From Octopus vulgaris (taxonomy: Eukaryota), in contig OX597822.1 in NCBI GenBank assembly GCA_951406725.2, positions 78,678,001-78,742,000 on the forward strand: a stretch of DNA of 64,000 nucleotides, given 5' to 3'. Below, in pieces: positions 1-64,000 of the stretch. The notes beneath the pieces are model-generated. The model worked only from the letters and a program-made list of their open reading frames with translations, was not told the DNA's origin and did no database searches. Within the stretch, counting starts at the first letter, position 1; the number at the start of each line of letters is the position of its first letter. The position numbers were made by a program, and so were the translations under genes.

Positions 1-1290
1 AGTTCTTATTCTGGTTCAGACGATGATCGGGGTCATATTCTGGTACAGACGTTGACCAGAGTTCTTATTCTGGTACAGACGTTGACCAGAGTTCTTATTC
101 TGGTACAGTTGTTGACCAGAGTTCTTATTCTGGTTCAGTTGTTGACCAGAGTTCTTATTCTGGTACAGACGTTGACCGGAGTTCTTATTCTGATACAGAG
201 GTTGACCAGAGTTCTTATTCTGGTTCAGACGATGATCGGGGGTCATATTCTGGTACAGACGTTGACCAGAGTTCTTATTCTGGTACAGACGTTGACCAGA
301 GTTCTTATTCTGGTACAGTCGTTGACCAGAGTTCTTATTCTGGCACAGACGGTGATCAGAGGTCTTATTCTGGCACAGACGATGATCGGGGGTCTTATTC
401 TGGTACAGACGTTGACCAGAGTTCTTATTCTGGTACAGACGTTGACCAGAGTTCTTATTCTGGTACAGTCGTTGACCAGAGTTCTTATTCTGGTTCAGTC
501 GTTGACCAGAGTTCTTATTCTGGTACAGACGTTGACCGGAGTTCTTATTCTGGTACAGATGTTGACCAGAGTTCTTATTCTGGTTCAGTCATTGACCAGA
601 GTTCTTATTCTGGCACAGATGTTGATCAGGGATCTTATTCTGGCACAGATGTTGATCAGGGATCTTATTCTGGTACTGACGTTGACCAGGGATCTTATTC
701 AGGTACAAATGTTGACCAGAGTTCTTATTCTGGTAGTGCCATTGACCAGGGGTCTTATTCTTGTACAGATGTTAACCAGAGCTCTTACTCTGGTACAGAC
801 GTTGATCAGGGGTCTTGCTCAGATACAGACGTTGATCAGGGATCTTACTCAGGTACAGACATTGATCAAGGATCTTATTCTGGTACTGACGTTGATCAAG
901 GGTCTGATTCAGGTACCGACGTTGATCAGGGGTCTATTTCTGGCACAGACCTTAACCGGAGGTCTTACTCTGACACAGACGTTGATGACAGGTCTTACTC
1001 TGGCTCAGACGTTGATAATGGGTCTTACTCTGGCACAGACATTGACGACGGGTCTAATTCTGGTACAGAAATTGATCAGGAGTCTAATTCTGGTACAGAC
1101 GTTAAGCAGGGGTCTTATTCTGGTACAGACGTTGACAAGAGGTCTAATTCTGGGACTGATTATGACCAGAAATCTTTTGCTGGGACTGACTTTGATCAAG
1201 AATCATTTGCCAGAACTAATTATCTCAAAGGGTCATTTTCTGGCACTGATTGCAGCCAGGATTCATATGCCAGTACAGACCAAAGATCGT
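1..1290 (+). repeat. 30-bp tandem repeat (agttcttattctggtacagacgttgaccag), homogeneous at 5' end and degenerating toward 3' end
   Basis: Directly visible 30-nt periodicity. Confidence 0.97.
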
Positions 1291-1313
1291 TTGTCAGTGC
1301 TTTTTATTATTAG
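30..1313 (+). CDS. Repetitive coding exon (5' end outside window): ~43 x decapeptide (S/G)SYSGTDVDQ, ending ...DQRSFVSAFYY*
   Basis: Frame +3 (codons start at 33, 36, ...) is stop-free until TAG at 1311-1313. Much unit-to-unit variation is synonymous at third positions in this frame (tat/tac, ggt/ggc/ggg, gat/gac, tct/tca, aca/act/acc). A G4 run at 29-32, against G5 in the equivalent unit at 238-242, shifts frame at the window edge. Confidence 0.7.
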   Translation, partial: GSYSGTDVDQSSYSGTDVDQSSYSGTVVDQSSYSGSVVDQSSYSGTDVDRSSYSDTEVDQSSYSGSDDDRGSYSGTDVDQSSYSGTDVDQSSYSGTVVDQSSYSGTDGDQRSYSGTDDDRGSYSGTDVDQSSYSGTDVDQSSYSGTVVDQSSYSGSVVDQSSYSGTDVDRSSYSGTDVDQSSYSGSVIDQSSYSGTDVDQGSYSGTDVDQGSYSGTDVDQGSYSGTNVDQSSYSGSAIDQGSYSCTDVNQSSYSGTDVDQGSCSDTDVDQGSYSGTDIDQGSYSGTDVDQGSDSGTDVDQGSISGTDLNRRSYSDTDVDDRSYSGSDVDNGSYSGTDIDDGSNSGTEIDQESNSGTDVKQGSYSGTDVDKRSNSGTDYDQKSFAGTDFDQESFARTNYLKGSFSGTDCSQDSYASTDQRSFVSAFYY

Positions 1314-1699
1314 AACTTTACTCTTTCTGACAATAACAGGAGGTCATTTGTAAGCATGGCTGTGGAGCACACACTGCTCTGTTTGTAGGAAGTAGTATCT
1401 TTTGTGCTCTTTGTAACAAGGTGATGGTTAAAATCTTATATAAAATAGCAAACTTCAAAAGCATGTTGTTAACACTGAAAAGGCATGAACTGATATTGGA
1501 GATTTCTGACTAATCGTTCCTTGTTTTAACCTTTGCACTCACTCATGTGGTTCTGATTTTTATATTGATTTTTTTTTTTTTTTTATTGGTGATTTAATTA
1601 ATTTATTCATATAATTATTGCATTCTGTCTCCTCACCTCCACACCTAATTGTTATCTCCTTGAATTCTAGCTGGCCATTTATTGTGTATCGTGTATCTT

Positions 1700-1908
1700 T
1701 TAATCCTTCAGCATTCTGATTACTCTGTCAAATGCAATACTTATTTATCAGGCATAATCTTGTAGCTTCAAGATTTCAAAGATGTGTTTGTATATTTTTA
1801 GAATGACATTGAAGGGTAGGTGTGAAAGGTTGGATCTCATTAATTTTATTATGAACCAGATAGAATGTTTAGGGCCAACTATGACTAGATTAAATGCTAA
1901 AGGGTTAA
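1700..1908. mobile_element. TTAA-flanked (piggyBac-like) MITE; second copy in opposite orientation at 20841-21044
   Basis: Ends ttaa|tccttcagcatt ... aatgctaaaggg|ttaa; the internal sequence is the reverse complement of 20841-21044. Confidence 0.6.
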
Positions 1909-2046
1909 AATAGATGAATGGTAGTATAACAGCAGACATATTGATTTGAAGCCAGACACTACCTGGTCACAGACAATAAATTAAGTATCTATATATATGT
2001 GTGTGTTTGTGTGTGTCGAAGGGCACATTATTGAAAGTTAAAAGCA

Positions 2047-2192
2047 TGGATGAAAGCAGTTTGATTCAGACTCCTTGGTACTCTGAGTTTCATGTGTGGC
2101 ACTAAGCTTTGGGCATTGGCCATTGGCCAAAGATTAGCACAACACTTGAAACTGAGAGTACCAAGGGATTTAAATCAAACAGTTTTGATCCA
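2047..2192. mobile_element. Foldback/MITE-like palindrome (~65-bp arms)
   Basis: tggatgaaagcagtttgatt...ccttggtactct...ctttgg pairs with ccaaag...agagtaccaagg...aatcaaacagttttgatcca. Confidence 0.75.
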
Positions 2193-2386
2193 CGTATATG
2201 TATGTGTGTGTATATGTATATAAAAGTATATTAAGTAGTGCAAACTACCATCTTCTCTTTACTTAATTAATATAATTACCCCAACTGACACTGCAGATGA
2301 AAACAGGTTGCCCAAACTGTGCCAGTGCTCTGCTCAAAACTTAAACACACCAATCAACTTATACCTATTAGTCCAAAACATCAATC

Positions 2387-2418
<32 letters not shown>

Positions 2419-2683
2419 TGGATGAGTAGCAAAGGATGAAATCCCTTAAATCTCACTGTGCTGATTAAGTACATGCAACAGGCTCATGATTTAGCATGTT
2501 AAAAATATACAACCTCTTTCTGTTGGCCAGTAAAAAAAATATAATATGCATATTATCTCATATGAAATGTGGAGAGTTCCAGATAGTATCTCACTATCAA
2601 AAACGAGGTAATTTGGTCCCCATATCTCAAGTGCTCCTGCACAGAACTGTGAATGCTCAGCTTTTGCACAGTAAGGGTTAATG

Positions 2684-2875
2684 CTAAAAAGCACTGGTGC
2701 TGGGGCCTTGTAAAAAGGACTCAGTGCATTCCGTAAAGTGGTTGGCATTTAGGATAGGCATCCAGCTGTAGAAACCACGCCAAAACAGGTAATGGAGCCT
2801 GGTGTGGTCCCTGGCTTTACCAGCTCCTGTTGAAATGTCCAATACATGGACAACAAACATTAGATTATGATGATT
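2684..2875 (+). mobile_element. Short copy of the RTE 3' end ((GAT)n-tailed truncated LINE or LINE-dependent SINE); others at ~4288-4329, 9536-9810, 11440-11616, 12812-12960, 32960-33123, 38650-38790, 59219-59340
   Basis: Shares ggttggc(a/g)ttaggaagggcatccagc(t/c)gtagaaac and the ...gacgttaaa(c/t)gatgatg tail with the RTE element at 21362-21540. Confidence 0.8.
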
Positions 2876-4257
2876 ATATGTATATGTGAGTGTGTGTGTG
2901 TGTGTATATATATGTGTATGTATAGACACATTTGTGGCTGTGTGGTAAGTAGCTTGCTTACCAACCACATTGTTCCTGGTTCAGTCCTACTTATCGTTTC
3001 ATGACTGTATTGCCCTTCAAAATGAAATCCAAAATTGATAATCATTATCCACGTCAGAGAAAAGGATGAATTTCTGTGTAGTTAATCGAATGAGGGAGAT
3101 GCTATTTAAAAACATGTGATAAAGTTGTTTAAAAAAGTTATTGGTACAGATGTGCATAGGGCTAAAAATTTAGAAAAAATATAAACCCATGGTAAAATCC
3201 TTTGTAGTAATCCATAATAGCTGTGTATAGATAGAAGTCCCATAATTCCATTCTTATCAATATGTAATCCATAAATGTAATTTTTCCTGCTCTTTATGAT
3301 ATATAATCACTCTTATTAAATCTTTAAATCTCTAAATACCTTTAAGGTTTGAGACATTTCCTTACCAACAGCACTTATTCAAAATTCAGTATACTGTAGA
3401 CTCATTGACTATATTTTATTAACAATGTGTGTGTGTGTGTTTGACAACTGATGCTGGTGTGTTTGCGTCCCTGTAACTTAGCAGTTCGGCAAAAACTAGG
3501 CTTACAAAGAATAGGTCCTGGAGTCGATTTGCTTGACTAAAGGCGGTGCTCCAGCATGGCTGCAGTTTAATGACTGAAAGAAGTAAAAGAATATATATAC
3601 ACACACACACACACACATACACACACACACATATACACACACACACATATACACACGCACACACACATATACATACACACACACACACAGGTTTGGTGAT
3701 GCAAACAGGAAAATGGAACTCAAAACATAATTTTTTATTATTAATAATTTGCGGAAGTTACAGAGTAATGCAAGAGCCAAGAGGTAAGCGCTAATGCATG
3801 AAACTCTCAGCTCTCAAGATACTCTGTAATTTCCGTCTGCTATGAATAATAATTGTGCGCGCGCGTATGTGTGTGTGTGTGTGAAAATTGGATATTTCTT
3901 TTCTAAAGTTTTGGGATAGTTTTTGGTGTTCAATTCAATAATTCTGCTGATTTTTATTTGTTTATACTTGGATGACCTTTTCTAGCCTGCTTTTAGTACA
4001 AATATAATCTGTATTGATTTCATATTCATTGATATACAAACAGGGTGTGGTGACTTGCCATTCACCCATCTCACATCTGTGGCACTTTAGCGTATGCACA
4101 AACAGTAGCTTTGATAAAAATTTACTATTTTCACCCAAATGACTTCTGGTTAAGAGAGTTGTGTAGGAATAAATGCTTAGAACTTAATGTCATACTCATG
4201 CACACTTGTAATTTTAGGCTGATTCATGTTTAGAATTTACCTAACTCATGGATACTT

Positions 4258-4288
<31 letters not shown>

Positions 4289-6747
4289 CATTATCGTTTA
4301 ACGTCCGTTTTCCATGCTAGCATGGGTTATATATATATAGATTGGTTTAAGAGACAGAACCACCTCCATGCAACTCGATCAACATTGAAAGACAGTATCT
4401 ATGATAGAGCTATATAATATTAAATATTATCAAATTAGACGAAAAAGTAGCTTCACCATTCCATATCGAAATCATTGTACTACACTTTGACAATTCTTGG
4501 TATCTGAAACAGCTGGAGATACGATAGTTTAATGAAAAGAACCGGCTATTGCAAGCAAAAATATATGAATATTGAAAAAAACACATTTGGCCAAATTTGG
4601 ACATACAACAGTTTAACATTATACCGACAATATATATGTGTGTGTGTGTACATATGTAGGGCAGGTTTCTTTCAGTTTCTGTCTACCAGATTCACTCACA
4701 AGGCTTTGGTCAGCCCAAGGCTATGGTAGAAGACACTTGTCCAAGGTGTTACGCATTGTGACTGAACCAGAAACCACATGGCCGGGAAGAAAACTTTTTA
4801 ACTGCACAGTCACACTTGCTCCTATAACCATACCTATGCTTGTAACCACACCACCTATAAGCCACACCTTAGAAGGTGATATGAATAATAATGATAGAAT
4901 GTAAGTCATTCAGAAATATTCCAAATCTAGTAGATTTTTTTTTTGCTTTTATTGGGGTTTTTTTTAACAAATTTTATTCAACAAAAACAATAACAACATG
5001 TAACAAAAACAATGATTATTCTGGTGCATATTCACCATCTACTTCAATTACTGCTTCCCGTTTGCTTGGCAGACGGTCAGACTGTAATTTAAGAATGTTT
5101 TTGTTAAATATTGTTATTGTTTTTGTTGAAAAAAAGCCACAATAATTATGCGCCAACCCGATAGCTTTTTAAAAGGCTGGAGGTGGAGGGACAGAAAGTT
5201 TGTTAATATTTGTCCTTAGTTCCAATGTGAAGCAAAAGAAAACTACTAAAAAAAAATAGGTGAGGAGCAAAGGCTTCAACTCTATTATAATTGCAGAAGT
5301 AAACTGCTGGGTCCAAGGAAAATTAATGGTGGTCTGGGATTGTTATTTTGGTTTGTTGGTAGGATAACAACTAATAGTAGTACTTCTACTACAATAATGA
5401 TTTTTTTTTTTAACATTGATACAAAGCCATAATATTATATTGGTGGTGGGTAATGTTGGCTAAATCAGTGCTCAGCACTTGACTGCTACTTATTTTGTGG
5501 ACCACAGAAGGATGAAAGGCAAATTTGACTTCAACATGATTTGAACCGAGAACATAAAATGGAATGTAAGTAATTACCATTAAGAACTTAATATATTTTG
5601 TTGCATTTTGGGAGGGTCATTATGCCAATAATAAACACACTGGTTGTATTTCACTTCTTTATTAACTCGTCAGTTGGTATGCTTTTTAGCCAGTTAATTA
5701 ATTGATTGTTTGGTTAATCAATCAATAAGTTATGTTGGTCATAATTTAAAAGCTCACATGTGAGGCTATGTCACTGAAGTGATTCCAAGCATAACTGATT
5801 AATAGTTTAACTGTAATAATTAATCAAACAATCAATAAGGTAGTTAATTAAACAGCTAACCAATTCTCAAATAAAGAAGTGAAATAGAACCAGTGTGTGT
5901 GTGTGTTTATCATTGGCATAGTGATCCATCCAAGATACAACAAAATATGTTTCAACACATGAGCTCATGTCAAGTATCTTGCAAGCCAAATACAAAAACA
6001 GAATATTAAAAATTTTCATCAGTTTTTGTCATTTATCTTCTTTGACTGGGCAAGGAATAATAATAATAATGATACATTTGAGAATCAATGGCAGCAGCAG
6101 TAGTAGTAGTAGTAATACTAGTAGTTGTTGTAATAATCGCAGTATGTTGTTCCTGCGAGTCTCATATACCTGATACATACAGAGCAGTAGTAGTTGTGTT
6201 AATAATGTGGATTTAAGAAATTTTTTTTTATACACATTCCATTATGATTTGGTAAAGGAAATAGGATTAATAGCAAATTTGCTAAAAATAAGAGAAACTA
6301 CATATGCCCACCACACACACACACACATGTAGAAATGAAACTATTTGTAGAAATGTGTAAATTTGCTGATCCTTCAAATCAATGAAAATTTCAGAATATA
6401 AATAATGCATAAAATGCCATAGATTTGCTGTTAACAGGAAGAAAGAGTTGAAAGAAAACCCACCAATAAATGAACTAATATCTTACTTTTTTAAACCATA
6501 TTTGATGGCATAAAAGATGCACAGGTGTATTAGCTGCCCCCAAATTCAGCAACATATTTTCAGAAAAAAAAAATGCTTTTAGGGCACTAAAGCTTATGAG
6601 AGGCCCAACTTCACTTACAGAACCCAGGGTAATATTTTTGGAGTCAGGGTTTTTGGGAAAACATGTGCATCTTATGTGCCATCAAAATACGGTATTTTAT
6701 TTATTATAAGCCTTCTCTACCCCTTTTTTTTTCTTTTCTTTTTGCAG

Positions 6748-6878
6748 TTTTACAGAACAAACGAAGCCGCAAAGTGAACCTACAAAGAATACGAGCAAAG
6801 CAGAAACGAGAACAGCAACAATCGAGGTACCGACATCTATATCAAGTTCGGCGCTTCAATGGTGATGTTATATCTCAG
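6748..6878 (+). CDS. Internal coding exon of unidentified host gene: (V)LQNKRSRKVNLQRIRAKQKREQQQSRYRHLYQVRRFNGDVISQ
   Basis: Long polypyrimidine tract with ttgcag acceptor at 6747 (alternative ttacag acceptor at 6755), phase-0 donor CAG|GTATGT at 6878/6879, non-repetitive open frame. Confidence 0.75.
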
Positions 6879-7240
6879 GTATGTCTCTAGACAAGCTAGA
6901 AAAGGTTGTTTGTTTATTTGTGTTCTTTTTTTCTCTATTCACTTGATTTTTTAGAGTGATAACAGACCATCATAATCATACACACTCACACACAAAACAT
7001 TGGAAATGTATGCCATTCTTACCACACAGCTGCTCCTGCACCTACATATATATATATATATAAATGTTTATTAAGTAATTTTTTATTGAACACAAATTTA
7101 TTGCCTTACTTAAAGAAACAAATAATAAACTAATGAAAAAAATCGCAGAAGTTTTAGGAAATAGAAAAGAAACTCCATTAGAAAACTGAAATCCAAAAAA
7201 GGGCTTTACTTTTGCCACATCCTGTATTTCAGGAGTTAGC

Positions 7241-7686
7241 AAGGTGGCAAGCTGCAGAATTATTAGCATACCATATGAATTGCTTAGAGGTATTTCATCT
7301 GTTTTTACATTCCGAGTTCAAATTACATCAAGGTTGACTTTGCCTTTCAAATTTTTGGGGTCAATAAAACAAGTACTCGTTGAGTACTGAGGTCAATGTA
7401 ATCAACTTAGCCTCCCCCTCCTCCCAAAATTGCAGGCCTTGTGCCAAAATTTGAAACCATTATTTTAGGAATTAGCAAGATGATGAGTTGGCAGAATTGT
7501 TAGCATGCCAAACAAAATTGCTTAGCAACATTTCATCCATTTTTATATTCTGAGTTCAAATTCCAATGAAGTTGACATTACCTTTCAACCCTTCAGGGTC
7601 AATAAAATAAGTACCAGTTCAGAATTGGGGTCAATGTTATGAACTAGCCACCCCGCTCCCCCAAGCTTTGTACCTATAGTAGAAAG
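7241..7686 (+). mobile_element. Two adjacent tRNA-derived SINEs (family A); further copies at ~8841-8990, 12293-12345, 13997-14104, 31368-31537, 38046-38260, 47910-48127, 54620-54710, 60326-60430
   Basis: A-box-like tggcagaa, B-box gagttcaaattc, and conserved core gtcgactttgcctttcatcctttcggggtcgataaattaagtacc, which resembles the Deu/Nin-type SINE core. Confidence 0.85.
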
Positions 7687-8567
7687 CAATATTTTTAAAG
7701 TTAGTCTCCACATAATAGAATGGGTTGTGTCCCTTGTCAAATTTTTTATGATTTTAAATCATTTCACAATCAAAATTTGTTTAGTTTTAAAAGAATGTGA
7801 GGGTTTGGGGAAATAGATATACATAAATATATTTACTTCCTCCCTCATTTTTTTATGTTTCTATTATGAAATGTAGTAAATTTCATTGTTGTTCCATTGT
7901 TTTAATCTGCTTATACGTGTGTATTATCTGCTTTATTTTGTTGTTGTTTTCGTTTTTTTTTTTTTTTATGTTTATGTATTTCCTGCTCCTCTCCAACTTC
8001 CTGACTTCTTGAGGTTCCATTCTTAACCAATCATTATTTGATTTTCTTTTATCTATTACTTGTTTCAGTCATTGGGCTGTGACCATGCTGGGGCACTGCC
8101 TTGAAGGGTATAGTCAAACAAATCAAGCCCAGTGTTTATTTTTTTAACATGTAGTACTTATTCCATTGGTCTCTCATGCCAAACCACTAAATAATAGGGG
8201 CATTAACAAACCAACATTGGTTTTCAAGTGGTTTAGGGTAAAAGCAAACACAAATATTCCCTATTCCTGGGAGGGTCGTAGGGGTAGAGTCCTAGATGCA
8301 ACCCGTCATTATACTTTCCAGCTAGATCCCCAAGTACAACCAACTGAAATGACAGATCTTATCCAACCATCTTGCACTTCTTTCCTGCAACATTCTAACC
8401 ACATATCCACAGTGCCAGAGCTGTGACTGCTCAAAGCAAAGAAGCAGTGTTTCGATATGGAGAGATCCCCACTCCTGATCTCCAAGCTACACACACACTA
8501 AGGAATAACATTACTCAAGAGATCCTTCAGGAAAATACCATTTTGGTGAGTATATGTATATATGAAG

Positions 8568-8835
8568 GTGCACGGCTTAGTGGTTGGAGCATTGGGCTCA
8601 CAATCACAAGCTAGTGGGTTCAGTTCCCAGACCAGACTGTTGTATTCTTGAGCAAGATTTTTTATTTCATGTTGTTCCAGTTCACTCAGCTGTAGAAATG
8701 AGTTGTGACATCACTGGTGCCTTTCTCTTAGATAACATTGGTGGCATGGTATGCATGGGCAACTGCTGGTCTTCCATAAACAACCTTGCTTGGCTTGTGT
8801 CTCAAAGGGGAACTTTCTAGATGCAATCCCAAGGT
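8568..8835 (+). mobile_element. tRNA-derived SINE (family C); related copies at 11620-11738 (-) and 39560-39785 (-)
   Basis: Head cggcttagtggttggagc...gggttcagttccc followed by tcttgagcaag; reverse-complement matches elsewhere in the window. Confidence 0.7.
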
Positions 8836-10093
8836 TAGTACACCAGGCAAAATGCTTAGCAGTATTTCACCCATCTTTACGTTCTGGGTTCAAATTCCAC
8901 AAAGGTCGACTTTGCCTTTCATCCTTTCGGGGTCAATAAATTAAGTACCAGTTGCATACTGGGGTTGATCTAATTAACTGAGTCCCTAAACAAATATTAT
9001 TATTATTACTTCCGCTCTTGCTAAGGCAGAGGTATTGTTTTCAGTTGTGTTTGTTTGTTGGTTTCTTTGCTTGTCTGTGGACAAGATATCTCAAGAACCG
9101 CTGGATGTATTCGATTGAAACTTTCAGGGATGTTTGGCCTCAAGACTGGCATGAACTGATTATATTTTGGGATCGAGATCCGGTGCCAGACAAGGTTTCT
9201 GGATTATTTTGCCTGGTGTACTAACAATTCTGCCAGCTCACTGCCTTTTTAAATAATAAAAATAATAATAATAATATGGAAACTGAGAGAAGCCTGTTGT
9301 GTGTGTGTTTCCTTGTTTTGACATTGTGCAATAGTTGTAAAATGGTTGTCAATGTCATACAAGTAGAATCATTCAATTCCAATATTCTGCAAATTGCAAA
9401 AAAGATTTCTGACCTTGGGAAAATATTACCTTGTTTGGAAACAGGTGAGAGTTAGTAACGAGAAGGGCATCAATAAACTGTGAACCTTTGAAGCATGGAA
9501 AAGCAGACGTTAAAGCAATGATGACATTCTGTGCATCGTCGTCATCATCATCATTTAACATCCGTTGTCCATGCTGGCTGGCATGGGTTGAACAGTTTGA
9601 CCAGGGCTGGTAAGCTGAGAGAGTGCACCAGACTCCAGTCTGATTTGGCATGGTTTCTACAGCTGGATGCCCTTCCTAATGCCAACCACTCCAAGAGTGT
9701 AGTGGGTGCTCTTACGTGCCACTAGCACATGTGCCCATTGTGTGACACCGGTATCTGCTTTGACTGCAATTTGACTTCGCTTGATGGGTCTTCTTCTCAA
9801 GCACACATAATCCTTTGGTAATCAGTTTCTCCAAACCCACTTTGCATGTTATTCTTCCGAAACTAATAAAACAAGGAGTGTTGTTGATGTACTCAAATAT
9901 ACTCTAGGAAGCAATGTCCTCTCAATATGGCCACCTATAGTCCACTGACTGAAACCTAGAAGAGAATCTCAAATTTTGGAAGTTGAAAGTTATATCTGTT
10001 ATCTCCCTTTGCTGCAAAACTCTTCTATATTTTGTTGCTTTATTGTTAAATGCAGATCAAACCCCTTTTTTCTCTTTCTTTCTCTCTTCCCCT

Positions 10094-10129
<36 letters not shown>

Positions 10130-10503
10130 CAGTTCTTTGCATTTAATGTCGTTAACGGCATAAAATTTAATTCTAAATCTATCTTTTTGTAGTGATTTTT
10201 TTTTTTTTGGTCATTGTTCATTCTTCATTAAATCATGAAGCTTTTGATGAATTTTTTTATACAATATTTCAGATTAAATGTAGAATGGGGAATAAGAAAT
10301 TAGAAGCTTTGTATTTATCCTTTATAGATTAAACTTTAATTTTAACCGTTACAGGTGGGGGGGGGGGAGATTTTTGTTTTATATTACTAAACATGTAAAA
10401 GGATGTTTGCAGATTTAGATTTAGAATTTCCCTTATTTCAGATACTTGTCTTTGAAATGAAATGAGATTTTGAGTGGGGTTTTTTGTTTGTTTGTATGTC
10501 TCC

Positions 10504-10557
<54 letters not shown>

Positions 10558-12527
10558 AACCTAGCTCGCTGTTGCTGTTACATAAGCACTCTATGTGCTT
10601 CGCTTCGTTCATCACCACCCCTTCCACTCCCTGGATATTATTGCCCTGAGTTTGTAGTGGTGTAGGTAGCTAAATAGTTGAATGATCTCCCTTGCAAGAA
10701 AGAATATAGAGTAACCTCCCTTTACTAAGTTTCTCAAAGTGTCTGTGTCATGAGACGTGATACTTAATTATTCAAGAAGCTTAGCGTTTCTCTTGGAAGT
10801 TTCTAGAATGTCTAGCGTAACCCTCCTCTTTGCTTCTTAGTCGATTAGACTTGGAGCCATTGATGTCATTGCTATGTCCATCTATTTCTCTATGCCACAT
10901 GACTGAAAGCCACTGCTTAGCTGTTATTTCTGTATTTCCTATCTGTGAACTTTCTTATAAAGATTATTACTTCATTCAACTAGATTCTACATTTTGATTA
11001 TTTTCAACATTGACCAGCAAATAAAATATATTATGTAGTAAATATATAGTTCTTTAATTTATTCTTCATCTCTATATGAACTCTTATAATAATATACATG
11101 CAGCCACATCAACACCTGGTACTGAATATATATTCCCACTACATAAATTGGTGACTTCGACGTGAGAAATCAATACAAGCTCTAGGACTCACAGGGCTTG
11201 TTTCTTGGTTTCCACGTGGTATTAATGACCAAGATCATGACATTCGCTCTTAATGTCATGATCCAGGCCTCATGGAGGCAAAGTGGCTGAGTTCCTTTCA
11301 AGCATTGGGCCCCATGGAGGTAAAGTGGCTGAGTTTCTTTTGAGCATCAGGCCTCATGGAGGCAATGACCGAGACTGTTGGTACTATGTCATGCTTGAGA
11401 AGAAAACCCATCAAGCCAAGCAAAATTACAGTCATGACAGATACTGGTATCACACAAATGGCACCCGAGCTGGTGGCATGTAAAAGTACTTGTTACACTC
11501 TCAGAGTAGCTAGCATTAGGAAGGGCATCCAGTCATAGAAAATCATGTCAATCAGACTGGAGCCTGGTGCAGCCCATGTCAGTATGGACAGCAGACATTA
11601 AATGATGATAATGATGAACTGGAGCAACAGGAAATGAAATGTTTTGCTAAAAAAAAACAAGACATTGTTCGGACCAAGAATTGAAACCACGATCTTGTGA
11701 TTGTGCATGCAGCACCTTAACCACTAGGCCACAAGCCTTAACCTTCCTACTTTGGAGACATGTAAATATCACATCTCACATTCTCCTAATCTCTTGAAGT
11801 CATGTCCACTGAACGACCATTGATAGCTATTTCTAATGAGTAAACAAAAGCAATGTACAAGCAAGACTGATTCAATGGAGGGAGTGATATAATGTACGAC
11901 ACATCCATTTGAATCCTTTGTGAAGGAACTCAGAAATTGCAGAACTCTCATCCATCATCTAACAATGGAAGAGTCCATAACATACACACACTCTCACACA
12001 CACCTATGTGTTTGTGTTTGTTCCTCACCACTGGCCTGACAAATAGGTCTGGTTTGTTTACATTCCTGCAGTTTAGTAGAACTGACCAATAAAATAAATA
12101 TCAGATTAAAAACAACGTACTGGGATTGATTTGTTCTAGTAAGAACCTTCAAGCCAATGCCCCAGCAATGGTTGCAATCCAATGTCTGGAACAAGATTCT
12201 TTTAAATATGTGTATGCTTTTCACACACACACTTGGCTGTACAAATAGTAAATAAGTACTTAATAATGTATGTTATAGAATTAATTTATTCAAAGGCGGT
12301 GAGCTAGCAGAAACATTAGCATGCTGGGCGAAATGCTTAGCGGTATTTTTTTTTCAAAGAGTTAGAGGTTGTGAATCCAACCAACTAAGGGATAGAATCT
12401 ATCCCATATACTGCTGGTAGAATACCCAATTATTAATACACAAGTGTTGGTTATTCAGTGGTAATTACACTACTGAGTATGATAATTAGGTGAGAGTAAT
12501 AAGTGGTTTTACTCTTAATTTATATGG

Positions 12528-12788
12528 CAAGAAAATGGAGGGAATCCAGAGGTAGCATTCATCAGCTGTTAGGCATTATATTATGTCTATTTATTTATTT
12601 TAAACAGTTCAGATAATATATATAAATACATGTGTAAAGTATTAGTAATTTCTAGAATAGAGAAAGAAGAGCAATACTTTACACAGGTATTTATATATAT
12701 ATATTATCTGAACTGTTTAAAATAAGTAGACATAATATAACATCTAACAGCTGATGAATACGACTTCTGGATTCCCTCCATTTTCTTA
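12528..12788. mobile_element. Foldback element, ~115-bp inverted arms
   Basis: aagaaaatggagggaatccagagg...tgtgtaaagtatt pairs with aatactttacaca...cttctggattccctccattttctt. Confidence 0.85.
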
Positions 12789-14589
12789 TTGCTATATATA
12801 TATATATATCAACCATCATTTAACATCTGTTTTTCATGCTGGCATGGGTTGGATTGTTTGACCAGAGCTGGGGAGCTGCACCAGACTCCAATCTGATTTG
12901 GCATGGTTTCTACAGCTGGATGCCCTTTCTAATGCCAAACACTTCACAGTGTGTTCTGAGTGTTTTTGTGTAGCGTTGCACAGGCGCTTTCATGTAGAGC
13001 TACACAGGGGCTTTTTTACATGGCACAGGCCCAGGACTCTGCATATAATTTTGAGTTAGAAGCAGCTCCAATAATGTAAACATTATTATAATGTCATACT
13101 ATGGGAGTTATTTAAATGCCTTTGGGATGGTTTGGGTGCTCTTTAACTCTTTATGTCTTAAAGGATCATTCTGTGGATGAAATACTGCAGCCCAAAATAC
13201 ATTTAATCAAAACTCATACAATAAGTATGGGACATCAATTAAAGACTACCCAGCTTTCTGTGTAGCTATCTATTCAAACAGTTGTTTAAATTCTCTCATT
13301 ATTTAACTCTCTTCTCTATCCATCTGTCTGTCTGTGTGTCTAGCTATCTGTCTGTCTGTCTTCCTTCCATTCTACTTTCTTTCATTCATTTCCATTTCTC
13401 TGGCAATCCAGCTCTCTTTCATAATTCAATTTTAGTTCAATGTCAACAACACTGTTGACTGATTTAAGATGCTTTCGGAGACTTTTATTTTATTTTTTGA
13501 ATGGCAGAATCTAGAAGTCTGTATCTCCAGGGAGAGGCTAGTGTGAATGGCCAACGTGTAGGGGCTTACGATGCCTATGGCCTGCAAATTATGCATTGAT
13601 GCAGTTCTTGGACTATGCACTTCTAATTCTACACCTCTTCAGTTTACCTAATCAGGAATCTGTACCAGTAATATACTCAGGTCTTCTTTACAAGGAAATT
13701 AGTTTTTAAGTCACATTCATTTGCTAACATAGTCCAAAAACTCAATAGTTTAAAGAAGCCTGTACATGGTTGCTTGCTTGACCTGCTAGAAAACACAGTC
13801 AAATTTCCTTGAAATAACACTGCAGTGTTATGTGAAGATACATAGAACAATGAGGTTCTGGACATATTTTGTCAGGTTATACTGAGATGGGATGATCGTG
13901 GCTGGAATGCCTTTGATTATAGGTTTGATCAATCCAAATTGATACTGGACTAAAGAACAGTTAAAATGACTGTGGTTTATACATTATGCCACTAAAATGG
14001 CAAGCTGGCAGAATCATTATCAGGCCAGGCAAAATGTTTAGTGGCATTTTGTCTGTCTTTACATTCTGAGTTCAAATTCCACCAAGGTCAGCTTTGCCTT
14101 TCATGGAGGTGGGAGGCTGGTATGCATAGGTGACTGCTAGTCTTCCATAAACAACTTTGCCCGGACTTGTGCCTTGGAGGGGAACTTTCTAGATGCAATA
14201 CCATGGTCATTCATGACCGAATGGGGCCTTTACACTATTGATGAGTTGATGTGCTTAGCAGACCAATCTAATCTCTTTCCCAGATAAGTTGTTTGTCTAT
14301 TCCTCAAAGATATGCTACATATTCCAAGCCACCAGGTGAACCAGAGAGGGACGGGAGTGTAGCTGTAGAATCAAGTGTACTGCCCACATATATCCTATGA
14401 ACTTCTTGCTACTTGTTTGACCCCACAAGGCCACTCTCATCTCTCAGTGCAGTATGTCTTAACCATTTCACTATCTTTTTACATACAAACTTCTTACTTC
14501 ATCTTATAATTCTTTAATTTCATTTTTTTTTTCTCTCTCTCATTGTTTGTGTGCGTGTGTATGTTGATGTTGTCTCCCAATCTATGAAG

Positions 14590-14681
14590 ATCCCTAGTGT
14601 ATGCAGTGGCACACACTCCATGGAGAAGGCTACCCTCAATAGCCCTGATGACCACTGTTCAACATCAAGTTCAACTTTAAG
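14590..14681 (+). CDS. Candidate 92-nt cassette exon IPSVCSGTHSMEKATLNSPDDHCSTSSSTL(R)
   Basis: Pyrimidine-rich upstream sequence, tgaag| acceptor, open phase-0 frame compatible with the 6878 donor, and AAG|GTAGTA donor in phase 2. Confidence 0.45.
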
Positions 14682-14699
14682 GTAGTACTAACTGGAACA

Positions 14700-15570
14700 T
14701 TATCCCATTTATCTCTCTCTTTCTCTCTCTCTAACACATTGGCTCAGTTTCCACTCTACATATCTTTTCACTTCTTTCTCTTCTTTTTCAATTTACCCTG
14801 TTTTTTAAAAAAAATTTTTTGGGACATTGTCTTTTTATTCCTTGCACTTCTGGCTCTCTTCTTTCCTCCTTTTCTAACTTTCTTCCCCCTCCTCTTTCCC
14901 ATCCTTCATCTCTCTCTTTCTCATCCTTTGTCTCTTCTCCCTTTCCCTCTTTAGCCTCCCCCTTTCCCTCTTTAGTCTCCTCCCCTCTTTCCATCTTTTG
15001 TCTCTTCCTCCTTTCCCCTCTTTCTTCCCTCTCCTCCCCTTTCCATCTTTGGTCTCCTCCCCTTTTCCATCTTTAGTCTCCTCTTTTTCTCTCTTTGTTC
15101 TCCTTTTCCATCTTTGCTCTCCTTCTCCTCTTTTTCCATCTTTGGTCTCCTCTTCCTTTTCCATCCATCGTCTTTTGCCCCTTTCTGGCTTTCATCTCCT
15201 TTCCTTTTCTGTATTAAGTCACACCCACTTCTTTTCCTTGTTACTACTTCCCCTATTCCATTCTGCTTGTCTCTGCCTCTGTTAGCAACCACTCTCATTT
15301 CTTTACATCTCTATCTTTCCCTCCTTCCCCTCTATCTCACACACTTTCCATCTCTATCTTTCCCTCCTCATCTCCTTCCACTTTTTCATTCTTTTACTCC
15401 TCTTCATTCTCTTCTCTTACCCTCTCATTCACTCCCTCTCTCTCCCATGCACTCTTTCTTTCTCTCGCATTTCACGTCATCCTCCTATTCTCTCTACTTG
15501 CCCACTCCCTCTTTCCATCCATCCCTTTCTGTCCCTCCACTAACCCCTCTTTCTCTGTTTTCTGGAATGT
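14700..15570 (+). repeat. Long CT-rich low-complexity tract with ~25-35-bp subunits (ccatctttggtctcctcccctt...)
   Basis: Extreme pyrimidine bias on the + strand. Confidence 0.9.
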
Positions 15571-16059
15571 AGCATGTCTAACCAATCTGAGACTGATGTC
15601 TGGCTGTTGACAGGGATTCTATTAACCTCAAACTAACTCATCTCTCTCATCTTTTCTCCATCTTTGCAACTTGGTCTGGCATGATTCTCTTTCGCCAAAA
15701 TCCTGTTCAGGAAATTCTTGGTTTCTACACCTTTTCTGGAATGTCTAACTCTCTGTGGAATCAGTTAAATAATACCATTGGCACCGTCACCGTTATTATT
15801 ATCCTAATCACCTTCACAATTATTTAATGTCTTTATCATCCACTGTTTGTAGACATCTTCATCATTATCATCCAGTTCGTTATCCTTTATGATAATTATT
15901 GTTACAATATCCATAATTCTTTGTATACTCTTATGGGTTGGCTATGTCTACAAATACAGCATATTACTGTTCTTCTGAATTGTTTGGACCTTAATAGAGG
16001 GGCCCAGTTTCCTCTTTTATGCCCTCGACTCTTCTTCTCATAAACTTCTTTCACATGGT

Positions 16060-16700
16060 GCCCTCATCATTATCAGCACCCCTTCATTATCTTTATCATC
16101 ACATACCTTTAGCATTATGTAGCACCTTCTTTATCATGATCACCATCAGCATCTCCCATTATTGGTGTTGATATCTATCACCGCTACAACCACCACCACT
16201 CATCAGTACCTTATTGTCAGCATCATTGATGTTTCCACCATTACCATCGCCACCACCCTCATCATTGTCATGTAAGCCTCATCATCATCACCATCATCGC
16301 TGCCACTGCCCTCATTGCCATCATCTCCACCATCATCTTTGATATCTCCACCATCATCATTGTCATCTCACCACCTTCATATTTAATGTCCCCATCTTCA
16401 CCATTATCACTGCCACCACCCTCGTTGCCATCATCTCCACCATCATCACCATTATCACTGCCACCGCCCTCGTTGCCATCATCTTTGATATCTTCACCAC
16501 CACCATCATAGATGCCATCTTCACAATCATAGTTGTCTGCATCATCATCATCTCCACTCACTCTTGTTGTCTCTACCATTGCACCACCTTCACCACAATT
16601 ATCATCACTCTCATCATCATCATTCATCACTAACTGCTACAAATAGTAGTAGTAGCAGCAGTTGTAATAGTTACTAATTACTACTAGTAGCAGTAGTTAC
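16060..16700. repeat. Degenerate (CAT/CAC)n then (AGT)n trinucleotide region
   Basis: Direct inspection. Confidence 0.85.
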
Positions 16701-17142
16701 TAAACCAATCAGTTACCTGGTTTCTGTTGCATGTTTAATTAATTATTTTTCATTGATGAACAGTTCTTTCGGTTTCGCTCCCAGAACCAGAGTAATTCTA
16801 TCTGTGGTGGTGGTGGTGGTGGTGGTGGTCATTGTGGGTTGGTGACATATTGTAACTATCACAAATGGTGTGGAAATCTATATGAGATTAGTTCTGATTT
16901 CTCTCTTACAAGAATTAAGGAAATACACTTGTGATGTATTCATTATTCACTCTAAATTACAATGATCCAAAGTTTGTATCTAAGCTTTTATGTAATCATT
17001 ATGATCATCAGTGTTGTTGTTGTTGTTGTTGTTGTTGTTGCTGTACCATTGTATAATTCTAATTTATATTATTTTATTATTATGGATATGTACTTGCATA
17101 GCAAGTGACCTGATCTAAGATGGTGTGCTGAAACAAAAACAA

Positions 17143-17327
17143 TTGCAGCATGGAACATGTTTATAAGCCATTTAAGAAACACACAAAAACCGTTAGATTC
17201 ACTTCAACGTTTAACTTTAATTTGTCAAAATATTTTCATTGCTTTGAAACTGTGACCTCTTCACTGACAAAATTCTGTGCTGCATCTGAGAAAGCAACAG
17301 TTAGTTCATGATATATATATGTATGTA

Positions 17328-17391
<64 letters not shown>

Positions 17392-17953
17392 GTATGTATG
17401 TATGTACATACGTACGTGTGTATGTATGTACATACGTACGTGTGTATGTATGTACATACGTACGTGTGTATGTATGTACATACGTACGTGTGTATGTATG
17501 TACATACGTACGTGTGTATGTATGTACATACGTACGTGTATGTGTGTATGTATGTCTACATGTATGTACGTATGCATGTGTGTACATGTATGTACGTATG
17601 CATGTATGTGTGTGTGTATGTGTGCATATGTATGTGCATACGTACGTGTGCATATATGTATGTGTGCATGTATGTATGTGTGTACATGTATGTGTACATG
17701 TATGTACGTACGCATGTGTGTGCATGTATGTGTGCATATGTATGTACATACGTACGTGTGCCTATATGTATGTGTGTATGTATGTGAACATATGTTATGT
17801 ACTGATATGTGTGTCTCAGACGGAATTTTATCAGTGAACAGGTCGCGGTTTCAAAGTAACGAAAATATTTTGACAAATTAAATTTAAATGTTGAAATCAG
17901 TCTAACGGTTTTTGTGTTTTTAAATGGCTTATAAAAACCTTCCATGCTGCAAT
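17143..17953. mobile_element. Inverted ~145-bp arms (17143-17290 / 17814-17953) enclosing (TA)n and a 24-bp minisatellite (tgtgtatgtatgtacatacgtacg x~6)
   Basis: ttgcagcatggaa...aaaaaccgttaga...tttgtcaaaatattttc...ctgaga is the reverse complement of tctcag...gaaaatattttgacaaa...tctaacggttttt...ttccatgctgcaa. Confidence 0.85.
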
Positions 17954-19342
17954 AGTATTTTATCATTATTATTCTAAAAAATAAAAAAATTATATACAAA
18001 ACTAAAAACAAAAAGAAATTTAAACTTTTACTCCTGTTTCCAAATTGGCAGACACTTCTACCTTATAGGTATTAACCACTCAGTAAAGCCAAGTCAGGCA
18101 GAGTTATATACCCTTACTTGCTCATCACTGCTATTTGCATGAGGAAAAATCTCACTGGACTTGCTACAAATAACTGATAAAATTTCTTCAGATTTCATCC
18201 TGTTATATTTAAAACAGAAAGGAACGTATTTGATAATGTGACTTTGATGGCTGTAGAAAGGTAGGATGATCATGGCTTGAATGTCTCTAATTTACCTAAG
18301 AAGTTCCCTGCGCATGCAACCTTGTGGTTTTAGGATTTTGTGTGGCATACAGCTGTTTGGTAAGTATCTGCTGTCATAATAACCTTAGGTTGGTCAGTGA
18401 CTCGTGTGCTACTGCTAGCATATTGCCCAGTATAACCTGTTGTATAGTCAGACCATAGGTAACTGAACTGGTAACACTACCAACCCTGCTGGGTGAGAAG
18501 GATGGATTTTGGACATCCTTCTGGAGTGGCCTGTTCTAAACCTGTCATCAAAAATGTTGATTGTTCACAAAATGCCACAAAAATTTATTTAATCAGAGTT
18601 GACCTGGACTTCAAGAACACTGTAGCCAAATAGCTTACGAAGAAGTCATTATGCTGTCTCTCCACTTACTAGAAATAACAACCAAATCCCCCTCAGAACA
18701 CACTATTTTTAATTAAGGAAGGACACATTCACAAATATAGTCTGAGATTATATTCCATATTTGCATACATAAAACCGAAATGGTTTTAGTTAGAATGTCT
18801 TTGCTCCTAAGCTATTCTTCATTAGAACTGATTTGGAGCTAAAAGCATGTGTGTACCCCCCACCACACACACACACACACATATATGGGTAGTAGCAAAA
18901 CAAGTGCACAGCAATTTGTCATCTTAAGAGTAATCATATGAAAGTAATTCAAAAGTGAAAACGAAATTATACCAACTTCAATATTTGTTTCCAAATGCTT
19001 TTGTAATATTAAGACAGAATTTACCCCATTGTGTACAATGCCTGTTAACCCAGCATGCATTTCTTCACAGCATACACACACACACACACATAGTGGAAAC
19101 CACTTCCTATGATAATCAATGGTAATGTTATCAGCCAGTTGTTATCAACATTAGTGGATCCCAAATATGCTCAGATTATGTTTTACAAACTCTAATTAAT
19201 ATTATCAAATGGATATTGTTATCTAAAAGTGCCTATTCCAAACCAGTCACAATAAACAATTTCTACTGTGTATGTGTATACAGTGTATATATAAATATAG
19301 ACACACACACACTGCAGTATACACACATCACACACATACTGC

Positions 19343-19378
<36 letters not shown>

Positions 19379-19577
19379 ATATGTGTGTGTGTTCATTATT
19401 TGTAAGTTAAAAAGCCAACCAATGGTTTCATTTGAAGAGATCTTCACAATTGTATGCCTGCTTTGTTAATCCACAAAATAAAGACTATTTATCCATGAAT
19501 GCGGTGTTAACCACTAATACTCACCATTTGATATTTGAGTATGTATATATATATATATACACACACACACATACATA

Positions 19578-19765
19578 CTGGGTTGGCCAAAAGTCACCTG
19601 ACAGTAATTCAAAAGTGCTTAATTCCAAGATTAAAACAAAAAAATTATCTTATATGAGACTTTGCTAATAAATAAACAAATGTTGAAAAAAATGAATAAA
19701 TAAACTTGAATATTAAATTTTTCTGGAATTTTGAGTTACTGTCGGGTGACTTTTGGCCAACCCTG
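19578..19765. mobile_element. Tc1/mariner-type MITE
   Basis: ~37-bp TIRs c(t/a)gggttggccaaaagtcacc(t/c)gacagtaa(t/c)tcaaaa, flanked by TA on both sides. Confidence 0.85.
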
Positions 19766-20260
19766 TATACACACATACACGCATGCATGCATGCACAGAT
19801 ACAGGTGCGTATGTGAAGCAGATGTGCTATGACAAATGTAGATGAATGAATATCTCTTAACATTTCCATGTATAGAGAATGCAACACTGACTTGACCAGG
19901 TTTCAGGCCCAGCTAGGGTCTTCCTCAAAAGCCACACTCTCTGATTTCTCATATACTTTGTGATGCATTTCAAGTTATCCAAATTTATAATTAAAATTAA
20001 TCAATTCGTTAATTATATATTTATGATTTGGCTCATTTGTTTGTTTCAATTTTATTTAATTTTGTGCCTTAACTGTTTCCTTTGCTTGCTTGTTTGATTG
20101 TTTGTTCTTTAACTCTTCTGTAATTTTTTCATTTTAATGTATATTTAGTCTTTTAGCAATTCCTTCGTTTTCTTCCCAAATTTTTTATTTTAAATTAGAT
20201 AATTTAGTTAATTAATCTATTATTTAAACTTAAATACCAGAAAAAAAATTGTGTTTTAAG

Positions 20261-20269
20261 TCATTACAG
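20261..20269 (+). other. Candidate 9-nt microexon (TCA TTA CAG = SLQ) or AG|GT recursive splice point
   Basis: ttttaag|tcattacag|gtaaga preceded by ~250 nt of T-rich sequence. Confidence 0.3.
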
Positions 20270-20323
20270 GTAAGATTATGCCGGTTCACTGCTTGTCTGT
20301 TTGTGTTTCCATATGTGGGTTAG

Positions 20324-20368
<45 letters not shown>

Positions 20369-21112
20369 AAGTACACAGTATTTTAGAGTGATTGCAACTG
20401 ATGTTACCAATCAGTTTCTCACAGGATATTAGATAACCAGGCACTCGTCTAAAAATAGTGCTTGTCAGAGTTGGCCAGCATAGAAAGAAATGACAACTAC
20501 TTTCTGTCATTAGAGGTGAGGAAGTGACACATCCAGTTTGTGTCTGCAATATATACGTGTGTGTGTGAATAAACTGATTGCACTTAAACTGATTTGAAAA
20601 TTCTTTGCAGAGGTTGTTTAACCTTTTGATACCTATCTGTCCAAGACTGCTCCTAGCTGTATGATAAAAAAATTCCTGTTTTAAAATCATCTAAATGAAA
20701 TCTTCCATCAAAATTCCAAAGTTAAGCAAAATAAATTCTACTAAATTCTAATTGAATTCTTCAATATTTCCAAAAGCTAACTGAAATTAACAAAGAGGTT
20801 TATAAGACCAAAATGTATCTATTACTTCCACTTGTTAGCTTTAACCCTTTACCTTATAACGTGGCTGTAACTGTCCCAAATATTCTGTTTCATGTTCAAA
20901 CCAGCCAGATCCGACCTTTCACAACTACCCTACAATGTCATTCTAAAAATATACAAGCACATTATTGAAATTTCAAAGTTACAAGATTAATTCAAAGCAA
21001 TATGAATTACTTTTCACAGAATAATCTGAATGCTAAAGAGTTAAGCGCCTGACCATCTCCAGTCTTCATTGTCAGCATTTTCCAAAAATATCGACCCATT
21101 AATCAAAGTTCT

Positions 21113-21179
21113 ATATGGCATAGTGGTTGAGAGCACGGGCTACTAACCCTAAGATTCCGAGTTCTATTCCAGACAGTGA

Positions 21180-21227
<48 letters not shown>

Positions 21228-21347
21228 CGTAGGAATGAGAACCCAGGTTCAAAATTTCCCTAAGACACCTGATGAAGGCTGGCAGAAACGTGTTAGCAAC
21301 AAACAAGATGAGGACGAATATCCGTCAAATGTAAATAATGTAAATAA
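21113..21347 (+). mobile_element. tRNA-headed SINE with internal (TAA)n and hammerhead-core-like motifs
   Basis: tggcatagtggttgagagc...gagttctattcc head; ctgatga...gaaac at 21269-21289. Confidence 0.65.
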
Positions 21348-21361
21348 CGTACCATTAATTA

Positions 21362-24300
21362 ATCATCATCATCATCATCATCATCATCATTTAGCGTCCG
21401 TTTTCCATGCTAGCATGGGTTGGACGGTTCTGCTGGGGTCTGTGAAGCCAGAAGGCTTCATCAGGCCCAGTCAAATCTGGCAGTGTTTCTACGGCTGGAT
21501 GCCCTTCCTAACGCCAACCACTCCGTGAGTGTAGTGGGTGCTTTTTACGTGCCACCCGCACTGGTGCCAGCCAGAGCTGGCAAACGGCCACGAACGGATG
21601 GTGTTTTTTATGTGCCACCGGCACGAGGGCCAGGCGAGGCTGGCAACGAACACGAAACGGGGCGGTGCTGGCAACGGTCGCGAAACGGAAGGTTCTCTTA
21701 CATGCCACCGGCACTGGTAACACATCTGCAATTTCCATTGATCGATTTCCATTGATCGATTTCGATTCTGATCCTCACTTGCCTCAATGGGTCTTCACAA
21801 GCAGAGTTTCGACATGCCACCGGCACTGGTAGCACATCCGCAATTTCCATTGATCGATTTCGATTCTGATCCTCACTTGCCTCAACACGTCTTCACAAGT
21901 AGAGTTTTGTGTCCCAAGAAGGGAAGGTATGCATACGTAGGCTGGCTCCATCCCATGTAGAAGGCCACGGGTTGTGGACTCACTTGTCCTGCCGGGTCTT
22001 CTCGCGCACAGCACACTTCCAGAGGTCTCGGTCTCTAGTCATTTCCTCGGTGAGACCTAAAGTTCGAAGGTCGTGCTTCACCACCTCGTCCCAGGTTTTC
22101 CTGGGTCTGCCTCTTCCACAGGTTCCCTCAACCGCTAGGGTGTGGCACTTTTTCACACAACTATCTTCATCCATTCTCGCCACATGACCATACCAGCGCA
22201 AACGTCTCTCTTGCACACCACAACTGATGCTTCTTAGGTCCAGCTTTTCTCTCAAGGTACTTACACTCTGCCGAGTGTGAGTACTGGCATTACACATCCA
22301 TCGGAGCATACTGGCTTCATTTCTAGCGAGCTTACGCATATCCTCAGCAGTCACGGCCCATGTTTCACTGCCATGTAGCATGGCTGTTCGTACACACGCA
22401 TCATACAGTCTGCCTTTCACTCTGTGCGAGAGGCCTTTTGTCACCAGCAGAGGTAAGAGCTCTCTGAACTTTGCCCAAGCTATTCTTACTCTAGCAGTTA
22501 CACTTTCAGCACACCCGCCCCCGCTGCTGACTTGGTCACCTAGGTAACGGAAACTATCAACTATTTCTAGTTTTTCTCCCTGGAAAGTGACAGAAGTTGG
22601 TCTCAGAGCATTTTCAGTGTTTATTGTTCCTGAGCATCTGCCACATACAAAAACCATCTTCCTAGTTAGCCTTCCTTTGACATTGCTGCATCTCTTATGT
22701 GTCCATAGCTTACACTTGGTGCATCTTATAGAGTTTCTACCTACACCTTTTCTACAGATCGAGCAGGGCCATCTACCTGAAGGTGTTTGTGATTTGTCTA
22801 CCTTCCTACTGATTACGACTTTGGTTTTAGCTAGATTGACTCTGAGGCCCTTTCGATTCTAATCCTTGTTTCCACACCTGAAACTTCTCCTCCAGTTCTG
22901 ATAGCGACTCAGCAATTAGAGCAAGGTCATCAGCATAGAGGAGCTCCCAAGGGCATCCTGTCTTGAATTCCTCCGTTATTGCCTGGAGGACTATGATAAA
23001 TAGGAGGGGCTGAGTACTGAGCCTTGGTGGACCCCTACCTCTACCCGGAATTCTTCACTGTACTCATTTCCAACCCTCACCCTACTAGCGGCGTCCCTAT
23101 ACATGGCCCGCACAGCTCTCACTAACCATTCATCTATCCCTAGTTTTCTCATTGCCCACCAGATAAGGGATCGGGGGACCCTGTCGAAGGCTTTCTCCAT
23201 GTCAACAAAAGCCAGGTACAGGGGCTTATCTTTGGCTAGGTATTTCTCCTGCAGCTGCCTTACCAGGAATATAGCATCAGTAGTACTTTTCCCTGGCACA
23301 AACCCAAACTGCATCTCATCTAAACTAACTCTCTCTCTAATTAGTTGGGCTATGACCCTCTCCGTAACCTTCATCACCTGGTCCAACAGCTTGATACCTC
23401 TGTAGTTGTTTGTATCTAGGGCATCACCTTTACCTTTGTAGCAGTTGACTATTATACTGCTACACCAGTCATTGGGTATGACCCCTTTGTGTATCACCTG
23501 ATTAACTATATGGGTGACTAGGCTATAGCCGACACTACCAGACATTTTGAGCATCTCTGCAGTGATTCCTGATGGGCCTGGGGCTTTCCCTGTCTTCATG
23601 CTTCTAATTGCCTTAGCTACCACAGAACTATCAACTCGGATAGCTGGTCCCTCTGTTGGGTCAACATTCGGCAGACTCTCTTTATCCCATTCATTTTCTT
23701 CATTCAGCAACCTTTCATAGTGGCATCTCCAAACCTCTCTCTTTGCATCCTCATTTAGCGCAAGTGAACCATCTTCCATGCGAACACACTTCTCTCCTAC
23801 CACATCACGATTCTCTCTCACACACTGTCTTGCAACACGAAACACCTCCAGTCTTTGGTCCTCACGGCGCAGAACATTGGCAAATTTTTTCTTATCTGCT
23901 TCCCCTCTGGCTAAATAAACCTGTCTCCTAGCTTCTCTTTTGGCAGTCTGATACAATTCCCTGCTACCCCCATTTTTCCAGACCTTCCAAGCCTGTCTCT
24001 TTTCTCTAATAGCCCTGTCTACAATATTGTTCCACCACCACGTTATTCTAGGTCGAGAGGGGACTTTGCACCAGCCACAGATCTGGTCAGTGGCTCTCAG
24101 CAGGTTGTCCCTTAGAAACGTCCAGCTGTCTTCTACCCCCTGTGATGCTCTATCCCCTTCTACTTCGTCAGAGGCTTCAAGTAATATGTCCCTAAATCTC
24201 TGTCCATTTGCAGGATCTTTAAGCTTCCAGATCCTTCTTCTCCATATTTGTCGTCTTCTGGTTGTCCTCCTAGTCCTGATCCTAAAGTCACTAACTACCA

Positions 24301-25319
24301 GTCTATGTTGTGGGGTACATTCTTCACCTGGGAAGGTTTTGGCATTTATAAGCAGCCATCTCTCCCTTTGCCTTGTAAGGATGTAGTCAATTTGGCTGGT
24401 ATGTTGGCCCGATTGGTAAGTGACTAGGTGGCTGGTAGGTTTCCTGAAGTTAGTGTTGCAAATCATAAGATTATTTGCATCGCAGAACTCCAGCAGCCTG
24501 GTTCCCTCCTCGTTGCGGGAGCCATAGCCGTAGCCTCCATGTACGCCATGGAAGCCCCCAGCATGTCGTCCAACGTGACCATTGAAGTCACCAGCCACAA
24601 AGATAAGGTCTCTGTCGTTCGTCAATGAGGTAGTCTGCAGTAGAGTGTCATAGAATCGGTCTTTCTGTCCATCGGGTAGCCCCGACTGAGGAGCATAGGC
24701 TGATATAATGGTTGCTAAACTATGATGAAGCACTAATCTAATCTTAAGTATTCTGTCACTTACTCTGATTACCTCAATTACTTTATCTACCCATTTCTCA
24801 GCGATAAGTATACCCACGCCACCAACCCCGTCAGTATTCCCTGCCCAGAAAATCTTGTACCTGCGTTCCTTGCCTGTGAGGAACCTAGCTGATCCTCCTC
24901 TCCACCTTATTTCTTGCATGCAACATATATCCACACATCTCCGTTCAAGCATCTCGACTATCTCACCAGACCTACCTTTCAGAGTGCCAACGTTGAGGGT
25001 GCCAACCCTGAGGGTGTGGAAGGCATGGGCTCTAGAGACCCTGGGACGGTGGACAGTAGCTTCGTGTACCTGAAAAGAAAGCTCGCATTTGGCAGAATTC
25101 ATGTGCAAAAAATGAAGTAGTAAAGTAGCCTTCAGTACAACCTGCATAACGCTAGCCTTTCATATTTTGCACTGTATGAACATTACCTTACATAGGTCGA
25201 GACTAGGGGTAGGGAGGGGTAGGGATGGTGAGAGCATTTGCAGTCTTCATGGGAAGCAACCCCGGAATGGAAGAGAATAGGAACTTCCGGCATGCGTGGT
25301 GGGGGTGGGAGGGCGGGTG
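21362..25319 (-). mobile_element. Near full-length RTE-clade non-LTR retrotransposon (5'UTR, single ORF, ~590-bp 3'UTR, (GAT)n tail)
   Basis: Single ORF with AP endonuclease and RT domains and the RTE-type C-terminus (GRGRPRKTW...DRDLWK); tail is (cat)n on the + strand at 21362-21389. Confidence 0.93.
21980..25147 (-). CDS. RTE ORF, ~1055 aa: APE endonuclease - reverse transcriptase - PHD-type zinc finger - C-terminal region; two compensating 1-bp frameshifts
   Basis: Endonuclease motifs GTLNV, QE, GDFNGH, IDY, QHR; RT motifs KAPGP, NYRGI, QFGF, DMEKAFD, GVHQGSVLSP; YADD at 22937-22926 lies in the shifted frame. ORFs 22991-25147 and 21980-22657 are in the same frame. Confidence 0.93.
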
Positions 25320-28300
25320 CACCGTAGCTGAGTAAAGAGGTTCTGTTAATCGTGAGCTAGCAAATGGGTTAGTATGAATCGGGAGACAATACTAAACGAA
25401 AAATTGAAAAATTGAAAAATCAGAGTGGCTATGAACCTGGAGACAAGTCTAAACGAAAAAAATGTTTGAGCTAGACAGGGTAATGAGGGAATACTGAAAG
25501 AATGAGGGACAATACAATGAGATGGAAATTGAAGAATAGAGAAAGAGTAAGGATAAGTGCAAGAAAGAAGGTAGTCGTAGCGAGGTTGAACGATTCACTT
25601 AACTTTTAGCCATTCATGATCTGTGCGTATTCTTTAGATATTTTGAAGCGAGTGGGGTTAACGATAAATGCGATCGCTCTTTTATGTATGGCGATGATGG
25701 TTTTGGGGAGTGGGGGGGGCATAGAGGACCATGGCGATGATGGTTATGGGAAGGGGGAACATAGCGAGAGAGAGATAGGGTTAGTTAGAGAGAGAGGTCA
25801 AGGGACACGTGACAATAAGCGGTGTGAGGGAATTTGACTGGGGACGGCATTGTCGATAAATAAACATTAGATAAATAGGTTTGAAAATCAGAAAAATCAG
25901 AGGGAATATCATTATTGATAGCTAATATAACACCGTAGCTGAGTAAAGAGGTTCTGTTAATCGTGAGCTAGCAAATGGGTTAGTATGAATCGGGAGACAA
26001 TACTAAACGAAAAATTGAAAAATTGAAAAATCAGAGTGGCTATGAACCTGGAGACAAGTCTAAACGAAAAAAATGTTTGAGCTAGACAGGGTAATGAGGG
26101 AATACTGAAAGAATGAGGGACAATACAATGAGATGGAAATTGAAGAATAGAGAAAGAGTAAGGATAAGTGCAAGAAAGAAGGTAGTCGTAGCGAGGTTGA
26201 ACGATTCACTTAACTTTTAGCCATTCATGATCTGTGCGTATTCTTTAGATATTTTGAAGCGAGTGGGGTTAACGATAAATGCGATCGCTCTTTTATGTAT
26301 GGCGATGATGGTTTTGGGGAGTGGGGGGGGGCATAGAGGACCATGGCGATGATGGTTATGGGAAGGGGGGAACATAGCGAGAGAGAGATAGGGTTAGTTA
26401 GAGAGAGAGGTCAAGGGACACGTGACAATAAGCGGTGTGAGGGAATTTGACTGGGGACGGCATTGTCGATAAATAAACATTAGATAAATAGGTTTGAAAA
26501 TCAGAAAAATCAGAGGGAATATCATTATTGATAGCTAATATAACACCGTAGCTGAGTAAAGAGGTTCTGTTAATCGTGAGCTAGCAAATGGGTTAGTATG
26601 AATCGGGAGACAATACTAAACGAAAAATTGAAAAATTGAAAAATCAGAGTGGCTATGAACCTGGAGACAAGTCTAAACGAAAAAAATGTTTGAGCTAGAC
26701 AGGGTAATGAGGGAATACTGAAAGAATGAGGGACAATACAATGAGATGGAAATTGAAGAATAGAGAAAGAGTAAGGATAAGTGCAAGAAAGAAGGTAGTC
26801 GTAGCGAGGTTGAACGATTCACTTAACTTTTAGCCATTCATGATCTGTGCGTATTCTTTAGATATTTTGAAGCGAGTGGGGTTAACGATAAATGCGATCG
26901 CTCTTTTATGTATGGCGATGATGGTTTTGGGGAGTGGGGGGGGGGCATAGAGGACCATGGCGATGATGGTTATGGGAAGGGGGGAACATAGCGAGAGAGA
27001 GATAGGGTTAGTTAGAGAGAGAGGTCAAGGGACACGTGACAATAAGCGGTGTGAGGGAATTTGACTGGGGACGGCATTGTCGATAAATAAACATTAGATA
27101 AATAGGTTTGAAAATCAGAAAAATCAGAGGGAATATCATTATTGATAGCTAATATAACACCGTAGCTGAGTAAAGAGGTTCTGTTAATCGTGAGCTAGCA
27201 AATGGGTTAGTATGAATCGGGAGACAATACTAAACGAAAAATTGAAAAATTGAAAAATCAGAGTGGCTATGAACCTGGAGACAAGTCTAAACGAAAAAAA
27301 TGTTTGAGCTAGACAGGGTAATGAGGGAATACTGAAAGAATGAGGGACAATACAATGAGATGGAAATTGAAGAATAGAGAAAGAGTAAGGATAAGTGCAA
27401 GAAAGAAGGTAGTCGTAGCGAGGTTGAACGATTCACTTAACTTTTAGCCATTCATGATCTGTGCGTATTCTTTAGATATTTTGAAGCGAGTGGGGTTAAC
27501 GATAAATGCGATCGCTCTTTTATGTATGGCGATGATGGTTTTGGGGAGTGGGGGGGGGCATAGAGGACCATGGCGATGATGGTTATGGGAAGGGGGGAAC
27601 ATAGCGAGAGAGAGATAGGGTTAGTTAGAGAGAGAGGTCAAGGGACACGTGACAATAAGCGGTGTGAGGGAATTTGACTGGGGACGGCATTGTCGATAAA
27701 TAAACATTAGATAAATAGGTTTGAAAATCAGAAAAATCAGAGGGAATATCATTATTGATAGCTAATATAACACCGTAGCTGAGTAAAGAGGTTCTGTTAA
27801 TCGTGAGCTAGCAAATGGGTTAGTATGAATCGGGAGACAATACTAAACGAAAAATTGAAAAATTGAAAAATCAGAGTGGCTATGAACCTGGAGACAAGTC
27901 TAAACGAAAAAAATGTTTGAGCTAGACAGGGTAATGAGGGAATACTGAAAGAATGAGGGACAATACAATGAGATGGAAATTGAAGAATAGAGAAAGAGTA
28001 AGGATAAGTGCAAGAAAGAAGGTAGTCGTAGCGAGGTTGAACGATTCACTAAACTTTTAGCCATTCATGATCTGTGCGTATTCTTTAGATATTTTGAAGC
28101 GAGTGGGGTTAACGATAAATGCGATCGCTCTTTTATGTATGGCGATGATGGTTTTGGGGAGTGGGGGGGGGCATAGAGGACCATGGCGATGATGGTTATG
28201 GGAAGGGGGAACATAGCGAGAGAGAGATAGGGTTAGTTAGAGAGAGAGGTCAAGGGACACGTGACAATAAGCGGTGTGAGGGAATTTGACTGGGGACGGC

Positions 28301-29237
28301 ATTGTCGATAAATAAACATTAGATAAATAGGTTTGAAAATCAGAAAAATCAGAGGGAATATCATTATTGATAGCTAATATAACACCGTAGCTGAGTAAAG
28401 AGGTTCTGTTAATCGTGAGCTAGCAAATGGGTTAGTATGAATCGGGAGACAATACTAAACGAAAAATTGAAAAATTGAAAAATCAGAGTGGCTATGAACC
28501 TGGAGACAAGTCTAAACGAAAAAAATGTTTGAGCTAGACAGGGTAATGAGGGAATACTGAAAGAATGAGGGACAATACAATGAGATGGAAATTGAAGAAT
28601 AGAGAAAGAGTAAGGATAAGTGCAAGAAAGAAGGTAGTCGTAGCGAGGTTGAACGATTCACTTAACTTTTAGCCATTCATGATCTGTGCGTATTCTTTAG
28701 ATATTTTGAAGCGAGTGGGGTTAACGATAAATGCGATCGCTCTTTTATGTATGGCGATGATGGTTTTGGGGAGTGGGGGGGGGGCATAGAGGACCATGGC
28801 GATGATGGTTATGGGAAGGGGGGAACATAGCGAGAGAGAGATAGGGTTAGTTAGAGAGAGAGGTCAAGGGACACGTGACAATAAGCGGTGTGAGGGAATT
28901 TGACTGGGGACGGCATTGTCGATAAATAAACATTAGATAAATAGGTTTGAAAATCAGAAAAATCAGAGGGAATATCATTATTGATAGCTAATATAACACC
29001 GTAGCTGAGTAAAGAGGTTCTGTTAATCGTGAGCTAGCAAATGGGTTAATATGAATCGGGAGACAATACTAAACGAAAAATTGAAAAATTGAAAAATCAG
29101 AGTGGCTATGAACCTGGAGACAAGTCTAAACGAAAAAAATGTTTGAGCTAGACAGGGTAATGAGGGAATACTGAAAGAATGAGGGACAATACAATGAGAT
29201 GGAAATTGAAGAATAGAGAAAGAGTAAGGATAAGTGC
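25320..29237 (-). repeat. Tandem array of ~613-bp monomers (6 full + one 241-bp partial) abutting the LINE 5' end
   Basis: caccgtagctgagtaaagagg recurs at 25320, 25931, 26544, 27158, 27771, 28383 and 28997; copies differ almost only in G-run lengths. Confidence 0.97.
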
Positions 29238-29428
29238 TGTTTGTTTTTATTTTTAGATTTTAAAATTTCCTGCAGTTGATGTCTTCTTAAGTCCTTTGTT
29301 GAGGTTTTCAAGTTTTTCAACTCACTACTGTATAATACATATGTGAGGCCCTAATTGTATATGTACAAGGCTTGTTTGCTTCTTCATTTGTTTGAGTAAG
29401 TCTCAATTTTCTCTTCTTTATTTTTCAG

Positions 29429-29548
29429 AACTACATACAAAGCATCCAACACAAGCTGTCTCCTGCCATGAGGAGTCTGACTACTATTCACTGCGAACCT
29501 GTTGTTGACCTAGAGAGTGCCAATACTACATTGACCCAAGTTTCATGA
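29429..29548 (+). CDS. Terminal coding exon of host gene: NYIQSIQHKLSPAMRSLTTIHCEPVVDLESANTTLTQVS*
   Basis: Strong acceptor ttttctcttctttatttttcag|; phase 0 matches the 6878 donor; TGA at 29546-29548; followed by an AT-rich UTR-like sequence. Confidence 0.65.
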   Translation, partial: NYIQSIQHKLSPAMRSLTTIHCEPVVDLESANTTLTQVS

Positions 29549-29665
29549 ACACATTTCAATGCTGCACTTGCACTATAAACATTATTTTTATTATTATTAA
29601 TATTATTATTATTATTATTATTATTATTGTTAATATTATTATTTTATTTTATTATCTAATGAAAA

Positions 29666-29671
29666 AATAAA
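29666..29671 (+). promoter_or_regulatory. Candidate polyadenylation signal AATAAA
   Basis: About 120 nt downstream of the terminal stop; AT-rich context makes it weak evidence. Confidence 0.3.
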
Positions 29672-30218
29672 ACTCAAAAGATGCTATAGCTTACTTTTGA
29701 CAATAAGTCAACTCAGACAGCGTCAAGTGCAGTGTAGTACATTTAAATACAGATCTATATATATATATATATATATATGAATACACACACACATACACAC
29801 TCTCTCTCTCATACATACCGTGACAGTAACACATAACTCTACTTCCTGAAAACTTTTTTTTTTAAATTTTTGTTTAATTTTTCTCTTCTCTCTCCACCTC
29901 TCTCTCTCTTTCTCTCTCACCTTCTCTATCTTTTTCGTGATCAGTGACTGGTTTGTTTTGAAAGGCATGATAACAACAAAAAAAAAAACCCAACCAATGT
30001 ATATATAATAAGTGTATGTATGCGTGTGTGTGTGTGCATGCATGCATGTGTGTGCATGTGGTGAATAGGGTCACAAACCCTATGCCTAAAAGGTTTCACA
30101 TATAACCAGCCAGTTAGCAAAGCCTTGAGCTGCTGCTTGCATACAATCTTTTGGTATAGGTTTTATATAAACAAAATGTATGTATGCACCTACGATACAT
30201 GTTATTTATATATCATCA

Positions 30219-30260
<42 letters not shown>

Positions 30261-31839
30261 ATATAATATAATATACACTTACAACACATGCATCGAGGTG
30301 TATTTTTTAAGTTTTTCTCTGTTTTTTTTTTTATTGTATGGAAATATATACACACACAGACACACATGTACACACCTACATACTTTCACACACATACACA
30401 TATGTGTATGTGTGTATTTATATACATGCATATATATCCATACATACACACATGTATGTATATGTTTGTATATATGCATACATTCACACATACAGGAAAT
30501 GAGTTTGTTCCATAAGTTGTATAAACACAAAACAAGAAAAAAAAAAGATGTAATTTGCTTTGTATGTGTATATTTTTCGAAGTGTTTTTTTTTAATTCCT
30601 ATTTTATATTATTTATTTAATTCTTATTTTGGATTTTTTAAAATATTTTTTTTTTACAATTTTTTTTAAACTTACCCCCTCCCCCCACTTGTAATATGAC
30701 TAAAGTGTTCATTCATTGCATATTCGCATAGTTTTCATTGTAATTAAAACTCTTACCTTCTTCTTCTTTTTTGAATTATTATTATTTGTAGTAGTAGTAA
30801 GAGAGCAACACATATCATCAAAGTGACACTAGGGTACAAATATACGAATCCCAATATACCCGCCATGCCTATCCGTCTGATAAGGGTACACCTGGCACGT
30901 ACATCACAACCATATGTGCGCAACCTGGTGATCTCATCTCAGGATAAACAGCGCATGACCTTGCAGGCGGAGCCCAGTTGGAATTTTCTTCGGGTTGAGT
31001 AGCCCATTCCACTCAAAAGGTCCCTGAATAAGGTTTGTTTAAGGATGATGAACGAAACACCCATATTTCCAGAGGTGAATTATTCAAATCCCAAAGAATT
31101 CCTCTCAACACATGGCTATGATGCTCCCCAACTACTTCTGCTCGTGATCAGAAATGCACATATCGCCAGCCACTAAGGGTCATGCTTAACTGATTAAGGT
31201 CAAACAACTGACAAGTAAATCTCTGATATTGAGCAGAACATTTGCTGTAGCCCATGTTTCATACCAAGACATGTACATGATAACACTTCCAATCAGTTAA
31301 TCAAAAGCCATGAGAGCCACTGCCTGGTACTGCATCAGGGCAGTTGTTGTTTTTGGTGGTGGTGGGGATAGCATGCTAGATAAAATAGTTAGCCGCATTT
31401 CATCTGTCTTTATGTCTTGAGTTCAAATTCTGCAAAGGTCAGCATTGCCTCCTTTCATCCTTATGGGATAAGCACTGGAGTCAATATAATCAACTAAACC
31501 TCTCAAAATTCCTGACCATGTGTCTATGGTAGAAAGGCTTATCACCATTACTACTTAGAAGTGATATGACCCAGTGGATAAAGTGTATCAGATTCTAGTT
31601 ACTGATGGAGCTTGCAAAGACAAGTTCAAATCCACTAGGGGCATTTTAATTTTCTTTTTTTCTGATTCTCACCTTGTCTTAAACTATCTAGCTATCTATC
31701 AGCAAAATAGTTAATACTAGGTTTTCAAAAGCAACTTCAACCTCATTGCACTGTGTTCCTAGTATACTGGAAACAGCATAAATGTAATCTCCACCAGAAC
31801 TCCAGTAAAGCAGTAATGAATAACACACACAGAAACAGA

Positions 31840-32630
31840 AGATAAAATGCTGAAATTAGACAACTGGCATCACTCAAGATCTTTGTCAGCTGCTCTCCAG
31901 CTATCTATTTTAGGCTGTATATGGCTATGGTGCGGCCATACTTGGAATTTGTATCACCAGTCTAGCTCAGGACATTGACCTTGGAAACAATTCAGAGACG
32001 TGCAACCAAGCATATACCTTTTTACATAGTCATATGAATTCCCCTATATAGAATATAAATTCTCAAACATTTTCTGAAAATTTTCAAAAAATAAAAAGTT
32101 AAGAGGAGTTATGTGGCATGCTTAAAACAGAATTAGACTAAAATACATGCAACCAAGCAAATACCCTCCATCCAACATCTACCATACTCTGAATGCCTTG
32201 CTTCCCTGGGCATAGATACATTGAAGCTCCGACATCTGGCAACTGATTTAGTAAACACCCACAAAATTATTAACCATCATGCCAACAACCACCTTGAACA
32301 CCTTTTTGAGCTCCATGTGTCTCTAACACGTGGGCATGCCTACAAAGTCAGAAAACAGCACAGCTCCCATGACTTTCGGAAACACTTTTTCACACTCAGA
32401 GTTGCTGTTAGTTGCCAAGATGTTACATCCTTTAAAACCTCCATGCTTCCTGAAATTCGCCAACACTACACCTGATATCCACCCCCACCTCCATACGCAT
32501 GCATACATGAATATAATGACTTATACACTGTTCACCTTCCTGACTTTCGTACATAATTCTATGTACTGTGCATGCACCTTTGATGAGTCGTAGTGCACCT
32601 GAGCACTTTACACAATAATTTCGTTACTAC
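31840..32630 (+). mobile_element. Decayed CR1-like LINE 3' fragment
   Basis: Translations MVRPYLEF, ETIQRRATK, TRGHAYKV...RKHFFTLRV are typical of CR1-group ORF2 C-termini. Confidence 0.75.
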
Positions 32631-34465
32631 TATTTTTTTTATTTGAAGTTTTGTTGTCAAATCTGTTGTCTTTTTATTTTTTTAATCAGAAGGAAAAAAA
32701 CGATTTTGTGAAGAAGCAGGTGATGAATCCTGTGCTAAAGTTTGTAAACAAGTACAGGCCTAGACACTTTGCAGTTGAGGAAATTATTGAGGATTTTTAT
32801 TCTTTGGACAAAGTCTATCTTTATGCAGACAATGAGAGTGATTCTGACAATCAAACTGGTGAAAGTGATGAGGAAAATAGTAATCTGGATGAACAAATAG
32901 GAAGGTTGAGAGAAAGGTCTACTGTTGTTCTTTTGAGTTTTTCTTTTGCATATTTGTGGCACGTAAAAAGATTCCAGAACACTCGGTAAAGTGGTTGGCA
33001 TTAGGAAGGGCATCCAGCTGTAGAAACCATGCCAAAACAGACAAATGGAGGCTGGTCAGCTCCCGTCAAACTGTCCAACCCTTGCTAACATGGAAAATGG
33101 ACATTAAACTATGACGATGATGAATTCCATCCATTACTTTGCCTCCAATCATTATTCTTGAGCTGTTAATGCAACTATTTATTTTTCAGCTCAGGAGCCC
33201 AGGTGGAAGGGGTTAATAGGGTTGCATCACCTACTTGATACATACTTCTGAGGGTGATCAGCTCAAACAAATATATTGATTCCTTATTGCACTGGTGTGC
33301 ATGAGATAACAATAATGACGATGATGATGATGGTGTTTGATTGGACAAAGTGAAAATTGTGTGTGGCTTTTTGAATGAGAGTGGGATAATTTGTAATTGT
33401 GTGCTGACATGTCTTTGTCTCATCATCCTTTAATGTCCCCTTTTCTCTACTTGCCTGGGTTGGACTGAACTTATTGTGGCAGATGCCCTTCCTGTCGCCA
33501 ACCACCACCTATTACCAACTAAGGTAATATATTTCCCCATGATCAGAAGACATTTTCATGCAAGTCTGGAAATGGACACCACTTGGATCACAGTGATACT
33601 CATTTACCGCTATCATACAAAGTCAAGGCAAGGAGACAATAAGATACACGTGCGCGCACATACACACATATATCTTCTCTTTTCAAGCCTTTAGGCTATG
33701 GCCATACTGGAGCACTGCCCTGAAGAATTTTAATCGGATGAATCTACCCCAGGACTTACGTTTTTTTAACACTTAGTGTTCACTCTGTTGGTCTTTTTTT
33801 GCCAAACCACTATAGTATGGGGATGTAAATGAACTAACACCTGTTGTTGGACAGTGGTGGGGGACAAAGACATACCCATAGATATACATATGATACACAC
33901 ACAAAATGGGCTTCTTTCAGTTTCCACCTTGCACATTCACCCATAAGGCTTTAGTTTTATATATAATAGCACAGGTTTTTAGCTACAGGAAGTAGAAACC
34001 ACCCTGAATGGATTATGAATAGCCAAACAGCATTCATATCTACTGCTCATTGAATGCAATGGAGGGAATTTTTAGAAGGTCATGAAATACAGGTGTTTTT
34101 TGCCCTGACCACAATATTTTAGATTTGGTATTGTTCCCTCCATTTCCAAAATTATTTTGTCACGTTCTCTTTAATTAGAGTTTGGATCTACAAGTAATTC
34201 TTGTCCATAATTATGATGGCACTCACCACTCTGTTCTTTATCTGACATTTTAATAACAATATGAGAACCATTGTTAGATGACAACATGAATTATGGTCAG
34301 AATTTGTGAGGTTATTCTTGGTCTCTTTTGTACTTGTTTTAAGGCCTCACACACCCACACATATGAAAAATCTCCACGGCTACCTTCAGATATGTTAATT
34401 TCTTCACAACTTTTTTAGGTAATTTTTAATTAAAAACTTTTTTTTTCCCAACAAATAGATACAAG

Positions 34466-34820
34466 CATGATTGTGTGGTAAAATGTTTGCTTTCCAACCA
34501 GATGGTTCTGAGTTCAGTCCCACTGTCTGGCACTTTGGTCAAGTGTCTTCTATTATATCAGGCCAGTTAAAGCCTTGTAAGTGGATTTACTAGACAAATT
34601 GAAAGAAACCTGTCATGTATATTGTGTCTGTATTTGTCCTCCACCACAGCTTGACGACTGGTGTTGGTTTGTTTACTTCCATGTAATTTGGCAGTTTGGC
34701 AAATGAGACTAATTGAGTAAGTCCCACGCTTTAAAAAGTACTGGAGTAGGTTCATTGAGCTAAAAATTATTGAAGGTAGTGCCCCAGCTTGGCCAGTCAA
34801 ATGATTGAAACAAGTAAAAA
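34466..34820 (+). mobile_element. tRNA-derived SINE (family B, CORE-like); copies at ~2934, 3425-3592, 4660-4820(-), 8050-8255(-), 11990-12200, 33680-33950(-), 36752-37170, 48668-48975, 59955-60092(-)
   Basis: Head gtgtggtaa...gttctg(a/g)gttcagtccca, then cttgg(g/t)caagtgt, gccttgt(g/a)agtggattt and the tail gactgaaacaagtaaaa. Confidence 0.8.
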
Positions 34821-34948
34821 AATAATGTTGATGATTACAAATGGTTTCTAAAGCTGGCACAAAACATTTTCCCAAGTTGAAAAGCGTGAGAGACAAGGTA
34901 AGAGACGATGTCAAAGCTGGAAATGATAAACAGTATTTGAAATAATTT

Positions 34949-35706
34949 AAGGCGGCGAGCTGGCAGAAACGTTAGCACGCCGGGCGAAATGTGTAGCCGT
35001 ATTTCGTCTGCCGTTACGTTCTGAGTTTAAATTCCGTTTAGGTCGACTTTGCCTTTCATCCTTTTGGGGTCGATAAATTAAGTACCAGTTACGTACTGGG
35101 ATCGATGTAATCGACTTAATCTGTTTGTTTGTCCCTTCTGTGTTTAGCCCCTTGTGGGTAGTAAAGAAATAGGTATTTCGTCTGCCGTTACGTTCCGAGT
35201 TCAAATTCCGCCGAGGTCGACTTTGCCTTTCATCCTTTTGGGGTCGATATAATCGACTTACTCCGTTTGTCTGTCCTTGTTTGTCCTCTCTGTGTTTAGC
35301 CCCTTGTGGGTAGTAAAGAAATAGGTATTTCGTCTGCCGCTACGTTCTGAGTTCAAATTCCGCCGAGGTCGACTTTGCCTTTCATCATTTTGGGGTCGAT
35401 TACATAGGTACCAGATACACACTGTGGTCGATGTAATCGACTTAATCCGTTTGTCTGTCCTTGTTTGTCCTCTCTATGTCTAGCCCCTTGTGGGCAACAA
35501 AGAAATAAGAAACGTTAGCACGCTGGGCGAAATGCTCTGCGGTATTTCGTCTGTCTTTACGTTCTGAATGCAAATTCCGCCGAGGTCGACTTTGCCTTTC
35601 ATCCTTTAGGGGTTGCTAAATTAAGTACCAGTTGCGTGCTGGAACGATCTAATCGACTGCCCCTCCCTCCTCCAAAATTTCGGGCCTTATACCTAGAGTA
35701 GAAAAG
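34949..35706 (+). repeat. Head-to-tail multimer of SINE family A (four B-box/core units)
   Basis: gtatttcgtctg...aaattccg...gtcgactttgcctttcatc recurs at ~34999, 35173, 35325 and 35543. Confidence 0.9.
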
Positions 35707-36409
35707 AATATTTAAAATAATTTCTAAGATGGTATAAACCGACAGATTTTGGATGTGAAGGTTATAGTTAACTAATTATCTGACTGGTACTTAGTGCCAA
35801 GACTGGACGAAAGGCAAAGTTAACCTTGACTGAATTTTACCTCAGAATATAACAGGTGACAAAACTAAATATTGCAAGGGGCCAAGAGGGCTTCTAGTAG
35901 GATTTTAAACTTAAAATATAGAGGAATATACAACAGGATTTAATTTGCTACAACGAAATATTAACTCTCAGGCAAAGCGTGTTTTTCTTAGAGTTATCTC
36001 CCCTACATCACAATATTGTCCTGTACGAATTACTTTGTTGTGTAAACGTTATTACGAAGCAATAAATTCCATTTAGCGATAATTTTACCCTTTGCCTGCC
36101 CAAAACATTTTCATAAGTTTCTCCTAAACGTCCTAGTTTGTTTTCGGACTTTCAGTCAGCCCTTGTTTCGTATAGTCCGAATAATATAAAGCTTTTCCAC
36201 AAAGCCCAAGTTTCTCTGGTGAAGGGGGGAAAAATGGGAATGTGTATCATATATGATGCACGAACGTGAAAGAAATATGTCCTGTGTATCTCATGCGCTG
36301 TTTAATTGATATTTAACGATGACTACAACGGCTATGAAGAATCAATGAGGGACCTGTACGTGACTGCTTAACGTGCAAAAAATAGCAGTCAAATATCCTG
36401 CATATTATC

Positions 36410-36700
36410 TCGCCTTAGTCGTAGTTCTTTTTGTACAACTAACCCATGCATCGGACAGCAAGACGTCTCCAGTCATCCTAGTTTTCAGCATTGTTGCCTG
36501 CATCTTCTTAAATGATGCTAAGTTGCTTCAGATCTTCTTTGATGGTGGTACGCCATGTCTCTTTGTGTCTGCCTGTCTTCCTTCGTCCCTCTGGTAGTAC
36601 TCCTTGTATAACTATCTTGCGTATTCGTCCCTCAGGCAGTTATAAGACATGACCTGTAAATCTTTCTCTTCATTCTGCCACAATCATTTCTTGTATATTA
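36410..36700 (-). mobile_element. Decayed 3' fragment of a second RTE-type LINE
   Basis: Minus strand reads FTGHVL*LPEGR...GRRKTGRHKETWRTTIKEDL...DDWRRL with internal stops. Confidence 0.7.
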
Positions 36701-37346
36701 AATAAAGGAATAGCACCCTGTATAATATAGAGTCGTAAGAAACTTGCGTTCTACTATAGCTTCGGGCTGACCAAAGCCTTGTGAGTGGATTTGGTAGGTG
36801 GAAACTGAAAGAAGCTAGTTGTATATAAGTGCGTGTGTTTGTCCCTCACAACCGCTTGACAACCGGTGTTGGTGTGTTTACGTCCCCCACAACTTAGCGG
36901 TTCGGCAAAATGAACTGATAGGATAGGTTTGAAGAAAATAAGTTGAGGTCGATTCAATCGACTAAAAGATTGCTTGGCTGCAGTCTAATGACTGAAACAA
37001 GTAAGATGTTTCATACAGTTTCTGTCTACTGTACTTCCATACAGTTTCCGTCTACTAAATTCACCCACAAGGTTTTGGTCGGCTCTAGGCAATAGTAGAA
37101 GACATACCTGAGTAGCCAAGCAGTGGAACTGAACACAAAACCCCGTTGTTAAAAAGTGATCTTCTAAGCCACTCAGACATACCTGAGTGTAATTATCCGT
37201 AGTAAGAATGTTATCAGTCATAATCAAGTGACATTAAAGCTATGTATCATCTATAGCATAGGATAACCTTTAATTTATCAACTTTTACTTTCGTTTCACC
37301 CAAAAAAGTTACCCCTACAGAAATTGGAACCAACACCGTAATTCAG

Positions 37347-37484
37347 GACGTTTCGTATACGAATACGTCTATGTGAGCAATGCGTTCGAAGATAGAAAAA
37401 TATGTAATGGGTGTATATGCATAGACACCTTTTACCTGTCTTCAATTGTATTGTTTACATAGACGTATTCGTATACGAAAAGTC
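37347..37484. mobile_element. Small foldback/MITE
   Basis: tttcgtatacgaatacgtctatgt pairs with acatagacgtattcgtatacgaaa. Confidence 0.75.
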
Positions 37485-38828
37485 GTAATAAAGCAGTGTC
37501 GTCTCTAAATTCGGCGGAATTCTGCTTTACGTGCGCCATAACTTTTTTTTATTTTTGTACGATTATGCAAAAACTAAAATGTTGGTCCTTGATTTAAGGC
37601 CTATTTGGCTGTTATTTTTAGTATATCTCACGACCACCCTCGTTTGTTTGTCAGTTTGACGTATTGATGTTTTTCAATATCTTTCCCCCCATAAATACAT
37701 TTAATGGTCTTTTTGTTGGGCTTTAAGCCAAAAATTCGATACCTGCCCAAGGTGTCACGCAGGGGGATTGAACTCGAAACTACACGGCTTATAGTGAAAG
37801 AAAAATAGTTTCGATGATGAATATGGCAGTTTTTCGTTCAATTCCTCTAGTAATACTGTATGTGGCCGAGTATTCCACAGACACTGACATTTTTAACGTA
37901 ATTTTGAAGGAGAATCATTCTGGCAACTGTTAGCAAGTAAGGGAGGCGATCATAGAAAGAATGCGTTTTAGTTGGAGTTATCCCCCCTACATCATCTGAT
38001 TATCTTCCCCGTTCACTGAAATTAGATTTGTTGATTTATTAAATAAGATGGCAAGCTGACAGAATCGTTAGCGCGCCGGGGAAAATGCTTAACAGCATTT
38101 AGTCAGACCTTTGCATTCTGAGTTCTAATTCCGCTGAGGTTGACTTTTCCCTTCATCCTTTCGGGGTCAATAAAATAAATGCCAGTTAAGCATTAGGTTC
38201 GATGTCATCGAATAACCCTTCTCTCGAAATTACTGCTCTTCTGTCAACATTTGAAGCCAATACTTGATTTCGCCAAAGAGGTACTGCAACACAGTATTGC
38301 TAGAAACGGCAGCCAAACTTCATTCACATCGCATCCTACAACCTGGTTTATGTAATTATACACCTACAATGATGTGACAGTCACGGATGGATTAATACCA
38401 TAGATTATACAACCTTTTCTATATCATTAAACAATTAATGCTGGAAACAATTACATTTTCTATTATTCGTGAAAATACTGAGAATGAATATAGTTCTGGA
38501 ATTTGGAGGAATTATTTCAAATATATATAACTGCATCACATAGACATGATTTACCTCACAAATAAAGATCCCTTCTGTAAGCCAATTTTTTTTAAAATCT
38601 TAAACTGCTTAATCCTGCTCGTGTGTGTGTGTGTGTCTGAGTAATATATTTGGCGTTAGGAAGGGCATCCAGCTGTAGAATCACTGCCAGATCTGACTGG
38701 TCTGGTGCAGCCTTCGGGCTTCCCAGACCCCAGTTGAACCGTCCAACCCATGCTAGCATGGTAAGCGGACGTTAAACGATGATGATGATATTACATTACA
38801 TTATATTATATTTTATATTATGTATGTA

Positions 38829-38940
38829 CAGGATGGGCCGTAATGATGGGACACATTTTAAATGCTGATATCTTGGATTCTAAAAATTACAGAGTGCCGA
38901 ATATATTTATTATATCACTGTCCCATTATTATGGCCCTGC
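38829..38940. mobile_element. Short Tc1/mariner-like MITE
   Basis: gggccgtaatgatgggaca versus tgtcccattattatggccc (17/19 inverted match), TA-rich flanks. Confidence 0.55.
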
Positions 38941-39228
38941 ATATCTTAAGTCGTATATTTATTCTGACCATCCAACCATTACAAGCAAACTCTGCATTGC
39001 TCACGTCTATGCCAACCCCATTCACAATAAATTGATCTTGTCATCTTTTCGAGCTCCCACAACTAGTTACCTTCAGTCTCGTCTGTAAAAAAAGAAAATC
39101 CCTCCTGACATTAATGTATCGAGTCCAAGAACTCTTACAGGCGGTTACACGGTTTCCATAGCGTATACGTAACTGGGATCCCAACAGGTGATCGCTCAGA
39201 CGATCAGATAGTTATACATCACTGGTCA

Positions 39229-39550
39229 TTTAACGTTACAGTAAACGACGTTAAATGACGTTATATGACAAGACGTTAAATGGCGTGATGTAAAATGACG
39301 TTATATGGGTGACGTTAAATTACGCTAAATGAAGTGACGTTAAATGATGTTAATTTACGTAACGTTAAATGGCGTTGAATAACGTTAAATGACGTTATAT
39401 GAGTGACGTTAAATTACGCTAAATGACGTGACGTTATATGACCTTAAATGATGTCATAGTAAATAACGCTAAATGACGTGACGGTAAACTATGTAAAATG
39501 ACGTTATATGGGTAACGTTAAATTACAATAAATGACGTGACGTTAAATGG
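39229..39550. repeat. Minisatellite of ~10-bp units (T)GACGTTAAA
   Basis: About 30 degenerate units: gacgttaaat / gacgttatat / tacgctaaat. Confidence 0.9.
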
Positions 39551-40070
39551 TTCGTTTTTTAGCTTTCGAATGATGCCACCCCGCTGTCTAAGCAAGCAGG
39601 CCAACATTCCCCACCTGACCGGAAGACTAATCCGTGGCAAGGTTATCCATTTGCAGCCGAATGGATTGGAACCATGTGAAAAGAAGTGTTTTGCTCAAGA
39701 ACACAACGCGCTGTCCGGCCCAGGAATCGAAACCACTGGCTTGCGATCGTGAGTGACACACCCTAATCACTAGGCAACGCACCTTCATCTCAGCTATAAA
39801 ACATTTTGCTTAATCTGGATCCTCAGAAACGGGTCTCCAAGGAATCCCTTTTCTGCTCTTTTAGCAAACACATCTCTAACAGTTTATAATGAATATTAAC
39901 AGCAACATTTGCACCTAATTATCTAATTGCTTGGACAATCTCTCTTGATCGAAAAATGTTCAATTCAGTATATTACATATGTAGCAACCTACAATATTTA
40001 TATCTAATAATTCAGCATGGTAGAACGCTTCTCTGAAGTATTTTCCTTTATTCATATTGAAAGAAATATA

Positions 40071-40278
40071 CAGTAATCCCTCGACTATCGCGGGTGTTAC
40101 GTTCCAAAACCCCTCGCAATATGTGAAAATCTGCGAAACTGTGTATTTTTTTGAAATTATTTTTATAATTCGTACATATTTATTTTATTATAAATGCAAA
40201 ACAACATCACGAAGGAATAGATGTAAGCTTCAATAATAAACCGCGATAGGTGAACCGCAATATGGCAAGGGGTTACTG
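40071..40278. mobile_element. Tigger/pogo-like MITE
   Basis: TIRs cagtaatccctcg...atcgcgg and ccgcaat...aggggttactg, TA flanks. Confidence 0.75.
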
Positions 40279-40479
40279 TAGTCATATATATATATATTGA
40301 GAATGTTGCAGTAGAATTTAGATTATTATTATTTCAAATATATCTATGACGTCATAATGCCATAACTGAAACGAATGCTTTCCTGCGTCTCTTTTAGTTC
40401 TCTTTCAATCAACATCAAAGCTGAAATAGTTGAACGAAGTAGTTGCCTCTTCCAGAATGAGATTAAAACTAAGCAAATC

Positions 40480-41620
40480 CCGGAATCTCTCTCTCTGCCG
40501 AAAGGGAAATTAGCCGTGTTCACAGTAGCCAACTAAAATATCCCAACTGCAGCAAAAGAACTAGTCAAAAGTATTGGAAGATGGTATGGACAACACGTTG
40601 AAAGATACGAAAAGGGGGACCGAAACGAAACAAATGGTGGTAAAAAGTTTGCAGGTCATAGACCAGTGTGACCTCTCTGGCAAATACAAGGCATGAGATT
40701 TTGGTGTTTGCAGTTCATGTTAATCATAAAGCTTCTCTGGCTCTGCTAATTTATGATATCAGCATTAATACAGTGGAGATATGGAGGTCAGAATAAAGAA
40801 AAGTACGCAAAGAAGTGGCTGGGTGTCGCACCAGGTCTTACTGATGTTGCACTCTCATGTCGCCAGGCAGGTTGGAGCTACCTCTCAAACCCATCGTCGA
40901 GGAATAGTAAGTTGGAAAAGTAAGTCTTTTAGCCATGTTTGAAGACTCGAAAGACAAGGTCGTCCGGTCGATCCGGCCCAAACTGAAGACAGGCAGGAAA
41001 TGGAAAGTCTAGGAGGTGGTGGATGCAGCAAAGAAATGCCTTACAATTAGGCCAATAGGCAGGGACTGGGCGTAACAAAAATGAATTGGTCTTAAGAAAA
41101 CAAAAGAAAGATGAAGAGAAATCTTATTTTACAGGAGGTGAAAAAAGGAAGAGGATGCCCTAAGAATCCGGAAGGCAATACTGCAGAGTCAACTGGGCCA
41201 GTGGATGACGTGGGAAGAGCCACTTCAGAAGTGTCTCAGCTGGAACTACTTGTGCCATATGGCACATTTTAGAATAAGTTTTATCTTCAGATCTGTCTAT
41301 GACTTCCTGCATACGAATACGAACCTAGGGAAGTGGGGGTAAATCAGATAATCCTGAGTGCCCATTCTGCCCGGAGTAAACAGACAGTGGAACACGTTCT
41401 GAGTTCCTGCAGAGTAGCACCAGCCCAAGGAAGATACATGTGAAGACACAATCAAGTGCTTAAGGAGATCGTACATGTGATAAGAACGGCAAAAATCTCC
41501 AACGACGTTATGCACGGCAGCAGAAGGCAGAAAATCATGTCCAGGAACAGTTATGCCATACGGGGCACGGGAATGAAGTCTTCTGTGTGGTGCAGATGAG
41601 TGGGGGTGCTCACCAGACTT
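40480..41620 (+). pseudogene. Decayed RLE-type non-LTR retrotransposon (HERO/NeSL-like) C-terminal half
   Basis: Frameshifted fragments VKSIGRWY, SGKYK, KWLGVAPGLTDVAL, KLKTGRKWKV, ISFIxRSVYD, and a degenerate CCHC knuckle (EHVLSSC...GRY..RHNQVL). Confidence 0.75.
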
Positions 41621-41823
41621 CAAAACAAGAAATCACCTGGAAGAGTTACTTGAGGCTGGATATCACACTCCATTCTGAGACATCAGAAATGAATTGCACA
41701 CACACACACACACACACACACGCACGTACGTACGTACGTAGACGAGTATGACCATCTCTGGCAAGTTATCATATCTCTAGACGTTAAAGATAATGCCTAA
41801 TAATAATAATAATAATAATAATA

Positions 41824-43833
41824 TGCACAAAAATGAAAAATAAATTAAATACGTTATTATTCAACCCAAGGATAACAAACGGGAAATACGTACTTCAACT
41901 TGTTACACAAAAAGTACGAAAAACTACACGTGCAAAACCATTTAACACCAGAAATGAACGGACCGGTACCCTATGAAATAATGACTATCAAAATAAAGGG
42001 CCGGACGTTATTCCTAACGTCCCGTAAATAAAATTTTAAAAAGCATAAATGGATACGCGAGGAATATATTTCAATTCTACACGCTTATTTTACAGCAGTG
42101 CTCTACTCACAGAACGAAAACACAACATATACATATAAAATCTGGAAGGAAAATAACCTATATAAAGATTAGGATAAGCAATGAATCCTAATAAACTAGC
42201 TAACATACGAAGATATATTCTCAAAATAAAAAAATATCAGAAATAGAAAAAGAACACTTATAAGGGAAAATACATCAGGAACATGTAGATAGTAACCACA
42301 CAGCAATACCAAATAATATCATAAGTACTGGGACTGTAAAATACGAAGACAGACGTAGCATGTCCAACAAGAAGCAAGCAATGAAAGACAACAAACCCAG
42401 ACTGTAGGAATGTATAATGATGAGCAAAATGCACCAAACCAGAACACCATAGTTAAAAATATAAACGAGAGAGAATGCGAAACAAATCTAAAACCTGGAA
42501 ACAGTGAAGGCGAAGCTAATGATTATGCTACTCTAAAAATGAGTATAATCAAAGAATTGAAAGCCACAGATCTCAGTATAGGCCACCGATTGTACCTCCC
42601 AAAAATTAAAATTGATACTAAAACAACATCAATAATAAATAGCATGAACCTGGCCGTCATAGAACTAATAGCCACAGAAACAAATGTCAATATGACCAGG
42701 CTAAATGATATTAAATATTGCAGCAGCTGCTATGACCACAAAAGAAGCTGGATACTCCCTAAAACCCATCCAAACAGGAGCATATCACCACCAAAACAGA
42801 CCCTGTATATAAACAATATTCAGAAAATAGAAAATAAGAGAAAGGATCTGTCAATCCTTAATGTAACTAGTAGACAATCAACACTATTAAGTAACAAGAA
42901 GAGAAGGAAAATACTACATGAATACAAAATTACAGACAAGGCATATCTGAGGTAAAAGAACAGCTAAAGCAAATTATCCTCGCCAAAACACAAAGTATCC
43001 GCCGGTATGAGAAACACCAACGTTTCTTTGAACAAAACAAAGTGTTCAGCTCCAACCTCAGAAGATTCTACCAGGAACTTGCCAAAAATGAAATAGAGAT
43101 CAATGCAACACCAACAGCAGAAGTGAAAGAATTATGGAAAGAAATATGGTCGGCGAAGGAACAACCTCAGCAAAGATATATCAAAACAACGAACACAGCA
43201 TATGAACAACTTTGGACCCCTATAACAACTGAAGAGGTCACCCAGGCACTGCAAAAACGAAGCAACTGGAAGGCACCTAAGCACAAGATCCCCAACTTCT
43301 GTTTAAAATACTTAACAGGAACCCATAAAAAGCTGGCTGAGAAATTTAATGAACTACTGAATGCTCAGAGGAGAGAAAAGTATCCTAATTCCCAAATCCG
43401 CTGAAACAGCAAACCCTCAAAGTTACAGACTGATAACTTGAAAAAATTCAGGCCTTGTGCCTGGAGTATAAAAGAATATCGCAGAGAACGAGCAAACATC
43501 TGGAAGAAAGCAACTTGTTTCCAGAAGAGCAGAAGGGATGCTGCAAGGGCTCATACGGTTGTAAAGATCAGTTACTGATCAATAAAGCCATAACTGAAAA
43601 CAGCCACAGAAAGAAGAATCTAAGTATGGCCTGGATCGCGTACCGAAAGGCTTTTGATAATATTCCCCACACAGGGATCCAAGAAACACTAGTCATGAAC
43701 AAGGTAGCACCAATAATCATAAAATATATAAAACATTCCATGAATAAAATGGCAGACAGTGCTACAGCTCCAGACAAAAGAGGGACTCATAAAAAACCAA
43801 AGCCATCTCCATTAGAAGAGGAATGTTCCAGGG
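41824..43833 (+). pseudogene. Decayed R4/Dong-like non-LTR retrotransposon, 5' half, starting right after (TAA)n
   Basis: KHKWIREEY..ILHAYF, IRRYEK..RFFEQNKVF...RFYQEL, NWKAP..IPNF.LKYL, PEEQKGC.KGSYGCKDQLLINKAI, LSMAWI.YRKAFD; many frameshifts. Confidence 0.8.
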
Positions 43834-43834
43834 A

Positions 43835-44717
43835 TTTTGGAAGCATTAACTTTGTGAGAGACGCAACTGTCAGGTGATCACCCTGCTCATTTTTCTTGTC
43901 TAAAAGATATGGTTGCGACCGCAGATGATATTGACATGAATCGGTACAAAGACAGTATCACGGGATTGCAGCGAGAGGTTGAGCAACGGTTTCAGATTTT
44001 TGATGAACTTGAGACAGATTTCAGTTTTTTGCTCGCCATTTACAGTTAACGCCTCTGATCTGCCGTCAACATCCAACTTGATATGGTTGACTTACAGCGT
44101 GATTCAGAGTTGAAGAACAAATTTTCCTCGCTGGACTTAGATACATTTTATTAGTATCTCTCGCCAAAGTACCCCAAACTAACAGCCCTTGCTGCGAAAG
44201 TTTTGTGCATGTTCGGGACTACCTACCTTTGTGAACAAGGTTTCTCTGTACTGAACATCAATAAAACAATTCTGCGCTCAAAGCTCACACATAAGCACCA
44301 AAATGACATCTTGAAATTTGCTGCTACTCAGGATTTGATACCTGATATTGATGCACTTGTGAAGGAGAAAAGATGCCAAGTTTCAGGAGCATATTGAAAA
44401 TAAATGATAAAAAGTGAAGTCGTTTTAAATGTTTTTCAAAATGTTTTTTTAATTTATAAATTGTATACATTTACAAGGCAGTGTGACCACTCAGTCTCAC
44501 TAACATTTCTCACTTTTACTTGTTCAATGTTTTGCAAAAACAAATTGTTCTTTAAACATGAACATTTTCAGAATGTACTTATTTACACTAAAAGAAAGAG
44601 AAAATTTTGAAATTGTTATCTATAGGTTCTTATGCCATGATTTTACTGGTCCAGTCCGCTTGAGATCAAATTGGGTTGATATGTGGCCCGTAATCTAAAA
44701 TTAGTTTGACACCCCTA
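43835..44717 (+). mobile_element. hAT (Charlie/GTF2IRD2-like) transposon 3' fragment with terminal inverted repeat
   Basis: YPKL..LAAKVLCMFGTTYLCEQGFS.LNINK...RSKLT hAT dimerisation motif; ends gtggcccg...gtttgacacccct. Confidence 0.8.
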
Positions 44718-44719
44718 CT

Positions 44720-44945
44720 CTAATAGAAACGGAAAAACTTTCAAAATACAAAGATATGGAAATAGAGGTAACTCGAATGTGGTGTCTAAAAACAGAAACA
44801 ATTCCTATCATAGTAGGCGCATTAGGTATGATAAAAAAAGACTAACAAGTATATATATAACATACAGAAAATAGCACTACTAGGCACCGCACACATCCTA
44901 CGTAAAAAATTTCAATACAGTAAAAATAAGAGCATCGCAACAAAC
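44720..44945 (+). pseudogene. R4/Dong-like 3' end (RLE C-terminus); further 3' fragments at 45868-46263 and 47575-48390, each ending in (TAA)n
   Basis: EKLSKYKDMEIEVTRMW...IPIIVGALGMI and QKIALLGTAHILRK; paralogous IPVVIGALGMI...MGTAHILRK and LLGTASVI. Confidence 0.75.
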
Positions 44946-46265
44946 CACAGCACATACTCGTGCAGGTGAAAAGATCAATGGAGGTGGGGGTGATATTTCC
45001 GAGGCTTCCACCCCACCCAACCCCGTTTTTCGGACCCCCTAAAGGGTTTCGCAGCATATTAGGAGGTCACAGGAATTCATTCAACGAAAAAAAAAAAAAG
45101 AATTTCAATGATTCCGGGATGGAGGGGATTCCCCCTTCCCCCCACCTTTCTTGCGAACAAAAATAAAGGATTTGCATCATATTAGGAGGTCAGGGTGCTT
45201 GATTCCACACAAAAAATCCGATTTTTTTTTTCTTTAGTGAAAATCAGGCAGGTGTTAATATCAAAATTGATCAAAGTATGGGGGGAGGTGTGAAATAATA
45301 ACTAATTTCAAATTTTCTATGAGGAAACTCCAAAACTGATTCATACACCCCTCGCCACTTCATTCCCCTGTCTAAAAGTTTACAAGTACACCGGTACGAA
45401 AAATCGACCCTTTTTTTTTTTCTTTTTTTTTTTTTGAAAGTTTATCTGCGGATTCCTATGTTTTCGATGATGGAGATTCTGAAAATGCAAAAAACCATTC
45501 TTTCAAGATTTTTTAATTCCCCCTCCCCACCCCAACCCAAATTTTAAAATTTTAACCTATTTTTGAATTTTTTTTTTCAATCGACGTGGAACAACATGGA
45601 GATTAAGAATATGGAGAAAAAAATAATTCATTTCAAATTTTCTATGAAGAAACTCCAAAATTGATTCATACAGAGTAATTTTCCGCAGTAATATGACAGA
45701 GTGAAATTAAAGTGTTCATTTTTTTTACATGTGAAACCTCCATTGGAATTTAGGCAGGATAAACTTCGGAAATGTGTTTGAGAAATGTATGGAAATTCTG
45801 AAAAATTTTTTTCTCCGTAAATTTCATATCGCCCGATGATCCAGTGATATACTTCAACCTTCTTTTGATTGAAATAGAAATTAGCAAAATGTAGAACTGA
45901 AGACTAAAAAAAATACCTGTTGTAATAGGTGCCCTAGGAATGATACCAAAAGAGGCTGATTGCTACCTAGCTCAGATAACAGGAAACCCCAGAATGGCGG
46001 AAATTTAAGAGATAGTCTTCATGGGAACTGCCCATATCCTACGTAAAATACCGTCTATGTAATCTCAAATTTTAAAACAAAAACAATTTTCTTATGGTTT
46101 CTTAAACATTCTCAAGAACAATACTATGTACAAAGCCAAATATATGGCACCCTAGGCATAACAACAACATGAACTTCTAGCTTGTTGTCACTTGAGACTT
46201 GGAGCCAAGTTGTACAAATGCAAAGCAAAAGTCAAACATAATAATAATAATAATAATAATAATTG

Positions 46266-47548
46266 TTTACAAGTACACCGGCACGAAAAATCGACGTTTT
46301 TAAAAAAAATTTTCAGCGGATTCCTGTTTTCGATGGCGGAGATATTCTGAATATGTCAAAAACCATTTTCTCAAAACTTTAAATTTCCCCCTCCTCAACT
46401 CAAATTTTAAAATTTTAACTTATTTTTGAATTTTTTTTTTATTAATCAACGTGGAAAAACATGGAGATTATGAATATGGAAAAAAGAAAAAGAATTTATT
46501 TCAAATTTTCTATGAAAAAACTCCAAAATTGATTCATACAACTCTATCGTCTGCAAGTGAAAACGAGCGGCTTGTGTGTTTGTGTACGCATGCGAATGAA
46601 CAGAGAAAATATGCTAGAAATAAAAGTCAAATCTCACAAAACTCCGATAGCATAATGAAAGAAATATGTAATCAATCTACTCACCTTTCTGTAAGGGTTT
46701 CTTTCAAAGTAATTTCCTGCAGTAATATGACAGAGTGAAATTAAAGTGTACATTTTTTTTTACATGCGAAACCTCCGCCATTGGAATTTAGGCGGGATAA
46801 ACTTCGGAAATGTGTTTGAGAAATGTATAGAAATTCTGAAAATTTTTCTTCGCCGTAAATTCATACATTTTTCGATACCTATATTTCGTCGACGCAAGAC
46901 CATTTCATATCACCCGATGATCCAGTGATATACTTCAAACGTCTTTTGATTCAGGACCAATAGGCCTCAATGTGGTTTGTGCAAGGGAAAGGGGTTCGGA
47001 TAATTTATTTATTTATTTTCTTTCCTTTTTTTTTTTTTTTGCAAAATTGGAAATTTTACAATTTTTTTTTTTTCAGAATCGGAATCTCCATAGCAGAAAA
47101 CGTGGGTATCCATAAAAATAAGATTCTTTTCTAAAGGGTTGGAGAGTTCCGTTTATGTGAGATTTGGCTGTTATTTCGAGCATACTTTCTCCGTTCATTC
47201 GCATGCGCACTCACAAACACATAAGCCGTTCATTTTCACTTTTAGACAGGGAGGGGTGTATCAATCAATTTTGGAGTTTCCTCACAGAAAATTTTTAATT
47301 AATTTTTTTTTTTCCTGTATTCTTAATCTTCATATTTTGTCACGTCGATCGAAAGAAAAAAAAAATGGAAAAATGTTAAAATTTAAAAACTTGGGGTGCT
47401 GAGGGGCGAAATTTTTAAAAAAGGGTTTTTGACATATTCAAAATCTCCATCATCGAAAACATAAGAATCCGCTGAAAAAATTAAAATTAAAATAAAAAAA
47501 AAAAAGAAAAAGAAAAATGTCGATTTTTCGTGCTGGTGTACTTGTAAA
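46266..47548. mobile_element. ~1.3-kb non-autonomous foldback element with ~380-bp inverted arms; partial related copy at ~45379-45860
   Basis: tttacaagtacaccggcacgaaaaatcgac at the left end, gtcgatttttcgtgctggtgtacttgtaaa at the right end; inverted similarity extends to ~46640/47160. Confidence 0.75.
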
Positions 47549-49553
47549 TATTAACCATAATAATAATAATAATATAAAGGATTGAGGTAACTCCTCCAGA
47601 AGATATAGAGTCAAAATTAAAAGAAGAGTGCCATTGTCATCTAGTCCCAACAGTACTGGAGTCGAAGAAATGTAAGATTTTGTGGGACTTTCCAATTGAA
47701 ATGGACAAGAAGTTAGAAAATAAACCGAACATAACAATTATAGATAATGAAAAGCGAAATTGCTTTCTAATCGACCCACCATATCCGTTTGAATCCAGGA
47801 TCGTAAAGAAAGAGGATGTAAAACAATGAAATGGCAATCCTTTAAAATTTGAAAGGAAGAATTTGGAGCATGCGAACAGTAAAGATTATGCCTATAATAA
47901 TTGGTGCGTAGATGGCGGCAAGCTGGCAGAAACGTTAGCACGCCGGGCGAAATACTTAACGGTCTTTTGTCTGTTTTTACGTTCTGAGTTCAAATTCCAC
48001 CAAGGTCAACTTTGCCTTTCATCCTTTGGGGGTCGATAAATTAAGTACCATTTGTGTACTGGGGTCGATCTAATCGACTGGCCCCCTCCCCCGAAAATTT
48101 TGGGCCGTGTGCCCAGAGTAGAAAAGGATAAAAGGATAATTTGTTCTTTGGGAACAGGAAGCAAAGATTGAGACAAATGACTGAAGGAGATTAAAATAGA
48201 ATGCCCGGTGAAACTCCAACAGAAAGTTTTCCTCTTAGGGACAGCAAGCGTTATCAGTGGGGTTCTAAGCACTTGAAAGACTGCTGAAAACTTATGGTTA
48301 CCTAAGGTTACACGCTACCTAGATAAATCCTACCAGGAATAAGACCGAATTGAGCCAAACCAAAATAATGATAATAATAATAATAATAATCTATGAGGAT
48401 TGCTGTAACTCCTTACGAAGGTAAATAAGCAATCAAGATGAATGTGATACGATTTGTAATAAATAGAGATCAATTCTGTTTATTGAATTGGACGAATTAA
48501 ACAATATTTATACCCGACTTATTTTCTTACATGATAGATTTTTCTGCGTAACAATTAATTTCATTTGATTTCTGACAATCTTTGGGTGTTTTGTTGGAAT
48601 TCTTCACTTAAGATATGGAACCTATTGGGTAAAAAAGAGAATTGTGAATGTTTATATTGTCAGCAGACGTGGCTGCGTGGTAAGAAGTTTGCTTCCCTTC
48701 TACATGGTTCTGGGTTCAGTCCCATTGCGCGGTACCTTGGGCCAAGTGTTGTCCGATCAGAGCCTTGTGAAGGGACTTGGTAGACGGAAACTGAAAGAAG
48801 TCCGTCGTGTGTGTATGTAACTGTGTGTGTGTGAGACCACCACTTGACAACTGGTGTTGGTGTGTTTATATCCTCGTAACCTAGCGGTCAGGCAAAAGTG
48901 CCTTCGACTAAAAATTCTTCAATCTGGTGCTCCAGCATGGCCACTGTCTAATAACTGAGAAAGATAATAAATAAAAGATTTGAAAAACTTTTAACTTTCT
49001 CGAAAGAAACAAATTTATTGTTCTGAAGGCAAATACGTATGGAAGGGCAAAAAGACCACAATCGAATGAGCCAACCTAAAGGACTGAACTTGTTGAATTG
49101 TAGGAGTTATGTTTGTTCGTGGCGAGTGTTATCTGTGTGATTAGCTTTTGTGGTATGGGTAAATTGAAATTATTATAAACATAGACGTGTCCGAAAAAAA
49201 GTTGATTAATAAAGTAAATTGATTGTTTTGGGTGTGATGGATAAACAATGTCCGATGTGGACAGTATGTGAGAAATTCAGTGTAGGAAAAAATGGTAGGC
49301 TGTTTAAGAATTTCAGGAAAATTTTCTGTTAATATTTTCAAGCCGGCACATAGCATTTGTCCTGAAAGCAAAAATGACTTCTCCACATATTTCAAGTTAA
49401 ACGTTTTTAAGTAAAATGTTCCCTCGCTCAGTGGAATAGGAAAGCAACTTTTTTCTTTCTTTTTTTTTTTTTCGGTTTTTTTTTTGTCCTCAAGGACGAA
49501 ATTTCCTTTTCTTCAAAGTCCTTCAGACAATTAAACAAATAAGGGAAAAGATT

Positions 49554-50416
49554 TGTAAGAACGACCATACGAAAGGAGAGGTGACGAATGGATGACTCCT
49601 TTAATACATCGCACGGTCGCTTACAATAAAAGCAAAATGGATGAGTACAAGTGCCAGAAGGAAAAGGAAGAGACACAGTCGATAGAAGGTTTGAGAGAAG
49701 ATTTTATTTAGGTGTTAACATGTGTGTATGCGTCATAATTACATATATAATAATAATAATAGACAGGCCGTCATGCATACATAATGTGTATACATGTACA
49801 AACAAGGGTGTATGCGTGTGAGATAAAATACAGAAAATAAAAAGAGTCTATAACAGGGCGTTAGAAGAATGTTCTCGCACATTGAAGATAAATACCAGTT
49901 CATTGTAAGGTACACAATAGTTGAAGAGCTGTAACAAGAAGTTGTAGCGTAGAAGCAGAGCTGGTTGAAGCACGTGTCATGTAAGAAGTTGTGGCTACTA
50001 TGCCGCTGCCGGTTACTTGATACAGCAAGATCTCGCAGGTTGTACTTGCTGTTAACCATGGTGAAGTAATTCACAAACAGTGTGGAGTTAACCTGAGCTA
50101 ATGTTGTTGTGTACGTAGAGACTTTAAAACGGAGGTGACAGAGATGGAGGTCCTGATGCTGCTGGTGTTGTCTGTCGCTGGAACTGGCTGTGTGCTCTGT
50201 GGTCAGTGGTTAGACCATAGAAGGTCTAGAACCAATGACTTCGACTCGATGTTGAACTAGGTTTTTATAGTGACTAGTAGGCTCCAACGGAGATTTAGAA
50301 GACTGTGTCAGGGGACCTTATCAGAAGGCTGCGATTGGTTGGGTTGCACATTGACGCGCAATAGAGCAAGAGACAAATTGCGCCAATACCAACCAATCAG
50401 AGTAGTGGACACAACA
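49554..50416 (-). mobile_element. Possible solo LTR; part (49690-49900) is similar to 51548-51780
   Basis: TGT...ACA ends, minus-strand TATA-like ctataaaaa near 50265 and AATAAA near 49705; no TSD found. Confidence 0.35.
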
Positions 50417-50419
50417 ATT

Positions 50420-51542
50420 ACTTCTTGGACACATAGTTGTTCCAAGATCCAACGGCACATTCGTGCTCCGCTTGGACAATTTTCTCCTCCAGAGGCCCGT
50501 ATTCGCCATGTCCACATTGACCTGGTTGGACCATGGCCTGTGAGTCGCGGATTCTCATTTCTTGACTTGTGTCGATCGTTTCTCCAGTTGGCCAGAAGCC
50601 GTTGCAATAGCAGACATTTCCGCTGTATCTGTTGCTCAAGCTTTTGTCTTTAACTGGATTTCCCTCTTCGGAGTTCCGTCCAGTTTAACTACTGATCGCG
50701 GACGCCAGTTTTGAAGCTTCTTTATTTCGTGAATTGTCACGAGTTCTAGGTGTGCATCATATTCGCACGACCAGTTACCATCCAGCTTCCAACGGGATGG
50801 TCGAACGATTTCATAGACAGCTCAAGCCGCACTACGTGCCTCTCCAGATCCGCAGTCCTGGATAGAATTTCTGCCAATTGTGCTTCTTGGATGTCGTACT
50901 GCTGTCAAGGCAGACCTGGGTTTCTCCTCTGCAGAGCTGCTGTATAGTACCACACTAGTATTGCCTGGTACGATGTTGGTGCCAGACATTTCACAGCTTA
51001 ATGATCCAGCGTCGTACGTCACCAGACTTCGCACCTATTTTTCTAATCTTCCGCCCATGGGTTCCAGGGACCAATCTCCACCCTCTAATGTCCCACCAGA
51101 TATTGACTCTTGGTCGCATGTTTTTGTTCGAGATGACTCTGTCAAGAGAGCTCTTGTTTCTCCTTACAAAGGACCCTTTCGTGTGCTTCCTCGCACACCT
51201 AAAGTTTTTACGATCGATATGAATGGTCGTACTGAGACCATTTCTGTAGATCGACTTAAAAGAGCCTATTTTGAGGTGTCCACATCTTTCGATGACACCG
51301 CTGCCACGCCCACCTTTGAGCCTACACGTGCGCCTTTGCCAACACCATCACCTACACATGCACCTTTGACAACATCAGCACCTACAGCACCACCTTCGTC
51401 GTCGCAACCTGCCCCGAGCAGACCCTATGTCACCAGGATTGGCCGAACTGTTCACTGGCCCAAGAAACTTGCAAAGACTATTTATGTTCGACATTCTCTA
51501 TTGTGTGTTCGACATAAGTACAAACAATGCGTATGTGTATAA
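50420..51542 (+). pseudogene. Gypsy/Ty3 integrase, frameshifted
   Basis: HVHIDLVGP, LTCVDRFSSWPEA, TTDRGRQF, TTSYHPASNGMVERFHRQLK (DDE core) and GPY/F motif SPYKGPFRVL...ISVDRLK. Confidence 0.92.
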
Positions 51543-52049
51543 TGTTTAAGAGAAAGGTTTTATTCAGGTGTTCGTATGTGTGACAATAGTGTGTGTCTGT
51601 GTATTCGTGTCTACGACACATGTAATAAAGAACAATAATATTGACAGGCCGTCAAACATACAATAATGTGTATGGGTAAACAAACAAGGTGTATGTGTGT
51701 GAGAGAAAATACAGAGCATGGAAATGAGTCTATCAGTGCGCTAGAAATAGATCAGGCACAAGTGTGAGATAAAATACAGAACAATATTAAGCTGGGCCGT
51801 TGTGCATACATAATGTGTAAGTGCGTACAAATAGGTATTCTCTTGTGTACTGAACATTTCAGTGTTTTGTTAGTGAACATTTTTTGAAAAAAAAAATGTT
51901 TTTTTTGTGCATGCTCATTTATATTGTATTTACATTGTTTTTTTAGTTGTCATATTTTGTGCCACATCTTGTGGGTAATCGGTAGCCATTTTGTTTCTGG
52001 CGTCACTACAATCTTTATATTTTCGTGCTCCGCACTCAAGGGGATGCCT

Positions 52050-52431
52050 TGTAGTGACGCCAGGTTCCAGACACCAATTTGGGATTTTCATCTACGCATG
52101 TGCAAGTATTAGTCTTCCGGAAGGCTTGTCGGAAGTCCCTTATGTGCATGTGCAGTAATCAGCAGCAGCTAGCTTTTACCGCTATTCTTCCTTTTGCTTC
52201 CTGCTGCCGACAGAATCAGGCACGATCAGACAAGTTCCGCTGAAGGCGAATACGATTTGGCAAGCTGTGAAGAATGCCTTCAACAATTGTGATTTAAACC
52301 GACTCTGCTGTTTCCACCCCTAGGCGTTGAGGCTACGGATGTCCAGAGATGAAACACTTATTTCGGCGAAAATAAATTATTATTGGTATTTGTTCGGAGA
52401 TTCGTGTTCCTGCTATTTTTTCCTTTCTACA
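52050..52431 (+). mobile_element. 3' LTR of the Gypsy element
   Basis: Purine run aagggga just upstream; TGTAG...CTACA termini; AATAAA at ~52371. Confidence 0.65.
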
Positions 52432-54784
52432 ACTATGTAAGGAAATGTGAGGCACCCAACAAGTGCCAATATCAGATCCTACTACAGAATGATTGATTTC
52501 CGACGGTTTTGTTGGTGAAATTCCTTCAAAACATATCGGAAATCAGGGGAAAAACAAATATTTCAACTTCAAAGTGAGACGGATATAAATTTCACATTCA
52601 AAAAAATATTAGTAAATCTTTTGTCCACTAATTTTCAGGCATGTGTCCAAACATTTGTCCAGCGAACACTCCTGTACTCTTTCTCTCACTCTTTCTTCCT
52701 GTTTCTGTTGTACCTGTATTTCAAAGGGTCAACCTTGTCTCACTCTGTGTTATGCTGAATCTCCCTGAGAACAACGTTAAGGGTACACGTGTCTGTGGAG
52801 TGCTCAGCCACTTGCACGTTAATTTCACGAGCAGGCTGTTCCGTTGATCGGATCAACTGGAATTCACGTCGTCGTAACCGACGGAGTGCCACAATAAAAA
52901 AGAAAGCTTAAGTACTTTGGTCACTTTGCTAATACACCCGTCACATTTTGAAGGGGCTGATTAGTCTAAAGAGCAAGTGACTTCAAACGGTTTCGATGAC
53001 CAGATTCGTTCATATCACATCAAAAACCGTGGGTAAACCATAAATTTCACCCTCCAAGTGGGGCGGATGCGATAATAAAATTTTACTTCTGCTTCTCACA
53101 AAGCACAACATAAATATAGTTAGTCTGTATTCTCTAGAATCAGCTGACCATATTGTGTCAAGTGTAGGGTAGGGTCCTAACACTTCAACATGTCTGTTAA
53201 CTGTAACTGTACACACAATGGCAAATATTGAAAATATTGTTCTGGAAGTTGGATAAAGTTTTTATTTTTAATATATCTACTATGACGTCATATTTCCATA
53301 ACTGAAACAAATATTTACTGCGCCTTCTCCGTCTATCAATCATCAAGACATCAACAGGCATAGCCTCTCTCTTGATTTCTCTCTATGATTCTCTTTTTTC
53401 TCTCTCACTGTGTGTGTTTTTGTTTCTCCGTCTCTATCTCTCCCTCTCTCCACTGTAAAACGGCTTAAAAGACTGGTGTATATTTAACATACAAAGATAT
53501 TCTGGTCTATAGTTTTTAAGATTTTCTTGTTCATACTTGTTAGCTTTTAAACTAGAGTAACATTAAAGCTGGGTCGTAGACCCAGAAACTTTCACACACT
53601 TTGTTAAGGGGTCTAATCATCAATGAGTCTACATTTTATCACCATCAAAATACAATCGAAGAATCTTTTATGCTGTCGTTTAACCTTTTAGGAAAAAAAA
53701 AAAGTATTTACACGTATATAAGATGCATTATTTTATTCTTAGTTTTAACTAGAAAAAAAAGTGCCGGAGTGCAACTGAAAAAAAAACAGAGCAAAGCTGA
53801 TACCAAGTTTGAATATGAAAGGGAAAAAAATGTACCAAGAGTTAATGCTAAATTAGTGGGTGAAAGTTTTACACAAGTAAAGTAACTATAAAATCTCTTC
53901 TTTATCGCAACTTATTCCTTTAAAAGCAAAGAACCCACTGGACAATGCAGTTGTTGATACAACATTCCTCAATAAATCACTAGAGAAATGTCATTTATCA
54001 TAGATGTCCTTGATAAGATCTGACCTTGGATTAAACGCTAAAACAACAAACAATAACAAACACGTCTTTAAATAATATGTACATGAAATATGAGAGAAAA
54101 TAATGATGTCGGAGATTATAATGTGCTAGAAAACATTCTTAGCGTTATCAAATTACTTGGAGTGATATGCTACCAAAAATGTGATCTGCCTCTCTGAAAC
54201 AACACTCTAAATATACCCTCTCTGCCGTCCCTAGAATCTTTAAATATATAACAGGAACCAGTGATGTATTGTGCTTCAACAAAAATGCTATATCCAGGAG
54301 CAAATTCCTGATAAATATCTACATTTTTCTCTACAACGAGCAACTAACAATAACTCGTTCTGGCTGTGTTAATCCCGCACAGTTATCTATAAACATTTAA
54401 TGTAAGCTAACATAAATATCTCTGATTAATATCGTAACATTTCAATATATAAAATAATCAAACATCCTTCCAGAACCATGGGCTCATTAGGCCTGTTTCT
54501 TGGATTTTGAGGTGTAAAAAAAAAATCGAATGATTATGACTGGAATATCTTTGAAGATAGATTTACTTGAGGAAAATTAATCCAAATATAATCAACAACG
54601 CATCTGGAAAATCCTTTGCACTATTTCGCCGAGATCAACTTCACTTTTCATTCTTTCAGTGTCGATAAAATAAAGTACCAGTCAAGTAATATAATCGACT
54701 AACCTCACTACACCTCTACACTGTCCATATCTAAGCTTGCCCCATTCACAGCATATTGTTTCATAGTTATGTTTCACACCATTT

Positions 54785-55175
54785 CTTACTACCGAAGGGT
54801 CTTGGCCCTGAGGCAATATGATGGCTTGTGTGCCCCAAGGACCCTGGGAGTAATACCAATAGAGCATAAGCTCCTGGAAGGGCCTCTGATGATGGATAGG
54901 TCAAAGGATAAAGGTCAGAGGTAAGAATGGGTTTGCGTAGAGTCAATATCTCTACCCAGAAAAAAATCATAGTTACGGAAGCATTGATGACAATTCAAAA
55001 CCAAGACCTGGAGGAGGAAGGCCTTTCCCCGGGGAAAAGGAGAGGAGGGTACAGGTAGCGCAGGCGAAAATCAGGGATCCAACTGGAGAAAAGAAGAAAA
55101 GACAGCTCTAAGTCGGGAACAGTTTAGAGAGGACGTCGATGGCCGATGTTCTATAGTGAGTGAAGGACTGCAATT
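54785..55175 (+). mobile_element. Internally deleted RTE-like element (5'UTR-like part joined to 3'-end-like part)
   Basis: gctcctggaaggg...aggtcaaagg...aaaaaatcatagttacggaagc resembles RTE 5'UTRs; the 3' part resembles an RTE ORF end. Recognised from family pattern only. Confidence 0.4.
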
Positions 55176-56190
55176 AATAATTACTCCGGCACAGCTCAAG
55201 TCTTGAGTAGTTGTAAAGCATTTAATACTAGAAATACAAACACCTGAACAAAATAAATTATCAGAGAGAGAGAGAGAGAGAGAGAGAGCATATACAGAAA
55301 GCTAGACAAGTCGTGTAGCTATTTTAATGGTATTGTTATGAATGGTTCAATTTAAGGACAGTTGGTTGCGACCTACTTTTGGAATAAATCCATTGTCCTG
55401 TCAGATTCAGGTGGATTGATTAGTTCTGGGGAGACCTGCGACCCTTACAGGTGAAAGAAAGTTCGTTGAAAAACACCCCTTAAAAAGGAGGAACTGTGAG
55501 CTGTAAACACAGTCGGCCGGCAGCTCTACACAGTTGGGGACAGAGCGAGTTAGTGACAGGTAGTTTCTGCGATGACAGTGAACGTGAAAGAGGAAGACAG
55601 ACAGGGAATCTGAGGAGCTGACAAGCGATAGAATGATAGAGAATGTGAAAGAGGAAGACAGGCAGAGAGTATTACAGAGCTAAGAGAGTGGGACTACGGT
55701 ATGAGGGCACTTGGCTGTTGTTGACGGTATATGTTTAATTATGTTTTGATATGTGAAAAAAGAAGGAAAAAGAATTAATGTGTTGGAAAAAAAGAGAAAG
55801 AAGGAGAGAGGAAAAAGAAAGAACTGTTAAAGAAAGAAGGAGAAAGACTCTAATGTATTGAACTGTATCGTTAATGTGAACGTTATTTGTTTTAATTGGA
55901 TTTGAACTGTTGTCTCTGAACTGTATATTGCATCTGCATGCTGTTGATTCTGTTGCTTGTATTTACTATGATGTACCTGATGTATCACATTGTATTTGTT
56001 GTAATATTTGTATAAACTGTTGTTAAATGTAGCCAATTGCCTTCCGCCGTCTCTCTCTGTATCTCTTCCTGTTTGTTGTTGTCGTTATATCTCTGGTCGC
56101 CGGTTGTCGTGTTCGCCGATGCCATCCCCACCGGGTCCTCTCTGTGTGGCGAATTCTCCGTTAGACTGAGCGAGGGTGGTCCGTAACAAC

Positions 56191-56208
56191 TGGTGTCAGA
56201 AGTGGGAT
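56191..56208 (+). promoter_or_regulatory. Primer-binding site complementary to tRNA-Leu 3' end
   Basis: TGGTGTCAGAAGTGGGAT, 2 nt after the 5' LTR; complement of ...AUCCCACUUCUGACACCA. Confidence 0.85.
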
Positions 56209-56242
56209 TGTCCTGATTGCTGCGGTCGATCGGCTGTTCGCT

Positions 56243-57478
56243 ATGGGTTCGATGGAGGCACGAGCTGGCAGCCAGACTGGAGAGGAAGAGATCTCGCTTG
56301 CCTTGATTGTAGAGATGTTGAGGGGCCAGATGACGCAGACAAACACATTCTTGGAAAGGATGGACAAGAGGCGACAGGGCCTGTGGGCAGATCAGGAAGA
56401 GCCTGAGGTTATGGATGGGTCAGCCCTGGAGGATCAGTGTTGGACCGGGGATAAGAGTGGTCATGTGGGCGGAGATTGCCCATCAAGTGAAGTGGATAGT
56501 GAAGAGTGTGGGTTGGAAGAACCCCGTGTTGCGGAAACTGAGGCGAATGCTGCTAAGTCTGATGTGGAGAAGCCTGAAAAGCCTGCTGAATGTGTGTTGT
56601 CTGCTGCTGTTGTTCCGTGTATGGAGCCTTTGGCATCTCGACCCCTGTCCTCCGGAACTCAGGACGAAGAGCTGGTGAAGTCTGGAGCTGATGTCGCTGA
56701 GTCCGAAGAGCCGGCTGTGTGTGGGGTGGTCGCTGCGGTTGATGTGCCGTGTGTGAGTCCTTTGGTGTCTGAGCCCCTGTCTCTTGGCGCTCAAGAGGAC
56801 TGTCGGACGAACTTGCATGTTGTGAAGCCTTCGGTGCAGAAGCTGGTGAGGAAGAGGACCAAGCCTGGTGACGAGGCGAGACGGCTGCGAACGGTGGTAG
56901 GTCTACCAAGACCAGGAAGACTGCTCCAGTGTTGGGTGAGCTTTGTGTTTGATGGTTGTTTGGGGCTGGTGGAGCCCGACAGGCAGTGCCTAGTGAAAGC
57001 CCAAGTGAGGGTCGGCTGGACCCTGGTAGAGGCAGAAGTTGACAGAGCGCTGGTTGGGTCGGCCGATTTATTGAAGGCTGCGCAGGCGATTTGTAGAGGG
57101 CAAATCGTGGAACTGCGCCAGACGGTGAACCAGCGGCAGGGCCAGTTCTGCCAATACAGTGAGGCAGTTGGAGATGGTGGTCTACCTGTGCAGTTGCGGA
57201 GGCGGTCTACAGGGAGTCGCCGGTGCTTGGTTGGCACTCGGGTGTTGGTGGAAAACGCAGAACGTTTCATCGACCCGGGCGGTCGTCGCTCGAGGAGGCA
57301 GCGGGGCCGGAGGATGGTCCCAGTACGGCAGCGAAAGAAGAGATATCGGCGACAGGGAACAGTGAAAGGGCGAAACGGTCCCTGGTCGTCGGCCTTAGTT
57401 GTGCAGAATGGAGACGGCACAGCAAGGTGCTACGTGGGGTATAGAGCCCTGAGGAAGGTGGCCACTGTGAAGGATTAG
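56243..57478 (+). CDS. 411-aa ORF of the LTR element: degenerate Gag zinc knuckle, internal duplication, Arg-rich segment, RT N-terminal relic
   Basis: CWTGDKSGHVGGDC (broken CCHC); C-terminal GPWSSALVVQNGDGTARCYVGYRALRKVATVKD resembles Gypsy SPWSSP.V.V.KKDG..R.CVDYR.LN..T.KD. Confidence 0.7.
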   Translation: MGSMEARAGSQTGEEEISLALIVEMLRGQMTQTNTFLERMDKRRQGLWADQEEPEVMDGSALEDQCWTGDKSGHVGGDCPSSEVDSEECGLEEPRVAETEANAAKSDVEKPEKPAECVLSAAVVPCMEPLASRPLSSGTQDEELVKSGADVAESEEPAVCGVVAAVDVPCVSPLVSEPLSLGAQEDCRTNLHVVKPSVQKLVRKRTKPGDEARRLRTVVGLPRPGRLLQCWVSFVFDGCLGLVEPDRQCLVKAQVRVGWTLVEAEVDRALVGSADLLKAAQAICRGQIVELRQTVNQRQGQFCQYSEAVGDGGLPVQLRRRSTGSRRCLVGTRVLVENAERFIDPGGRRSRRQRGRRMVPVRQRKKRYRRQGTVKGRNGPWSSALVVQNGDGTARCYVGYRALRKVATVKD

Positions 57479-59465
57479 CCGGACCCTGCTTGTGTGAGGG
57501 ATTTAAGGAACTCCCCCAGACGGTGCGCCCATTGTAGGCGGCTCGTAGGAGGTCTCGCAGCCTTGGCGGAGATGTTACCCAAGCCGCAGAGGGAAGATGC
57601 CAACTTGTGGCCGGTGGTGAAGTGGTGGCCGTGGCAGGCGAGACCCCCGGAGGAGAAACTACCCAAGGACACCTCCAGTTCCTGGAACATCTTATGGAGC
57701 TCGCCCTCGGAGGTACGAGTTTAGTGTGCTTTTGTCGGGTCGACAAAGCTTAGGTAGGAGATAGTGTTATGAATGGTTCAATTTAAGGACAGTTGGTTGC
57801 GACCTACTTTTGGAGGAACTGTGAGCTGTAAACACAGTCGGCCGGCAGCTCTACACAGTTGGGGACAGAGCGAGTTAGTGACAGGTAGTTTCTGCGATGA
57901 CAGTGAACGTGAAAGAGGAAGACAGACAGGGAATCTGAGGAGCTGACAAGCGATAGAATGATAGAGAATGTGAAAGAGGAAGACAGGCAGAGAGTATTAC
58001 AGAGCTAAGAGAGAGGGACTACGGTATGAAGGCACTTGGCTGTTGTTGACGGTATATGTTTAATTATGTTTTGATATGTGAAAAAAAGAAGGAAAAAGAA
58101 TTAATGTGTTGGAAAAAAAGAGAAAGAAGGAGAGAGGAAAAAGAAAGAACTGTTAAAGAAAGAAGGAGAAAGACTCTAATGTATTGAACTGTATCGTTAA
58201 TGTGAACGTTATTTGTTTTAATTGGATTTGAACTGTTGTCTCTGAACTGTATATTGCATTTGCATGCTGTTGATTCTGTTGCTTGTGTTTACTTTGATGT
58301 ACCTGATGTATCACATTGTATTTGTTGTAATATTTGTATAAACTGTTGTTAAATGTAGCCAATTGCCTTCCGCCGTCTCTCTCTGTATCTCTTCCTGTTT
58401 GTTGTTGTCGTTATATCTCTGGTCGCCGGTTGTCGTGTTCGTCGCTGCCATCCCCACCGGGTCCTCTCTGTGTGACGAATTCTCCGTTCGACTGAGCGAG
58501 GGTGGTCCGTAACAGTATATTAAGCTGTACCCTATCCTGCCCATCACGCCATTGCAGTAACACATTTCTGCACATCTACATTGTCAAATCACAAACTTAA
58601 AAGAAAAAGAAAAATGGGTCAAGAATGAAATAGATAAAGGAAGTATATTATAATATTGGTGTAATCTGAAATGTCAGAAAAGACAGGTTGGTCATAGTTG
58701 AAACACATGTGAAGATAAATAGATAAATAAATAAAGGAATGAATGAAGGAAGGACGGAAGAAATGAAGCTTATATTGTTTATTGTTGCATGAGACAGAAT
58801 GTGTGTGGAAAGACGGGATCGCCCATAGCTATCCCATCACGAGCTTCACAACAATAACAACAAAATGACTTTATCATTATCGCTGGTCACGTTTTACAAT
58901 TATCGAATTAAAACTATCCTCAGAGTTGGAACCACTTCTTGATTTGCTTTGTTTCGTTTTTTTATTTTTATTTTTTTCATCGTGAGTACAACGTCAAGAT
59001 ATGATTGGTCTGTTTTAAAACATTTCAAATTAAAAGTACAAACTATCTTATGACAATGATCACAAATTACACCCGGTGCACTCCACAGCCCAAGAGCTTG
59101 TCTTTCATTACAAAATTACATAACATCAGAGACTGTACGCTTAATGGACACACTCATATGTAGACATATTTTAGACTGCATATAACGATTATACCGACAT
59201 CACCATTATCACCACCATCCTCATCATTTAACGTCCACTATTCCATGCTTGCATAGATCAGACGGAATTTGTTAAGGTAGATTTTCGTCAAACCCTCACT
59301 TTCCATGCGAGGTAATATTTCTCCTGTGGCCAGACATATTCTTCACAGAAGACTAGATACCTCGCTTGTATGACGATAATACTTATTTACGACCATCACG
59401 TTGTATTTTGGCAAGGGAACACACAAACACATACACTGACACGCTTATACATTTATGTGTGTGTT

Positions 59466-59510
<45 letters not shown>

Positions 59511-61039
59511 CACAAAAACAGCAAACAGAAGCAACGTAATTATTTTAGTCTCGAGTACTTATGAAAAATTTGCTCAAAAATTATAATAGAGTATCCTGTA
59601 TGTTGGAAATCTATATGGTTGTCTGCTTCCGAGGAGAGCGGTTTATTTCAAATTGATGTAATGTTTTCATTGATCGATTAAATTGAGCCGCTTGAAACGG
59701 CCGTAATGCACTGATACCTGAACATCCTTGATACTTATTTGCTTTTTATTCGCCTAACTTCGAGCTGTGCGCACCATACCGGACTGACTTGGTGTCTCAA
59801 CTTAAAGTACCTAATTGAAATGAATCTTAATTATTTCTGTATACATACGCGCGCGCGTATGTATGTATGTATGTATGTATGTATGTATGTATGTATGTAT
59901 GTATGTATGTATGTATGTATGTATGTATGTATGTGTGTGTGTATGTATGTAAACGACGAGCTTCTTTCAGTTTCTATCTACCAAATTCACTCAAAGGACT
60001 TTGGTCGCCAAGGGCTATAATAGAAAACACTTGCCCGAGGTGTCGCTCAGTAGGACTGAACCCCAGATGTAAGCTTTTTTTACCACACAGCTCTTATCTC
60101 AATTTTTTCCCTTATTCTGTTCATCCCCAAACTACTTCTCTACACTGGCCAATTCTTTGATAACATTACTCAAAGTTGATGAGTCATTTCCATCGCAAGT
60201 AGATAGGTGAGATTTTCGGGTGTCAATATGGTCTATAAAATATTTAACTTCAAATGCTTTATTCACATATACCTGTTTCTTCTCTTACATTTCGTTCTGG
60301 CACTCGAACAGGATTGCTGTCCATCTCGATAAATTAAGTACCAGGTGCGTACTGGGCTCAGTCTAATCGACTGCCCTCTCCAACACACATACACAAAATT
60401 TCAGGCCTTGTTCCTACAGCAGAAAGGATTAAGAGTTTTATCTGTTTCGATTTCCACTCTCTTAATCGAATTATTTCACATCTCCTTAAGTTTCTAAATT
60501 CTAATGACGATTCAATCTTTGATTTTCATCTGCAGATCTCATTCACAGATAGCTTTAACATCACTCATCACACAAGCACACCTTCCACCACCAGACAACT
60601 TGAAAAACGCCTGTCAATTGTGACTTAACAACTAAGTTTCATTCATCAACGACTAAACATAGATTCTGCGCATCTTAAGAAACTTTTCCATCATACTTAG
60701 TATACATACATGACGTTAATGTGGGTCACTCGACCTGCCAGAGATTGTTGCTTCAAGTCTCCCAAGTCACAACCTATTGATTCGAATAAATTAAGGATGA
60801 ATGTATTTGTTCGTTAGCTGAAATAAATAATATCTAAGAAAACGGGGTAGTCTTGGTTGGAATAACTTTATGGTCTTCTCGATCAGGTTTTTATTTGTGG
60901 CTAGACAACTTCGTTCAAAGTGTGTCATGAAACCTGGATTGACAAGGAGGTCCAAAATTTAGATGATATAAAAATATTTCACTCAAGTATTATAATGATC
61001 TGAACTAGATAGCTGGTCGCAAAAGAAGCACACACACTC

Positions 61040-61311
61040 TCCCTCACTTTACACACACACACACACTCACTCTCTTTGGCACACACGCAAAAACACACAC
61101 TCACATACACATATACATTCATGTATATGTATATATTATGTATACGTATATATATATATATGTGTGTGTGTGTATAAACATGCATGTATACATATAAGTA
61201 TATGTGTATGCATATACGTGTATACATGTACGCACACACATACACATATATATATGTGTGTGTGTATGGATATATATATATATATATATGCACATACACA
61301 TATATGTATAC

Positions 61312-61348
<37 letters not shown>

Positions 61349-61520
61349 TGTGTATGTGTATATATATGTACATATGAGTGTGTATGTATATGTATGTATA
61401 TATGCATACACACATATATGTAAACATGTGTATATATATATATACATATACATAAACACACACACACACACATACATACATGCATGCATACATTCATACA
61501 TACATACATACATACATACA
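61040..61520. repeat. Compound (CA)/(TA)/(TG)/(CATA) microsatellite block; similar blocks at ~3590-3690, 30220-30490, 59455-59510, 59840-59950
   Basis: Direct inspection. Confidence 0.95.
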
Positions 61521-63433
61521 ATAATGATGTTTTGAGCTATCCATTTTTCGTTGTTTTTTTCTTTCTTTTTTTGGAGTTTTTTTGTTTACTATTTTGACTT
61601 CAGCAAATAGGTTTTACGGTATTTGTATACATATCTGTAGCTGGCTGAAGCGAGTCGTTGTAGTGGTGGAGGAATGTGTGACCCTGACGAGCAGAAATGA
61701 CCAAGAAATATCAGTATTTGTCGCTCTCTTTCAAATCTGGGGCGATTACGTTTCGCCTAATCTTGAGTTATGCTGTGTTTTTAACACGATACGTCGTTAT
61801 AACAGTCTTCCGCTGGACGAAACACTGTAGCTTTGTATTGGTTAATGATAATACTTACATTATTAAGCTGTTTTCTTTTTCTTTTCCGGTTTTTCAACCT
61901 ACCACCTTTTATATCTACTTATACTCACCTTTTCTCCTTTTTTCTCTCATCCTATCGTCTTGTTTTAGCGTGTTATGCTATATGGGCACAGCCCGAGGAT
62001 TGCGTGAAGTCACCAGACGTGTTAAAAATGCAGTATGAGATGTTTTCATCACACGAAACTATAAGTAGCTCATGAAAATATGTATTGTGTTTATCTAATA
62101 ATATTTATCTCTCAAAAGATGGAGTACTTTTTTGTTGATCTTACCATCACGGAACAGTACACTGTGTGTGTGTGGGGGGGGGGGGTATACAAGCGCACGG
62201 AAACTCACACACATTGGAAAATTCAAAATTTAATGGATTTTGCTATCGTTACTTTAAACACAATTTACTTTCACTTTTTTACGATACAAAGCTGCATGTT
62301 AAATCATTATCTATTATGACCTTACAATTTTTAAGATCGTGGGTTTCGTTGCAAGGATATTTGACTGCTGCTATTTGTAACATGTCGAACGACTCGAGCC
62401 ATTTTCTTTAGAAATGCTTGTTATCCTCTGCAGGAAAGGAAACGATAATTCAAACTGATGAATGTGTTCTATTCGTAGTTACCTCCCTGAAATCGTCCCC
62501 GGATTTGTTTTCTCTCTCTCTTTCTTTCTTTCTTTCTTTTTTCTTTCCTGTATCTTCACATTTTCAAAACATTTTGATTGCTCCTTATCACGGCGAAGAA
62601 AACATTACATTAAATCCTGTGCTAACTACGACAACAAATAAAAACTTTATGTAGCTACTGAATCTGCTAAGAATCGCAACTAGAATTCTCTTATATCAGA
62701 CCATAGTACCTCAAATACGGAAATAGCATATTGGGTATAGCCTTCGGAAAAAAGATCTGTTAGTCAAAGCTGGGATTGCTCTGGTTATACAATGTTCTTC
62801 AAACTGATTCTAAAAGACGGAAAAAAGAATATCAATTTTGTAAATAATTGTCGTCAGCCTTTACATCGAGTATTATCATGTCTTTTTCTGAAACACTTAA
62901 TATACATTGTCTATATTCCCTCGTTCAGAACAGTGCGTGTCTCTCACCCTTGGACAAATAATTTTGCAGGGAATCAGCAACAAATTGCTCTTCAATCCCG
63001 CTATAGAAACCCTGAACCAAGAGAAATTATTTAATCGTGGTCAATGACATGTATTTGAAAAACATGGACAGATACAGCTGCATCAAATACCATACAAAAT
63101 AAATGCTTGATTTACTAATCTTATCTTGCTCTTTAATTGCCATTTGGTAATTATAACACATCCCCAAGAGGCAGAGATAATTTTAAGAAATCAAGAATTT
63201 ATGTTGCATGGATGATATTTGACAGTATTAATCGCGGACAACTTTTTCGAGAAGCGGGCAGCACTGCTAAAAAAATTCAAGCTAAGTTTTCATTAGGCGT
63301 ACCATTCAGAAAACCGAGCGGGCCACAGGTTGTTCATGACCAGTATATATAGTAAATCTATCCAATAATCTCTACATACAAGTATAGGGTCTATAACTGT
63401 CAGTTGGCAATGAGTTAATACTTCTAATGGCAC

Positions 63434-63517
63434 AGGTAAAGAATACGCACGCCACCCGTTTTCGGCACTTAGGGTTAGGGTTATGCCGAAAACAGGTGGC
63501 GTGCATATTCTTTACCT
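63434..63517. mobile_element. 84-bp hairpin with TTAGGG repeats in the loop
   Basis: 34-bp arms (2 mismatches) around CTTAGGGTTAGGGTTA. Confidence 0.8.
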
Positions 63518-63632
63518 CCGCCCTTCTAATATAGCTAGTAACATGTGTCCATAGATATGTAATGTTATCGTTATTTCTTATAGTGAACATACTCTTATGA
63601 CAACGAGACAAAGATGGAGTCTGTGCACATTG

Positions 63633-63668
63633 TCAACTGGGGAACTTACAAGTTCTTACAAACTGCAT
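63633..63668 (-). CDS. Candidate short terminal exon MQFVRTCKFPS* (or a 19-nt internal exon using the gtaagt donor at 63649)
   Basis: Follows the tttttttttccag acceptor; phase 0 with the upstream exon. Confidence 0.3.
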   Translation of the reverse strand: MQFVRTCKFPS

Positions 63669-63739
63669 CTGGAAAAAAAAAATGGAAAGAAACATTAAAT
63701 ATTAATCCTAAAAATATGCGACCGTCACGGCAAAAATAC

Positions 63740-64000
63740 CATATAGAGTCTAGAGGGATTCTGCAACATTAAGGCCTTCGTTATTTCCGTCACCAGTGTA
63801 ATGGTGTCGTCTGACAAGCTAAAGTATCTATTTCCACAACTCGTATTATTATACAATAAAATTAATACCGTATTTGATGACATAAAAGATGCACAGGCAT
63901 TAGATACACCCCCTATTTCAGCAGCGCATGTTCGAGAAAACAAAGTTTTTAGTGCATTAAAGCATGTAATATTTAAACTCCGTGTATAGGATTCGGGATG
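63740..64000 (-). CDS. Candidate exon of a minus-strand gene entering from the right edge (HPESYTRSLNITCFNALK...QNPSRLYM)
   Basis: Open for 87 codons to the window edge, non-repetitive; ATG|GTATTT donor, 71-nt intron with strong T-tract and ccag acceptor at 63669. Confidence 0.4.

Follow-up and report, generated by a model that had tools for sequence, protein, structure and literature searches.

Genes and features at the locus

The window, i.e. the whole stretch of 64,000 nucleotides that was analyzed, corresponds to G000:C9:78678001-78742000; places upstream of it are given as negative numbers (C9 position minus 78678000). On its plus strand, an exon at 6748..6878 encodes a peptide that matched Octopus TMEM198 at 100%. 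The exon map of this gene was established by tblastn, and the boundaries of the exon at 14590 were read from the sequence. Two coding exons (-25777 to -25573 and -20550 to -19987) and an optional 63-nt exon (-9129 to -9067; L006 871-933) are located upstream of the window on the same strand; the second coding exon and the 63-nt exon both end in a phase-1 donor. The constitutive exon at 6748..6878, entered in phase 1 and left in phase 0, encodes the conserved basic tail. It is followed by a 92-nt frameshifting cassette exon at 14590..14681, which belongs to isoforms X1 and X3, and by the last coding exon at 29429..29548, which is read in two frames. Four isoform types, X1 to X4, of 365, 360, 344, and 339 aa were found in three Octopus species; annotated isoforms use the phase-1 acceptor at 6748, and the tail is already alternatively spliced at two places.

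The 92-nt cassette switches the frame of the last exon. A matching alternative tail was found in a more divergent relative (P0024), and the switch therefore looks older than Octopus. Counterparts of the 63-nt exon are present in Argonauta and cuttlefish proteins (P0004, P0007, P0021), and none was seen in the retrieved snail and nemertean proteins.

Elsewhere in the window, two long frames of 722 and 292 aa are located on the minus strand at 21980-25159; they presumably encode a LINE endonuclease and reverse transcriptase. The fragments at 42359-43877, 50261-51542, and 55985-58583 resemble a decayed LINE, a retroelement with an integrase, and an element that has direct repeats on either side, respectively.

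Published accounts present TMEM198 as a seven-pass scaffold for CK1 and LRP6 (PMC8473786, PMC8494741, PMC3278829, PMC12157921), and its tail is predicted to be cytoplasmic (PMC8494741). The TMEM198 domain (PF13886) spans residues 55-245 of the octopus protein.

A 30-bp repeat array in an intron of TMEM198

In the intron preceding exon 6748, a 30-bp tandem array is located on the TMEM198 strand. Tandem Repeats Finder reported a period of 30, 39.9 copies, and 83% match over positions 1-1195. The full array consists of 69 units, 68 of them full and one of 27 nt. The window holds 43 units (1..1289), which translate in register as (S/G)SYSGTDVDQ in frame +3 from unit 2 on and decay towards the 3' end, in agreement with the count of about 43 given in the preliminary description of this DNA. 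About 780 nt more of the array, with 25 full units and the 27-nt unit, extend upstream (-776 to 0). A polar expansion had been proposed, with units homogeneous at the 5' end and diverged at the 3' end; this polarity turned out to be an effect of the window edge. The centre of the array is homogeneous and contains duplicated blocks, and both ends are decayed.

Frame +3 is open from 27 to the TAG at 1313 (428 aa), as had been claimed, beside a hydrophobic frame +1, which is open over 1-1353 (450 aa, or 433 aa counted from a TTG at 52). The consensus unit is open in four of the six frames. The repeat peptide is strongly acidic, with 130 D/E vs 25 K/R in 696 residues. Frames on the minus strand were ruled out by many stops. 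An origin from a dispersed satellite or a transposon was also ruled out: all 27 unit-pattern matches fall inside this single array, and the open leader described below is single copy, both according to genome searches that give lower bounds. Overall, the element is real, confined to a single locus, and unannotated, and it shows the marks of a coding exon.

A one-base frameshift in the array

In this assembly, the frame is broken only by a 1-nt homopolymer slip at 28..31 on the plus strand, where GGGG stands in place of the GGGGG at 238-242 in the copy of a duplicated block. The start at 30 assigned in the preliminary description falls into this break, and the frame itself begins 1,462 nt upstream of the window. 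Block comparison was combined with contigs from sequencing runs. Runs X1, X5, and X8, which carry different organism labels (two DNA by guess, one of unknown kind), each contained a 108-nt contig with five G. The first 31-mer of this contig was found only in the two duplicated blocks, and the contig starts directly after the T/G site that separates them, the pattern to be expected if both blocks have five G. The frameshift is probably an assembly error or a private allele, with the reservation that contigs can drop variants such as a four-G allele. If five G are correct, the candidate exon would code for about 925 residues.

The assembly furthermore differs from all four runs (X1, X5, X8, and X14) at one base and lacks a TTA that is present in X1, X5, and X8 (L015 1624 and 2128 region). 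Given the missing TTA, the 27-nt unit is probably private or an error as well.

An open leader starting at a phase-matched candidate acceptor

The repeat frame runs 1,462 nt upstream of the window, and the whole unannotated stretch comprises about 2.8 kb. The candidate exon begins at -1462 (G000:C9:78676538), and its 3' half occupies positions 1..1313 of the window, up to the inferred stop TAG at 1311..1313. Its upstream part is a leader of 228 stop-free codons (-1462 to -777), which grades from degenerate repeat into unique sequence. The repeat frame has 0 stops in the leader, whereas the remaining five frames contain 6-18. Of 20,000 dinucleotide-Markov sequences, 0 were free of stops in the given frame; simulations of neutral decay yielded P=0.0003-0.027. 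The hydrophobic frame +1 was ruled out as the coding frame by its 9 stops in the leader and by a pN/pS of 0.99 among the units; frame +3 is supported as the biologically plausible one. A five-residue hydrophobic periodicity was detected in the leader (13/21 vs 11/84 at aa 124-228); it persists at aa 47-126 (11/16 vs 14/64), a part in which DNA identity to the unit does not exceed background.

The open frame starts 4 nt ahead of a site at -1462 that resembles a phase-1 acceptor. This candidate acceptor ranked third of 959 intron AG sites with a score of 15.4, as compared to 14.9 (63-nt exon) and 19.8 for the real neighboring acceptors, all by an ad hoc score of our own. Its phase is that of both upstream TMEM198 donors. 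The chance of an open leader starting at a top-ranked, phase-matched acceptor was roughly estimated as 8e-4. A high-copy interspersed repeat (L014 3400-3516) stops about 20 nt short of the candidate acceptor on its 5' side, and the branch point may be located in or beside it. Downstream of the TAG, ATTAAA occurs near 1889 and AATAAA near 1975, as expected by chance in AT-rich DNA.

Because the array is located on the same strand as TMEM198, follows a phase-matched acceptor-like site, and is open over about 925 codons apart from one slip, it is tentatively read as the central part of an alternative last exon that octopus TMEM198 would use rarely, a reading that we place close to, though short of, an even chance. 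Such a last exon ending at TAG 1313 was one of two endings proposed in the preliminary description; it is the best reading of the locus, but no junction was seen among those listed and the exon is absent from annotated isoforms.

Selection on the repeat units

Among the 52 distinct units, 114 of 214 mismatches were found at third positions of frame +3 (column-permutation p=0.019), and pN/pS was 0.44 in this frame vs 0.99 in frame +1. The earlier view that unit variation is largely synonymous was not borne out: counted by distinct variant, 13 of the 20 synonymous changes that are possible were realized, as compared to 35 of the 67 nonsynonymous ones, a difference that was not significant (Fisher p=0.23). 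In neutral array simulations, a pN/pS of 0.44 was reached in 0 of 450 runs, and only 1-4% of them kept the frame open; when the lowest value of all six frames was taken, 0.44 was reached in 1-10%.

Differences between runs X1, X5, X8, and X14 gave another picture: seven of the eight coding differences were nonsynonymous and one was synonymous. Such a result is expected with P=0.30 under neutrality, 0.09 at an omega of 0.44, and 0.008 at an omega of 0.2; it favors neutrality over purifying selection about 3 to 1 at an omega of 0.44. Hence, the element may be a formerly coding exon or gene fragment that is now relaxed, with the centre of the array still turning over as a minisatellite. This explanation accounts for an old coding signal (open leader, periodicity, and acceptor) beside these recent differences and for the absence of the exon from all annotated isoforms read; it also fits the weak in-frame repeat similarity that continues past the TAG (17/30 at 1320-1349) and the interspersed repeat next to the acceptor. 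We nevertheless consider it unlikely: about 925 codons contain no stop, no frame-breaking indel was found among those listed under two other organism labels, and the sole frameshift looks artefactual. Contigs of X5 and X8 over the leader and the 3' array likewise contained no indel or stop among those listed, an observation of little weight at such tiny divergence.

Comparison with control arrays

Fifteen other 30-bp arrays of this genome, chosen for resemblance to the peptide or to the Decapeptide family PF25296, served as controls and provided 47 open frames. In 10 of the 15, a frame with at most one stop-bearing unit had a pN/pS ≤0.5, mostly with few distinct units. Therefore, the ratio of 0.44 is not decisive, although the count of synonymous and nonsynonymous changes by frame, proposed earlier as a check, came out in favor of frame +3. 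In this genome, it is common for 30-bp arrays to contain more than one long open frame. Measured against the controls, the initial coding arguments, i.e. two open frames and synonymous bias, are weak.

The same observations speak for an ordinary intronic 30-bp minisatellite, in which open frames and a pentapeptide-like translation arose by chance: the consensus unit and many other arrays are open in several frames, low pN/pS frames and PF25296 matches also occur in control arrays, and the distinct-variant test was not significant. The leader sets the locus apart from the controls. No acceptor score above 11.7 was found in the first 12 codons of any of the 47 control frames, and only two of them extend more than 100 codons 5' of the array, as compared to 217 for the candidate; one of these two is a simple repeat and the other looks like a real coding exon. 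A minisatellite leaves unexplained why the leader is open over 228 codons, why it starts at a top-ranked acceptor of the matching phase, and why periodicity persists at the protein level where DNA similarity is gone; we regard this explanation as distinctly unlikely.

Some other 30-bp arrays of this genome deserve mention in their own right. A stop-free array of 15 units at L044 1506-1954 (G000:C5, about 52777720-52778170) translates as QGTLRSLDVN, resembles the (S/G)SYSGTDVDQ repeat at Q, G, D, and V, and ends in (TA)n; its pN/pS was 0.38-0.39 in that frame only, and it has no long leader or strong acceptor. At G000:C7:109004190-109007393 (L054, minus strand), a long Ser/Lys/Thr-rich frame runs into a 30-bp array with an apparent frame change, possibly another coding repeat with a slip. 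A related unit was common to three 30-bp arrays on separate contigs (L057, L058, and L059 on C20, C18, and C16 of G000), which suggests a dispersed minisatellite family.

Search for transcripts and proteins

The candidate exon was absent from all 21 cluster members of types X1-X4, of which sequences were available for 12 and lengths (≤365 aa) for all. The leader had no match among 1.84 billion protein representatives. Two word-based protein searches, one for longer forms and one for near-length forms with words from residues 1-260, yielded no matching protein, an exact look-up of four candidate open reading frames found none either, and blastp of TMEM198 plus leader against the 150 representative matches gave nothing. 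The retrieved TMEM198 proteins were all ≤375 aa and none had a repeat tail; one of the queries was the normal tail exon, which is blind to a tail-swapped form. No description of such an exon was found in the literature on octopus TMEM198, on TMEM198 isoforms and alternative splicing, and on octopus minisatellite exons, as judged by titles and abstract openings.

No transcript with the exon was found in the sequencing runs covered here. In four shallow contig sets (three guessed to be RNA and one of unknown kind), the joints and loose ends listed include none at the acceptor; for three runs guessed to be RNA, none of the joints listed enters or leaves the array. Run X13 (RNA by guess) contains a 1554-nt contig that meets exon 6748 with its last 130 letters only and enters it from 1,423 letters that fall off the 10-kb stretch, consistent with an exon-skipping form. 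A contig of run X12, also guessed to be RNA, runs unspliced across the candidate acceptor. In the RNA-guessed runs, contigs were no deeper over the open frame than over unique intron, where depth is low, and X14 covered the frame in part; the level of expression cannot be read from contigs.

Why TMEM198 isoforms lack the element would be explained if it belonged, as the last exon, to a separate gene nested in the intron on this strand, with a first exon of its own elsewhere in the intron or a start at the first ATG of the leader, codon 107, from which a frame indeed exists. Its product would be soluble; with a signal peptide from an upstream exon, it would be secreted. We consider such a gene very unlikely: the frame is already open over the 106 codons preceding the ATG, beginning at the acceptor, the protein searches found no such protein, and a crude exon scan listed no candidate in the interval from the 63-nt exon to the acceptor; that scan needs a donor within 350 nt and missed the present exon too.

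Since the frame continues as far as TAG 1313, it is simpler to assume a last exon than splicing out of the array. The second ending in the preliminary description, a phase-0 splice at 1292/1293 to an acceptor at 6756, is not supported: the putative donor TTT|GTCAGT (1290..1298) is weak and matches 5 of 9 positions of the U1 consensus vs 6-8 for four real donors checked, no such joint was found among those listed, and the isoforms use 6748. This route is the weaker version of an internal TMEM198 cassette that would leave by a phase-1 donor (703, 853, 913, or leader sites) into 6748 and keep the normal tail. Such a cassette is highly improbable: its candidate donors, three CAG|GTAC sites (GT at 703, 853, and 913, within 700..918), do agree with 6 of 9 U1 positions, a score shared by the genuine 63-nt exon donor, and fit the phase of 6748, but no such joint was present among those listed, the frame stays open for 400-600 nt past these sites to the TAG, and internal exons of 2.2-2.4 kb, as would result here, are unusual.

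Similarity of the repeat to pentapeptide proteins

A Pfam search of the repeat peptide gave Pentapeptide_4 (PF13599) at 32.7 bits (cut-off 38, E 8e-8) and Decapeptide PF25296 at 20.8 bits (cut-off 45), both below threshold; PF00805 was not listed. PF25296 matches 24 other places in this genome. The best PDB sequence match was the IcmE/DotG repeat (E 2.5e-9), followed among others by "beta1" proteins and Qnr. Three of the four best representative matches are rich in PF25296 or pentapeptide repeats, with identities of 18-32% among the top four. PF25296 and IcmE/DotG have the ten-residue period in common with the octopus repeat, which stays below the PF25296 gathering score; IcmE/DotG repeats are predicted to be beta-helical (bioRxiv 10.1101/312009).

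AlphaFold produced two beta-rich models of low confidence (pLDDT 38 and 45). Structural alignment of the pLDDT 45 model gave 6fls (Z 14.1, rmsd 3.6, 189 residues aligned, nearly one-to-one) and EfsQnr (Z 13.4, rmsd 4.0, 192 aligned); pectin-lyase-type beta-helices tie with the pentapeptide proteins in Z. A Foldseek search found nothing at E≤0.001.

By definition, pentapeptide repeats comprise at least eight contiguous five-residue repeats with the consensus [STAV][DN][LF][STR][G] (PMC8145042). The octopus array contains 68 full decapeptides, i.e. 136 half-units, and thus far more than eight. The consensus was not found: over the 68 units, the five positions agree in 28/0/3/62/57 cases in half 1 and in 67/56/2/2/0 cases in half 2. 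The octopus repeat has in common with pentapeptide repeat proteins (PF00805/PF13599; Qnr, MfpA, and the SV2 luminal domain; PMC8145042) the five-residue period and a central hydrophobic residue. In contrast to these proteins, the consensus is split, one half-unit providing [STR]G and the other [STAV][DN], and the centre is Y or V and almost never L/F (3 and 2 of 68). SV2, whose luminal domain has 4.5 coils, is a precedent for a pentapeptide domain in an animal membrane protein (PMC8145042), whereas the octopus repeat would be cytoplasmic and far longer. The evidence does not indicate homology of the octopus repeat to pentapeptide proteins; it probably originated independently by local duplication. 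Even so, the repeat may fold like a pentapeptide protein, although it fails the consensus and the Pfam gathering tests.

The preliminary description had also considered a solenoid of the ice-nucleation type. A solenoid as such is weakly supported by the sub-threshold Pfam matches and the low-confidence model; no Pfam family of bacterial ice-nucleation proteins appeared at E≤1, and their repeat period is 8/16/48 residues as compared to 10 in the octopus repeat. A disordered, multiply phosphorylated tail is an alternative to the solenoid. The array contains 108 [ST]xx[DE] and 64 [DE]xx[ST] motifs, which are taken as kinase motifs and are expected in any S/T/D-rich sequence.

A proteoglycan-like function had been suggested as well. 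Ser-Gly with acidic neighbors is a glycosaminoglycan attachment motif, and the 54 SG dipeptides in acidic context within 696 residues resemble proteoglycans of the serglycin/syndecan type. Glycosaminoglycan attachment is performed by Golgi glycosyltransferases, and an octopus tail fused to TMEM198 would be cytoplasmic and beyond their reach: the candidate exon would join after residue 256/277, past the seventh helix, in the tail predicted to be cytoplasmic (PMC8494741). Such attachment is therefore unlikely; the idea would be reopened by a secreted product of a nested gene.

Discussion

The host gene is one whose octopus isoforms already vary in the tail, and an alternative last exon would add to this variation. 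If the candidate acceptor were used, the first 256 or 277 residues of TMEM198 with the seven-pass domain would be kept and the conserved basic cytoplasmic tail of 83-88 residues would be lost. A leader of 228 residues and about 69 acidic decapeptides would be gained, resulting in a protein of about 1,180-1,200 aa. The array probably grew and was homogenized from its centre by block duplication. Each decapeptide is predicted, with low confidence, to form two pentapeptide faces with inward Y/F or V/I in a right-handed beta-solenoid. If a rise of 0.48 nm and 20 residues per coil apply, its length would be about 17 nm.

The function of such a variant is a matter of speculation. It might still pair with LRP5/6 through its membrane helices, and its long Ser/Thr/Asp surface might act as a decoy or scaffold for casein kinases on a protein known to recruit those kinases; the variant might thereby damp or redirect normal TMEM198 activity in a restricted tissue or stage. 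Combining these steps, octopuses would have evolved de novo, by local tandem duplication and without bacterial ancestry, an acidic pentapeptide-type beta-solenoid of 690 residues as a switchable cytoplasmic tail of TMEM198, which turns a kinase-recruiting scaffold into a kinase decoy and whose stepwise birth can be read in the decaying flanks; in its entirety, this scenario is doubtful.

If the exon is not spliced, the locus provides a lesson in how 30-bp arrays of the octopus genome mimic coding repeats. If it is spliced, a conserved Wnt regulator of 360 residues has a hidden isoform more than three times longer, which is missing from the octopus gene models examined here, and its alternative tail would offer a direct way to test the role of the TMEM198 tail. 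Furthermore, the locus would then show how a coding minisatellite gives rise to a new domain, as the whole transition between unique sequence and homogeneous repeat is preserved.
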